DNA of 34,146 nucleotides from a candidate division CPR2 bacterium GW2011_GWC2_39_10 (GTDB taxonomy: Bacteria > Patescibacteriota > CPR2), in contig LBVV01000012.1 in NCBI GenBank assembly GCA_000993275.1, positions 1-34,146 on the forward strand, read 5' to 3'. How positions within the stretch are numbered: position 1 is the first letter of the stretch; each line of letters starts with the position of its first letter. The notes beneath the pieces were generated by a model that had not been told where the DNA came from, made no database searches, and was given only the letters and a program-made list of their open reading frames with translations. A program made the translations under genes and the position numbers. Below are positions 1 to 34,146 of the stretch, piece by piece.

Positions 1-56
1 AGGACTGATCAATATTCACAGAGGTATTAAAAAAGAATTAAAGTTAAAGATTATTA

Positions 57-761
57 ATGAAATATTGGGGAAATAGCCTCACAAAAACCGCATTAAGCCT
101 TATAATGCTATTGATTGGAGACAAAATGGAAATATTAGAAGTTTTTGATTTAGATGGCAATCATATTGGGGAACAAGAAAGGAAATCTTTTTACGCAGAA
201 ACTAAAGCCGAATTTTTGGAAATGGGTAGGGTTTCAAGACAGGTAAAAACTATTCGGCTTATGCTTATGAACTCAGACGGTCGGATTTATGTCCAAAAAA
301 GAAGCAAACTAAAGAATGAAAATCCGGGTCTTTACGATAAAACGATTGGAGGCCATGTATCAAAAGGTCATTCATATGAGCTTACGGTAACAAAGGAATG
401 TGCCGAAGAGCTTGGATTTCCGGCAGCAGTTATGCCAAATGACCAATTTGTGCAGGCTGTTAGTAATACCGATCTAAATATTATTGGTCTTTTTAAAGAG
501 ATTGAAGTTGTTAATAGTTATTTATCAACAAGAATAAGCAAAGACGGTACTAGTTTTGCACAGTCATATTTAAGTGCTTTCTTTGTGGGTTATTATGATG
601 GTCCGATTAAATTCTCGGATGGTGAAAGCTCCGGAATCGAAGTGTTTTCAATGGACGAGCTCGAAGAAGATATTAAAAACAATCCACAAAAATACACTAA
701 AGATTTGATATATTTTATTTCTACATACAAAGAGTACTTAGTACCGATTAAGAAGAATTAA
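57..761 (+). CDS. NUDIX hydrolase. True start may be the internal Met at 126.
   Basis: Nudix box GGHVSKGHSYELTVTKECAEELG (GX5EX7REUXEEXGU-like). A rho-independent terminator follows at 807-838. Confidence 0.65.
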   Translation: MKYWGNSLTKTALSLIMLLIGDKMEILEVFDLDGNHIGEQERKSFYAETKAEFLEMGRVSRQVKTIRLMLMNSDGRIYVQKRSKLKNENPGLYDKTIGGHVSKGHSYELTVTKECAEELGFPAAVMPNDQFVQAVSNTDLNIIGLFKEIEVVNSYLSTRISKDGTSFAQSYLSAFFVGYYDGPIKFSDGESSGIEVFSMDELEEDIKNNPQKYTKDLIYFISTYKEYLVPIKKN

Positions 762-806
762 GCGAAGAAATAGTCGTTGAGCATTATGTCATCGGAAATG
801 AGTCAT

Positions 807-838
807 TTAAAAATCCCTCGTTAAGAGGGATTTTTTAC
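807..838 (+). terminator. Rho-independent terminator, AAATCCCT-loop-AGGGATTTTTT family
   Basis: Stem atccctc / gagggat, loop gttaa, T-run 831-836. Near-identical hairpins recur at 19162-19189 and 21325-21352. Confidence 0.6.
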
Positions 839-849
839 TTGTTCTTTGT

Positions 850-1038
850 TTATTTGGCAATCTTTGATTGCGTTTTGATGCATTTGGTGCAAGCTTTTAA
901 TTTTAAGGCAATATTTCCAACTTCAATAGTTGTTTTTTGCAAATTGGGTTGCCATCTTTTTTTAGTTTTTCGGTGGGAATGGCTGACAGCAAAACCGGAC
1001 TGAGAACCCTTACCGCAAATTTGACATAAATTGGCCAT
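850..1038 (-). CDS. rpmB: 50S ribosomal protein L28
   Basis: MANLCQICGKGSQSGFAVSHSHRKTKKRWQPNLQ is a typical L28 sequence. The second ATG at 1038 has GGAG six nt upstream, so it is preferred over the ATG at 1050. Confidence 0.85.
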   Translation of the reverse strand: MANLCQICGKGSQSGFAVSHSHRKTKKRWQPNLQKTTIEVGNIALKLKACTKCIKTQSKIAK

Positions 1039-1108
1039 ATAAAACTCCATAAATCATTGAATAAAATCGAATAAAATGATATCATAAAGAAGTTAAAAAG
1101 TCAACTAT

Positions 1109-1732
1109 ATGGAATTTAGTATTATATCTTTAATTTTAAGCATCATTGCTTTTTTGGTGGCCATCACTATTCATGAGTTTGCTCATGCTTGGACGGCTAA
1201 CTATTTAGGCGACAATACCGCCAAGCATGATGGTCGGGTTACTTTAAATCCCATTACGCATTTTGATCCAATTGGGTCTTCCATGATTTTAATTGGACTT
1301 GTTCTGCAGGCGTTTGGTATCAGCGCTACATTATTTGGTTGGGGCAAACCGGTTCCGGTTAACCCCGGGCGCTTTAAAAACCCCAGAACGGGCTGGGCGC
1401 TTGTATCTTTTGCCGGGCCTTTGTCCAACCTGGCTCTTGCCTTAGTTTTTAGTTTGGTCGTCAAAATGACCGGTAATTTAACCTTTGCCAATATTCTTGA
1501 ACCATTCATAATATTGAATGTTGTTCTTGCCGTATTTAACTTAATTCCTATCCCGCCCCTTGACGGCTCCAAAATCCTATATGCATTTTTGCCGGAAAGC
1601 GTTGATATTCATCAGCTGGAAACCGCCGGGCCATTTATTTTGCTCTTCCTAATTTTTACTGGTACTTTGCATACAATAATTTGGCCGGTAATTTCCATGG
1701 CAATGGGGCTGTTTGGGATTGGTACTATCTAA
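1109..1732 (+). CDS. Peptidase M50 (site-2 protease family) membrane metalloprotease
   Basis: HEFAHA zinc motif in the first TM helix, LDGSKIL motif later, several hydrophobic helices. Confidence 0.7.
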   Translation: MEFSIISLILSIIAFLVAITIHEFAHAWTANYLGDNTAKHDGRVTLNPITHFDPIGSSMILIGLVLQAFGISATLFGWGKPVPVNPGRFKNPRTGWALVSFAGPLSNLALALVFSLVVKMTGNLTFANILEPFIILNVVLAVFNLIPIPPLDGSKILYAFLPESVDIHQLETAGPFILLFLIFTGTLHTIIWPVISMAMGLFGIGTI

Positions 1733-1742
1733 CTTAATCTTC

Positions 1743-1818
1743 CGGGGTGTGGCGTAGTTGGTAGCGCGCTGGGCTGGGGGTCCAGAGGTCGCAGGTTCGA
1801 ATCCTGTCACCCCGACCA
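1743..1818 (+). tRNA. tRNA-Pro, anticodon GGG
   Basis: Manual cloverleaf. Acceptor CGGGGUG/CACCCCG, D-arm GCGU..GCGC, anticodon stem CUGGG/UCCAG with loop CUGGGGG, T-arm GCAGG-UUCGAAU-CCUGU, discriminator A and encoded CCA. Confidence 0.8.
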
Positions 1819-1865
1819 AATACAGGAACCAGTAATCAGGAAACAGCAAATTATAATCTGGAAAA

Positions 1866-3254
1866 TTATATTTCGCAGCCGTATTCTTTTAACAGTTTTT
1901 TCTTTAGGTCTTTAACGGGGATTCTTTCTTGATTCATGCTGTCTCGATCTCTTAGGGTAACCGTATCATTTTCTAGGGTATCAAAATCGATTGTAATGCA
2001 ATACGGGGTACCAATTTCATCCTGTCTTCGGTATCTTTTGCCGATGTTGCCGTTGTCGTCAAATTCGGTCATCATAATCGGCTTTAAGTCCTCATAAATT
2101 TCCCGGGCTTTTTTAACAAGTTCCGGTTTGTTTTTAAGAAGCGGGAAAACGGCGGCCTTAATTGGAGCCAATCTTTTGTCAATTTTTAAAACGGTCCGAG
2201 TTTCGCCGTTAACCGATTCTTCCGTATAGGCATTGTCTAAAAACATCAACAATATTCTGTTTAAGCCTGCAGATGTTTCCATAATATGAGGAATAAATCT
2301 TTCCTTGGTTTCTTCGTCCAAATAGTTAAGGTCGACGCCGGAAAACTTGGAATGCCTGGACAAGTCCCAATCTCCTCTGGCATGAATGCCTTCCACTTCC
2401 TTAAAGCCGCCAAGACTGGCAAAATTATATTCGACGTCATAAGCTTCCGAGGCGTAGTGGACCAATTTTTCATGTTTAGCCCAGCGGATTTTATCAGATG
2501 GGATTCCGTATTCTAAGTACCAATTCCATCTAAGCTCTTTCCACATTTCATAATTTTTCTTCATGTCTTCCGGTTTTAGGAAATACTGCATTTCCATTTG
2601 TTCAAATTCTCTGGTTCTAAAAATAAATTGTCTGGCCACAATTTCGTTTCTGAAGGCTTTTCCAATTTGAGCAACACCGAAGGGAAGTTTCGGGTGGAGG
2701 GTGTCTACGATATTTTTATATTCCAAATAAATGCCGCCGCAAGTTTCCGGCCTCAAATAAACCACATTTCCCTCGCTTAAAGCTTCGGTGGGGGAGCCAA
2801 GGTTGGATTTTACCATTAAGGAAAACCTCTTAGCTTTTGTAAGGTCAGTTGATCCGCAAGCGGCGCATTTTAATTTGCCTTGTTTTTTTAGCTCGTCTAA
2901 TTTCTCATTAACAAAATCAATTGTTTCTCTGTCGGCCATAATTCCATGATCTTCTAAGATATGGTCGGCTCGCATCCTTGCTTTGCATTTTTTACAGTCA
3001 ATTTGAGGGTCGTCAAAGCTTTCAACGTGGCCGGAGGCTATCCAAGTCCGCGGATTCATAAAAACGGCGCTGTCGAGTCCGTAAACGTCTTCTCTTAGCT
3101 GAACCATATGCTTCCACCAAGCATTTTTTATATTGTCCTTTAAAATTATGCCGTAATGGCCATAGTCGTAAATGGCTGACAAGCCGCCATAAATTTCTGA
3201 TGACGGGTAAACAAATGCTCTTCTTTTTGCGAAAGAAACAATTTTATCATACAT
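1866..3254 (-). CDS. glyQS: Glycine--tRNA ligase, dimeric class II (GlyQS type)
   Basis: 462 aa. N-terminus MYDKIVSFAKRRAFVYPSSEIYGGL...YDYGHYG and the C-terminal anticodon-binding region are typical of alpha2 GlyRS. Confidence 0.9.
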   Translation of the reverse strand: MYDKIVSFAKRRAFVYPSSEIYGGLSAIYDYGHYGIILKDNIKNAWWKHMVQLREDVYGLDSAVFMNPRTWIASGHVESFDDPQIDCKKCKARMRADHILEDHGIMADRETIDFVNEKLDELKKQGKLKCAACGSTDLTKAKRFSLMVKSNLGSPTEALSEGNVVYLRPETCGGIYLEYKNIVDTLHPKLPFGVAQIGKAFRNEIVARQFIFRTREFEQMEMQYFLKPEDMKKNYEMWKELRWNWYLEYGIPSDKIRWAKHEKLVHYASEAYDVEYNFASLGGFKEVEGIHARGDWDLSRHSKFSGVDLNYLDEETKERFIPHIMETSAGLNRILLMFLDNAYTEESVNGETRTVLKIDKRLAPIKAAVFPLLKNKPELVKKAREIYEDLKPIMMTEFDDNGNIGKRYRRQDEIGTPYCITIDFDTLENDTVTLRDRDSMNQERIPVKDLKKKLLKEYGCEI

Positions 3255-3320
3255 ATTGATATTAATTATAGCATATATTTTTAATTTTTAAAATTGCCAA
3301 AAGTGTAGTAAAATCAATGG

Positions 3321-3740
3321 ATGAATGAAGTAGAATTATTGGAAATATTTACAGATGGGGGAGCAAGAGGAAACCCGGGGCCTGCCGGTATTGGCGTGGT
3401 TTTTCGTGTTAAAGGCACAACCATTGCTTCTTTTAAGGAATATATTGGCGAAACCACTAATAATCAGGCGGAATACAAGGCCGTTTTGTTAGCCTTAAAG
3501 CATCTCAAAGATTTTCATTACAAGGCAGTTAATTTTTATTTGGATAGTCTGTTGGTCGTAAATCAGGTAAACGGCATTTATAAAGTTAAAAATGAGGAAT
3601 TAAGACCGTTGTACCAACAGATTAAAGACAATTTATTTTTCGAAAACGTTAAATTTCAGTATATCCCTCGGGAAAAAAATCAGGAGGCCGATAGATTAGT
3701 AAACCAGGCTATTGATGAGCATTTAAAAAACCAATCTTGA
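3321..3740 (+). CDS. rnhA: Ribonuclease HI family protein
   Basis: FTDGGARGNPGPAGIGVV RNase H fold N-terminus and a conserved ...EADRLVNQA C-terminus. Confidence 0.75.
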   Translation: MNEVELLEIFTDGGARGNPGPAGIGVVFRVKGTTIASFKEYIGETTNNQAEYKAVLLALKHLKDFHYKAVNFYLDSLLVVNQVNGIYKVKNEELRPLYQQIKDNLFFENVKFQYIPREKNQEADRLVNQAIDEHLKNQS

Positions 3741-3769
3741 CAAATTGTTAATAAAAGTATATTATATTT

Positions 3770-4290
3770 TTGCTTAGTCAGCTGGATGGTCGCCCAAACC
3801 CAATGCTTCGCATTGGAAGCACTAAATTCTAAATCACAAATTCTAAACAAATTCAAATGATCAAAAAACTAAAAAAATGTTTAGAGATTATAAATTAGGA
3901 TTTAGAATTTTCATTGCGTAGCAATGGTTAGGGGAGGAAAGTCCGGGCACCGTAGAGCAGGATGGTTCCTAACGGGAACCGGGAGTACATTGTTTGTGTT
4001 TGTTCTTAAGACAAATTTAAGCAATCAAGTCTAGGGAAAGTGCCACAGAAACAAAACCGCTCCGACTTTACGTCGGAGTAAGGGTGAAAAGTGAGGAAGT
4101 AAGACGCCTCTCTCGTCATGGTGACATGAACGAGTGGTAAACCCCATTCGGTGCAAGGCCGGTGGACTAATTAAACTAACTATCTGCTCGATAGGGTTTA
4201 GGCAGTCCGGCCGCATGAGGCTAATGGCAACATTAGTCCTAGATAGATGATCATTTAAACAGAACCCGGCTTATAGGCTGGCTGAGCAAC
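3770..4290 (+). ncRNA. rnpB: RNase P RNA (bacterial type A) with an atypical ~87-nt AT-rich insertion after P3
   Basis: P1 pairing ttgcttagtcagc (3770-3782) with gctggctgagcaa (4277-4289). P3 hairpin ccaatgc-UUCG-gcattgg. P4 5' strand GGAAAGTCCGGGCACC at ~3930. gtaaaccccattcggtgcaaggcc present. P4 3' strand ACAGAACCCGGCTTA at ~4256. Confidence 0.8.
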
Positions 4291-4292
4291 CT

Positions 4293-4325
4293 AAAAACCA
4301 CTCCCGAAGAGTGGTTTTTAGGTTT
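4293..4325 (+). terminator. Rho-independent terminator after rnpB
   Basis: aaaaaccactc-ccgaa-gagtggttttt perfect hairpin followed by a T-tract. Confidence 0.7.
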
Positions 4326-4379
4326 TGCTTCAGACTAAGAACTAAATATGCTAGTATTGGTATGATAAAAGGAGATGAA

Positions 4380-5456
4380 ATGATTAACAAAGAAAGGTTG
4401 ACCCAAAACTTTCTTAAGCTTGTTCAGATTGATAGTGAGTCAGGCGAGGAAGAAAATATTATTTCTTATTTAAAGGATGAGCTAAAAAGGTTAGGTTTTA
4501 ATTCCGAGATAGATAAAACGGGAAACCTTGTTGGCTGTAATTCTAATGAGCCAAAACTTTTATTACTAGCTCATGTTGATACTGTCAAACCCGGTAAGAA
4601 AATTAAGCCTATTGTAACCGAAGATGGAATTGTTAAAACTGATGGATCGACAATTTTGGGAGGTGATAATAAGAGTGGTATCGCAGCAATTTTAGAGATA
4701 TTAGAACAAATAAATGAAAATAATATAAAGGCTAATTTAGAAATTGCTTTCACGGTTCAAGAAGAGACCGGCCTTATAGGTTCGGCTAATCTTGATGTTT
4801 CCAAGATCAAATCAAAAAATGCCATTAATTTAGATGGTAAATTTGGTAATGTTGATTCTACCGAGCCAGCAATTATGCAATTCGATATAGTAATTAACGG
4901 CAAGGCAGCTCATGCTGGTCTGGCTCCAGAAAATGGCATAGACGCTGTCAAAATAGCTGCTAATGCTATTTCGGAGATGGAATTGGGGCGAATAGACGAT
5001 GAGACAACAGCCAATGTTGGATTAATAAAAGGTGGAGCGGCTAGAAATATTGTGCCGGAAAAGATAATTATTGAAGCAGAGGTTAGAAGTCGAAATGATG
5101 AGAAATTTAAGAAAGTATGTGAACATACTAAAAAAGTCTTTGAGACAGCAACTAAAGAGTACGGTGGTAAGATTGAGATAAATTGCATGCAAAGAAGCCG
5201 TATTTATTCATTGAGCAGAGATCAATATATTGTTGATGTTATTATCAAAAGTTTCCAGAAGAACGGTAGGGAAGCAAATTTTATTCCTAGTGGAGGCATC
5301 ACGGACGCAAATAACATGAATTATTTTGGAATCCAGTGTGTTACTGCGGGAGTTGGCGGTGAAAACATTCATTCCACGGAAGAAACTTTGAAGATTGATG
5401 ACTTGATATTGGGAACCCAAATTATTTATGATGCTGTGAAGGAGATCGCCATTTAA
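4380..5456 (+). CDS. M20 family metallopeptidase (PepT/ArgE-like)
   Basis: M20 motifs AHVDTV, GGDNKSG, QEETG and a late His (ENIHSTEE). Start moved to ATG 4380 (MINKERL), which has AAAGGAG upstream. The track start at 4311 lies inside the rnpB terminator. Confidence 0.7.
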   Translation: MINKERLTQNFLKLVQIDSESGEEENIISYLKDELKRLGFNSEIDKTGNLVGCNSNEPKLLLLAHVDTVKPGKKIKPIVTEDGIVKTDGSTILGGDNKSGIAAILEILEQINENNIKANLEIAFTVQEETGLIGSANLDVSKIKSKNAINLDGKFGNVDSTEPAIMQFDIVINGKAAHAGLAPENGIDAVKIAANAISEMELGRIDDETTANVGLIKGGAARNIVPEKIIIEAEVRSRNDEKFKKVCEHTKKVFETATKEYGGKIEINCMQRSRIYSLSRDQYIVDVIIKSFQKNGREANFIPSGGITDANNMNYFGIQCVTAGVGGENIHSTEETLKIDDLILGTQIIYDAVKEIAI

Positions 5457-5477
5457 TTTCTTATAGGGCTATTTATC

Positions 5478-5505
5478 AAAAAACCATCCATACGGATGGT
5501 TTTTA
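5478..5505. terminator. Bidirectional rho-independent terminator between convergent genes
   Basis: A-run, then ccatcc-atac-ggatgg, then T-run. Confidence 0.65.
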
Positions 5506-5525
5506 TATGTTTCCTGTTAACTGAT

Positions 5526-5726
5526 TTAGTGGCACCCACTACAGCCGCCGCATCCGCCAGACCCGCAGCCGTGTCCGGTTGATTTGGAGGAAAATGAACT
5601 TACGGCCACCTTAGTAATTTTTTTACTATTGCAAGAAGGACAAGCCGCTTTACCTTCGGAATTAGGGTGTATTAAAAGTTCAAAGTCTGCACAACACTCG
5701 CTGCAATGGTATTCAAAAAGAGGCAT
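5526..5726 (-). CDS. FmdB-family zinc-ribbon protein
   Basis: [16 protein letters not shown]...CPSCNS CxxC pairs and a Gly/Cys-rich tail. Its start overlaps the rplT stop in the sequence TAATG. Confidence 0.7.
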   Translation of the reverse strand: MPLFEYHCSECCADFELLIHPNSEGKAACPSCNSKKITKVAVSSFSSKSTGHGCGSGGCGGCSGCH

Positions 5727-6070
5727 TATTTTTTAATTTCCTTAACAACCGCTTCAAAGGCGTGAGGTTTTCTAACAGCAAGTTCGGCCAAAGTTTTTCT
5801 ATCTAACTTAATTCCCGCCTTTTTTAAGCCGCCAATAAATTTGCTGTAAGATAAGTCATAGCCCGTTAAAGCTGCATTTATTCTGGTGATCCAAAGGCTC
5901 CGAAAATCTCTTTTTCGCGTTTTTCGGTCACGATATTGGTAAGTCCATGCCTTAAGTAGGGCTTCTTTAGCCTTTTTTACGCTTGTTCTTCTAAGACCCT
6001 TCATGCCTTTAGTGGCTTTTAAAATTTTCTTATGTTTTCGTTTGGTAACGGTTCCGCGCTTAACTCTCAT
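5726..6070 (-). CDS. rplT: 50S ribosomal protein L20
   Basis: [22 protein letters not shown]... is the canonical L20 sequence. Confidence 0.9.
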
Positions 6071-6073
6071 TAA

Positions 6074-6265
6074 TTATACTCCTAACATTTTCTTTACGTT
6101 CTTTTTATCACCCGCAGCTAAATCAGAAGACATGCCCAGCCTTCTTTTTCTATTGGCAGATTTCTTCTCTAAAAGATGACTTCTAAAAGGGCTTTTTTTA
6201 GTGATCTTTTTTCCGGTTATTTTAAATCTTTTTTTAGCGGCGCTTCGCACCTTTAACTTAGGCAA
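6074..6265 (-). CDS. rpmI: 50S ribosomal protein L35
   Basis: (M)PKLKVRSAAKKRFKITGKK is a typical L35 sequence. TTG start with a GGAGG Shine-Dalgarno. Confidence 0.85.
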   Translation of the reverse strand: MPKLKVRSAAKKRFKITGKKITKKSPFRSHLLEKKSANRKRRLGMSSDLAAGDKKNVKKMLGV

Positions 6266-6304
6266 TTATACCTCCTATAGATTAACCTTCCACTTTCTCC
6301 TTCT

Positions 6305-6352
6305 AGGGGGGGCCTGTCTCGTCACCAAGGCGGGCCAAGGCGGAGCGGGGTG
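6305..6352. repeat. GC-rich hairpin repeat, GCCTGTCTCG...CCAAGGCGGGC family, copy 1
   Basis: ggcctgtct-cgtcacca-aggcgggcc hairpin plus a second aaggcgg unit. Related copies at 15333-15366 and 33735-33787. Confidence 0.5.
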
Positions 6353-6383
6353 AGGTTTTTTCGTGTTTTAGTATTATGACAAA

Positions 6384-6890
6384 TTATTTTTTAGGTGTCA
6401 AGATTAAATTCATCTCGCGCCCCGCAGAACTAATAGGACCTTCTTTGTCTCCCTGATCTTTCACTTTATCAAAGAATTTTTCCATTACCACATTTCCGAG
6501 TTCTTTATGGACTATTTCTCGTCCCCGAAACATCAAAGAAAGCTTAACCTTGCTTCCTCTTTCTAAAAATTTAGCTGCATGATTTGCTTTGGTTATAAGA
6601 TCGTGTTCGCCAATTTTTAAACGTAGTCTAATGGTTTTTACCTCGGTGGTTCTTTGTTTTTTCTTTTGGCGTTCTTCTTGTTTTTTTATCTCGTAACGGT
6701 ATTTATCCCAATCTATCAGTTTGGCAACCGGCGGTTTTGCGGTAGGCGAAACTTCGACTAAATCATAACCTCTTTCGTCGGCAATTTGCTGGGCTTCCTT
6801 GGTTGCAATAACTCCTACTTGCTCACCTTTTTCATCTATGAGTCTGAGTTCCGGAACGTTTATGTGGTTGTTTATGCGGATTCTTTTTAT
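6384..6890 (-). CDS. infC: Translation initiation factor IF-3, non-AUG (ATA) start
   Basis: Manual minus-strand translation gives (I)KRIRINNHINVPELRLIDEKGEQVGVIATKEAQQIADERGYDLVEVSPTAKPPVAKLIDWDKYRYE..., a classic IF-3. AGGAG sits 7 nt upstream of ATA. An in-frame TAA lies 5 codons upstream with no ATG/GTG/TTG between, and a TATAAT -10 is upstream. Not in the ORF track. Confidence 0.8.
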   Translation of the reverse strand: MKRIRINNHINVPELRLIDEKGEQVGVIATKEAQQIADERGYDLVEVSPTAKPPVAKLIDWDKYRYEIKKQEERQKKKQRTTEVKTIRLRLKIGEHDLITKANHAAKFLERGSKVKLSLMFRGREIVHKELGNVVMEKFFDKVKDQGDKEGPISSAGREMNLILTPKK

Positions 6891-6949
6891 GTGAGTACTC
6901 CTTTAATTCTCCAAGATTATAGCAAAAAAAAGCCTTTTTGTAAACAAAA

Positions 6950-7798
6950 TTAGAAGATTGATCCCACTATGATTCTAATTTTTTTGTTTGCTATAGATAT
7001 TTCGGCCGGTGTTGCGCCAATATATTGGTCGTCGGCGGCTACCGAAATGTTGTTTGATTTAAGATAAATATGGTTGCCGTAAAGCGTTGAGTTGTGATTC
7101 GCTAAATAAGAAAGATCGCCGGTTTTTATAAATTTAATTTTTTCGGTCTTAGGAACGTTTTCTTGCAGACTAATCATGAACGCTTTGTCGCTTTTTTGAA
7201 AAGAAACATTTGTAATATGAATATTAATGCCCTTAAAGTCTCCTTTAATAGATTTGTCTATTTCAAAACGCATTGTAAACGGGTTAAAACTTTTAGAGTT
7301 TTTTAAAATCCCTAAATTATGCTTTACTTTGGACACAATTTGTTTTGGTGTTGATGGAAAATTTTTCCTAATATCAGCTTCAAGACCAATAGCAATTTTA
7401 TTTATAAAGTAACGGTTGCCACTTGCGGTGACAACTTCGCCGATATTTAGGCGGCGCGTTTTCCTGGCGGCCAGTATTTGACAGGCCTCCATCCAGTCGG
7501 GAATGCCCAAAGAAGAAGCTAAGGTATTAGTCTTGCCAACAGGGATTATGCCAAAAGCTGTTTTGTCGTTCGGCATATAATTTAAGACTTCATTGGCGGT
7601 GCTATCGCCACCTATGGCAACAATAGTGGAGTAGCCTTTTTTAATGCCAATTTCGGTAAGTTTGGGAATGTCTCCCGGTCCGGTACTTTTTACGAACTCA
7701 CCGGCAATACCCAAATTGCTTAAAATTCCTTTAAGCTTTTCTTGGATTTTGTTTATTTTGCCGTTTCCGGCAGACGGATTGATGATGTAATAATACAT
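6950..7798 (-). CDS. Diacylglycerol/lipid kinase family protein (DAGK_cat, YegS-like)
   Basis: IINPSAGNGK, GGDST(ANEV) (GGDGT-like) and further kinase motifs. Confidence 0.7.
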   Translation of the reverse strand: MYYYIINPSAGNGKINKIQEKLKGILSNLGIAGEFVKSTGPGDIPKLTEIGIKKGYSTIVAIGGDSTANEVLNYMPNDKTAFGIIPVGKTNTLASSLGIPDWMEACQILAARKTRRLNIGEVVTASGNRYFINKIAIGLEADIRKNFPSTPKQIVSKVKHNLGILKNSKSFNPFTMRFEIDKSIKGDFKGINIHITNVSFQKSDKAFMISLQENVPKTEKIKFIKTGDLSYLANHNSTLYGNHIYLKSNNISVAADDQYIGATPAEISIANKKIRIIVGSIF

Positions 7799-8217
7799 TA
7801 TTCAAAAAATGGTTTTATGTCATTATCTTTATTTTGGACTTCGGCGGCAGTTTTAAGCGGCGGTTCTTTGGTGCCTTTCATAGAGCTTTGTCCCTCGAAG
7901 AAGGCGCCGGCGTCAATGGAGAGCGAAGCGGATTTAATATTGCCTAGCACTTTGCCCGTTTGTGTTATTTCTACCGAGATTTCAGCATCTATATCGCCCT
8001 CGAGATTGCCGGATATTACGACGTTTTTGGCTTTAATGCCGGCACTGACAATTGCTCCGTGTCCAATAGTAACGGTGCTTTCCGAGTCGATATCGCCGGT
8101 TAGTTCACCGTCAATAACAATATCGTGTTGGCTTTTTAAATTGCCTTTTAGTTTTACCGTATGGCCGATTACGGTTTCTTGCGACCCCATCTTAAAAAAA
8201 TCATCTTTTTTTGCCAT
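7798..8217 (-). CDS. Bactofilin family cytoskeletal protein
   Basis: Repetitive beta-helical G-x-V/I-x-G pattern (IVIDGELTGDIDSESTVTIGHGAIVSAGIKAKNVVISGNLEGDID). Confidence 0.7.
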   Translation of the reverse strand: MAKKDDFFKMGSQETVIGHTVKLKGNLKSQHDIVIDGELTGDIDSESTVTIGHGAIVSAGIKAKNVVISGNLEGDIDAEISVEITQTGKVLGNIKSASLSIDAGAFFEGQSSMKGTKEPPLKTAAEVQNKDNDIKPFFE

Positions 8218-8219
8218 AT

Positions 8220-8702
8220 TTACCCCTTATTTTTTTCTTTAGTTGCTAATATTATAGCCTCTTTTTCTTCATCCGCTAAGTTGTATTTTGAATCACCGCC
8301 CGAGATTGGCTTTGCATAAATTCTATCGCCGTCACGACCATGAATGCTGGTTACAACAAAGCCATCATTTTCCGTATTTAAAAGTGTCAGGGAAAACGAC
8401 TGATCTCCTCCGGTGTCGTTAAAGGGATTAAATCTTAAAAGACCAAGTTTGTAAAAGCCGCTATTGGCAATTTTTGATGTCAACTTATGCCTTTTTTCAA
8501 GATCGGCATATTTTTTATTAATGCTATCCAACTCTTTTAATGTTTCGTTTAAGATAGTCACAACATCTCCGTTTTTAACTTCGGAAAAAAGCCTTTTGCT
8601 TCTCGAAACTATATTCTTAACCGTAATTTGAAGATAAGCAGTCCATGCGAGGAGCCCGAAAGTAATTGCTCCAAAAAATATTACCAAATTTGTTTCTGTC
8701 AT
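8220..8702 (-). CDS. DUF4446-like membrane-anchored protein
   Basis: N-terminal TM helix, then FNPFNDTGGDQSF...LLNTENDGFVVTSIHGR...RIYAKPI, which resembles DUF4446. Directly upstream of bactofilin with a 2-nt gap. Confidence 0.5.
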   Translation of the reverse strand: MTETNLVIFFGAITFGLLAWTAYLQITVKNIVSRSKRLFSEVKNGDVVTILNETLKELDSINKKYADLEKRHKLTSKIANSGFYKLGLLRFNPFNDTGGDQSFSLTLLNTENDGFVVTSIHGRDGDRIYAKPISGGDSKYNLADEEKEAIILATKEKNKG

Positions 8703-8785
8703 AGTATTATTATATATACCCTAAATTGCGCTGTAAAGAAACTAAATGATAATGTATAATACCAAAAAATAAAGGAGTATAAGAA

Positions 8786-9064
8786 ATGGCAAAGAAGAAA
8801 AAAACAAAGAAGTACCATTTAGACCATTTAATAAAAAAAATTGAGACTAAACCTCAAAAAGCAAAATCGGAAGAAAGTAAGTTTAAAAAAGAGATTACTC
8901 CTGAAATTAAAAAACAGTCAGACGATCAGATTTATTTTAAAAAAGATTTAAAAAAAGTGATTATTGTCGGTAGCTCGTTTGTATTACTTATTGTTGCCCT
9001 AGATTTGATAATAAACTACACTCATCTTTTAGATCCGGTGCTTAAATTATTTAAAATTAAATAA
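8786..9064 (+). CDS. Hypothetical small lysine-rich protein with C-terminal TM helix
   Basis: Extended -10 TGTATAAT at ~8750 and AAAGGAG before the ATG. No recognisable family. Confidence 0.45.
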   Translation: MAKKKKTKKYHLDHLIKKIETKPQKAKSEESKFKKEITPEIKKQSDDQIYFKKDLKKVIIVGSSFVLLIVALDLIINYTHLLDPVLKLFKIK

Positions 9065-9160
9065 TTTAGGAAACAGTAACCAGTAACCAGGAAGCAAAGA
9101 AATAGTATTGTCCCGATGTGTCTATTCAGCACACACCGGGTGTGTGCAGTACATAATTTA

Positions 9161-9283
9161 GAATTAAGAATAACGAATTATGAATCAGGTATAGAAATGA
9201 TGAATACAGAATAAAGAAAGAAAAAACTAAATTCTAAATTCAAGATTTCCATTCTTGGAATTTTATACGAGATTATTTATTCT
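9161..9283. repeat. AT-rich dispersed repeat, copy A (~120 bp)
   Basis: About 80% identical to 13863-13969: gaattaagaataa(c/t)gaattatgaat...gaataaa(g)aaagaaaa...attctaa...cattcttgg...tttatac...tttattct. Confidence 0.6.
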
Positions 9284-9299
9284 TCTTTTTTAACTGGCG

Positions 9300-10490
9300 C
9301 TATTCATAACGTAGGGCTTCTAACGGATTTAGCCTTGATGCTCTTCTGGCCGGCCAAATTCCGGCGAAGGTGGAAACTAAGAAGGCGAAAACTACCACGC
9401 CAATTGCAAAAATTGGCGGCGTGTAAAACAAGTGTCCGGGTATCTGGTCTGCCGGACCGGCTTTAGAAGCCAAATAATTTATAATAACCTCAAGCAACCG
9501 GCCGATTCCCCATCCAATGGTGATTCCAAAAGTTCCGCCCATTAGCCCAATTGTTGCGGCTTCGGCGGTGAAGATTCTGGAGCAATCTTTATCCCTGCCG
9601 CCAATAGCCTTCATAACGCCTATTTCGTGAGTCCTTTCTAGAAGTGAAATAGTCATGGTGTTGAAGATGCCAATTGCGGCAACAAATAAGGCTACCATGC
9701 CAAATGCGCCTAGAATTCCGTTTATAATTGCAAAAGCTAGGTTTATGGCCGATAGCTGATTTTTAATGACGCTGGTTGAAAAACCCATGGATTCAATTAT
9801 TTTTTTGACTTCCGGTAATTGTTCCTGAGTTTTAACTTTAATTTTAATATTGTAGTAATTGCTATTCATATCGGCAAAGACCTTGAAAGGCGAGTAGCCG
9901 ATTTTGCCCGGAGACTCGTCATTTAAAACATCTACCACTTTTAGCTCTACGTCCATTGTTTTTGTCGAATCGTCTTGGCCAATGCCGGTAATGTTGAATT
10001 TAAAAGACTTGCCAATTATAGTATTTTGATCCTCTTTAAGGTCGTCGACCAATTTTTTATTAACAATAATTTCCTTGGCCGATTCATCAGTAAATTGTTT
10101 GCCGTTCTTAGTTTTTAAATCATAAACCTCAAAATGGCTGGGCTCAATGGCATATATGGCCGGCGCCAAACCTTCGTATCCATCAATAGAAGCGGAAAAA
10201 TAATAACTCGGAGTAACAACATCCACGTTGGGGATATCCTGTAATTTTTTCACCAAAGTGGCATTAAGATTTTTAGATTCCTCTTTATTTTTACTATTTA
10301 AAGTAATCACCTTCAAAGCTTCAAGGTTGGTGGTTTTTCTAATTACCAGTTTCTGGAGACCAAAACCTAAAGTAACTAAAAAGACGATTGTTGATATGCC
10401 AACTACAACACCGGAAACAGTAAGAAAGGTTCTTAGCTTGTTGCGCATCAAGTTTCCTATGGCAATTCTTAATACGTCGATGATCTTCAA
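9300..10490 (-). CDS. ABC transporter permease, FtsX/MacB-LolE type
   Basis: N-terminal TM helix, large periplasmic domain and three C-terminal TM helices typical of the FtsX family. 4-nt overlap with the upstream ATPase gene. Confidence 0.8.
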   Translation of the reverse strand: MKIIDVLRIAIGNLMRNKLRTFLTVSGVVVGISTIVFLVTLGFGLQKLVIRKTTNLEALKVITLNSKNKEESKNLNATLVKKLQDIPNVDVVTPSYYFSASIDGYEGLAPAIYAIEPSHFEVYDLKTKNGKQFTDESAKEIIVNKKLVDDLKEDQNTIIGKSFKFNITGIGQDDSTKTMDVELKVVDVLNDESPGKIGYSPFKVFADMNSNYYNIKIKVKTQEQLPEVKKIIESMGFSTSVIKNQLSAINLAFAIINGILGAFGMVALFVAAIGIFNTMTISLLERTHEIGVMKAIGGRDKDCSRIFTAEAATIGLMGGTFGITIGWGIGRLLEVIINYLASKAGPADQIPGHLFYTPPIFAIGVVVFAFLVSTFAGIWPARRASRLNPLEALRYE

Positions 10491-11371
10491 TTTTTTACCT
10501 CTGCTTCTTCTTCTTTATTTTCGGTTTCTTTGGGGGTGGCTGGCGCTGTTTCCGGCTTTTCGGCAGGTGGTTCTTCTAGGGCCTCGCTTTTTGATTCATC
10601 TTTCGACTCATTATCTAGAGAAAAACTATCCGCTTTTGAGGCAGAAGATTTGCCTTTTTCGTTAAAAGTTACGGCGTGGGCGTTTGCTTCCACTTTTATA
10701 ACTTTACCGTCCTGCATCCAAAAAACCCTGTCCGCAAATTGAAGGTAATCCGGGTTGTGAGTGATTAAAATAACCGTCCTTTTGGATTTTCTATTTAGAG
10801 AAACCAAGAGCCGCATAACATCATCGGCTGATTTAGAATCCAAATTACCGGTTGGCTCGTCAGCAAGCATTATCCACGGGTTGGCAACAAGTGAACGGGC
10901 AATGGCAATTCTTTGCTGCTGACCACCTGAGAGTTGATTTGGCGCCCTGTTTTTGTATTTGCTCATCCCAACAATTTCCAGTAAATTTTCCGCTCTTTTT
11001 ATTCTTCTTCCTTTGCTGATTCTTGCAAAAGCAAGCGGAAGTGAAATATTTTCTACCACGTTCATGGTTTGAATTAAATTAAAAGCCTGAAAGACCATAC
11101 CTATTTTGGTTCTTCGATGCTGTGCCAATTCATTAGAATCAAGTTTGGCTAGATCTTCGCCGCGGATTAAAATGCTGCCGGTAGATGGCGGCTGCAGTCC
11201 GGCGATCATGCTCATTAATGTTGACTTGCCGCAACCGGATACCCCAAAAAAGACAATAAATTCACCGGAATATATTTCCAGGCTAACTGATTGCAAGGCC
11301 TGTACTTCAATATCTCCAAGCATAAATTTCTTGGATAAATTATTTATTTTTATGACGGGTGCCTTGGCCAT
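10487..11371 (-). CDS. ABC transporter ATP-binding protein (MacB/LolD-like) with acidic/Pro-rich C-terminal tail
   Basis: Walker A GVSGCGKST, signature LSGGQQQRIAIARSL, Walker B IMLADEPTGNLD. ~60-aa low-complexity tail. Confidence 0.85.
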   Translation of the reverse strand: MAKAPVIKINNLSKKFMLGDIEVQALQSVSLEIYSGEFIVFFGVSGCGKSTLMSMIAGLQPPSTGSILIRGEDLAKLDSNELAQHRRTKIGMVFQAFNLIQTMNVVENISLPLAFARISKGRRIKRAENLLEIVGMSKYKNRAPNQLSGGQQQRIAIARSLVANPWIMLADEPTGNLDSKSADDVMRLLVSLNRKSKRTVILITHNPDYLQFADRVFWMQDGKVIKVEANAHAVTFNEKGKSSASKADSFSLDNESKDESKSEALEEPPAEKPETAPATPKETENKEEEAEVKN

Positions 11372-11399
11372 TAAAAGAAATACCCTCCCTTAATAATTA

Positions 11400-12935
11400 T
11401 TATAAGTGAGAATGGGTTTGAGTGAAAGAGTTTTTCTGTCGATATTGGAGAGCTTCTAAAACATGTTCCTCTCTTATGTTCTCGCTATTTTCTAAATCGG
11501 CTATAGTCCTTGAAATTTTTATGATTCGATGATAAGCCCTGGCCGAAAGCGCCATTTTTTCGGCAGCCATTTTTAAGGTTTCCTGAATCTTTTTGTCCAG
11601 CACGCAATAGGTTTTTAAATCTTCGTTTGTCATTTCGGAGTTTGTCAAAATATTTTGGCTGGCAAATCGTTTAAACTGAATTTCCCTTGCGAAAGATACC
11701 CTTTCCCTTACGATTTCAGAACTTTCTCCTTCTTTTAGACTTTGCATTTCTTCAATATTAATTCTGGGAACTTCTAAATGAAGATCAATCCTGTCTAAAA
11801 GGGGTCCTGAAATTTTGCTTTGATACTTAATTATGGCCGATTGGGCACAGCGGCATTCTTTCTTGGAGTCGCCGAGATTTCCGCAAGGGCAGGGATTAGT
11901 TGAGGCGACCAGAATAAATTTTGCCGGATATTTAATGGATCCTTGAGCCCTCGAAATTACAATGCTGCCTTCTTCCAGGGGTTGTCTTAAAACTTCCAAA
12001 ACGGTTCGCGGGAATTCGGCTAGCTCGTCTAAAAACAAAACACCTCTATGGGACATCGATATTTCTCCGGGCTTCGGATTTTTACCTCCGCCGATAAGAG
12101 AGATATTTGACGCTGTGTGGTGCGGAGACCTAAAGGGTCTAGTCTTTTTTAAGCCTTCGTTTTCTTCAAGTGTTCCGGCAACCGAATAGATTTTGGTTAT
12201 TTCAATTGCTTCAGAGAGGCTAAGTTCGGGTAAAATGCCCGGCAAACTTTTAGCCAGCATAGTTTTTCCCGACCCCGGAGGTCCAAAAAACAAAATATTA
12301 TGACCACCGGCGGCGGCAATTTCCAAGGCTCTTTTGGCATGAAGTTGACCCTTAATTGCCGAGATATCCAGATAATGGTTTTCTGTATGGCCGGAAAAAG
12401 GTTCGATTCTTTCCGGAATTAGCCTTTTTTCGTTATTTAAGTGGAAAATTAAATCTTTAAAATTTGAGAGGCCAAAAGTTTTCAGGTTGTTTTCCGGTAT
12501 TTCTTTAACATTAGAGGACGGCACATAAACTTCGCTAACTTTTAGTTTCTCAGCTTCTAAAATGATCGGCAAAATTCCGTTAGTATGCCTTAGGCTGCCA
12601 TCTAAAGAAAGTTCACCGAGAGCCAGAATTTCATTAAAATTTGCCTTAACTTGTACGGAAGCGGCCATAATTCCAAGGGCAATTGGCAAATCATAGGCCG
12701 GTCCTTCTTTGGGAATGTCCGCCGGGGCCAAATTAACGGTTATTCGGTTTTGAGGAAAGCGAAAACCGCTGTTTTTAATGGCTGCCCTTACCCTTTCCTT
12801 AGCTTCTTCAACCGCTTTGTCCGGCAGTCCAACAATAATAAATGCAGGCAAACCATCGGAAAGATCAACTTCAATTTGCATTTTAATTATTTTAAGCCCC
12901 CATGTGGTTGCTGATTTTATCTTTGCTAAGGCCAT
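11400..12935 (-). CDS. comM: YifB/ComM family Mg-chelatase-like AAA+ ATPase
   Basis: N-terminal MALAKIKS...VDLSDGLPAFIIVGLPD, Walker A GPPGSGKT and a C-terminal ChlI domain. Start moved to ATG 12935. The upstream 70 codons of the track ORF have no homology and cover a TGTATAAT -10 box. Confidence 0.75.
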   Translation of the reverse strand: MALAKIKSATTWGLKIIKMQIEVDLSDGLPAFIIVGLPDKAVEEAKERVRAAIKNSGFRFPQNRITVNLAPADIPKEGPAYDLPIALGIMAASVQVKANFNEILALGELSLDGSLRHTNGILPIILEAEKLKVSEVYVPSSNVKEIPENNLKTFGLSNFKDLIFHLNNEKRLIPERIEPFSGHTENHYLDISAIKGQLHAKRALEIAAAGGHNILFFGPPGSGKTMLAKSLPGILPELSLSEAIEITKIYSVAGTLEENEGLKKTRPFRSPHHTASNISLIGGGKNPKPGEISMSHRGVLFLDELAEFPRTVLEVLRQPLEEGSIVISRAQGSIKYPAKFILVASTNPCPCGNLGDSKKECRCAQSAIIKYQSKISGPLLDRIDLHLEVPRINIEEMQSLKEGESSEIVRERVSFAREIQFKRFASQNILTNSEMTNEDLKTYCVLDKKIQETLKMAAEKMALSARAYHRIIKISRTIADLENSENIREEHVLEALQYRQKNSFTQTHSHL

Positions 12936-13225
12936 ATACAAATTATACACGGAAAAAGGTACAATCTTCAAGACAATTGACGGTTGCCAAAAAAAGACTT
13001 GTGTGATATCATTTAGTATCCTCTTGCCAATAACAAAGGGCACATTTGGGTAAGTAGGTAAAATTAAACAGGACTTACGCAAAATAGCGCATCTATCCAA
13101 GCCAGAACCAAGTGAGATAAAATCTCTTTTCTCTACTGGAAGCATATCCGTAGATACGCTGACAGGAGAAAAAGGGATTTTAGCCGCTTGGTTTGGTTTG
13201 GGAAAGAAAGAGGGCGAAAGGGAAT

Positions 13226-13849
13226 ATGGCCAGAATTTGGGTTCCCAGCCTTTTTAAAAGCCTAACAACCAAATACCTGCACAGCTTGAATTGGCAAAAA
13301 ATAACTCGAAACTTTCTTAAGCTTGTTTTGATTTATTTGCTTTTGGAACCTATTTTGATACCCACCTTAGTTAGCCTTGAGGCTAATTCCAATTCAAAAA
13401 ATAAACCGAAAATAGTTAAGCGGATTTTATCAGCTTATACAATAAAATCTCAGTATGCCGAAGCGAATATTCAGAATGCCTCCTATTTACCTTCCAGCGG
13501 TTATGCCTGGCCCGTGAGGGGAGGGTTAACCCAGTATTTCCACTACGGACATCCGGGGCTCGATATTGCGCTGCCTTCAGGCAACCCTTGTGTTGCTTCA
13601 AAAAGTGGCATTGTCGAATATGCAGGATGGAGTAAAGGTTACGGAAATAATGTTGTTTTGTCCCATCCCGATGGTTCAAAAACCAGATACGCGCATTTTT
13701 CGGTAATTTTGGTTAAAACCGGACAAGGAGTTACCCAGGGTCAAGCAGTTGGTAAAGTTGGCAGTACGGGTTGGAGCACCGGCCCCCATGTTCATTTTGA
13801 AATTTACGAAAAAGGAATAGCAGTTAATCCTTTAGCAAGGCTAAAGTAA
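13226..13849 (+). CDS. M23 family peptidase (LytM-like), membrane-anchored
   Basis: HYGHPGLDIA and GPHVHFEI zinc-binding motifs, N-terminal TM segment. ATG 13226 preferred over the TTG at 13193. Confidence 0.75.
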   Translation: MARIWVPSLFKSLTTKYLHSLNWQKITRNFLKLVLIYLLLEPILIPTLVSLEANSNSKNKPKIVKRILSAYTIKSQYAEANIQNASYLPSSGYAWPVRGGLTQYFHYGHPGLDIALPSGNPCVASKSGIVEYAGWSKGYGNNVVLSHPDGSKTRYAHFSVILVKTGQGVTQGQAVGKVGSTGWSTGPHVHFEIYEKGIAVNPLARLK

Positions 13850-13862
13850 GACAGAATTAAGA

Positions 13863-13969
13863 ATAATGAATTATGAATTAAGTATGTCAATGTAGAATAA
13901 AAGAAAGAAAACTATATTCTAATATTCCATATTCCCATTCTTGGGGCTTTATACTAAATTCTTTATTCT
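13863..13969. repeat. AT-rich dispersed repeat, copy B
   Basis: Homologous to 9161-9283. Confidence 0.6.
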
Positions 13970-13997
13970 GTATTAGTTCTGTGCTAGAATAATCGGC

Positions 13998-15266
13998 ATG
14001 AAATATTTTATTTTAGTTTTGGGCTGCCAAATGAATAATTCTGATGCTCTGAGAATAGAGACGGTTCTAAACGGCTTGAGATATGAAAAAACGGGGAAAG
14101 AAAAAGATGCTGATTTGATTGTGGCAGTTGCTTGCTCCGTTCGGCAATCCGCCATTGACCGAATTTACGGCAAGGTTAGAAATTGGCAAAAGGAAAAAAA
14201 TAAAAGAAAGCTTGTAACGGTTTTAACCGGATGCGTACTTCCGGCAGACAAGAAAAAATTTTCCAAAGTTTTTGATTTGGTTTTTAATATCGAAAACCTG
14301 CCATTGCTTTCTAAAATGCTTAATAATTTAGAAGAAGCAAATGTTAAGGAAAGAGGGGAGTATTTAAAGCTAAAATCCATGCATAGCTCCGGCTTCCAAT
14401 CTCTTGTTCCTATAATGACGGGATGTAATAATTTTTGTGCTTACTGCGCCGTTCCTTTTACCCGTGGCCGGGAATATTCAAGACCGATTGAAGATATTAT
14501 TTCAGAAGTAAAAGAACTTGTAGAAAATGGCTGCAAAGAAATAACCTTGCTTGGCCAAAACGTTAATTCTTACGGAAATGATAAAAAAGATTTGCCGAAT
14601 TTTGCCGAACTTTTATCGAAAATCAATGATGTTCCGGGCGATTTTTGGATTAGATATATTACTTCGCATCCCAAGGATATGTCCGATGAACTGATCAAAA
14701 AATTTGTTCAGTGTTCAAAGGTTTGCGGATATTTGCATCTCCCATTGCAAGCGGGAAGCGACCAAGTCCTAAAAAACATGAATCGTAATTATACGTATGA
14801 GCATTATAAAGATTTGATAGAAAAAGTAAGAGCTGAAAAGTTGGATATTGCTATTTCAACCGATATCATCGTGGGCTTTCCGGGGGAGACAATTGAACAA
14901 TTTGAGGATTCGATGAAAGCTTTTGGGGAAATTAAATATGACATGGCTTACATCGCTCAGTATTCTCCGCGCTCCGGCACTAAGGCCGCTACTTTTGACG
15001 ACAATGTAGATAAAAAAGAAAAGAAACGCAGACTAAAGGTCCTTACCAAAATTTTAGCGGGTACCGCATTGGAAAAAAATAAAAAATATGTCGGTAAAAC
15101 GGAAAAAGTTTTGGCGGAAAAATTTGAGAAAGGGTTATTATTCGGTCATACCGATTCTTTCAAATTGGTTGCAATCTCCGGAGGAAGTAAGAATTATGTC
15201 GGCCAGTTTGTTATGGTAAAAATTATATCTGCAAACCCCTGGGCGCTAGAAGGAAAATGTCTATGA
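13998..15266 (+). CDS. miaB: tRNA-i6A37 methylthiotransferase (radical SAM MTTase, MiaB)
   Basis: N-terminal LGCQMN, radical-SAM CNNFCAYC and a C-terminal TRAM region. Adjacent to miaA. Confidence 0.8.
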   Translation: MKYFILVLGCQMNNSDALRIETVLNGLRYEKTGKEKDADLIVAVACSVRQSAIDRIYGKVRNWQKEKNKRKLVTVLTGCVLPADKKKFSKVFDLVFNIENLPLLSKMLNNLEEANVKERGEYLKLKSMHSSGFQSLVPIMTGCNNFCAYCAVPFTRGREYSRPIEDIISEVKELVENGCKEITLLGQNVNSYGNDKKDLPNFAELLSKINDVPGDFWIRYITSHPKDMSDELIKKFVQCSKVCGYLHLPLQAGSDQVLKNMNRNYTYEHYKDLIEKVRAEKLDIAISTDIIVGFPGETIEQFEDSMKAFGEIKYDMAYIAQYSPRSGTKAATFDDNVDKKEKKRRLKVLTKILAGTALEKNKKYVGKTEKVLAEKFEKGLLFGHTDSFKLVAISGGSKNYVGQFVMVKIISANPWALEGKCL

Positions 15267-15332
15267 TAATGTCAAATTTCAAATATCAAATGCCAAATAA
15301 AATTCAAATGCTAAAAATCCTAAATACTAAGC

Positions 15333-15366
15333 ACCTGTCTCGACTGGCGTCTTGCCAAGGCGGACC
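15333..15366. repeat. GC-rich hairpin repeat, copy 2 (degenerate)
   Basis: acctgtctcgactggcgtcttgccaaggcggacc shares the CCTGTCTCG and CCAAGGCGG halves with 6311-6343 and 33735-33787. Confidence 0.45.
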
Positions 15367-15551
15367 AAATTCTAAACAAATAATAATATCAAATGTTCTA
15401 AACGTTTTAATAACTGAGATTCTTGACCCATCGGGTCATCAACCGAAGGTTGAGAAATTGTTTAGTATTTAGGTATTAGGATTTATAATTTTAAGTAGTT
15501 TATCATTTTTTTGTCTATTAATTAATTCGTAAAAAACGTTAAAATATAATC

Positions 15552-16445
15552 ATGGAGAAACCTATGATTGTCATTATTGGTCCTACGGCGAGCGGAAAAA
15601 CTTCGCTTTCTATTAATCTTGCCAAGAAATTTAATGGCGAGATTGTTAACGCGGATTCTCAAAACGTTTATCGGGAAATGGACATTGGTACGGCTAAACC
15701 GAGTATTGAGGAACAACAGGAAGTGCCGCATCACATGTTAGATATTGTGGACCCGGATCAGGAATTTAATGTTGCGATTTATAAAAAAATGGCTAAGGAG
15801 GCTATTGGTAAAATTCAAGAAGCGGGAAAAATACCTTTTTTGGTTGGTGGAACCGGACTTTATATTGACGCCTTAATTTATAACTATCATATTCCGGAAG
15901 TAAAACCGGATAACAAATTAAGGGCTGAACTTTCTTTAAAGGATAACGATGAGTTGGCGGCAATTTTGGATGAGTTAGACCCGGAGGCGGCCGGCACCAT
16001 TGATCCTAATAACCGTAGGCGGGTAATTAGAGCAATAGAAATTATTAAAGGCTCCGGTAAGCCACTTTCGGCCATGCGGTCAATGGAAGGCAAGCCGGAA
16101 AATGTTTTAATGTTGGGGACGGCTTTTTATGAAAAAGAAGAGCTTTACGAGAGAATAAACTTGAGGGTAGATCAGATGTTTGAGGAGGGTTTTTTGGAGG
16201 AATTTAAAGAACTTGCCGATAGCTATCCTTGGGATATTCCGGGTTTTAATGCCTTGGGATATCGTCAACTTGCCTTATATTTCAAAAAAGAGATTGATTT
16301 GTCTATGACAATGGAGACAATCAAAAAAGAAACCAGAAATTACGCCAAACGCCAGATGACATGGTTTAAGAGGAACAAGGATATTGTTTGGGTGAGAGAC
16401 GAATTTCAAGCTTTCGATATAGTTGAGAAATTTATTGCTCAATAG
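15552..16445 (+). CDS. miaA: tRNA dimethylallyltransferase
   Basis: IVIIGPTASGKTSLSINLAKKFNGEIVNADSQNVYREMDIGTAKP is the canonical MiaA N-terminus. Confidence 0.85.
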   Translation: MEKPMIVIIGPTASGKTSLSINLAKKFNGEIVNADSQNVYREMDIGTAKPSIEEQQEVPHHMLDIVDPDQEFNVAIYKKMAKEAIGKIQEAGKIPFLVGGTGLYIDALIYNYHIPEVKPDNKLRAELSLKDNDELAAILDELDPEAAGTIDPNNRRRVIRAIEIIKGSGKPLSAMRSMEGKPENVLMLGTAFYEKEELYERINLRVDQMFEEGFLEEFKELADSYPWDIPGFNALGYRQLALYFKKEIDLSMTMETIKKETRNYAKRQMTWFKRNKDIVWVRDEFQAFDIVEKFIAQ

Positions 16446-16577
16446 TCTTTAATTCAAAAATCAAATCTCAAAAGTCAAAATGATAAATTAAAAGTCAAAA
16501 TTTTTTAATTATTAATTATCATTATGATCTTTGATTTTTGCATTTTGATTTGGTCTATTTTGAGTTAAAATAGAACC

Positions 16578-17963
16578 ATGAGATTATTTATTGCTCTTTG
16601 GGTTGGCAAATTTTTGTTGTTTTTGACCAGGAAAACCAAAAAGGGTGGCGGAACGGCATTGCCCGGGCTTATTGCCTTAAAAATTGATCCCAGGCTGGTT
16701 AAAAAAATTACTGCCAAGCTGCAAACGGGGTCTATTCTTGTAACCGGCACTAACGGCAAAACGACAACATCTAAATATATATTCGAGATTTTAAGGCAAT
16801 CGGGCTTTAAGGTCATTTCCAACCGATCAGGCTCAAACTTAATGCGTGGTGTGGCCTCAACCCTAATTGAGAAATCAACTATTTTTGGAAGGCCAAGAGG
16901 CAACATTGGTCTTTTTGAAATTGATGAAGCTGCCATGCCCGATGCCACTAAATTCTTAAATCCAAAAATTGTTATCGTTAACAATCTATTTAGGGATCAA
17001 TTAGACAGATATGGAGAGTTAGATAAAACGGCGTCACTCATTGCCGATTCCGTTAAAGACTTAAAAAACATAACACTGCTCTTAAATGCAGACGATCCGT
17101 TAGTCGCTTCACTTGGAAAGAATGTTGGTTCTTTAACTACGGTCTTGTATTTTGGACTTGAAGAAGATAACTACAATGCATCTTCTTTGGCTTCTTTCGA
17201 TTCCAAAGACTGTCTATTTTGCGGTCAGGAGCTTGTATTCGACAAAAGATATTACGGCCATCTTGGTATCTACCATTGTTCCAATTGTAAATTTGCTCGT
17301 CCGGAGCCGGATTTTGTAGCTTCGGGAATAGAAATTAAAGGTGTAAGGTCAGCGAGGGCAAATTTTTCCCACGCGAACGACATTCTTGCAGCCCAATTGA
17401 AGTTATCGGGGATGTATAATATTTATAACGCTCTCTCGGCATATGCGGCAGCCAAAGTGTTAGACATTGACAACAATACTATCCGGCAAGCCTTGGAAGT
17501 GGTTGCGGCGGCATTTGGCCGAATGGAAAGAATTGAAGTTGACGGCAAAGAGGTATACATAATGCTTATAAAAAACCCAATTGGGTTTACTCAAGTTATG
17601 GAAACATTATCAACCGATCCGGCAGTAAAGAATTATTTTATTGCCCTAAACGACAATTTTGCAGACGGTACCGATATTTCCTGGATTTGGGACGCGGATT
17701 TGGAGTCATTATCCAAGGATTTTAAATTTATTGTCAGTTCCGGCATTCGGGCAGAGGATATGACTTTAAGACTTAAATATACCGATCTTGACATCAAAAA
17801 AATTGATACTATTAATAATATTACCGAAGCATTTGAAAAGGCTTTATCTTTAACCGGAAATAACGAAACTTTATACGTGATGCCCACATATACGGCTATG
17901 TTTACGCTTCGAAACTACTTAAAAGACAAAGGCGTGGTAATGGATTTTTGGGAGGAACAATGA
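16578..17963 (+). CDS. murT: Lipid II isoglutaminyl synthase, Mur-ligase-like subunit MurT
   Basis: Mur ligase P-loop TGTNGKTTT and a C4 zinc ribbon CLFCGQ...CSNCKF characteristic of MurT. Followed by gatD with an ATGA overlap. Confidence 0.75.
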   Translation: MRLFIALWVGKFLLFLTRKTKKGGGTALPGLIALKIDPRLVKKITAKLQTGSILVTGTNGKTTTSKYIFEILRQSGFKVISNRSGSNLMRGVASTLIEKSTIFGRPRGNIGLFEIDEAAMPDATKFLNPKIVIVNNLFRDQLDRYGELDKTASLIADSVKDLKNITLLLNADDPLVASLGKNVGSLTTVLYFGLEEDNYNASSLASFDSKDCLFCGQELVFDKRYYGHLGIYHCSNCKFARPEPDFVASGIEIKGVRSARANFSHANDILAAQLKLSGMYNIYNALSAYAAAKVLDIDNNTIRQALEVVAAAFGRMERIEVDGKEVYIMLIKNPIGFTQVMETLSTDPAVKNYFIALNDNFADGTDISWIWDADLESLSKDFKFIVSSGIRAEDMTLRLKYTDLDIKKIDTINNITEAFEKALSLTGNNETLYVMPTYTAMFTLRNYLKDKGVVMDFWEEQ

Positions 17964-18754
17964 GAAAAATAAAAATCTGTCATTTATACCCGGATGCCAT
18001 GAACCTTTACGGAGATGTCGGCAACATTATTGCCATTAAAAAAAGGTGTGAATGGCGCGGTTTTGAATGCGAAATTATTGATGTAAAAGTTGGAGATCGG
18101 GTAAATTTTAATGACGTTGACATAATATTTATGGGCGGGGGGCAGGATAGAGGGCAGATGACCGTAGCTAAAGATTTAGTCAAAAAGGGAAAACAGATTC
18201 GAGAAGCAGTAGAATCGGACATGGCAGTTTTAACCATTTGCGGCGGCTATCAATTGTTTGGAAAATATTTTAAAACAACGGAGGGGGAGGAAATCCCGGG
18301 TATCGGAATTTTCGATGCTTTTACCGAAGCGTCAAATCAGCGTATGATCGGCAACGTTTTGGTGGATTGCCGCAGGACCACCTCGCATTGGTCCAATATG
18401 CACAAATTCAGTTTGCTGGAAAAAATGCATGCCAGTTTAGTCGGATTCGAGAACCATAGCGGGAAAACCATTTTGGGGCCCGCGGCGTATCCTTTGGGGC
18501 ATGTAATAAAGGGTTACGGAAATGACGGAAAGGGTACTTTGGAGGGTTGCCAGTATCGCAATGCTTTCGGCACCTATTTGCACGGGTCTTTGCTTCCTAA
18601 AAACCCCTGGTTTGCGGATCATTTAATTATTTTAGGCCTAAGGCACAGATACGGGTCGGATTTTGAGCTGCCGGAATTAAACGATGATATTGAAATTATG
18701 GCGCATAATGCAGCCAGAGATAGAGTCTATACGGCGAGAGTAGATCATATATAG
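17960..18754 (+). CDS. gatD: Lipid II isoglutaminyl synthase, glutamine amidotransferase subunit GatD
   Basis: CobQ-type GATase-1 motifs FMGGGQDRGQ, catalytic Cys in ICGGYQLFG and a His in the C-terminal region. Start ATG 17960 has GGAGG 4 nt upstream and overlaps the murT stop. Confidence 0.75.
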   Translation: MRKIKICHLYPDAMNLYGDVGNIIAIKKRCEWRGFECEIIDVKVGDRVNFNDVDIIFMGGGQDRGQMTVAKDLVKKGKQIREAVESDMAVLTICGGYQLFGKYFKTTEGEEIPGIGIFDAFTEASNQRMIGNVLVDCRRTTSHWSNMHKFSLLEKMHASLVGFENHSGKTILGPAAYPLGHVIKGYGNDGKGTLEGCQYRNAFGTYLHGSLLPKNPWFADHLIILGLRHRYGSDFELPELNDDIEIMAHNAARDRVYTARVDHI

Positions 18755-18778
18755 AAATGTCAAAGCTTGAGCACAAGT

Positions 18779-18926
18779 GCTGAACCGCCCTCACTTTCCA
18801 TGTTGTCATTCCCGTGAAAACGGGGATCCAGGAAGTTTGGTCTTGCAATAAAGCTACTGGATTCCCGCCTCCGCGGGAATGACGGCTATGTGACATATTA
18901 GTATTTTAAAAGTGAGGGTGGTTCAG
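18779..18926. mobile_element. MITE-like non-autonomous element (~148 bp) with 17-bp TIRs and 8-bp target-site duplication
   Basis: TIR ctgaaccgccctcactt (18780-18796) versus the reverse complement of aagtgagggtggttcag (18910-18926), 16/17 match. Direct repeat GCACAAGT at 18771-18778 and 18927-18934. Internal core TTGTCATTCCCG...CGGGAATGACGG is shared with the elements at 33030-33107 and 33718-33925. Confidence 0.6.
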
Positions 18927-19060
18927 GCACAAGTCATTTACTTTTGGTCATAATTTTGCTATATTATGTAAGTTATAGATAGGAAGCAGGAATCAGAAAC
19001 CAGGAAACACTTGAGTCGTAATATTTTCTAAATTCTTTTGCTTATTGTTTATTGACGTGC

Positions 19061-19135
19061 GGGCCGGTAGCTCAGCGGCAGAGCAGTTGCCTCTTAAGCA
19101 ATTGGTCGTGGGTTCGAATCCCACCCGGCCCTCCA
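19061..19135 (+). tRNA. tRNA-Lys, anticodon CUU
   Basis: Acceptor GGGCCGG/CCGGCCC, D-arm GCUC-AGCGGCA-GAGC, anticodon stem GUUGC/GCAAU with loop CUCUUAA, T-arm GUGGG-UUCGAAU-CCCAC, encoded CCA. Confidence 0.8.
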
Positions 19136-19161
19136 AGTGAGACACAACTTAGTTAATATGT

Positions 19162-19189
19162 AGAAATCCCTATGCCAAGGGATTTTTTA
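19162..19189 (+). terminator. Rho-independent terminator after tRNA-Lys, same family as 807-838
   Basis: aaatccct-atgcca-agggatttttt. Confidence 0.6.
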
Positions 19190-19259
19190 GGTTATAACTT
19201 TTCAATAATGAATCGATAAGCAACAAGATTCCTTTTAAGTGAATTCAAGGGCCAAAAAC

Positions 19260-19288
19260 TTGACAAATAAGCATAAATTTAGTATAAT
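19260..19288 (+). promoter_or_regulatory. Consensus sigma70 promoter for the HD-domain gene pair
   Basis: TTGACA, 17-nt spacer, TATAAT (all three consensus). A ~107-nt leader carries a long-range stem gtaaagtcgcaa / ttgcggctttac. Confidence 0.6.
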
Positions 19289-19401
19289 CTATCTTCAGTT
19301 GAACCTTTACAAAGCCGTAAAGTCGCAACTTGGCTATTAAGAATTTAGTAACCAGCTTGCGGCTTTACTAAAAATTAAGACGATATTCGACCAGGGAGGC
19401 G

Positions 19402-19983
19402 ATGCATTTGATTTGGGATGAAGCTCAGAGATATTTCCTATCTAAGCTAGAAGGAAATAGTCATGTATACAAAGATTTGCTACTAAGGCATTTAAAGCTA
19501 GTTGTTAATTGGGGTTTAATCATACTAAAGAAACATCTAGAGGCTGACAAAGAGATTACATTAACCTCGATATATCTTCACGATGTTGGCCGTTTGGCAA
19601 TCCCAAAGCATGAAGATCACGCAGTAGCTTCTGAAGTTATGGCCAGAGAATTTTTAGCCAGTCAAGGCTATCCGCCAGACAAGATTGAAAGGATAGCCCA
19701 TTGTGTCAGATCACATAGGTGCAATGATGTCCAGCCAGAAACCATAGAGGCAAAGATACTTGCTGTAGCTGATTCGGCTAGTCATCTCACGGATTACGCT
19801 TATCTTCATCTAATTCATAGTGGAGAAAAGCAGTATATCCTCGAGAAGCTGGAAAGAGACTATCGAGATATCGGCTTATTGCCAGATATCAAGAAACAGC
19901 TTGAGCCTTTGTATCTGGCTTGGGAGCAACTCTTGAAAGTTTTTCCGGATTGGAAACTTGAAGACATCGGAGATATTGTGTAA
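19402..19983 (+). CDS. HD-domain metal-dependent phosphohydrolase
   Basis: HD signature H..H(LKL)...YLHDVGR...H...H...D. GGGAGG Shine-Dalgarno. Visibly higher GC than surrounding genes. Confidence 0.65.
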   Translation: MHLIWDEAQRYFLSKLEGNSHVYKDLLLRHLKLVVNWGLIILKKHLEADKEITLTSIYLHDVGRLAIPKHEDHAVASEVMAREFLASQGYPPDKIERIAHCVRSHRCNDVQPETIEAKILAVADSASHLTDYAYLHLIHSGEKQYILEKLERDYRDIGLLPDIKKQLEPLYLAWEQLLKVFPDWKLEDIGDIV

Positions 19984-19995
19984 AGGAGTGGTTGT

Positions 19996-20673
19996 ATGTC
20001 ATCTGAAAGACAAAAAGCAATTGAGAGTCTAACCTGCTACGCCCTGACAGAGATGGCGGAAAAGTACGGTCCTAATGGTGAAACGCCCTTGGCGTATCAC
20101 AACCCAGCCCATGTGGCAGAAGTCATGAAAGCCGCTCTAAATATCGGCGATCTGGCTTGCCAACATGGCAAAATCAAGTCCTCAGACCTTGATCTACTTG
20201 CAATCGCAGCATTTTTTCACGACATTGAGCAAGGTATGGGATCTGGCGCTAATGAAGATGAGAGTGCATGTATTGCCGCCGAAAAAATGAGAGAGACAGG
20301 AGCCTTCTCAGATGAGGAGATTCAAGCAGTTCAGTCGATGATCCGGTCCACAAAGGTGCGTTTTGACGAAAACGGCATCATGCATCAACTGGTTATGGAC
20401 GTTGGTCACGGCTATCTGCCTCTTATTATGGCGGATGCGGATCTTTCTATCATGGGTGCAGCTCCAGAAGTCTACTGGGATTATATGGAATGGCTTCTTC
20501 AAGAGATGAAAAAGACAGCATATCCTTCGAAAGAAAAGCGGCGCGATTTCCTCAAGGGAATAGAAACGCTCTTAAAGAGCCATACTTTCTTTACCGAGGA
20601 AGCACAAGCACTCTACGGGAGGCAGGAGGAAAACTTGTTTGTTTGTAGGAAGCTTCTGGCGGAGCTTAAGTAG
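19996..20673 (+). CDS. HD-superfamily phosphohydrolase-like protein
   Basis: YHNPAHVAEV...AAFFHDIEQ motifs, AAGGAG Shine-Dalgarno, GC-rich like its neighbour. Confidence 0.55.
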   Translation: MSSERQKAIESLTCYALTEMAEKYGPNGETPLAYHNPAHVAEVMKAALNIGDLACQHGKIKSSDLDLLAIAAFFHDIEQGMGSGANEDESACIAAEKMRETGAFSDEEIQAVQSMIRSTKVRFDENGIMHQLVMDVGHGYLPLIMADADLSIMGAAPEVYWDYMEWLLQEMKKTAYPSKEKRRDFLKGIETLLKSHTFFTEEAQALYGRQEENLFVCRKLLAELK

Positions 20674-20801
20674 CAACCTATCGCCAGCATCTTAGGTAAT
20701 TGCAGCATGTCTACTCAATTCAATTGCAAAAGAAGGAAATTATTGAGAGTAAATAAACATAACTTTTAATAACGGGAAGTATTTGGATAGTGGAGGAGGT
20801 A

Positions 20802-21011
20802 ATGGTTATGAAATGGTTTGGGATAATAGTAAGGATTATCTTTAGTTTTTTTGGAATAGGATTTATCCTGATTGGTGTCGCTGCTGTATTTGGATCGCCT
20901 TTGGTTGGGTTTACGATTGCCGCAATCGGAATAGAAGTGATTGGCATTGCATCCGCTTGTTTCGGAACCTTCATTTTAGTGAGCGCAGTTCGCGGAAACT
21001 TCGAAATATAA
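20802..21011 (+). CDS. Small two-TM membrane protein (hypothetical)
   Basis: GGAGGAGG Shine-Dalgarno before the ATG and two hydrophobic helices rich in small residues. A Y-shaped terminator follows at 21065-21112. Confidence 0.4.
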   Translation: MVMKWFGIIVRIIFSFFGIGFILIGVAAVFGSPLVGFTIAAIGIEVIGIASACFGTFILVSAVRGNFEI

Positions 21012-21064
21012 TATGACCGCTTATTACCTAGTAAATAAAGTATGTAAAAACAGAATTAGGTACA

Positions 21065-21112
21065 AGACCCCGTCTGCTCATTTGCAGATTGCCTTGAAGG
21101 GTCTATTTTTTA
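21065..21112 (+). terminator. Structured terminator, AGACCC...CCTTGAAGGGTCT-Tn family
   Basis: Outer stem agaccc/gggtct enclosing an inner hairpin tctgc..gcaga, then a T-run. A near-twin lies at 30986-31031. Confidence 0.55.
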
Positions 21113-21508
21113 TTGGCATTTTGGCTGATTGTTTTTCAGATCGCACCTGTTTTATATTCTAAATATTTTTTATAGAAATCATTATTTATTATCTTGGAGT
21201 ATCTGCATAAATCGATCAATCCACTTCGATACAAAATTCGCTTGGCCCTCCAAATTTATCGAAGATAAATTTGTCCTGAGCGAAGTCGAAGGACATTTTT
21301 TTTATAAACACAGACTGTAAGTTTAAAAATCCCTCGTACAAGGGGTTTTTTGATGTTCGATAGTTTCATAAAAATCAATGAATTTCTTCGAGAATAATTA
21401 CCACTTAAGGAGTAATCGAACATTTAGTCTCGACCAGCTATTCAAATTAGGGTTGCTTTCTCAAAGCTTCTTTCATTTTTGGGCTTAAAATAGTATAATT
21501 ATTCGAGA

Positions 21509-22123
21509 ATGATGGGAAATATTATAAATGATATAATTCCGCTAGATAGCAGATATGTTCCTTTAGTGCAACAAAAGTATTGTTGTGTTCCTGCTTGTAT
21601 TTCAATGATTATGCTTAGGAAAGGTATTCCTCTTCTTCCTCAAGAACTGATTGGTTATGAATTAGGGCTGGTAGTTCCAGATAAGGTAGCTAACAAATTT
21701 TGGAATCCACGGGTAGGAGAGCCTTATTCTTCAGGTTATGGAACAAATGTTGGTGAAGACAAAATTAATCCCAACACAGCTTTTGCTAAGTTGAATATAC
21801 CTCTTAAGATGAACTTTAAATACATCGATGAGTTTGATGATGAAGAAAAGTTCTTGGAGTATTTAAAAGCTGTAATGGAAAAAGATAAAGATGTTTTAGC
21901 TTGTTTCGATTGGGGCACTTTCTCCGGGAATAAAGAAAAGAAGTGGGGACACGTTTGCTTGGTTGATATGGTTGACTTTAATAAAAAAGAAATAAGGTTG
22001 ATTGATCCAGGGTATACAGAACCCAAATGGGAAATTGTTTCTATTGAGGTCTTATATGAAGCAATGAAGACCCATACAGCCGAAAATGGAGGCGGCTTTT
22101 GGGAAGTAAGGAAAGAGGAGTAA
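21509..22123 (+). CDS. Papain-like cysteine peptidase, C39-like domain protein
   Basis: QQKYCCVPACISMIMLRKG resembles the C39 catalytic Cys region (Q..CGxACLAMI), and KWGHVCLVDMV resembles the GHFVVL His motif. Standalone, with no ABC fusion. A TATAAT box ~10 nt upstream implies a near-leaderless mRNA. Confidence 0.5.
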   Translation: MMGNIINDIIPLDSRYVPLVQQKYCCVPACISMIMLRKGIPLLPQELIGYELGLVVPDKVANKFWNPRVGEPYSSGYGTNVGEDKINPNTAFAKLNIPLKMNFKYIDEFDDEEKFLEYLKAVMEKDKDVLACFDWGTFSGNKEKKWGHVCLVDMVDFNKKEIRLIDPGYTEPKWEIVSIEVLYEAMKTHTAENGGGFWEVRKEE

Positions 22124-22130
22124 TTAAATA

Positions 22131-22562
22131 ATGACCGAAGAAAATACAAATATTATGACGTCTTCAAAAATTTATATAGCTCAATCTAAAATTCCTAATG
22201 CTGGACGAGGGGTCTTTGCTGCTATAGCCATAAATAAGGGTGATGTAATAGAAATCTGTCCTGTTTTTGTTCTTCCTCGAAAAGATTATAAAGTTATTAA
22301 ACAGACGGCCCTAAGAAATTACTATTTTATGTGGGGTAAAGTAACCGTAGGCGTGTGTTTTGGTTTTGGGTCATATTACAACCATTCATATCAAGCTAAT
22401 GCAACCTATAAGAAAAGAATTAAAGAGCAGCTAATCGATTTTGTTGCCATAAAGGATATTAAAAAGGACGAAGAAATAATCGTAAATTATAATTACGGGA
22501 ATCCGGATGATCAAAATCCTTTATGGATAAAAGAGATATCAGCCCCAAAGGCAGAAGTATGA
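22131..22562 (+). CDS. SET-domain protein-lysine methyltransferase
   Basis: AGRGVFA N-SET region, YYNHSYQANA (NHSC-like) motif, IIVNYNYG (post-SET-like Tyr). Confidence 0.65.
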   Translation: MTEENTNIMTSSKIYIAQSKIPNAGRGVFAAIAINKGDVIEICPVFVLPRKDYKVIKQTALRNYYFMWGKVTVGVCFGFGSYYNHSYQANATYKKRIKEQLIDFVAIKDIKKDEEIIVNYNYGNPDDQNPLWIKEISAPKAEV

Positions 22563-22918
22563 ATAAAGTAGAAGTAGTCAATAAATTAAAAGAACTATAT
22601 CCTAAAGCCAATATCGTTCTTAACGATGAAAAAAATCCAACCGAGATTGTTGCTGAAACGGAACCGGACAAGGGTAAGGCAATTGCGGTAATTGATAAGT
22701 CAGCGGCTCATCATCACAATTACACAAAAGAAAGATATATTATTCAAAGAGGCTCGTTAGAGCTCTTTGTTGATGGCACAAAGCATGATCTTAAGGAGGG
22801 TGATGTATTTGATATTGAACCGGGCCAAGTCCATTATGCAATTGGTAATCAGACTTGGTTTGAAGAGATAAGTACCCCGCCTTGGTCAATAGAAGATCAT
22901 TTTTTGGAGGAAGAATGA
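22559..22918 (+). CDS. Cupin-2 domain protein
   Basis: Cupin motifs AAHHHNYTKERYIIQRG and PGQVHYAIGN. ATGA overlap with the SET gene stop. Confidence 0.55.
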   Translation: MNKVEVVNKLKELYPKANIVLNDEKNPTEIVAETEPDKGKAIAVIDKSAAHHHNYTKERYIIQRGSLELFVDGTKHDLKEGDVFDIEPGQVHYAIGNQTWFEEISTPPWSIEDHFLEEE

Positions 22919-23003
22919 AAACTATACTTTTATTATCACATTATAAAGAAGTGCAAGGTTGGATCAGTCATTTTTAAATAAAAAAAGGTGGCATAATTGC
23001 CAC

Positions 23004-23426
23004 CTACAGGTTTGAATTTATAACTATCCTTGCTTTTTGTATTGCGTTTAAATAATCAACCGCCCAATCCGGAGCATAATGGCTTGGGGATCCGTACACC
23101 AAAGTATTTAATTGCGACATAATTGGCCCGTCAATAAGCTCTAGTGTATAAACCAAGTTTTTCTGTTTCACTTTATTTTTGGCATTTTCCCAGTAATCGA
23201 TACCGCCAACGGCGATTTTAATTGAACTTTCGATATCCCGAATTCTTTTGTTTAATCTTTTAATTCGGAATTGGCCGAAAAAAGACGTTTTTGAAATACT
23301 GTCTAATTTCTTTTCCCAATTTAGCTCTTTTCTAAATTTCTGTGTTGATTCCAGGGTGTTTTTGTGGTTTTCGATATTGTCGTCAATATAACCAAGTACC
23401 TCATCAAGTGCTTGTTCTAAATTCAT
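23004..23426 (-). CDS. Hypothetical protein
   Basis: 140 aa. AAGGAGGGA Shine-Dalgarno and an upstream TTGATT-17-TAAAAT promoter. A terminator hairpin ggtggca-taat-tgccacc lies at the 3' end. No family recognised. Confidence 0.45.
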   Translation of the reverse strand: MNLEQALDEVLGYIDDNIENHKNTLESTQKFRKELNWEKKLDSISKTSFFGQFRIKRLNKRIRDIESSIKIAVGGIDYWENAKNKVKQKNLVYTLELIDGPIMSQLNTLVYGSPSHYAPDWAVDYLNAIQKARIVINSNL

Positions 23427-23517
23427 TCTCCCTCCTTTGTCAACGTGCTTGATTAACCATTTTACCGAATAATTTACTAAAAATCAATTCCAAATTCGGG
23501 AGTTTGCCAAGGTTTTA

Positions 23518-23546
23518 TTGACAATTAAATAAAATATTGTTATAAT
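23518..23546 (+). promoter_or_regulatory. Consensus sigma70 promoter (TTGACA-17-TGtTATAAT) for the nfeD-floT operon
   Basis: Perfect -35 and -10 with a TG extension. ~140-nt leader. Confidence 0.65.
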
Positions 23547-23701
23547 TTCGTTTGCACATTAGGTGGAATGGTTATGATAGTAAATTAAAAAAATAATAAT
23601 GCATTAATCGGCTTACCGTTGTAATAAAATAGATTGTCATTTAAATTCCTGGCTTAAGGCTAGTTTAAATACATAATTGAACGAGAATGGGGGTGTTCCA
23701 C

Positions 23702-24283
23702 ATGATTGATTTAAACCAAATTATTGTAGAATTCTTGAAAGCGGCAGGGCTTGATGAAGCTTTTCATTTCCTAGGCGTACGCATAAGTACTGTCGGACTT
23801 ATATACGTATACACAATTTGTGCCTTAATTTCCGGAGTATATGTGATAATTAGCACATTAGTCGGTGAAGTCTTAGACTTTTTGGATGTTGGTGATGGCA
23901 ATGGAATGGTGCCGGCAGTAGCTATAGGAACTCTGATATTCTCATCAGTTGGCGGCCTCTCACTTTTTTTTACGCAAACAACGCCGCTTGGCTCTATTGG
24001 CTATGGTTTCACTGGAGGCATTGTGACCTTTGCGTTTGCTCTTTTTGTAATGAGGTGGCTTAGCAAAAACCAATCAAACGATATAGTCACGACCGATTCT
24101 TTGTTGGGCGAAACAGGGACTGTTCATGAGCGAATAAATAATGGTCCTGGTGTTGTAAAAATGATCCACAATGGGAAGGGGGAGTATTTTAGGGCGTATA
24201 GCGGGCAAGTAATCGGTTCAGGAGAACTGGTAAGGATTACAAATGTCCGTAGTTCCAGAGAAGTTGATGTAGAAAAGGTGTAG
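23702..24283 (+). CDS. NfeD-like membrane protein (YuaF-type)
   Basis: Three N-terminal TM helices and a C-terminal OB-like domain. Directly precedes the flotillin gene. Confidence 0.6.
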   Translation: MIDLNQIIVEFLKAAGLDEAFHFLGVRISTVGLIYVYTICALISGVYVIISTLVGEVLDFLDVGDGNGMVPAVAIGTLIFSSVGGLSLFFTQTTPLGSIGYGFTGGIVTFAFALFVMRWLSKNQSNDIVTTDSLLGETGTVHERINNGPGVVKMIHNGKGEYFRAYSGQVIGSGELVRITNVRSSREVDVEKV

Positions 24284-24311
24284 TTAAAGAATATTGTGAG
24301 GAGGGTCTAAG

Positions 24312-26162
24312 TTGTTAGAACTTATTGGCAGTTTGGGTGGAGTTGCAATACTTTTACTTGGGCTAAGTGTTGGGTTTGGTGCATTAGTGCTGGCAATAAA
24401 AAAGATGTACAGAATAGTGCCTCCAAACTGGGCGCTAATTATTGCTGGTACGGGCAAGAGAAAAGGCAGAGATGAAAAAGATGAAGATGGTCGTTCGGGT
24501 GTTACTAGAAAAGTTGTTACCTCAGGTGGCGTTTTCGTAATTCCTTTTATTCAAAAGGCGTACGAAGTACCGCTAGAAGTGATGAAAATTGACGTAAATG
24601 TGCGTCATGTTCCATGCTCAACAAAAATCCCAATTGACGTTGAGTCAACTGCCAATGTACGCATTGGCAATACCGAAGAAGAGATAAATATGGCCGCAAT
24701 GAGATTCCTGAGCTGGGGTGATAGCCAGCGTATTGAAAATATCCAAGAAGTCTTGGCAGGATCGCTTAGGGCAATCATAGGGAAGCTGACTCCGGAGGCG
24801 ATGATTGAAGATCGTGATGAATTCTCATCGCAAGTGCAGTCAATTGCCTCGAAGGAATTGCAACCAATGGGAATAGTTATTGATGTATTAAACGTAAAAG
24901 AGTTATCGGATACTCAGGGATACATTGATAATTTGGGCGTGAAACAAGCAGAGGAAGTTCGTAAGGAGGCAGAAATCGCCAAATTCGATGCCGATCTGTT
25001 AATAACACAAAGAGAACAATCTACCGAACTTCAAAAATCAGAGGCCATAAGAGATACAGAAATGAAAAAAGCTCAAAATCTTGCTCAAGTAGAGCAGGAA
25101 CAGGCGAAAGCTTCACAGGCGGGGCCGCTTGCAAAAGCAGAGGCAGAAAAGGGAGTTGTTCAAGCAAGCACTGCGCTTGCTAAGTTGAAAGCTATAGAGA
25201 CCGAAGAAAATCTGGTCTCCCAAGTTATTAAGCCGGCGGAAGCGGAGGCAAAAAAGGTAAAGATTGTAGCAGACGGTGAACGCGAAGCGACTATCGTAAC
25301 CGCTGATGCTTCAAAGCAAAAAGCAGTTCTTGATGCCCAAGCTGATAAAGAATCTGCAATTGAGCGAAGTGAAGGTCAAGCCAAAGAAATTACGGCGATT
25401 GGTATCGCTGAGGCTGGAGCTACGGAAGTAAAAGGAAAGGCAGAAGCTACAGTCGGTGAGCTTAAGGCAAGAGTTCAAGGCGCGGAAATCCGCGAGGTAG
25501 CTTTAGCAAAGGCCGAAGGAATGGAGAAGGAAGCAGAAGCTTTGAATAAGCTTCAAGATGCTGGCATAGAGATCAAAAAACTGGAAATAATGCCAGACGT
25601 GGTAACTGCTTATGCGCTTGCAATCAGCAATGTCGACAACATTGTTGTTACCGGAACTGACGCAATGCAAAACTTCTACGGCATGATCGGTAACGTGATT
25701 CAAGGTTTTATGAATGGGGGCATGCAAGCTACTGGCCAGAAAAACGACGATAACAAGGGAATATTGCCTGGCATAAAGTTTCCGTTGCTTAGTGGAGGAA
25801 TGCCGGATATGAAGGCTACAGTCAATTTAGATAATGCTGAAGAGCGTTTTAAAGTAGCCGAGAAGCTAACTAGCGCGCTAAGCGGCATTACCGGTGATAC
25901 GCTAAAGGCTAAGCTTTCGAGTTTAAGAAGCCAATACGGCATCATCATAAACTCTCTGGTTGAGAGCGAATTTTTCGATGAAATTCTCCAGATGGCCGAA
26001 GCAACACAAGCGGGATCGTTGGACGATCAGGTTATGGCGTTCTTGGATCTTGTTAACGCCAACGCTAACATTAAGGACAAGCTTGTTAGGTTTGTTCCTT
26101 ATATAGAGACGTTAGCGCCGAAAGCAAAAGAGATAGTAGAAAAAAGGCCAAGAAGAGGCTAA
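24312..26162 (+). CDS. floT: Flotillin-like SPFH/band-7 protein (FloT/YuaG type)
   Basis: N-terminal TM helix, SPFH domain, long EA-rich coiled-coil. TTG start with a GGAGGG Shine-Dalgarno. Confidence 0.8.
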   Translation: MLELIGSLGGVAILLLGLSVGFGALVLAIKKMYRIVPPNWALIIAGTGKRKGRDEKDEDGRSGVTRKVVTSGGVFVIPFIQKAYEVPLEVMKIDVNVRHVPCSTKIPIDVESTANVRIGNTEEEINMAAMRFLSWGDSQRIENIQEVLAGSLRAIIGKLTPEAMIEDRDEFSSQVQSIASKELQPMGIVIDVLNVKELSDTQGYIDNLGVKQAEEVRKEAEIAKFDADLLITQREQSTELQKSEAIRDTEMKKAQNLAQVEQEQAKASQAGPLAKAEAEKGVVQASTALAKLKAIETEENLVSQVIKPAEAEAKKVKIVADGEREATIVTADASKQKAVLDAQADKESAIERSEGQAKEITAIGIAEAGATEVKGKAEATVGELKARVQGAEIREVALAKAEGMEKEAEALNKLQDAGIEIKKLEIMPDVVTAYALAISNVDNIVVTGTDAMQNFYGMIGNVIQGFMNGGMQATGQKNDDNKGILPGIKFPLLSGGMPDMKATVNLDNAEERFKVAEKLTSALSGITGDTLKAKLSSLRSQYGIIINSLVESEFFDEILQMAEATQAGSLDDQVMAFLDLVNANANIKDKLVRFVPYIETLAPKAKEIVEKRPRRG

Positions 26163-26303
26163 TCATTTTTCACTGTTTCTAGTCGAAATTTAAAAAATAT
26201 AACCTAGGGTCTCCCTCAGCATTCTTTAATAGAAAAAGTTGAGGTGAGGCCTTTTATTTTTTCTATTAAAATTGATATAATGAGATAATTAAATAGGTAT
26301 TTT

Positions 26304-26612
26304 ATGCAAAGACAAGTTTTAAAATCAAAAATACACAGAGCGGTAGTGCGAGACAAAAACTCAGAGTATGAGGGCAGTATTACTATCGGCAAGGAATTGA
26401 TGGACGCGGCTGACTTGTGGTCTTACGAAAAGGTTTTGGTGGCGGACTTAAATAACGGCAACCGTTTTGAAACTTATGTAATTGAAGGTATTAGCAAAGA
26501 AATTATTGTAAACGGTGCGGCAGCCCATTTAGTAGAAATTGGCGATAAATTAACGATAATGGCCTTTGCGGTTACAGATGAACCCATAAAGCCCAAAATT
26601 TATAAATTTTAG
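26304..26612 (+). CDS. panD: Aspartate 1-decarboxylase (pyruvoyl-dependent)
   Basis: MQRQVLKSKIHRAVV...EGSITIG (Gly-Ser self-cleavage site)...NGAAAH is the canonical PanD sequence. Confidence 0.85.
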   Translation: MQRQVLKSKIHRAVVRDKNSEYEGSITIGKELMDAADLWSYEKVLVADLNNGNRFETYVIEGISKEIIVNGAAAHLVEIGDKLTIMAFAVTDEPIKPKIYKF

Positions 26613-26779
26613 TTTGAGTTTTGCTTTTTATTCTTAAAATAGGCTACGACGGCTAGCGATAGTGTAATTAATGCTATTAAATCAAAAATAGCAGCTAGTA
26701 AATCTCCCGTGACACGACCAATAATTAGACTAATACCCCCCATAAAAGCTAAAATTTTTGGTGATAATAATTTATTCAT
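26609..26779 (-). CDS. Small hydrophobic protein (56 aa), not in the ORF track
   Basis: Manual translation gives MNKLLSPKILAFMGGISLIIGRVTGDLLAAIFDLIALITLSLAVVAYFKNKKQNSN. AAAAGGAG Shine-Dalgarno and an upstream TATACT -10. Convergent with panD, overlapping it by 4 nt. Confidence 0.35.
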   Translation of the reverse strand: MNKLLSPKILAFMGGISLIIGRVTGDLLAAIFDLIALITLSLAVVAYFKNKKQNSN

Positions 26780-27031
26780 TTTTTCTCCTTTTATTAAGTA
26801 TAGTATGAAAGATATTTTATAAAATGGCTATTCTTAATCATGGCTTTTTTGTTTCATTTGTGCTAATATCCAGGCATATTTAAGCCATCGGAGAGTAATA
26901 AAGGGGGAATTATTTTGAAGAGAATGGCTAATTTATTTAGGAGGGGGTGCATTGACAATTAAATATTGTTTTTAGCGGACGTGCTTACAATGTTTAAGAG
27001 AAAAATTTGATTGTAGAGGAGGGAAAAGACA

Positions 27032-30000
27032 GTGGAAATTACACGTTTTTACCGAAAACCGGCTTTATCGGTTTCCGGTACAAGACAACTGCTTGATCAT
27101 GTTCAAAATGTGCTTGGCTTTGAAGTTCCAAGAATCCGCACGGAAACTTGCTATTATGTCGAATCGGACAAGCCGCTAACACGAGGCGAGATTGCAAAAA
27201 TGCGGTATCTTCTTGCTGAAACGTTTGAACCACAGAATCTGGCAAGAGTGACGTTTCTATCTAAGAACAGCCGGAAACACAAAACAATTCTTGAAGTTGG
27301 ATCAAGACTGAGCTTTGAGACTCCCTGGTCATCCAGTGCGGTGGCAATTTGTCATCGCTGTGGCATTACAAAAGTTAATCGAATTGAGCGCTCTGTAAGA
27401 ATCGCTTTGCCGGTTAAGGTGTCCGATTCTCAAAAGATGGATATCTTAAAGCCGCTTTATGATCGGATGACTCAGGCAATCTATGACAAGCCACTTCGCA
27501 GTTTCGATTTGGGAGTTGTGCCGGAGCCGGTCCGGACAATTCCGGTTTTGGAAGAAGGGCCGGAGGTTCTATATCGGTTCAACGTTGAACTGGGTTGCGC
27601 TTGGGATGATGCAGACATCATGGATTACATATATCCGATGTTTGCTCACGATCTCAAAAGAAATCCTACTGACGTTGAATTGTTTCAAATCGCACAGTCA
27701 ACAACTGCCGAGCATTCACGGCACTGGTTCTTTAAGGGTGAGCTTGTCATCGATGGTGAGCCTGTGCCCGAAAAGGACTTGATGGAGATCATCAAGACGC
27801 CGTGGAAGCGAAATCCCGGTAATTCGGTAATTGCTTTTGATGATGACAGTTCGGCAATTAGGGGTAGCAAGGTAAAGCTTCTTATGGCATCTGATCCGTC
27901 TAAACCGAGTCAGATAGTTACAAAAGAGGTGGTGGCACATCCAACACTTACTGCCGAAACCCACAACTTTCCATCCGGAATCGCACCGTATCCCGGTGCC
28001 GCTACCGGAACCGGTGGCCGAATTAGAGATAATCAGGCTGTCGGTCGCGGTGGACTAGTTGGGGTCGGAGGAACAATGTACTGTGTGGGACATCTCCGTA
28101 TTCCCGGTTATGATTTGCCATGGGAACAAGATGGCTGGTGGCATTCACGCGATTTGGCTTCACCGTTGGATATCAAAATCAAGGCATCCAACGGAGCGTC
28201 TGATTATGGCAACTGTTTTGGTGAGCCGGTGATCTATGGTTCTGCAAGAAGCTTTGCCATGAAAACCTTAGATAGTGAGTACCGTGCTTGGCATAAACCA
28301 ATTATGTACACGGTTGGCGCCGGAAGGATTTTAGACGACCACATTAAAAAGGGTCAGCCTGAATCCGGCATGATTGTTGCGCAGGTGGGTGGCCCGCCTT
28401 ACCTCATTGGTATGGGTGGCGGTTCAGCCAGCAGTATGTCGCAAGGTGAGAACAAGGAAGACTTGAACCACAATGCGGCTCAACGTGGCAATCCGGAAAT
28501 GGAACAGCGCATGAACCGGTTTATGAGGGCATGTATCGAGCTTGGCGAAGCCAACCCAATCATTTCAGCGCATGATTTAGGTGCTGGTGGCGATTGCAAT
28601 GCTTTACCGGAGATAGTTGATCCTGCGGGTGCTATCATCAAGCTACGTAATATCCCCGTCGGTGATAAAACGCTGTCGGTGTTAGGCATCTGGGGTAACG
28701 AGTCTCAAGAGAGAAATGCTATCTTAGTATGGCCGGACAAGCTGGAGCTGCTGAAGAAAATCGCAAGCAGGGAAAATGTTCCACTTGCGGTGGTCGGTGA
28801 GGTTACCGGAGATGGTCAGCTAGTCGTTGTTGATGATAACGATGGTTCAACTCCGGTAAATCTGCCGCTAGGCAAGATCCTCGGCGAGCTGCCTCGAAAG
28901 ACCTTCCGGCTTACTCGCAAGAAACCAGTTCTTAAGCCTCTCGAAATACCAAAAGATTTAACAGTAGATGGGGCTTTGTGCGAAGTCATGCGACTGGTCT
29001 CAGTTGGTTCAAAACGGTTTCTTACTACTAAGGTAGATCGGAGTGTTACCGGTTTAATTGCCCAGCAGCAATGCGTGGGCCCAAATCAGCTCACTTTGTC
29101 CGATTACGCTGTGATTGCCGACAGCTACCAAGAGAAGACTTCAGGAGTTGCTTTAAGTATAGGCGAGAAGCCAATCATCGGTCTTATTAACCCCAAAGCC
29201 GGGGTGCGTATGAGCTTTGCCGAAGCACTTTTTAACATGGCACCGGCAGTCATCACGAAAAGAGAGGATATCAGACTTTCACTTAATTGGATGGCTTTAG
29301 CCAAAAAAGACGGTGAAGGCGCTGATATCTATGATGGCGCATGTGCTGCTAGAGACATTTGCTTGGATTGGAAAATTGCCATTGATGGCGGTAAAGACAG
29401 TCTTTCTATGGCAAGTAAAGTTACCGATCCTTATGGAAATGTTCACACGGCAAAGGCACCTATGGAAGCAGTGGCTGCGTTTTATGCCCCAATGCCCGAT
29501 GTAACCTGTAAGGTTACGCCGGATCTTAAAGAGGAAGGAAACTTCTTGTTGCTTATTGATTCGGCAAGAGGCAAGAATCGTCTTGGAGGATCAGCCTTTG
29601 CTTATGTAAATGGTCAACTTGGAGACGAAGTTCCGGATGTTGATGACCCAATGCTGGTAAAACGAAGCTTTGAAGCAATTCAAGAGCTTGTTAAAGCTGG
29701 TATGATTGTATCAGCGCATGACCGGATTGGTGATGGCGGTCTTCTTGTAAATATCCTCGAAATGGCGTTTGCCGGTAACTGCGGGTTGAATTTAGACCTC
29801 ACCAGTTATAGCAGTGAAATGTTCGAGGTTCTCTTTAGCGAAGAGGCGGGAATGATCGTTGAGTGCAAAAAACTCGGAGAGGTTATGGCGTTTCTTGCAA
29901 AGAGAGATATTCCATCTGTGCATCTAGGTGAGGTTGGAAGACAAAACGGGATGATCTCATTGAATTTCAATAACGAAACTGTGCTGCAAAAGCGCATGGT

Positions 30001-30964
30001 GAACCTAAGAGAAATTTGGGAAGAAACCAGTAGCCGTATTGACGAGCTTCAAGCCAACCCGGAATGTGTTCGACAAGAGAGAAGCGTCAACAGTCTCCTT
30101 ATCAGACCGTTGCCGCATAAAGTTACGTTTCAGCCGATTTCGACGTCAAGTTCAATTCTGAATCACCCGGATAAGCCCAAAGTGGCGATGCTACGGGAAC
30201 AGGGAACAAATGGTGATCGGGAGATGACGGCAGCCTTTATGGCAGCCGGTTTCGATGTCTGGGATGTTATAACTACAGACATTATCGAAAAACGTATTAC
30301 TATGGATTCATTCCGAGGCTTGGTATTGCCGGGAGGATTCTCTTTCGGTGATGTTCTTGATGCCGGTAAAGGCTGGGCGGCAGTTGCACGGTTCAATCCA
30401 ATTCTTGCCAATGAGCTTGCTATGTTTTTTGCAAGACCGGACACCTTCAGTTTCGGTGTTTGTAATGGTTGCCAGGCGATGGCGCTTATCGGAGTTCCGG
30501 GGTTTGACTTGCCTGATGAGAAAAAGTTTAGGTTTATTCAGAACGTCTCCGATCGATTTGAGTCACGCTACTCTGCGGTAAAGATTATGGATAGCCCGGC
30601 GATCATGCTAAAAGGCATGGCAGGTTCGATTCTTCCTATCTGGGTTGCTCACGGCGAAGGCCGTTTCTACTGCCCGGACGAAGAAGTGCTTGATGAGATT
30701 CTATTCAACAATCTAGCACCGATCCGATACGTTGATTCGTGTGGAAGTCAGACAACGGTTTACCCCTTCAACCCAAACGGCAGCACAGATGGTATTGCTG
30801 CCATATGTTCTTCTGATGGACGACATCTTATCATGATGCCGCATCCGGAACGAGGATATATCAAGTGGCAGCTAGCACATATTTCTAAGGAGTGGCAATC
30901 ATTCGATGTTAGTCCGCTCCTAAGGATGTTTCAAAACGCATACGCATGGTGTATGCCAAACTAA
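27032..30964 (+). CDS. purL: Phosphoribosylformylglycinamidine synthase, single-chain large PurL
   Basis: 1310 aa with N-terminal, FGAM-synthetase and C-terminal GATase domains. GTG start after a GAGGAGGG Shine-Dalgarno. Noticeably GC-richer than flanking genes. Confidence 0.9.
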   Translation: MEITRFYRKPALSVSGTRQLLDHVQNVLGFEVPRIRTETCYYVESDKPLTRGEIAKMRYLLAETFEPQNLARVTFLSKNSRKHKTILEVGSRLSFETPWSSSAVAICHRCGITKVNRIERSVRIALPVKVSDSQKMDILKPLYDRMTQAIYDKPLRSFDLGVVPEPVRTIPVLEEGPEVLYRFNVELGCAWDDADIMDYIYPMFAHDLKRNPTDVELFQIAQSTTAEHSRHWFFKGELVIDGEPVPEKDLMEIIKTPWKRNPGNSVIAFDDDSSAIRGSKVKLLMASDPSKPSQIVTKEVVAHPTLTAETHNFPSGIAPYPGAATGTGGRIRDNQAVGRGGLVGVGGTMYCVGHLRIPGYDLPWEQDGWWHSRDLASPLDIKIKASNGASDYGNCFGEPVIYGSARSFAMKTLDSEYRAWHKPIMYTVGAGRILDDHIKKGQPESGMIVAQVGGPPYLIGMGGGSASSMSQGENKEDLNHNAAQRGNPEMEQRMNRFMRACIELGEANPIISAHDLGAGGDCNALPEIVDPAGAIIKLRNIPVGDKTLSVLGIWGNESQERNAILVWPDKLELLKKIASRENVPLAVVGEVTGDGQLVVVDDNDGSTPVNLPLGKILGELPRKTFRLTRKKPVLKPLEIPKDLTVDGALCEVMRLVSVGSKRFLTTKVDRSVTGLIAQQQCVGPNQLTLSDYAVIADSYQEKTSGVALSIGEKPIIGLINPKAGVRMSFAEALFNMAPAVITKREDIRLSLNWMALAKKDGEGADIYDGACAARDICLDWKIAIDGGKDSLSMASKVTDPYGNVHTAKAPMEAVAAFYAPMPDVTCKVTPDLKEEGNFLLLIDSARGKNRLGGSAFAYVNGQLGDEVPDVDDPMLVKRSFEAIQELVKAGMIVSAHDRIGDGGLLVNILEMAFAGNCGLNLDLTSYSSEMFEVLFSEEAGMIVECKKLGEVMAFLAKRDIPSVHLGEVGRQNGMISLNFNNETVLQKRMVNLREIWEETSSRIDELQANPECVRQERSVNSLLIRPLPHKVTFQPISTSSSILNHPDKPKVAMLREQGTNGDREMTAAFMAAGFDVWDVITTDIIEKRITMDSFRGLVLPGGFSFGDVLDAGKGWAAVARFNPILANELAMFFARPDTFSFGVCNGCQAMALIGVPGFDLPDEKKFRFIQNVSDRFESRYSAVKIMDSPAIMLKGMAGSILPIWVAHGEGRFYCPDEEVLDEILFNNLAPIRYVDSCGSQTTVYPFNPNGSTDGIAAICSSDGRHLIMMPHPERGYIKWQLAHISKEWQSFDVSPLLRMFQNAYAWCMPN

Positions 30965-30985
30965 ATAGCGACTAGTTCGTTAATA

Positions 30986-31031
30986 AGACCCTGACAGGAT
31001 GTCACCTTGACAACCTTGAAGGGTCTTTTTC
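30986..31031 (+). terminator. Structured terminator, twin of 21065-21112
   Basis: agaccc...tgaca-gga-tgtca...ccttgaagggtct followed by a T-run. Confidence 0.55.
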
Positions 31032-31135
31032 TTTTAGCTTCATAAAGCCACTAAATTTAAAGATCAAATTTTTTCAAAACAGTAATGTGTCATTTGCGGA
31101 TATTTTAATTTAATAAGCCTGTTATAATCTAATGG

Positions 31136-33469
31136 ATGAAAAGAGTTCAAATAAGTGTAATTGGGATTGTACAGGGGGTTGGTTTTAGGCCTCTTACTTT
31201 TAATTTGGCTAAAAAATTCAATTTGGCTGGTTTTGTTTTAAATGATTCCCTGGGAGTTAAAATTGAGATTGAGGGAAGGGCGGAGGATGTAGACAATTTT
31301 ATTTTAGAACTGAAAAACAATCCCCCAAAATCTTCAAAAATTGAAAGAATTAGTATTAAGGAAATTGATTTTAAAAAAGAGACGAGTTTTTTAATAAAGC
31401 AAAGTAAAAATACTAATAACCGCCAAAATATTTCCTCAGATTTGGCGTTATGCAAGGATTGTGAAAAAGAATTATTTGATCCCAAAAACAGGCGTTACCG
31501 CTATCCGTTTATTAACTGCTATAACTGCGGGCCGCGTTTTACGATTATTAGAAAAATGCCTTATGACCGTAAGAATACGACAATGGCAGATTTTAAGATG
31601 TGTCCGGAGTGCGAGGCGGAGTATAAAGACCCTTCTAATAGGCGTTTTCATGCCGAGCCTATTGCTTGTTCAAAGTGCGGGCCGGTAATTGCAGGAATCA
31701 GGAATCAGGAATCAGGAATCAACGTAATAGGCGAAGAAGCGATTCAGGAGACCATAAAGTTTATTAAAGAAGGCAAGATAGTGACCATTAAAGGGTTGGG
31801 AGGGTTTCAACTGGCATGTGACGCTACTAACGAAAAAGCCGTATCCGAACTAAGAAAAAGAAAAAACCGCCCAACAAAGCCCCTGGCTTTGATGGTTAGA
31901 GATTTGGAAGTGGCCGAGGAATACACAAAATTTCAAAAGGATTCGACCGTTTTAGAGGGTCTAACCCTCTTGGGGCAAGAGTCGCCTATTGTCCTTCTTG
32001 AGAAAAGAGGAAGCGATGTTTCGAATCTTATTGCTCCTAATCAACAAGATCTCGGAATAATGCTTCCCTATACGCCGCTTCATAAACTGATTTTTGAAAA
32101 CTTAGAAATTGCGCTGGTTATGACTTCGGGTAATATAAGCGGAGAGCCTATTATCACAGACAATAATGAGGCTTTGGAGAAGTTGGCCAAAATTGCTGAT
32201 TATTTTTTAATGAATGATCGAGATATTCATTCCGGTTATGACGATTCGGTGGTAAAGGTGGTGGATGGGGAAGTGCAGGTTATTAGAATGGCTAGGGGAT
32301 ATGCGCCAAAAAAAAATACTATTAATGATAATTTACCGCCCATGCTGGCTGTTGGCGGGGATTTAAAAAGTACTTTTGCTTTAGCTTGTGGTAACGAAGT
32401 TTATATAAGTCAGTATCTCGGGGATCTTCAAGGTTTTGATAATTTAAAAAGGTTCGAGGAAACGATATCCCTATATCAAAACCTATTCAAAATTAAACCC
32501 AAGTATATTGTTCATGATTTACATCCCGGCTATTTTTCAACAAAATGGGCTATAAAGCAGGGGATAGAAACTATTGCAGTCGGGCATCACAAAGCTCACA
32601 TTGCCAGCGTTATAGCAGAGCATCAAGTAAAAGAGCAGGTAGTTGGCGTTGCGTTTGATGGCTTGGGTTATGGGGAAGATGGTAATTTATGGGGCGGAGA
32701 GTTTTTTGTGGGTGATTTGGGCAGCTTGGAAAGAGCGGCCCATTTTGATTATTTTGCTCTGCCGGGTGGCGATGTGGCCGCTAAGGAACCATGGCGGGTG
32801 GCGGTATCGCTTTTATTTAAGGCAGGAGTTTCCGAACAAAAAATTAAATCTCTGTTTCCGAATAAGGATTTTATCAGCATAAAAAAGTTGATCGAACTAA
32901 AAATTAATTCGCCATTAACTTCAAGCGCGGGTAGAATATTTGACGCGGTGGCGGCTATTTTAGGCTTTGATGGACCTGTGACTTATGAAGGTGAAGCGGC
33001 AATGTGGCTAGAGAATTTAGCCTCTTTTTCTTGTCATTCGGAACTTGATTCAGAATCCTATCGTGCATCCCGAGAAGCTGGATTCCGGGTCAAGCCCGGA
33101 ATGACAAATGGGGATGGTTTTTATCCCCTTATTCTTAATACCCGAACAATTAATTTAGACAAAATGTTTGTTCAAATTATTAAGGATTTAGAAAACGGTG
33201 TTAAAAAAGAAACTGTTGCTGCTATGTTTCAAAACACTATTGTTGAGATAATTTTACAAAAAGCTGCTAATTTGGCCAGCGAGAATCAAATAAATGCGGT
33301 TGCATTATCCGGCGGCGTGTTCCAGAATAGTTTTGTCTTAAGCGTATCCGTTAAAAAACTAAGAGCAAAAGGCCTAAAAGTCTATTATAATAAAGAAGTC
33401 CCCATAAACGATGGCGGAATTGCTTTAGGCCAAGTTATTCTGGGAGCAAAATACTTGAAGAGGGTCTAA
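31136..33469 (+). CDS. hypF: [NiFe]-hydrogenase maturation carbamoyltransferase HypF
   Basis: Acylphosphatase VQGVGFRP, two CxxC-x18-CxxC zinc fingers, YrdC domain (IKGLGGFQLACDA) and Kae1-like C-terminus (LSGGVFQN). Contains the in-frame repeat insertions listed in the findings. Confidence 0.85.
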   Translation: MKRVQISVIGIVQGVGFRPLTFNLAKKFNLAGFVLNDSLGVKIEIEGRAEDVDNFILELKNNPPKSSKIERISIKEIDFKKETSFLIKQSKNTNNRQNISSDLALCKDCEKELFDPKNRRYRYPFINCYNCGPRFTIIRKMPYDRKNTTMADFKMCPECEAEYKDPSNRRFHAEPIACSKCGPVIAGIRNQESGINVIGEEAIQETIKFIKEGKIVTIKGLGGFQLACDATNEKAVSELRKRKNRPTKPLALMVRDLEVAEEYTKFQKDSTVLEGLTLLGQESPIVLLEKRGSDVSNLIAPNQQDLGIMLPYTPLHKLIFENLEIALVMTSGNISGEPIITDNNEALEKLAKIADYFLMNDRDIHSGYDDSVVKVVDGEVQVIRMARGYAPKKNTINDNLPPMLAVGGDLKSTFALACGNEVYISQYLGDLQGFDNLKRFEETISLYQNLFKIKPKYIVHDLHPGYFSTKWAIKQGIETIAVGHHKAHIASVIAEHQVKEQVVGVAFDGLGYGEDGNLWGGEFFVGDLGSLERAAHFDYFALPGGDVAAKEPWRVAVSLLFKAGVSEQKIKSLFPNKDFISIKKLIELKINSPLTSSAGRIFDAVAAILGFDGPVTYEGEAAMWLENLASFSCHSELDSESYRASREAGFRVKPGMTNGDGFYPLILNTRTINLDKMFVQIIKDLENGVKKETVAAMFQNTIVEIILQKAANLASENQINAVALSGGVFQNSFVLSVSVKKLRAKGLKVYYNKEVPINDGGIALGQVILGAKYLKRV

Positions 33470-33493
33470 CCCTCCTAAAAGAGGGTTAGACCC
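33462..33493 (+). repeat. Perfect 13-bp inverted repeat hairpin overlapping the hypF stop codon
   Basis: GGGTCTAACCCTC-ctaaaa-GAGGGTTAGACCC with no T-run after it. Sits between hypF and hypC. Confidence 0.5.
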
Positions 33494-33507
33494 TCAAAAG
33501 GAAAAAA

Positions 33508-33717
33508 ATGTGCTTAGCGGTGCCGGGAAAAATCATCAAAATAAATAAAGATATTGCGACGGTAGATTTTGGGGGTGTTGAAACCAAAGTCGGTTTGCAT
33601 TTGGTTGATAGCCCAAAAGTGGGGGATTGGGTTATTTCCCATGCCGGTATGGCAATTCATAAGATGACGGAGTGTGAGGCAAGAAAAGTATTCAGGGCGT
33701 TTGAGGGCAAAGTATAG
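33508..33717 (+). CDS. hypC: Hydrogenase maturation factor HypC
   Basis: MCLAVPGKI... N-terminal signature, ~70 aa, AAAGGA Shine-Dalgarno. Confidence 0.8.
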   Translation: MCLAVPGKIIKINKDIATVDFGGVETKVGLHLVDSPKVGDWVISHAGMAIHKMTECEARKVFRAFEGKV

Positions 33718-33925
33718 TTCGTCCTTGTCATTCTGCCTGTCTCGTTTGGCACTCACCAAGACGGGCCTGTCTCGATCCAAGGCGGGCGAAAGCAGGATTC
33801 TAGGAGGAGGAACTGGGTTCCTTGTCCCTTACAAGTCGGGCAGGCAAGCCAGGGATGAAAGAGAGTATGGATCCCGGATCAACTGATTATATTTTTTATA
33901 GGTATAGTCCGGGATGACAATAAGA
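33718..33925. repeat. Composite repeat element between hypC and hypD
   Basis: Termini ccTTGTCATTCtg (33723-) and ccgGGATGACAAtaag (-33924) resemble the TIRs of the 18779 and 33030 elements. Two tandem GC hairpins gcctgtctcg...ccaagacgggc and gcctgtctcgatccaaggcgggc at 33735-33787. Flanking direct repeat gtatagt at 33712 and 33902. Confidence 0.5.
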
Positions 33926-33933
33926 AAGCAAAT

Positions 33934-34146
33934 ATGAAAATATTAAAAGATATAAACAACAAAGCTAAACACCTAAAAAAACCCATCAAGATCATGGAGG
34001 TTTGCGGTACCCACACTATGGCGATTGCCAAAAATGGGCTTAAAAGTTTATTGCCGGAAAATATCCAGCTAATTTCTGGGCCCGGATGTCCGGTCTGTGT
34101 TACCGATCAAAGCGATATTGAAAAGATTATTTATTTGTCTTTACTT
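33934..34146 (+). CDS. hypD: Hydrogenase maturation factor HypD (5' partial, runs off window)
   Basis: Manual translation gives MKILKDINNKAKHLKKPIKIMEVCGTHTMAIAKNGLKSLLPENIQLISGPGCPVCV. The CGTH and GPGCPVC HypD motifs are present. Confidence 0.75.
   Translation, partial: MKILKDINNKAKHLKKPIKIMEVCGTHTMAIAKNGLKSLLPENIQLISGPGCPVCVTDQSDIEKIIYLSLL

Follow-up and report, generated by a model that had tools for sequence, protein, structure and literature searches.

Bacterial 23S rRNA carries intervening sequences (IVSs) in helices 25 and 45, which RNase III excises without religation. To our knowledge, the origin and spread of IVSs have gone unexplained since their discovery. Short inserts without open reading frames at the 23S IVS sites of CPR bacteria are regarded as probable IVSs (PMC11270868), and 90% or more of CPR genomes keep rnc (PMC12641178). 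Enlarged helices are also known from RNase P RNA. In Thermodesulfatator indicus an expansion of helix P12 is excised in vivo and the ribozyme stays functional although fragmented (PMC9945441), and in heterocyst-forming cyanobacteria helix P12 of rnpB contains 7-nt STRR repeats (Vioque 1997, NAR 25:3471, cited in PMC2858038). The RNase P RNAs of CPR bacteria have large helix extensions that defeat the Rfam model, so that manual refolding is needed, and Lui et al. 2021 lowered their thresholds to find rnpB (PMC8172020).

We analysed a 34,146-nt stretch of DNA from a groundwater bacterium of candidate division CPR2 (the window), which carries a type-A rnpB at 3772-4288 on the forward strand (Table 1). 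The Rfam model for bacterial RNase P class A, RF00010, scores 197 bits here (gathering threshold 100), in agreement with a preliminary description that had recognised type-A elements here. Both P4 strands and the conserved regions are present (GAGGAAAGUCCGGGC and ACAGAACCCGGCUUA), and the core is 93-95% identical to that of L177, a congener whose rnpB scores 214.5 bits to the same model and whose syntenic DNA is 84-88% identical to the window. The gene is a type-A RNase P RNA gene with an intact core, P4 and the conserved regions being unaltered. A covariance-model check had been proposed in the preliminary description; it recovered the gene but misaligned P1-P3, with the 5' end placed wrongly at 3895 and many non-canonical P1/P3 pairs there. 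The pairing of P1 and P2 was therefore made by hand and agrees with the clean alignment of the L177 ortholog.

The promoter of rnpB overlaps the end of an RNase H gene, and P1 starts ~7 nt downstream of it. The terminator-like hairpin at the 3' side was grouped with other terminator-like hairpins in repeat family D1, and a simple terminator scan made no call on it. The rnpB loci of relatives were located through RNase H homologues. An M20 peptidase gene downstream of rnpB is located elsewhere in relatives, which made a synteny search through the peptidase fruitless, and the synthetase upstream is GlyRS, whose ~75% identity across all Patescibacteria gives no discrimination of relatives. The extended P9 is common to the window and L177; the idea that it might be a decayed copy of the element described below was rejected for want of statistical support (shuffle z 2.9, and no match to the family HMM).

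Table 1. Features of the rnpB locus, in window coordinates
Feature	Position	Strand	Basis
Sigma-70-like promoter of rnpB (TTGACA, 17-nt spacer, TATTAT)	3737..3765	+	11/12 consensus matches
rnpB, bacterial type-A RNase P RNA gene	3772..4288	+	RF00010, 197 bits
P1	3772-3783 with 4277-4288	+	hand pairing
P2	3785-3791 with 4249-4255	+	hand pairing
Native P3 stem, 5' strand (CCCAAAC)	3793..3799	+	RNAfold pair probabilities 0.74-0.99; homologous to short P3 of L137 and L177
Element clamp hairpin A (CCAAUGC-UUC-GCAUUGG)	3800..3816	+	family HMM, covariation
AT-rich element core	3817..3910	+	inverted repeat, folding, period-7 repeats
5' arm with CTAAATT 7-nt repeats	3822-3847	+	TRF period 7, 3.7 copies
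Inner helix of element core	3841-3849 / 3878-3886	+	
17-nt stretch absent from one population variant (JGI 3300025309, locus L002)	3873..3889	+	six-assembly alignment
Mirrored 3' arm, ending at 3910	within 3817..3910	+	
Element clamp hairpin B (UCAUUGC-GUA-GCAAUGG)	3911..3927	+	family HMM, covariation
Native P3 stem, 3' strand (UUAGGG), then J3/4-P4 sequence GAGGAAAGUCCGGGC	3928..3933	+	RNAfold
P4 strands	3936-3948 and ~4259-4272	+	
P9, extended ~44 nt past the Rfam consensus	3979..4031	+	44-nt insert in CM alignment
Terminator-like hairpin and T run 3' of rnpB (AAAAACCACUC-CCGAAG-AGUGGUUUUU)	4290..4330	+	sequence reading

The window rnpB contains ~127 extra bases (3800-3926), and this whole block lies within the loop at the tip of P3. 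The short P3 of L137, CCCUUAA/UUGGGGG, is the positional homologue of the P3 stem in the window, which encloses the 127-nt element and is not a simple hairpin between P2 and P4. Such an enlarged P3 is variation of a peripheral element and gives no ground to exclude the gene from type A. The preliminary description had correctly noticed an extra AT-rich segment, but had placed it between P3 and P4 and not within the P3 loop. The hairpin that it took for P3, ccaatgc-ttc-gcattgg, exists (3800-3816) but belongs to the insert, and the second P3-like hairpin that it pointed out, cattgc-gta-gcaatg (3912-3926), is likewise present but is the other terminus of the insert. Its perfect 12-bp inverted repeat is confirmed, since AAATTCTAAATC occurs exactly at 3824-3835 on the forward strand and at 3899-3910 on the reverse strand.

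The region 3796-3935 folds at -35.8 kcal/mol (z -5.5), and none of 200 shuffles was equally good. The arms of the window copy are degenerate, with 11 bp, an 8x8 internal loop and 9 bp, and the apex of the core is a 28-nt A-rich loop. Six independent assemblies of this species, made from ENA and JGI samples, contain the segment 3800-3926. In one population variant, a deletion of 17 nt takes out the 3' strand of the inner helix, which points to a dispensable apex.

We identified the insert as a member of an element family with a defined architecture. A 17-nt clamp hairpin of 7 bp and a triloop stands at each end (consensus CCARUGC-NNN-GCAYUGG), and between the clamps lie an arm of CTAAATT-type 7-nt repeats, a variable loop and a mirrored complementary arm. 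An HMM of element halves, built with the window copy left out, matches 3800-3847 (E 1.9e-12) and, on the minus strand, 3927-3880 (E 3.6e-9). The insert also matches the one in P9 of L129, a relative within CPR2 (nhmmer E 1.2e-7, with z 12.6 against shuffles). The two clamps are complementary to each other at 12-17 of 17 positions, so that terminal inverted repeats are present.

Covariation was seen in both clamps. Pair 4-14 of clamp A is GC in 12 cases, AU in five, CG in four and UA in two, and is never unpaired; in clamp B, pairs 4-14 and 5-13 covary. A model with two clamp hairpins leaves 97.5% of cells paired and gives 25 double-change cells, a number that none of 500 shuffles reached (7.0 +/- 2.3), although the family was collected with a pattern fixing most of one clamp, and in these counts the other clamp and position 4 are the parts free of that bias. 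An RNAalifold consensus of 14 copies recovers both clamps and the arm pairing, with CUAA/UUAG blocks at 7-nt spacing. The alternative in which the clamps pair with each other as a single rod is favoured by RNAfold but disfavoured by covariation, and was rejected for the family. For the window copy, the nearest-neighbour energies are -39.8 kcal/mol for the long rod and -32.5 kcal/mol for the clamp-hairpin form.

A metagenome scan for the element returned 40 loci, from which ~30 non-redundant copies were extracted; the hosts of most of these are known as contigs without taxonomic assignment. Host genes were determined with Rfam and by blast alignment to E. coli rrsB/rrlB. Within rnpB, copies occur in P9 (L129/L178 and L137), in P12 (L140/L177 and L146), in the P15-17 region (L152) and, in L156, in P3, P9 and P12 together. 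The rnpB of L138 has no copy, and its P3 is a plain short hairpin, as in L137. In 23S rRNA, copies were found at ~543, 1163-1186 and 1704-1770 (E. coli numbering), and the flanks of 13 copies align to ~543 and ~1163/1186. These two sites we take to be helices 25 and 45, the classical IVS sites. Copies also occupy 16S rRNA and a tRNA spacer. A group I intron is located near one copy in L145. The nearest neighbours of copies are copies at other sites of the same genome, at 88-95% identity.

All copies found are in stable-RNA genes and their spacers, with none in the ordinary intergenic DNA of the window. The family HMM gave no match at E<1 when run against the rnpB loci of 117 other bacteria (871 kb in all); these control loci came from a scan of genome contigs with GGAAAGTCCGGGNNNCGTAGAGCAG, a motif that is not lineage-specific and found 117 loci in many phyla. 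The four Patescibacteria loci from the same scan have ordinary short P3 hairpins. Viral contigs scanned for the element gave no matches. The window contains neither a transposase gene nor a gene for a homing endonuclease or for RNase III, and among the ~30 copies there is neither a target-site duplication nor a conserved flanking motif. Filled sites replace bases of the native helix and are not simple interruptions.

L177 has a plain short P3 and carries in P12 a copy whose ends are identical to those of the window copy, whereas in the window P3 is filled and P12 is short, so the occupied rnpB helix differs between congeners. Because of this pair, the P3 insert appears to be a recent, site-polymorphic acquisition, and we infer that the element arrived recently at the DNA level. 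We consider it very probable that a quasi-palindromic insertion element of the IVS kind makes up 3800-3926 and replaces the P3 apical loop of an otherwise intact type-A rnpB. The proposal in the preliminary description that a repeat-type element had inserted into a structural RNA gene is therefore borne out by the short P3 and filled P12 of L177 and by the P9 copies of other CPR2 relatives. It may have come by copying from another stable-RNA gene, or else by ectopic recombination or gene conversion, and its persistence could be explained by the self-folding module sitting at a peripheral helix tip that points away from the catalytic core.

The preliminary description had also compared the insert with AT-rich repeats at 9225, 15365 and 13940, and this part did not hold. 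TRF reports period 7 with unit CTAAATT at 3822-3847, and CTAAATT also occurs at 9227-9241; the best local alignment of the insert to the other AT-rich repeats of the window beats 99 of 100 shuffles. The likeness is nevertheless weak (nhmmer E 0.5-7), and by blastn, nhmmer and shuffles the 7-nt unit alone is common to them, so that a single family of insert and intergenic repeats was rejected. The 34 kb contain no other copy with clamps, and an Rfam scan of 15200-15600 gave no matches. Period-7 arrays themselves are strongly enriched, with 12 of them in this genome where block shuffles give 1.5 +/- 1.2, and they are also common in L129.

These arrays are one reason to consider that the element may not be mobile, and that helix tips instead grow in place by 7-nt slippage and come to resemble each other through ectopic gene conversion among stable-RNA genes. 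Such a process would also fit the lack of target-site duplications and of a transposase nearby, the replacement of part of the native helix at filled sites, and the identity of 88-95% among same-genome copies, as expected under concerted evolution. We regard it as rather unlikely, since slippage cannot create 17-nt clamps that are conserved over many hosts and unrelated helices, and gene conversion needs a homologous tract that already stands at the empty site, which neither P3 of L177 nor P12 of the window shows. It concerns the mechanism of spread only and accepts that the segment was acquired secondarily.

A vertically inherited, lineage-specific P3 extension that serves RNase P in folding, protein binding or stability is far less probable. 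Large helix extensions are known in CPR RNase P RNAs (PMC8172020), all six assemblies of the species keep the segment, and the covariation of the clamps implies selection on structure. Yet the congener L177 lacks the segment in P3 and has it in P12, which largely refutes this explanation; homologous copies stand in P9 of relatives, with P3 plain and short in L137 and L138, the element is also present in rRNA (23S and 16S) and in a tRNA spacer, and the 17-nt apical deletion is tolerated. A covarying extension in related genomes had been named in advance as evidence against an insertion; homologous extensions do exist, but in different helices. The covariation supports the clamp hairpins of the element itself rather than a P3 helix peculiar to the lineage.

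A self-splicing or otherwise religated rnpB intron is more improbable still. CPR rRNA and tRNA genes often contain group I introns (PMC11270868; PMC13011429), as near the copy in L145. Against this, no Rfam intron family matches the window, a 127-nt AT-rich palindrome is too small and simple for a group I or group II catalytic core, and the family occurs at 23S ~543 and 1163-1186, where known inserts are cut out without religation (PMC11270868). An assembly or chimera artefact has a negligible probability, because the same sequence stands in six independent assemblies and homologues of the same architecture in dozens of unrelated contigs, even though metagenome assemblies may collapse or mis-join repeats and the L129 scaffold has a gap beside an array of 7-nt repeats that lies upstream of rnpB.

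Accepting an insertion element in P3, two fates of its RNA can be considered. After transcription, the long AU-rich duplex could be cut out by RNase III, leaving a nicked but functional RNase P RNA. By analogy with the 23S IVSs at the same rRNA sites, such excision is quite conceivable, if somewhat short of probable, and the excision of P12 in T. indicus is a precedent for it. The window copy, judged by its predicted fold, would be a worse RNase III substrate than most members of the family. That the insert is carried as an inert P3 extension in the mature RNA is likewise a real possibility, at slightly less than even. If excision occurs, an essential ribozyme of these organisms may be put together from a transcript with removable inserts.

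A more general proposal would be that one family of clamps and 7-nt repeats specifically colonises the helix tips of all CPR stable-RNA genes (23S, 16S, RNase P RNA and tRNA spacers), moves between these within a genome and is removed by RNase III to give a multi-piece RNase P RNA. We think this unlikely as a whole; if true, RNase P RNA would be assembled non-covalently, with the window organism using two pieces and L156, with its copies in P3, P9 and P12, as many as four, and the covarying clamp hairpins would be a signal for insertion, excision or both.

Whatever the fate of the RNA, one family of defined architecture links the short inserts of CPR rRNA genes with the extended RNase P RNAs described as diverged. 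The motif of clamps and arms can be searched for and would aid the annotation of CPR stable-RNA genes. The excision reading predicts an essential ribozyme that is routinely fragmented, and the covarying terminal hairpins, together with filled and empty sites in congeners, offer a tractable system for the origin and spread of IVSs. IVS-kind inserts are known already, and within the literature that we searched, the element family inside rnpB appears to be undescribed.

Compared with known systems, the element differs from group I and group II introns in that no recognisable catalytic core was found in the window. It resembles MITE- or REP-like elements and IS200/IS605-derived palindromes in being small, non-coding and multi-copy, with hairpin-forming termini. 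The terminal inverted repeats of a MITE are present (12-17/17) and its target-site duplication is not, a lack in common with IS200/IS605. Unlike derivatives of the latter, the element is palindromic throughout. The copies found, unlike those of the whole group, lie only in stable-RNA genes and their spacers. STRRs are reportedly plain tandem arrays, which stay in the RNA and are dispensable in vitro. Like the (CTAAATT)n arms of the window, they are genome-wide 7-nt tandem repeats that lengthen an rnpB helix, but the arms of the element are mirrored and bounded by conserved clamps, and the module also colonises rRNA. The CPR helix extensions (PMC8172020) come from the same superphylum and gene, and P1-P3 of the window is misaligned in the same way; that paper presents the extensions, such as that of P15, as divergent structure and describes no common insertion element family or link to rRNA inserts. 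The P12 expansion of T. indicus (PMC9945441) is likewise an extra hairpin that tops a peripheral helix in type-A RNase P RNA, but it lies in a different helix and phylum, has no reported repeat and clamp architecture, and is not known to be common to rRNA genes or to move between helices. The 23S IVSs differ in their host, the window copy being in RNase P RNA. We know of no conserved 17-nt clamps or 7-nt repeat arms described for the IVSs of enterobacteria, Campylobacter or Coxiella. In other respects the likeness is close: an AT-rich extended stem-loop without an open reading frame replaces the peripheral helix tip of a stable RNA, its occurrence is sporadic among close relatives and sites (P3 in the window, P12 in L177, P9 in L129 and L137), and members of the element family, although not the window copy, stand at 23S ~543 and ~1163-1186 themselves.

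We found one bacterial type-A RNase P RNA in the window (197 bits with Rfam), within the gene order NUDIX, L28, M50 peptidase, tRNA-Pro, GlyRS(-), RNase H(+), rnpB(+), M20 peptidase(+) and L20/L35/IF3(-). Proteins of CPR2 bacterium GW2011_GWC1_39_9 from Rifle groundwater match the flanking peptidase and GlyRS at 100% identity, and PRJNA268031 and related assemblies have contigs with the RNase H gene. A near-consensus promoter places the transcription start at ~3772. The Rfam check proposed in the preliminary description upheld the gene type but misplaced its 5' end: the model has rnpB starting at 3895, with P1 and P3 made up of non-canonical pairs. From P2 to the P4 strand (GGAAAGUCCGGGC, from 3936) the window has ~140 nt versus ~20 usual. 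This extra sequence had been assigned to the interval between P3 and P4, but the native P3 stem, which matches the position of short P3 hairpins in the related loci L137 and L177, encloses it. The 12-bp inverted repeat reported within the insert is exact, and the insert region folds with z = -5.5. Six independent assemblies share the insert sequence, one of them with a 17-nt deletion (3873-3889) in the apical part. The insert is therefore a genuine feature that is fixed in the population, with slight polymorphism at its apex.

CPR2 relatives were obtained from RNase H homologues as a graded series (78-62% identity); a DNA motif scan of genome contigs, peptidase synteny and GlyRS each failed as routes to them. 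Synteny of L28, M50, NUDIX, RNase H, rnpB, L20, L35 and IF3 is kept in the relatives. Compared with window 3740-5456, the rnpB of L177, from a congener of the window organism, and that of L135 are inverted with respect to RNase H and L20. Of these neighbourhoods, only that of the window includes the M20 peptidase gene. A YkuD gene occurs near rnpB in L129 and L137, and upstream of the L129 rnpB lies a perfect (AAATAGG)x8.9 array that is followed by a scaffold gap. The helix tips of the relatives' rnpB are strikingly variable (L129, L132, L135, L137 and L138; see table). The preliminary description had considered that relatives might share the same extension as a lineage-specific helix; given this variability, including that of P3 itself, the P3 extension is not a conserved CPR2 helix. 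The L137 rnpB (2676-2800, Logan assembly; RNase H 78% identical) apparently lacks the highly conserved GGGAAAGUGCCACAGAAA segment (P10/P11 and J11/12), which is replaced by an AT-rich stretch ending in clamp-like sequence, and this is either a true oddity or a mis-assembly.

Extra rnpB segments were compared all-versus-all by local alignment, with dinucleotide shuffles as controls. Homology links the window P3 segment to that in P9 of L129 (z 12.6; nhmmer E 1.2e-7) and, more weakly, to that in P9 of L137 (z 5.5; nhmmer E 0.011). The two small P3-like hairpins noted previously both exist; because the alignment with L129 spans both, they belong to the inserted module and not to P3. The P3 and P12 tips of L129 (12873-13009 and 13240-13378) carry a second, different, clamp-less module, the two copies being ~80% identical over ~135 nt (z 28.7); the resemblance between P3 and P12 of L132 is weaker (z 4.7).

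A search of metagenomes with the conserved 5' end of the element (TGCTNNGCAYTGGAANNNCYAAATT) matched 40 loci, five of them chance matches in coding DNA, and the remainder yielded ~30 non-redundant full copies of 77-184 nt. Their architecture is constant: a 17-nt hairpin or clamp (consensus CCAGTGC-TTC-GCACTGG), GAA, an arm of three to five 7-nt repeats (CTAAATT, CCAAATT or CGAAATC type), a variable loop, mirrored repeats and a second clamp (CCAGYGC-GRA-GCRCTGG). We also built an HMM from halves of the elements, leaving out the window copy (consensus CCAGTGCTTCGCACTGGAAATTCTAAATTCTAAATTCTAAATTCTAAA). It matches the window insert at either end (E 1.9e-12 and 3.6e-9), with no further match above noise within the window; across 871 kb of rnpB loci of 117 other bacteria, no match had E<1. 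A scan of viral contigs found no element. The window P9 (3979-4031) is ~44 nt longer than the Rfam consensus, an extension shared near base-for-base with L177. It has no significant similarity to the clamp element; L129, L137 and L156 have full elements at P9, and the extension may be a decayed copy.

Features of the window rnpB, helix-tip lengths in CPR2 relatives, sites of element copies and period-7 arrays (L numbers are handles for loci on other genome or metagenome contigs)
Feature	Position or locus	Strand	Detail
rnpB promoter, near-consensus	3737-3765	+	TTGACA, 17 nt, TATTAT; promoter scan
rnpB P1	3772-3783 with 4277-4288	+	paired by hand
rnpB P2	3785-3791 with 4249-4255	+	paired by hand
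Native P3 stem, CCCAAAC with UUAGGG	3793-3799 with 3928-3933	+	pair probabilities 0.74-0.99
rnpB tips	L129		P3 +~130 nt, P9 +156 nt, P12 +~130 nt
rnpB tips	L132		P3 ~190 nt, P9 ~150 nt, P12 ~130 nt
rnpB tips	L135		P3 +25 nt, P12 +~150 nt, P15-17 +~60 nt
rnpB tips	L137		P3 short, P9 +157 nt
rnpB tips	L138		P3, P9, P12 compact; extra sequence in P15-17
Copies, 23S rRNA ~543	L154, L160, L165, L166, L144		
Copies, 23S rRNA ~1163/1186	L143, L144, L148, L159, L161, L164, L167, L173		
Copies, 23S rRNA ~1704/1770	L154, L158, L162, L170		
Copy, 23S rRNA 5' leader	L151		
Copies, 23S rRNA ~660 and ~2424	L158, L175		
Copy, 16S rRNA ~70-240	L157		
Copy, spacer between two tRNA genes	L145 222-402		4-9 nt from each tRNA gene
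Copies, rnpB P3	window, L156		
Copies, rnpB P9	L129/L178, L137, L156		
Copies, rnpB P12	L140/L177, L146, L156		
Copy, rnpB P15-17 region	L152		
Period-7 arrays, window	3822-3847, 9074-9090, 9155-9241, 13854-13880, 15268-15299, 16454-16519, 31692-31721		

Host genes were assigned by Rfam and by alignment of the flanks to E. coli rrsB/rrlB. The 23S sites ~543 and ~1163-1186 correspond to helices 25 and 45, where intervening sequences (IVSs) excised by RNase III classically occur, and ~1704-1770 to helix 63. Many short ORF-less inserts at these two IVS sites in CPR have been called probable IVSs (Tsurumaki et al. 2024, PMC11270868), in a study in which RNase P goes unmentioned. One rnpB gene, in L156, holds three clamp-element copies (P3, P9 and P12; minus strand, ~5533-6022 in reverse-complement coordinates), and on the tRNA-spacer contig a group I intron is annotated ~700 nt from the copy.

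L177, from the same contig family as L140, has syntenic blocks 84-88% identical to the window and an rnpB core 93-95% identical, the 44-nt P9 extension included. Its rnpB scores 214.5 bits with Rfam, P1-P3 being aligned with zero non-canonical pairs, and its P3 is a plain hairpin (CUCCG-UUUU-UGGGG). The element sits instead in P12, with ends identical to the window P3 copy and 74% identity overall, whereas the window P12 is a plain hairpin without it. This difference in occupancy between close sequences is evidence for recent acquisition. In addition, the nearest relatives of copies are same-genome copies at other sites: 95% identity between P3 and P12 of L156 and between L166 and L167 (23S ~543 and ~1163), and 88% between the L154 copies (23S ~543 and ~1704) and between those of L158. 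The 23S ~1163 copies from one group of related hosts cluster by site; the family thus combines vertical descent with copying into new helix tips. The distal native helix is replaced at filled sites, and neither a target-site duplication nor a common flank was seen at the copies' insertion sites. Copies may spread through a hairpin-recognising enzyme or by ectopic recombination.

For the window copy, whose arms are degenerate, RNAfold gives a single long rod (-39.8 kcal/mol) over a fold with both clamps formed locally (-32.5). Comparative data, however, favour local clamps over the rod, in which 10-11 of 23 sequences leave the discriminating pairs unpaired. Under the two-hairpin model 97.5% of cells are paired, with 25 double-change cells versus 7.0 +/- 2.3 in shuffles (0/500 as high), and clamp pair 4-14 is paired in every sequence and occurs as each of the four Watson-Crick types. 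Most of one clamp was dictated by the search pattern, but the other clamp and position 4, which it left unconstrained, still covary. RNAalifold on 14 full copies independently gives clamp A, clamp B and an arm pairing of CUAA/UUAG blocks at 7-nt spacing. Besides a full element in its P15-17 region, the L152 rnpB has a solitary clamp-like hairpin (GCCAGUGCUAUGCGCUGGC, 9835-9860) between P5 and P7, without repeat arms, possibly left behind when two clamps recombined.

The insert had also been linked to the AT-rich dispersed repeats of the window. Period-7 tandem repeats are indeed abundant (12 arrays versus 1.5 +/- 1.2 in block shuffles), and the CTAAATT unit is found again at 9227-9241. Nevertheless, these other repeats have no clamps, and their resemblance to the insert lacks significance in nhmmer and is only marginal against shuffles (1/100), so what they share is a repeat vocabulary and not an element family. 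The intergenic blocks 9150-9290 and 13855-13975 (~120 nt; agaattaagaataaYgaattatgaat ... gaataaagaaagaaaa ... ccattcttgg ... ttttatac) are clearly alike and form a separate dispersed family with only the CTAAATT unit in common with the insert. Between miaB-like and miaA genes, 15298-15493 folds into a long inverted repeat (z -5.1), whose arms consist of 7-nt repeats and enclose several GC-rich hairpins; it has no Rfam match and is 81-84% conserved at another genomic position in L177. Between miaA and a MurT-like gene, (TCAAAAA)n 7-nt repeats form an imperfect 43-nt inverted repeat (16451-16544), possibly a terminator or a further repeat hairpin. CAGGAAN/CAGTAAC 7-nt repeat tracts occur at 1824-1852, 9068-9096, 18981-19009 and 31693-31721, one starting 9 nt after tRNA-Pro (1743-1815) and one ending ~50 nt before tRNA-Lys (19061-19135). 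A perfect (CAGGAAT)x4.3 array lies in an inter-domain linker of a HypF-like ORF (31136-33469), where slippage of the 7-nt unit could shift the reading frame.

The insert is a modular self-complementary element at the tip of P3, directed away from an intact core; it would be tolerated owing to its peripheral site and its ability to fold on its own. Retention in the RNA and excision by RNase III seem about equally likely. The 7-nt tandem repeats (STRRs) in P12 of cyanobacterial rnpB were reportedly found by Vioque in 1997 to be retained. Excision, which would leave a two-piece RNase P RNA held by P1, P2, the base of P3 and P4, is a serious possibility because the family occupies 23S IVS sites, CPR retain rnc (PMC12641178), and T. 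indicus RNase P RNA loses a P12 expansion by excision in vivo, which gives a fragmented ribozyme (PMC9945441).

In the literature searched, we found neither a description of this family with its clamps and 7-nt repeats nor any report that it occurs in RNase P RNA or is shared by rRNA and rnpB. Its separate ingredients all have precedent: IVSs of 23S rRNA, short inserts within the rRNA genes of CPR, extended helices in the RNase P RNA of CPR (PMC8172020), 7-nt repeats in cyanobacterial rnpB, and the excised P12 segment of T. indicus.

Follow-up and report, generated by a model that had tools for sequence, protein, structure and literature searches.

The segment at positions 18780-18926 of the window (the whole 34,146-nucleotide stretch of CPR2 DNA analysed here) is very probably a non-autonomous DNA transposon (MITE), whose 18-bp terminal inverted repeats (TIRs) are the sites of an IS4-family (IS10-like) DDE transposase acting in trans. 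The segment has the anatomy of a MITE and belongs to a family of copies, its ends are shared with autonomous insertion sequences, 9-bp duplications flank it, and the protein encoded by the insertion sequences is a transposase. From these marks we infer the transposition itself, its direction and timing, and whether the window copy is still mobile. The element is of an ordinary kind and was previously unrecorded in the CPR2 lineage; no paper treating MITEs in Patescibacteria was found in a full-text literature search.

Mobile elements have been poorly documented in the Candidate Phyla Radiation, and a CPR2 MITE family is now linked to a widespread IS4-type insertion sequence of Patescibacteria. 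This link can be used to mark horizontal exchange between CPR classes as well as assembly breaks and rearrangements of the genome, and it defines a pair for experiment, namely the 18-bp end and the 355-aa transposase. Knowledge of how MITEs work is unchanged by the finding.

Anatomy and setting of the element

The features of the element and its surroundings are collected in Table 1. An earlier reading of the sequence alone (hereafter the sequence-only reading) had described a 148-bp segment with 17-bp TIRs matched at 16/17 and an 8-bp direct duplication on its two sides. The element and its inverted arms are real, and their dimensions were corrected: the length is 147 bp, an extra G at 18779 having been counted, and the arms are 18 nt long and match at 17/18. 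The direct repeat GCACAAGT is exact over 8 bp (18771-18778 and 18927-18934), as had been claimed, and is best read as a duplication of 9 bp at 8/9 because intact relatives make exact 9-bp duplications. The probability that two 9-mers match at 8/9 or better by chance is 1e-4 per site. The element is non-coding, with no real ORF, stays below the size limit of about 300 bp for MITEs, occurs once in the 34-kb window and folds as one long hairpin (-85.6 kcal/mol, z = -10.5).

Table 1. Coordinates of the element, its parts and its neighbours in the window, and of two insertion sequences with the same ends in other genomes.
Feature	Position	Strand	Basis or remark
gatD (glutaminase subunit of lipid II isoglutaminyl synthase), upstream neighbour	17960-18754	+	Pfam GATase_3, 3e-40; gene calls
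Left copy of 9-bp target-site duplication, GCACAAGTG	18771-18779	.	8/9 against 18927-18935
Whole non-autonomous element (MITE)	18780-18926	+	Six-copy alignment; no ORF; intergenic
Left terminal inverted repeat, CTGAACCGCCCTCACTTT	18780-18797	+	Arm comparison; mismatch scan of window
Inner 79-bp palindromic module, GTCATTCCCG...CGGGAATGAC	18805-18883	.	Two inverted hairpin units, 33-nt spacer
Hairpin unit 1, ATTCCCGTGAAAACGGGGAT	18808-18827	.	ATTCCC-N8-GGGAAT at 19/20
Hairpin unit 2, ATTCCCGCCTCCGCGGGAAT	18861-18880	.	ATTCCC-N8-GGGAAT exact
Right terminal inverted repeat, AAAGTGAGGGTGGTTCAG	18909-18926	-	Arm comparison; mismatch scan of window
Right copy of 9-bp target-site duplication, GCACAAGTC	18927-18935	.	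Direct-repeat comparison
Promoter-like site TTTACT-17-TATATT with extended -10 TG	18937-18965	+	Consensus scan only, 9/12 match
tRNA-Lys(CTT), downstream neighbour	19061-19135	+	ARAGORN; Rfam tRNA, 73 bits
L042 insertion sequence, Saccharimonadales MAG SMAG_U15653	5321-6503		1183 bp
L066 insertion sequence, complete Saccharibacteria genome CP064993	2894-4075		1182 bp

The location between gatD and tRNA-Lys, also given by the sequence-only reading, was confirmed using Pfam, ARAGORN and Rfam. The upstream neighbours are MurT/GatD according to Pfam (MurT_C and GATase_3), and 25 nt separate the gatD stop codon from the element. No transposase domain was detected in the window by Pfam, gene calls or tblastn, in agreement with the earlier claim that no transposase gene is present there. 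GatD is 100% identical to a protein of a CPR2 bacterium (P0001) that starts 12 nt later than the TTG start of the ORF, and GatD and the HD-domain protein downstream both have 100% identity to proteins on contig UT66_C0013 of the groundwater organism candidate division CPR2 bacterium GW2011_GWC1_39_9. The spacer from gatD to tRNA-Lys, including the element, is identical in five independent assemblies of the strain, all of them filled, and the insertion is therefore fixed in the sampled population; the element in this strain looks fixed and is probably immobile.

Empty sites were sought in relatives of both flanking genes. Among GatD relatives, the one with 90% identity (L006) has a different palindromic element after gatD and the one with 74% identity (L007) has a rearranged region, so that neither provides an empty site; in both, collinearity is lost exactly at the 3' end of gatD. 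The closest relative of the HD-domain gene beyond tRNA-Lys has 52% identity, hence there is no orthologous site for an empty-site comparison on this side. The sequence-only reading would have been contradicted by relatives that conserve the flanking repeat with no intervening element, and no such arrangement was found in the relatives compared. In silico, removal of the element and one 9-mer leaves an empty site that reads ...CTTGAGCACAAGTG joined directly to ATTTACTTTTGG....

Copies in CPR2 and insertion sequences with the same ends

A scan for the end pattern CTGAACCRCCCTCACTTT in one genome per species (596 Gb) returned 44 stretches, about 20 of which are isolated matches in unrelated phyla, as chance would allow for a 17.5-base pattern in this much sequence. 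Four copies of 146-147 bp with the same ends and inner palindrome were found in CPR2 GWC2_39_35 (LBWX01: loci L022, L023, L038 and L039), and a fifth locus of this genome (L048) is a variant that keeps the left end and has another palindromic interior and a right end that has degenerated. A decayed copy is present in a third CPR2-like lineage (L057/L059), and its interior is the closest to that of the window copy. In a six-way alignment, the further CPR2 copies, at least five in number, are 75-78% (about 76%) identical to the window copy, and in the six copies the similarity starts and stops exactly at the CTGAACC...GGTTCAG tips while the flanks are unrelated. All CPR2 copies are intergenic, and perfect 20-nt arms occur in L023 and L038. 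A scan of metagenomes using a MITE-specific pattern returned only 8 stretches, comprising LBWX01-type sites and L057/L059; the JGI contigs of the window itself were not among them. The end sequence matched viral contigs in two places, both single and unpaired, and these were judged to be chance matches and not real copies.

The flanks of the copies carry direct repeats that adjoin the ends and differ from copy to copy. Flanking 9-bp repeats at 8/9 were found in four of the five CPR2 copies that keep both ends (window, L038, L039 and L022), with GATTTTTAT/GGTTTTTAT at L038 and GGACATATC/GGACATATT at L039 (8/9 each); every CPR2 duplication found is 8/9 and none is exact. The L023 copy has no duplication (4/9), and tandem CTGAACCATT fragments stand on one side of it. 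Target-site duplication also extends to a 105-bp mini-element in a Saccharibacteria MAG (L050), which has the same ends, a GC-rich different interior and the flanks CTGGTAAGG/CTGGCAAGG, which match at 8/9. The sequence-only reading had proposed a search for further copies of the TIR and had named their absence as grounds for rejecting the element; copies are present in related CPR2 genomes, at unrelated intergenic sites and with different flanking duplications.

The proposed search for a cognate transposase with the same TIRs was likewise successful, in that an insertion sequence with the same 18-nt ends occurs in other Patescibacteria. The L042 insertion sequence has the exact 18-mer CTGAACCACCCTCACTTT as its right end and CTAAACCACCCTCACTTC, with two mismatches, as its left end, and is flanked by the duplication TATTCTACA (9/9). 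The ends of the L066 insertion sequence, CTGAACCACCCACACTTC, are two-mismatch variants, and its duplication is TTTAATTTC (9/9). A further copy with a two-mismatch end variant is found on a Nomurabacteria contig (L065), and three more (L033, L026 and L013) are found in MAG OY969576, where an IS30-like element interrupts one copy and an IS256-like element another. In two Saccharimonadia MAGs, twelve copies are placed some 140 nt from the ends of contigs, as is characteristic of a multicopy repeat at which assemblies break; the insertion sequence evidently fragments assemblies. An end sequence next to carotenoid genes (L037) has no transposase and was therefore classed as a solo or truncated end.

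The left 18-mer of the window element, with A at position 8, is the same 18-mer that ends insertion sequences in L033, L013, L042 (right end) and the La2 MAG, none of which is from CPR2. The right arm together with the preceding TTTA makes 22 nt identical to the right end of the L013/L033 insertion sequence. Similarity between the MITE and the insertion sequence is confined to the terminal 18-22 nt, and descent of the MITE by internal deletion is therefore left unsupported. A tblastn search for transposase homologues gave nothing below E = 5 in about 198 kb of partly redundant CPR2 DNA, and no CPR2 homologue appears among the named top matches of a protein search. This protein search returned 1066 homologues, most of them on contigs of about 1.2 kb, and the named ones belong to Saccharibacteria and Nomurabacteria.

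Each insertion sequence contains a single ORF of 352-356 aa that encodes a DDE transposase without a frameshift. Its Pfam match is DDE_Tnp_1 (1e-15; 58 bits, cut-off 23). Among NCBIfam models, those of the IS4 family score best; the top model, NF033591, gives 80.5-82.3 bits and does not reach its curated cut-off of 152, and the transposase is therefore a divergent member of the family or a new subgroup. The definition of the IS4 family calls for a DDE transposase that has no frameshift and bears the signature Y-(2)-R-(3)-E-(6)-K (De Palmenaer et al., PMC2266710). In ten homologues the motif reads Y266-x2-R269-x3-E273-x6-K280, with Y266, R269 and K280 invariant and E273 in 9/10, and it aligns to the YREK region of the Tn5 transposase (E = 0.0015). 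For the IS10 subgroup, the stated features are 5'-CT ends, direct repeats of 9 bp and a typical length of 1200-1350 bp (PMC2266710, Table 1). The ends here are CTGAACC or CTAAACC, both complete duplications are 9/9, and the two insertion sequences are about 20 bp short of that range, so that the insertion sequence fits the IS10 subgroup on every count except size.

The system comes nearest to the MITEs that IS4-family insertion sequences of the IS10 subgroup mobilise (IS10/Tn10, with IS50/Tn5 as studied relatives), which are likewise short non-coding elements bounded by the TIRs of an autonomous element. With the IS10 subgroup the present system shares the 5'-CT ends, the 9-bp target duplication, a parent of about 1.2 kb and one unframeshifted YREK DDE transposase; it differs in its hosts, which are Patescibacteria, and in the size of the insertion sequence (1182-1183 bp). 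The transposase departs from the IS4 family in being short and below the NCBIfam cut-offs (80.5 against 152 bits), and the MITE differs from IS4-family MITEs in that only its terminal 18-22 nt or so are shared, whereas the interior is a foreign palindromic repeat.

The inner palindromic module

The inner 79 bp comprise two units of the form GTCATYCCCG-loop-CGGGRATCCAG that face each other in inverted orientation across a 33-nt spacer. Solitary modules of this kind, about 80 bp long and lacking IS4-type ends, occur at L057 (2308-2389, 11502-11601 and 12018-12099) and at L061 (8488-8563). In the 13.7 kb of L057 the exact pattern ATTCCC-N8-GGGAAT appears five times, the expectation being 0.0015 per 34 kb. 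The inner module is an independent repeat family. The outer and inner modules are separable because the same ends enclose other interiors (L050 and L048), thereby bearing out the nested or composite nature suggested by the sequence-only reading. The palindromic core had also been reported at two other loci of the window; a shorter core, TTGTCATTC...GAATGACAA, is indeed present at 33031-33107 and 33725-33920, whereas within the window the exact 10-mer GTCATTCCCG is confined to the element. L057 has a perfect hairpin 1, which has degenerated in the LBWX01 copies. The stem of hairpin 2 is kept in L057 by a two-sided change (CCCCT...AGGGG), which hints at some selection on structure.

The module resembles repeats described in other phyla. 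The Neisseria dRS3 consensus is ATTCCC-N8-GGGAAT (PMC1797815), and the two 20-bp hairpin units fit it to the extent given in Table 1, in the dRS3-RS-dRS3 form, a likeness to the 12-base consensus only. The spacer lies within the 19-214 bp range of RS elements (PMC1797815), and the units recur and cluster as in Neisseria NIME, here in CPR2 DNA. NIME arrays are not seen outside Neisseria (PMC1797815); the host here belongs to another phylum and the unit is carried inside a transposon, and neither a dRS3-specific recombinase nor a filamentous phage was seen with the CPR2 module. The Correia repeat-enclosed elements (CREE) of Neisseria are also MITE-like, about 150 bp long with TIRs, intergenic and often just upstream of genes, and form a long hairpin if transcribed (PMC1797815). 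Their inverted repeats are 51 bp long (PMC1797815) against 18 nt here, and the likeness is one of description. The present element differs further in having a 9-bp duplication and an identified cognate insertion-sequence family. CREE make a TA duplication, and no cognate transposase is known for them. With the Wolbachia sRNA WsnRNA46 (Rfam RF02625) the inner module shares the motifs GUCAU...GGGAUCCAG...CUGGAUUCC...GGAUGAC, and its score of 37.4 bits, short of the gathering score (65.3), places it outside this family.

A sister palindrome in the window sits in frame inside hypF. In-frame insertion inside genes is a property of the Rickettsia palindromic elements.

Mode of insertion and competing explanations

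By analogy with IS10 and IS50, a transposase supplied in trans would bind and cleave the 18-bp ends, excise the element and insert it, through a 9-bp staggered cut at GCACAAGTG, into the interval that separates gatD from the promoter of tRNA-Lys. Once repaired, the stagger would leave the flanking 9-bp duplication, and one mismatch would have been acquired since. Between the outer ends lies a separate palindromic repeat of about 80 bp with two inverted hairpins of the ATTCCC-N8-GGGAAT type, and within CPR2 the composite would then have multiplied as a single unit. Ends at 17/18 and a duplication at 8/9 indicate a moderate age for the copy in the window.

A palindrome and an 8-bp flanking repeat that arose by chance are excluded as an explanation: the 17-mer arm with up to three mismatches occurs in only these two places in 34 kb where shuffles expect 0.02 matches, 0/200 shuffles fold as well as the element, and multiple homologous copies exist in other genomes. 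It is highly improbable that the segment is instead a structured RNA, that is, a small RNA or a gatD 3'-UTR or processing hairpin whose inverted repeats serve RNA folding. The fold (z = -10.5) is on the plus strand, where both stem mismatches are G-U pairs (-85.6 against -76.1 kcal/mol on the other strand), and the segment, which shares its strand with both neighbours, begins 25 nt past the stop codon of gatD; a sub-threshold Rfam match to WsnRNA46 (E about 1e-6) and one two-sided compensatory change in hairpin 2 of L057 also favour an RNA. However, the 37.4 bits of this match are far under 65.3 and the minus strand is nearly as good, as expected of a palindrome, and RNAalifold on six copies returned a covariation term of +2.14, which is a penalty, with a two-sided change in 1 of 46 pairs. 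Hairpin 1 is broken in the four LBWX01 copies, the better-folding strand varies among copies, and a terminator scan found no terminator-like T-run. Rfam at gathering thresholds reported nothing at the element, and permissive matches to plant and animal microRNA precursors were dismissed as generic hairpin matches. The unrelated contexts, the flanking duplication of each copy and the insertion-sequence ends argue against an RNA as well. A MITE can also be transcribed, and an RNA function is more an added role than a true alternative.

The segment might also be a repeat of the recombination type, spread by site-specific or homologous recombination or gene conversion in the manner of Neisseria dRS3/NIME or REP, with 9-mers that are coincidental or part of a recombination site. 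The inner module is what recommends this explanation: it has a dRS3-spacer-dRS3 layout in which one unit fits the dRS3 consensus exactly and the other at 19/20 (PMC1797815), and such units cluster in L057. The break of gene order at the gatD 3' end in both relatives and the L023 copy, with tandem CTGAACCATT fragments at one end in place of a duplication, are also compatible with recombination. Such a process could fit the inner module but not the outer ends, which are the ends of a DDE insertion sequence making exact 9-bp duplications; moreover, in four CPR2 copies the tips are immediately flanked by 9-mers that match at 8/9 and differ from copy to copy, and no recombinase was found nearby. 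For the segment as a whole, recombination is thus very unlikely, and transposition of a MITE remains the preferred explanation.

A broader proposal combines two ideas and, taken jointly, is unlikely. It holds that the inner GTCATYCC-hairpin-GGRATCCAG units may be a cross-phylum palindromic class with a form common to Neisseria dRS3, Wolbachia WsnRNA46-type repeats and CPR2, which would persist by serving as substrates of a conserved recombinase or structure-specific enzyme, and that the composite MITE may be aimed just upstream of tRNA promoters. If this were true, the CPR2 units would both travel inside an IS4-type MITE and enter genes such as hypF in frame.

The positions of the copies relative to tRNA genes may reflect a target preference, the two or three cases being anecdotal. 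The promoter-like site downstream of the window element is probably the tRNA-Lys promoter; it begins 1 nt past the right duplication, which places the element end 10 nt from the site. The L039 copy is oriented alike and also ends 10 nt from a site, TTTACA-17-TATATT, upstream of tRNA-Asp, and the geometry in these two copies is the element end, the 9-bp duplication, 1 nt and then the -35 hexamer. The L022 copy lies 160 nt from tRNA-Leu.

Palindromes in and beside hypF

The intact hypF reading frame contains a 77-nt palindrome (Table), which codes for approximately amino acids 632–657 of HypF. This is the sole stretch of the protein that does not align with the HypF of a related CPR2, and in the window this stretch is 15 amino acids longer. 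The palindrome thus resembles a palindromic element inserted in frame, a behavior known for the Rickettsia palindromic elements. A different palindrome occupies the same hypF position in the related CPR2 genome L007; thus, one coding site holds two different palindromic repeats in two lineages. The L007 repeat also occurs in the window at the hypF 3′ end. A further palindromic element is located between the short hypC-like ORF and the following gene, and over its first 45 nt this element shares 91% identity with a segment of L057, a third CPR2-like contig.

Coordinates of the features (w, window)
Feature	Position	Sequence or size
hypF	w 31136-33469	
Palindrome in hypF	w 33031-33107	TTGTCATTCGGAAC...CCCGGAATGACAA
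Palindrome, same hypF position	L007 ~300-340 (minus strand)	AGAGGGTCTAACCCTCGTACCCGAGGGTTAGACCCTCT
Repeat at hypF 3′ end	w 33460-33495	GAGGGTCTAACCCTC-N6-GAGGGTTAGACCCTC
hypC-like ORF	w ~33509-33717	
Palindromic element	w 33725-33920	~195 bp; ends TTGTCATTC / GGGATGACAA
Match to its first 45 nt	L057 11498-11542	
MITE-like palindrome	within L006 1985-2210	~120 bp; CCGCGCATTTC...GAAATGCGCGG
Hairpin following it, same interval	L006	GTCATTCCTG...CAGGAATC
Match to hairpin	L039 1689-1725	
Regions compared for gene order	w 9300-18754; L007 6160-15997	
TTTACN-17-TATATT site upstream of tRNA-Lys	w 18937-18965	
TTTACN-17-TATATT site upstream of tRNA-Asp	L039 1900-1928 (minus strand)	
AT-rich palindrome	w 3793-3934	57-nt arms
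RNase P RNA gene	w 3895-4289	
AT-rich palindrome	w 16451-16551	50-nt arms
Tandem partial MITE termini	L023 3891-3920	CCTGAACCATT
Half-unit runs	L057 2390-2450, 11940-12020	GGGGATGAC, GGAATGAC, GGGAATGAC
Contig-end insertion sequences	L016, L019, L029, L032, L041, L043-L046, L049, L054 (JBBRSS01); L021	

The gatD 3′ flank and tRNA-proximal copies

MITE-like palindromic elements have a hot spot in the 3′ flank of gatD. In L006, a relative with a 90%-identical GatD, a different MITE-like palindrome directly follows the gatD stop codon, and is itself followed by a hairpin with 97% identity to a segment of L039 over 37 nt. Relative to L007, the CPR2 relative at 74% identity, the Mg-chelatase/ABC/FtsX/DUF4446/bactofilin block is inverted and moved upstream of miaB, and one breakpoint lies at the gatD 3′ end, the site of the MITE.

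MITE copies were found upstream of tRNA-Lys in the window and of tRNA-Asp in L039, in different species and at equal orientation and distance. Both share the order of MITE end, 9-nt duplication, 1 nt and then TTTACN-17-TATATT; a third copy (L022) lies 160 nt from tRNA-Leu. Such an arrangement could reflect preferential targeting of sites directly ahead of tRNA promoters.

Other repeats and contig ends

Two long, imperfect AT-rich palindromes were observed elsewhere in the window, one just upstream of the RNase P RNA gene and overlapping its start, and the other between miaA and murT.

In two Saccharimonadia MAGs, the IS4-type insertion sequence is present at 12 sites located approximately 140 nt from the end of a contig. 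This placement identifies it as a main cause of the fragmentation of these assemblies.

Three tandem partial MITE termini adjoin the left end of the L023 copy, the only full MITE copy without a flanking duplication. In L057, half-unit runs with short purine-rich spacers adjoin stand-alone inner modules and resemble small NIME-like arrays.

Follow-up and report, generated by a model that had tools for sequence, protein, structure and literature searches.

The window analysed here, the whole stretch of 34,146 nt from candidate division CPR2 bacterium GW2011_GWC2_39_10, contains the carbamoyltransferase gene hypF, whose product has the complete set of five HypF Pfam domains (Acylphosphatase, zf-HYPF, Sua5_yciO_yrdC, HypF_C and HypF_C_2) and matches PDB entry 3vth at E 1e-201. 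Inside this gene lies a palindromic sequence of 78 nt (cTTGTCATTCGGAACTTGATTCAGAATCCTATCGTGCATCCCGAGAAGCTGGATTCCGGGTCAAGCCCGGAATGACAA), here called element B. The preliminary description of the window had reported it as an in-frame palindrome, and both a repeat search and the intact open reading frame bear this out. Elements A and C, together with a palindrome of a second family, pal2, are listed with it in Table 1. Element B, pal2 and element C are three palindromic elements within 900 nt at the hypF-hypC-hypD junctions.

Table 1. Coordinates of hypF and of the palindromic elements of the window.
Feature	Position	Strand	Context or basis
hypF, carbamoyltransferase HypF, 777 aa, host gene	31136..33469	+	Pfam, PDB match, AF2/Foldseek
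Element B, in-frame palindromic element	33030..33107	+	encodes HypF residues about 633-658
Element B left arm TTGTCATTCGGAACTTGATTCAGAATCC, GTCAT-hairpin module in decayed form	33031..33058	+	covariance model R1, repeat search
Element B linker, 21 nt between the arms	33059..33079	+	repeat search
Element B right arm, intact copy of the module, TTGTCATTCCGGGCTTGACCCGGAATCC in reverse complement	33080..33107	-	covariance model R1
Element A, intergenic doublet of element B's module	18803..18885	+	downstream of gatD, upstream of a tRNA
Element C, 197 nt, hypC-hypD spacer	33725..33921	+	shared termini TTGTCATTC ... GGGATGACAA
pal2, second, unrelated palindrome family, GAGGGTCTAACCCTC-N6-GAGGGTTAGACCCTC	33460..33495	.	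overlaps the hypF stop codon

Architecture of element B and its relatives in the window

Measured between its terminal inverted repeats, element B spans 77 nt (33031-33107), and the figure of 78 nt counts one ambiguous flanking base. It consists of two arms of 28 nt each, 79% complementary and 21 nt apart in the repeat search. Its termini, noted earlier as inverted repeats, are perfect 9-mers (TTGTCATTC / GAATGACAA), and the window contains four copies of the first of these where 0.27 would be expected, an enrichment of about 15-fold, with none of 100 shuffles attaining four copies. RNA folding, proposed in the preliminary description, gives a stable structure on both strands, with -31.6 kcal/mol (z -3.0) on the plus strand and -34.0 kcal/mol (z -4.3) on the minus strand.

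Each arm corresponds to a hairpin module of the form (T/C)GTCATTCC-stem-loop-stem-GGAATCCAG, preserved to different degrees. Covariance model R1, derived from 68 modules that belong to other phyla and containing no CPR2 sequence, matches the right arm over 33076-33109 (-) with 38.4 bits and E 1.1e-7, and the left arm over 33029-33062 (+) with 12.0 bits and E 0.76, which is not significant alone. The right arm has a 7-nt loop of the CTTGA type. The left arm, in which decay has cost the arm's own hairpin four stem positions, agrees with the reverse complement of the right arm at 22 of 28 positions and, by eye, at 23 of 27 with a CTTGA-loop variant (TGTCATTCCGGACTTGATCCGGAATCC) present in two loci of other genomes (L085 and L120). 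Element B has no open reading frame of its own and is stop-free in one of the six frames, the one that hypF uses.

The likeness that had been pointed out between the hypF palindrome and an element at 18807-18880 is real: elements A and B both end in the same hairpin module, and both arms of element A match the model strongly (40.8 bits over 18801-18833 (+) and 43.5 bits over 18855-18887 (-)), with a fold of -49.7 kcal/mol (z -7.8) for the whole. Element C gives no match to model R1 and is assigned to the family by its termini and by the homology of its right end to an element that a sister species has in its hypD-hypE spacer (L125, 13971-14075); its GC content of 0.51-0.58 exceeds the 0.40 of the window. 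The 34-kb window holds, besides element B, one clear intergenic copy (A) and one divergent copy (C), in agreement with the earlier view of the hypF palindrome as one copy of a repeat. No direct repeat that would represent a target-site duplication was found at the flanks of elements A, B or C.

The HypF loop and its insertions

Element B falls in PF22521, the second Kae1-like subdomain (residues 504-766), which agrees with the domain placement given earlier, and the hypF frame is otherwise intact. It encodes residues 633-658 (CHSELDSESYRASREAGFRVKPGMT, N); the earlier estimate of about 26 added residues was correct, and the proposed start at SFS was not. The invariant residues A622 and Y663 are separated by a loop that is 40 residues long here and 13-19 residues long in 111 of 125 homologues (mode 14), and once the 26 residues are taken out, HypF is in near-exact register with the 3VTH sequence. 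Among the HypF orthologues compared, the 26 residues are present only in same-species strains of 99% identity (P0121 and P0122), so they are not a conserved feature of orthologous proteins. Alignment thus shows the 78 nt to be an insertion relative to other HypFs.

Structure prediction agrees with this picture. The AF2 model of HypF has a mean pLDDT of 90 and a pTM of 0.90, residues 633-658 are its only segment with pLDDT below 50, and Foldseek superposes it on 3vth_A with TM scores of 0.91/0.94 and an rmsd of 2.3 Å. The insertion site is a length-variable loop of the Kae1-like C-terminal domain, probably at the surface, and the insert probably adds about 26 disordered residues while the rest of the fold is unchanged. 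We infer that the insert is translated and tolerated in HypF. Element B could survive in hypF because an insertion of this length does not shift the reading frame and the frame used is stop-free.

Could the extra residues be an ordinary lineage-specific expansion of the loop, produced by slippage or duplication and palindromic by chance, or else an assembly chimera? The variation of HypF loop length between 13 and 19 residues fits an expansion; against it, a covariance model made from other phyla matches the right arm at E 1e-7 and copies of the terminal 9-mer in the window exceed expectation about 15-fold. A chimera is contradicted by the presence of the insert in the ENA and JGI assemblies and in a second NCBI strain bin, and this whole explanation is scarcely credible. 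The HypF protein is identical between the ENA and JGI assemblies, the JGI DNA and the window are identical over 13 kb, and the insert DNA is also identical in a second strain; the insert is the same in three strains. Over 4.2 kb the strains differ by only 14 SNPs, whose clustering 137-315 nt upstream of element B resembles a recombination tract. Within the population sampled the insertion is fixed, and a search of metagenome contigs for an empty-site allele, with the HypF flanks joined by a 55-80-nt gap, returned 0 matches. A 63-nt strain difference in purL (29836-29911), containing the string GGCGGGAATGA, was considered as a polymorphic element and turned out to be ordinary PurL coding sequence.

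The same loop has received other insertions. In a sister CPR2 lineage, HypF (74% identical) carries a different, palindrome-encoded insert of 13 residues, three codons off, which belongs to the pal2 family and is in frame. In addition, a Dehalococcoidia clade of HypF has a third element type in this loop, kept over 77-90% sequence identity. The peptides of the three clades are unrelated, comprise 11-32 extra residues and are read in different frames (CHCEER... versus VIAR...). The different palindrome in the sister HypF, together with the relative of element C in another spacer, suggests that such elements are mobile on an evolutionary scale.

Recurrence at one loop might also mean that the inserted peptide has taken on a function within HypF, such as contacting HypE or HypC, and that selection at the protein level keeps it there. 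The presence of inserts at this loop in three HypF clades, the retention of the Dehalococcoidia insert and the identity of the CPR2 insert in three strains would all fit such an exaptation. Nevertheless, the inserts of the three clades share neither peptide, length nor frame, AF2 gives the CPR2 insert no confident structure, and the one Rickettsia palindromic insert that has been tested, in gmk, was neutral or slightly harmful (PMC2229807), which makes a gained function very unlikely.

The hairpin module across phyla

Is the module of element B a peculiarity of CPR2? A scan of genome contigs with the pattern TGTCATTCCSGN{4,8}CSGGRATCC found at least 120 loci, and none of the matches listed came from CPR2. 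Among the matches listed, the module occurs in nearly all bacterial phyla and doublets in most phyla. For 67 of the 141 module hits in the 120 loci listed, an inverted partner is present, forming doublets of 53-154 nt whose linkers are unrelated between different genomes. Long open frames contain 7 of the 134 elements among the matches listed, and three host genes are confirmed by Pfam: TGT in a Parcubacteria MAG, TruB, and IleRS in a Rickettsia endosymbiont. By these comparisons element B is shown to belong to a repeat family found in the window and across phyla, which is not specific to CPR2.

In the alignment of module hairpins (A4), 98.7% of the cells are paired, a value inflated because the sample was partly picked by its palindromic pattern, and seven of the eight pairs have double changes, a result attained by none of 500 shuffles. 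At the level of aligned sequence, the hairpin is thereby shown to be conserved through compensatory changes.

By its sequence the module is probably the Neisseria NTS/dRS3 repeat, or "Ssn-related motif" (SRM). The right arm of element A (CGTCATTCCCGCGGAGGCGGGAATCCAG) is identical to the NTS consensus (CGTCATTCCCGCGMAVGCGGGAATCYRG) at 27 of 28 positions, and the SRM expression HGTCWYN(0-2)YYVSBRHN(0-5)WNVSBRGN(0-2)RNCYNB matches only the left arm of element A, once against 0.025 expected. The right arm of element B fails this strict expression while scoring 38.4 bits against the covariance model of NTS-like modules; the expression is thus too narrow for element B, and the covariance model was used instead. 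At gathering thresholds, the Rfam matches of the window were limited to RNase P RNA and two tRNAs, and in E-value mode over 32900-34000 Rfam gave only sub-threshold chance matches to hairpin-like models. A full-text literature search with typical peptides and with CPR plus palindromic element found nothing relevant.

Known elements, mobilisation and significance

The Rickettsia palindromic elements (RPEs), 105-146 bp long, were described by Ogata et al. (2000, Science 290:347; summarised in PMC2229807 and PMC10969869). Like element B, they are palindromic repeats with terminal inverted repeats that form a long stem-loop and encode no transposase, and like the module elements described here they have copies between genes as well as in frame in conserved genes, where the fold tolerates the peptide. 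Furthermore, the Rickettsia endosymbiont mentioned above has the same module in doublets of 118-133 nt, one of them in frame in ileS; the inserted peptide in IleRS begins CHSREGGNP, in the same phase as CHSELDSES of HypF. This copy lends support to the RPE-like reading offered in the preliminary description. RPEs differ from element B in host (Rickettsia versus CPR2, Patescibacteria) and in size (105-146 bp versus 78 nt). NCBIfam is assumed to hold RPE-domain models, and a scan of the inserted peptides against it gave no match at E up to 10. Because of its CPR2 host, its 78 nt and the lack of an NCBIfam match, element B is regarded as the same kind of element as the RPEs and not as one of the named families RPE-1 to RPE-10.

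Other short palindromic repeats share part of this organization. NTS/SRM elements have the oriented GTCAT 5' flank and the hairpin in common with the module and occur in very diverse bacteria, but they have been described as single intergenic hairpins clustered around genes (PMC11893778), whereas element B is an in-frame doublet. REPIN or REP-BIME doublets and the NIMEs of Neisseria resemble element B in combining two inverted short palindromic units and a variable spacer into one long hairpin, and they are likewise non-autonomous and presumably act via single-stranded DNA. However, REPs are extragenic by definition, unlike element B, the unit sequence of enterobacterial and Pseudomonas REPs is unrelated to the module, and the window contains no RAYT or Y1 transposase. 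MITEs such as ERIC, Correia and BOX (PMC10969869) are also small, with terminal inverted repeats and a stable transcript hairpin, and occasionally have intragenic in-frame copies, as element B does. The target-site duplication of MITEs (TA or other) was not detected at element B, and no IS is present in the window. We know of no parent IS with ends matching element B.

From these comparisons, element B is very probably a non-autonomous palindromic repeat of the RPE, REPIN or MITE kind that was inserted in frame in HypF. The mobile unit would consist of the two inverted hairpin modules and the 21-nt linker, inserted into the variable HypF loop. Since the left arm has decayed after insertion, this copy is probably immobile. 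Spread of the family would require a trans-acting enzyme that recognises the hairpin on single-stranded DNA. The best candidate by analogy, and a rather doubtful one, is an Ssn-type single-domain GIY-YIG nuclease. A 2025 study of Neisseria reported that SsnA, a GIY-YIG nuclease specific for single-stranded DNA, cuts NTS; the Ssn-type enzyme cuts beside a hairpin nearly identical to the module, and its gene is typically flanked by such hairpins (PMC11893778). Small GIY-YIG ORFs, three in number, occur in 3 of the 120 loci listed, and two of them directly adjoin a module (L018 and L083, both from other phyla). In 62 kb of CPR2 DNA searched, the window included, there is no GIY-YIG gene or transposase, so the mobilising enzyme is a conjecture.

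The Neisseria parallel also raises another explanation, in which the hairpin persists because it acts in cis as nucleic acid, either as an Ssn-like nuclease target that tunes recombination or transformation near the hyp genes or as a structure of the hypF-hypCD mRNA, the peptide being a by-product. Such a role is compatible with an origin by insertion. NTS hairpins in Neisseria are grouped around particular genes and modulate the integration of transforming DNA (PMC11893778), and a similar role here would accord with the crowding of B, pal2 and C in 900 nt at the hypF-hypC-hypD junctions, with the 14 SNPs 137-315 nt upstream of B that resemble a recombination tract, and with the long hairpin of element B, which has kept its stability (-31.6 to -34 kcal/mol). 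It is nonetheless improbable: four stem positions of the left arm's hairpin are gone and this arm reaches only 12 bits with model R1, the 62 kb of CPR2 DNA searched contain no Ssn gene, and most HypF genes are without any such element.

The reading of element B as a repeat inserted in frame may be extended. We tentatively put forward, as a possibility and not as an established relationship, that RPEs, the Neisseria NTS/dRS3 repeats and the elements of CPR2, Parcubacteria, Dehalococcoidia and many other phyla form one pan-bacterial superfamily of GTCAT-hairpin doublets, probably mobilised through single-stranded DNA by Ssn-type GIY-YIG enzymes, with the HypF loop after helix 620-631 as a recurrent acceptor site that three element types entered independently in three clades. 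To our knowledge, in-frame palindromic insertions have so far been treated as a speciality of Rickettsia; if this proposal is true, such "protein-coding palindromes" would be general in bacteria rather than a rickettsial curiosity. HypF offers a clear-cut example from a CPR bacterium, whose genome is reduced, and this example extends selfish DNA inside proteins beyond Rickettsia; the enzyme has homologues of solved structure, and what the insert does to it is open to measurement. Moreover, a building block that is probably the SsnA-target hairpin provides a testable candidate for RPE-like movement, a question open since 2000, and three HypF clades with different palindromes in one loop constitute a natural experiment on whether the site is permissive or a preferred target. 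For genome annotation, the peptides CHSREGGNP, VIPAKAGIQ, LDSRLRGND and LLRCARNDK within conserved proteins flag such insertions, and palindromic inserts in proteins can distort both alignments and gene calls of MAGs.

An in-frame insertion in a loop of HypF

Element B, the palindromic insert at 33030-33107 in hypF, was found in the window DNA just as the preliminary description had given it. The host ORF encodes a protein 100% identical to KKQ94184.1 (candidate division CPR2 bacterium GW2011_GWC2_39_10) with acylphosphatase, zinc-finger, YrdC-like and two Kae1-like domains, which matches the structure of Caldanaerobacter HypF, 3VTH (E 1e-201). Element B is a derived in-frame insertion and belongs to a family of hairpin-doublet repeats that is widespread. 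Its termini, TTGTCATTC and GAATGACAA, match perfectly, and the window holds four copies of the terminal 9-mer where 0.27 would be expected. The G+C content is about 51%, compared with 40% for the window, and the RNA is predicted to fold stably (-31.6 kcal/mol, z -3.0 on the + strand; -34.0, z -4.3 on the - strand). Only one of the six frames of element B is free of stop codons, namely that read by hypF, probably because a gene that the cell needs can keep an insertion only where the site is permissive, the frame is preserved and no stop codon is introduced.

The description had also claimed an insertion of about 26 residues relative to orthologues, and this is borne out by 125 HypF homologues: the loop between the invariant residues A622 and Y663 has 13-19 residues in 111 of them (mode 14, n=76) and 40 in the window HypF. 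Deleting 26 residues brings the latter into near-exact register with 3VTH. An AlphaFold2 model (input alignment of 41 sequences; mean pLDDT 90, pTM 0.90) superposes on 3vth_A with TM 0.91/0.94 and an rmsd of 2.3 A, and its sole segment with pLDDT below 50 is residues 633-658, CHSELDSESYRASREAGFRVKPGMTN, between helix 620-631 and the next strand. The modeled HypF fold is intact, with the insert behaving as a floppy loop that the fold is predicted to tolerate. Element B is probably translated as a disordered loop of neutral or near-neutral effect, as the sole tested insert of an RPE (Rickettsia palindromic element) proved to be (PMC2229807).

An assembly error is contradicted as the origin of the insert: the ENA and JGI assemblies encode an identical HypF, the JGI DNA equals the window exactly across 13 kb, and the insert DNA is identical in a second strain, GCA_000995565.1 (L124). 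A scan of metagenome contigs found no insert-less allele of hypF.

The hairpin module and its relatives

Two relatives of element B, elements A and C, lie in the window (table). The ends of element A and the right end of element B share a module consisting of (T/C)GTCATTCC, a hairpin with a G+C stem and a short loop, and GGAATCCAG. The string GTCATTCCCGCG, searched in full texts, turned up in a 2025 paper on Ssn nucleases, in which the Neisseria NTS repeat, including the classical dRS3, is CGTCATTCCCGCGMAVGCGGGAATCYRG, and degenerate "Ssn-related motifs" (SRM) are plentiful in Rickettsia, Wolbachia, Neisseria and others (PMC11893778). The right arm of element A is identical to NTS at 27 of 28 positions, and its left arm satisfies the SRM expression of that paper (one match against 0.025 expected).

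The pattern TGTCATTCCSGN{4,8}CSGGRATCC, applied to a single genome for each species, matched at least 120 loci. Among the matches listed are Proteobacteria, Chloroflexota, Nitrospirota, Planctomycetota, Bacteroidota, many Patescibacteria, a Rickettsia endosymbiont and a Nanoarchaeota MAG. In these loci, 67 of 141 module matches are paired with an inverted copy no more than 260 nt away, and the resulting doublets (53-154 nt, with unrelated linkers) have the architecture of elements A and B. Across 68 modules from these loci the hairpin is 98.7% paired, a value inflated by a sample partly chosen by palindromic pattern, and compensatory changes occur at seven of eight pairs. The covariance model built from these 68 modules (CM R1), with CPR2 sequences excluded, matches B-right (table), which contradicts chance palindromy. 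B-left is 22/28 identical to B-right and reads as a decayed copy of the CTTGA-loop variant also present there.

Seven of 134 elements in the listed loci lie within long open frames. In three of these the host gene was confirmed by Pfam: TGT of a Parcubacteria MAG (VIPAKAGIQ...LDSRLRGNDT), TruB of a proteobacterial MAG (78-nt doublet, CHPREGGDP...LDSRLRGNDK) and IleRS of a Rickettsia endosymbiont (129-nt doublet, CHSREGGNPEKK...LDSRLRGNDT). The HypF insert begins CHSELDSES, the same module read in the phase of the IleRS copy. The likeness to RPEs noted in the preliminary description is thus upheld and probably extends beyond analogy to homology of the building block; the comparison was made with the module of the Rickettsia endosymbiont. 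The ending of RPE-1 copies, ...CGCAATGAC, would be a variant of the shared terminus. An NCBIfam scan of the inserted peptides gave no match.

Features of the window and of compared loci (L-handles), with CM R1 scores
Feature	Location	Strand	Description
hypF	31136-33469		ORF, 777-aa HypF
Element B arms	33031-33058; 33080-33107		28 nt each, 79% complementary, 21 nt spacing
B-left	33029-33062	+	12.0 bits, E 0.76
B-right	33076-33109	-	38.4 bits, E 1.1e-7
Element A	18803-18885		intergenic; -49.7 kcal/mol, z -7.8
A-left	18801-18833	+	40.8 bits, E 2.6e-8
A-right	18855-18887	-	43.5 bits, E 5.5e-9
Element C	33725-33921		197 nt, hypC-hypD spacer; termini as element B
pal2 (GAGGGTCTAACCCTC-N6-GAGGGTTAGACCCTC)	33460-33495		overlaps hypF stop codon, both CPR2 lineages
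pal2	L001 3595-3632, 3989-4024
pal2	L125 11967-12003, 12361-12397		sister lineage
Dehalococcoidia palindromic modules	L157 about 4920-4990, 8053-8087		HypF loop, hypD
GIY-YIG ORFs	L018 6116-6476; L083 1616-2032; L064 7260-7550		single-domain, 94-125 aa, PF01541
Heptad repeat	1818-1849; 9062-9093; 18975-19006; 31687-31718		purine-rich, (GGAATCA/GGAAACA)n
Inverted repeats	3824-3910; 9155-9240; 15315-15484; 16455-16540		A+T-rich, intergenic, 80-170 nt, AAATTCTAAATCC-type

Other repeats also occur in the window. Just downstream of gatD, a larger inverted repeat (18776-18928, CTGAACCGCCCTCACTTT ... AAAGTGAGGGTGGTTCAG) encloses element A, whose position suggests insertion into the loop of a hairpin resembling a terminator. 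Three of the four heptad-repeat sites are intergenic, two of them adjoining tRNA genes; the fourth lies within hypF, at a point where the window protein is three residues longer (IRNQESGIN) than its sister-lineage counterpart. The AAATTCTAAATCC-type inverted repeats may form a third repeat family, and one lies directly against the RNase P RNA gene (3895-4289) on its 5' side. Contigs of the ENA, JGI and NCBI strain bin assemblies (L002, L003, L124) end about 210 nt into hypD, at the window end (34146); that three separate assemblies stop within about 40 nt of one another suggests that a repeat, or else a strain break, follows immediately.

The same HypF loop in three clades

In the sister CPR2 lineage (GWD1_39_7, GWD2_39_7, GWC1_41_48), HypF is 74% identical and lacks element B. 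Three codons from the element B site it carries an unlike palindrome of 38 nt, AGAGGGTCTAACCCTC-gtaccc-GAGGGTTAGACCCTCT, read in frame as RGSNPRTRGLDPL, which belongs to pal2, a second, unrelated family. A metagenome scan for pal2 yielded 29 stretches (usual form TTTTCAGAGGGTCTAACCCTCTGATCAGAGGGTTAGACCCTCTGAAAA) in hosts of 35-72% G+C, including in-frame copies in a UvrC-like gene (EGLTLCFRGLDPL; L135, L146, L153). A perfect half-site, GAGGGTCTAACCCTC, also lies within hypF (31955-31969, read as EGLTL), where the proteins of both CPR2 lineages are 4-5 residues longer than other HypFs (DSTV-LEGLT / GSTLSLEGRT); this half-site is possibly what is left of an older pal2 insertion.

A Dehalococcoidia clade (homologues P0059, P0092-94, P0099, P0102 and P0116, mutually 77-90% identical) has loops of 26, 33 or 46 residues, with peptides CHCEER... 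or VIAR...DEAIS, which come from reading a GTCATTGCGAGG-type module in two different frames. In P0093 the insert DNA, cTGTCATTGCGAGGAGCGA...GCTCCGCAATCTCCAATGAt, starts at most one codon from the start of element B and in the same phase, and hypD on that contig holds a single in-frame module (SGLLRCARNDK). Because one loop has been hit by three element types in three clades, HypF has either very few permissive sites or some target preference; no common flank sequence was seen among the inserts of the three clades. Exaptation of the inserted peptide is unlikely, since the peptides are unrelated among the three clades and the insert is without predicted structure.

Movement, mechanism and novelty

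Evidence for movement is indirect and comes from sequence comparison: in the sister species the relative of element C occupies the hypD-hypE spacer, as against the hypC-hypD spacer for element C itself, and the HypF loop content differs between the sister lineages. Elements A, B and C show no target-site duplication.

Neisseria SsnA, a small GIY-YIG nuclease, cuts NTS on single-stranded DNA, and NTS copies often flank ssnA (PMC11893778). Tentatively, the module could spread through a trans-acting enzyme recognizing the GTCAT-flanked hairpin on single-stranded DNA, for which an Ssn-type GIY-YIG nuclease would be the best candidate. Small GIY-YIG ORFs occur in three of the 120 loci listed; in L018 and L083 a module lies directly against the ORF or extends over its 5' end, resembling the NTS-ssnA arrangement. 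No GIY-YIG gene was found within the 62 kb of CPR2 DNA examined.

That the hairpin acts in cis, by controlling recombination or stabilizing mRNA, would be compatible with origin by insertion and seems rather improbable. In favor of this, strain L124 departs from the window over 4.2 kb solely by 14 SNPs crowded within 180 nt of hypF (32715-32893), 137 nt upstream of element B, with none in the remaining 4 kb. This cluster looks like a recombination tract and recalls the raised diversity beside dRS3 in Neisseria. Farther upstream in strain L124, 13 unrelated bases replace 29836-29911 (76 nt), so that PurL (1310 aa in the window) is broken up into two ORFs of 943 and 337 aa; repeat elements play no part in this difference.

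In-frame palindromic elements (RPE) and the hairpin module (NTS/dRS3/SRM) were already known. New are the instance of such an element in a member of the CPR, the arrangement of the module as doublets across phyla, the direct link between module and in-frame insertion, including that in a Rickettsia endosymbiont, and the HypF loop as a recurrent acceptor. A contig binned as Nanoarchaeota (L040, 1510-1535) carries a single in-frame module (SVIPAQAGIQ) in a DNA-methylase-like ORF; should this binning hold, archaea too would carry the module.
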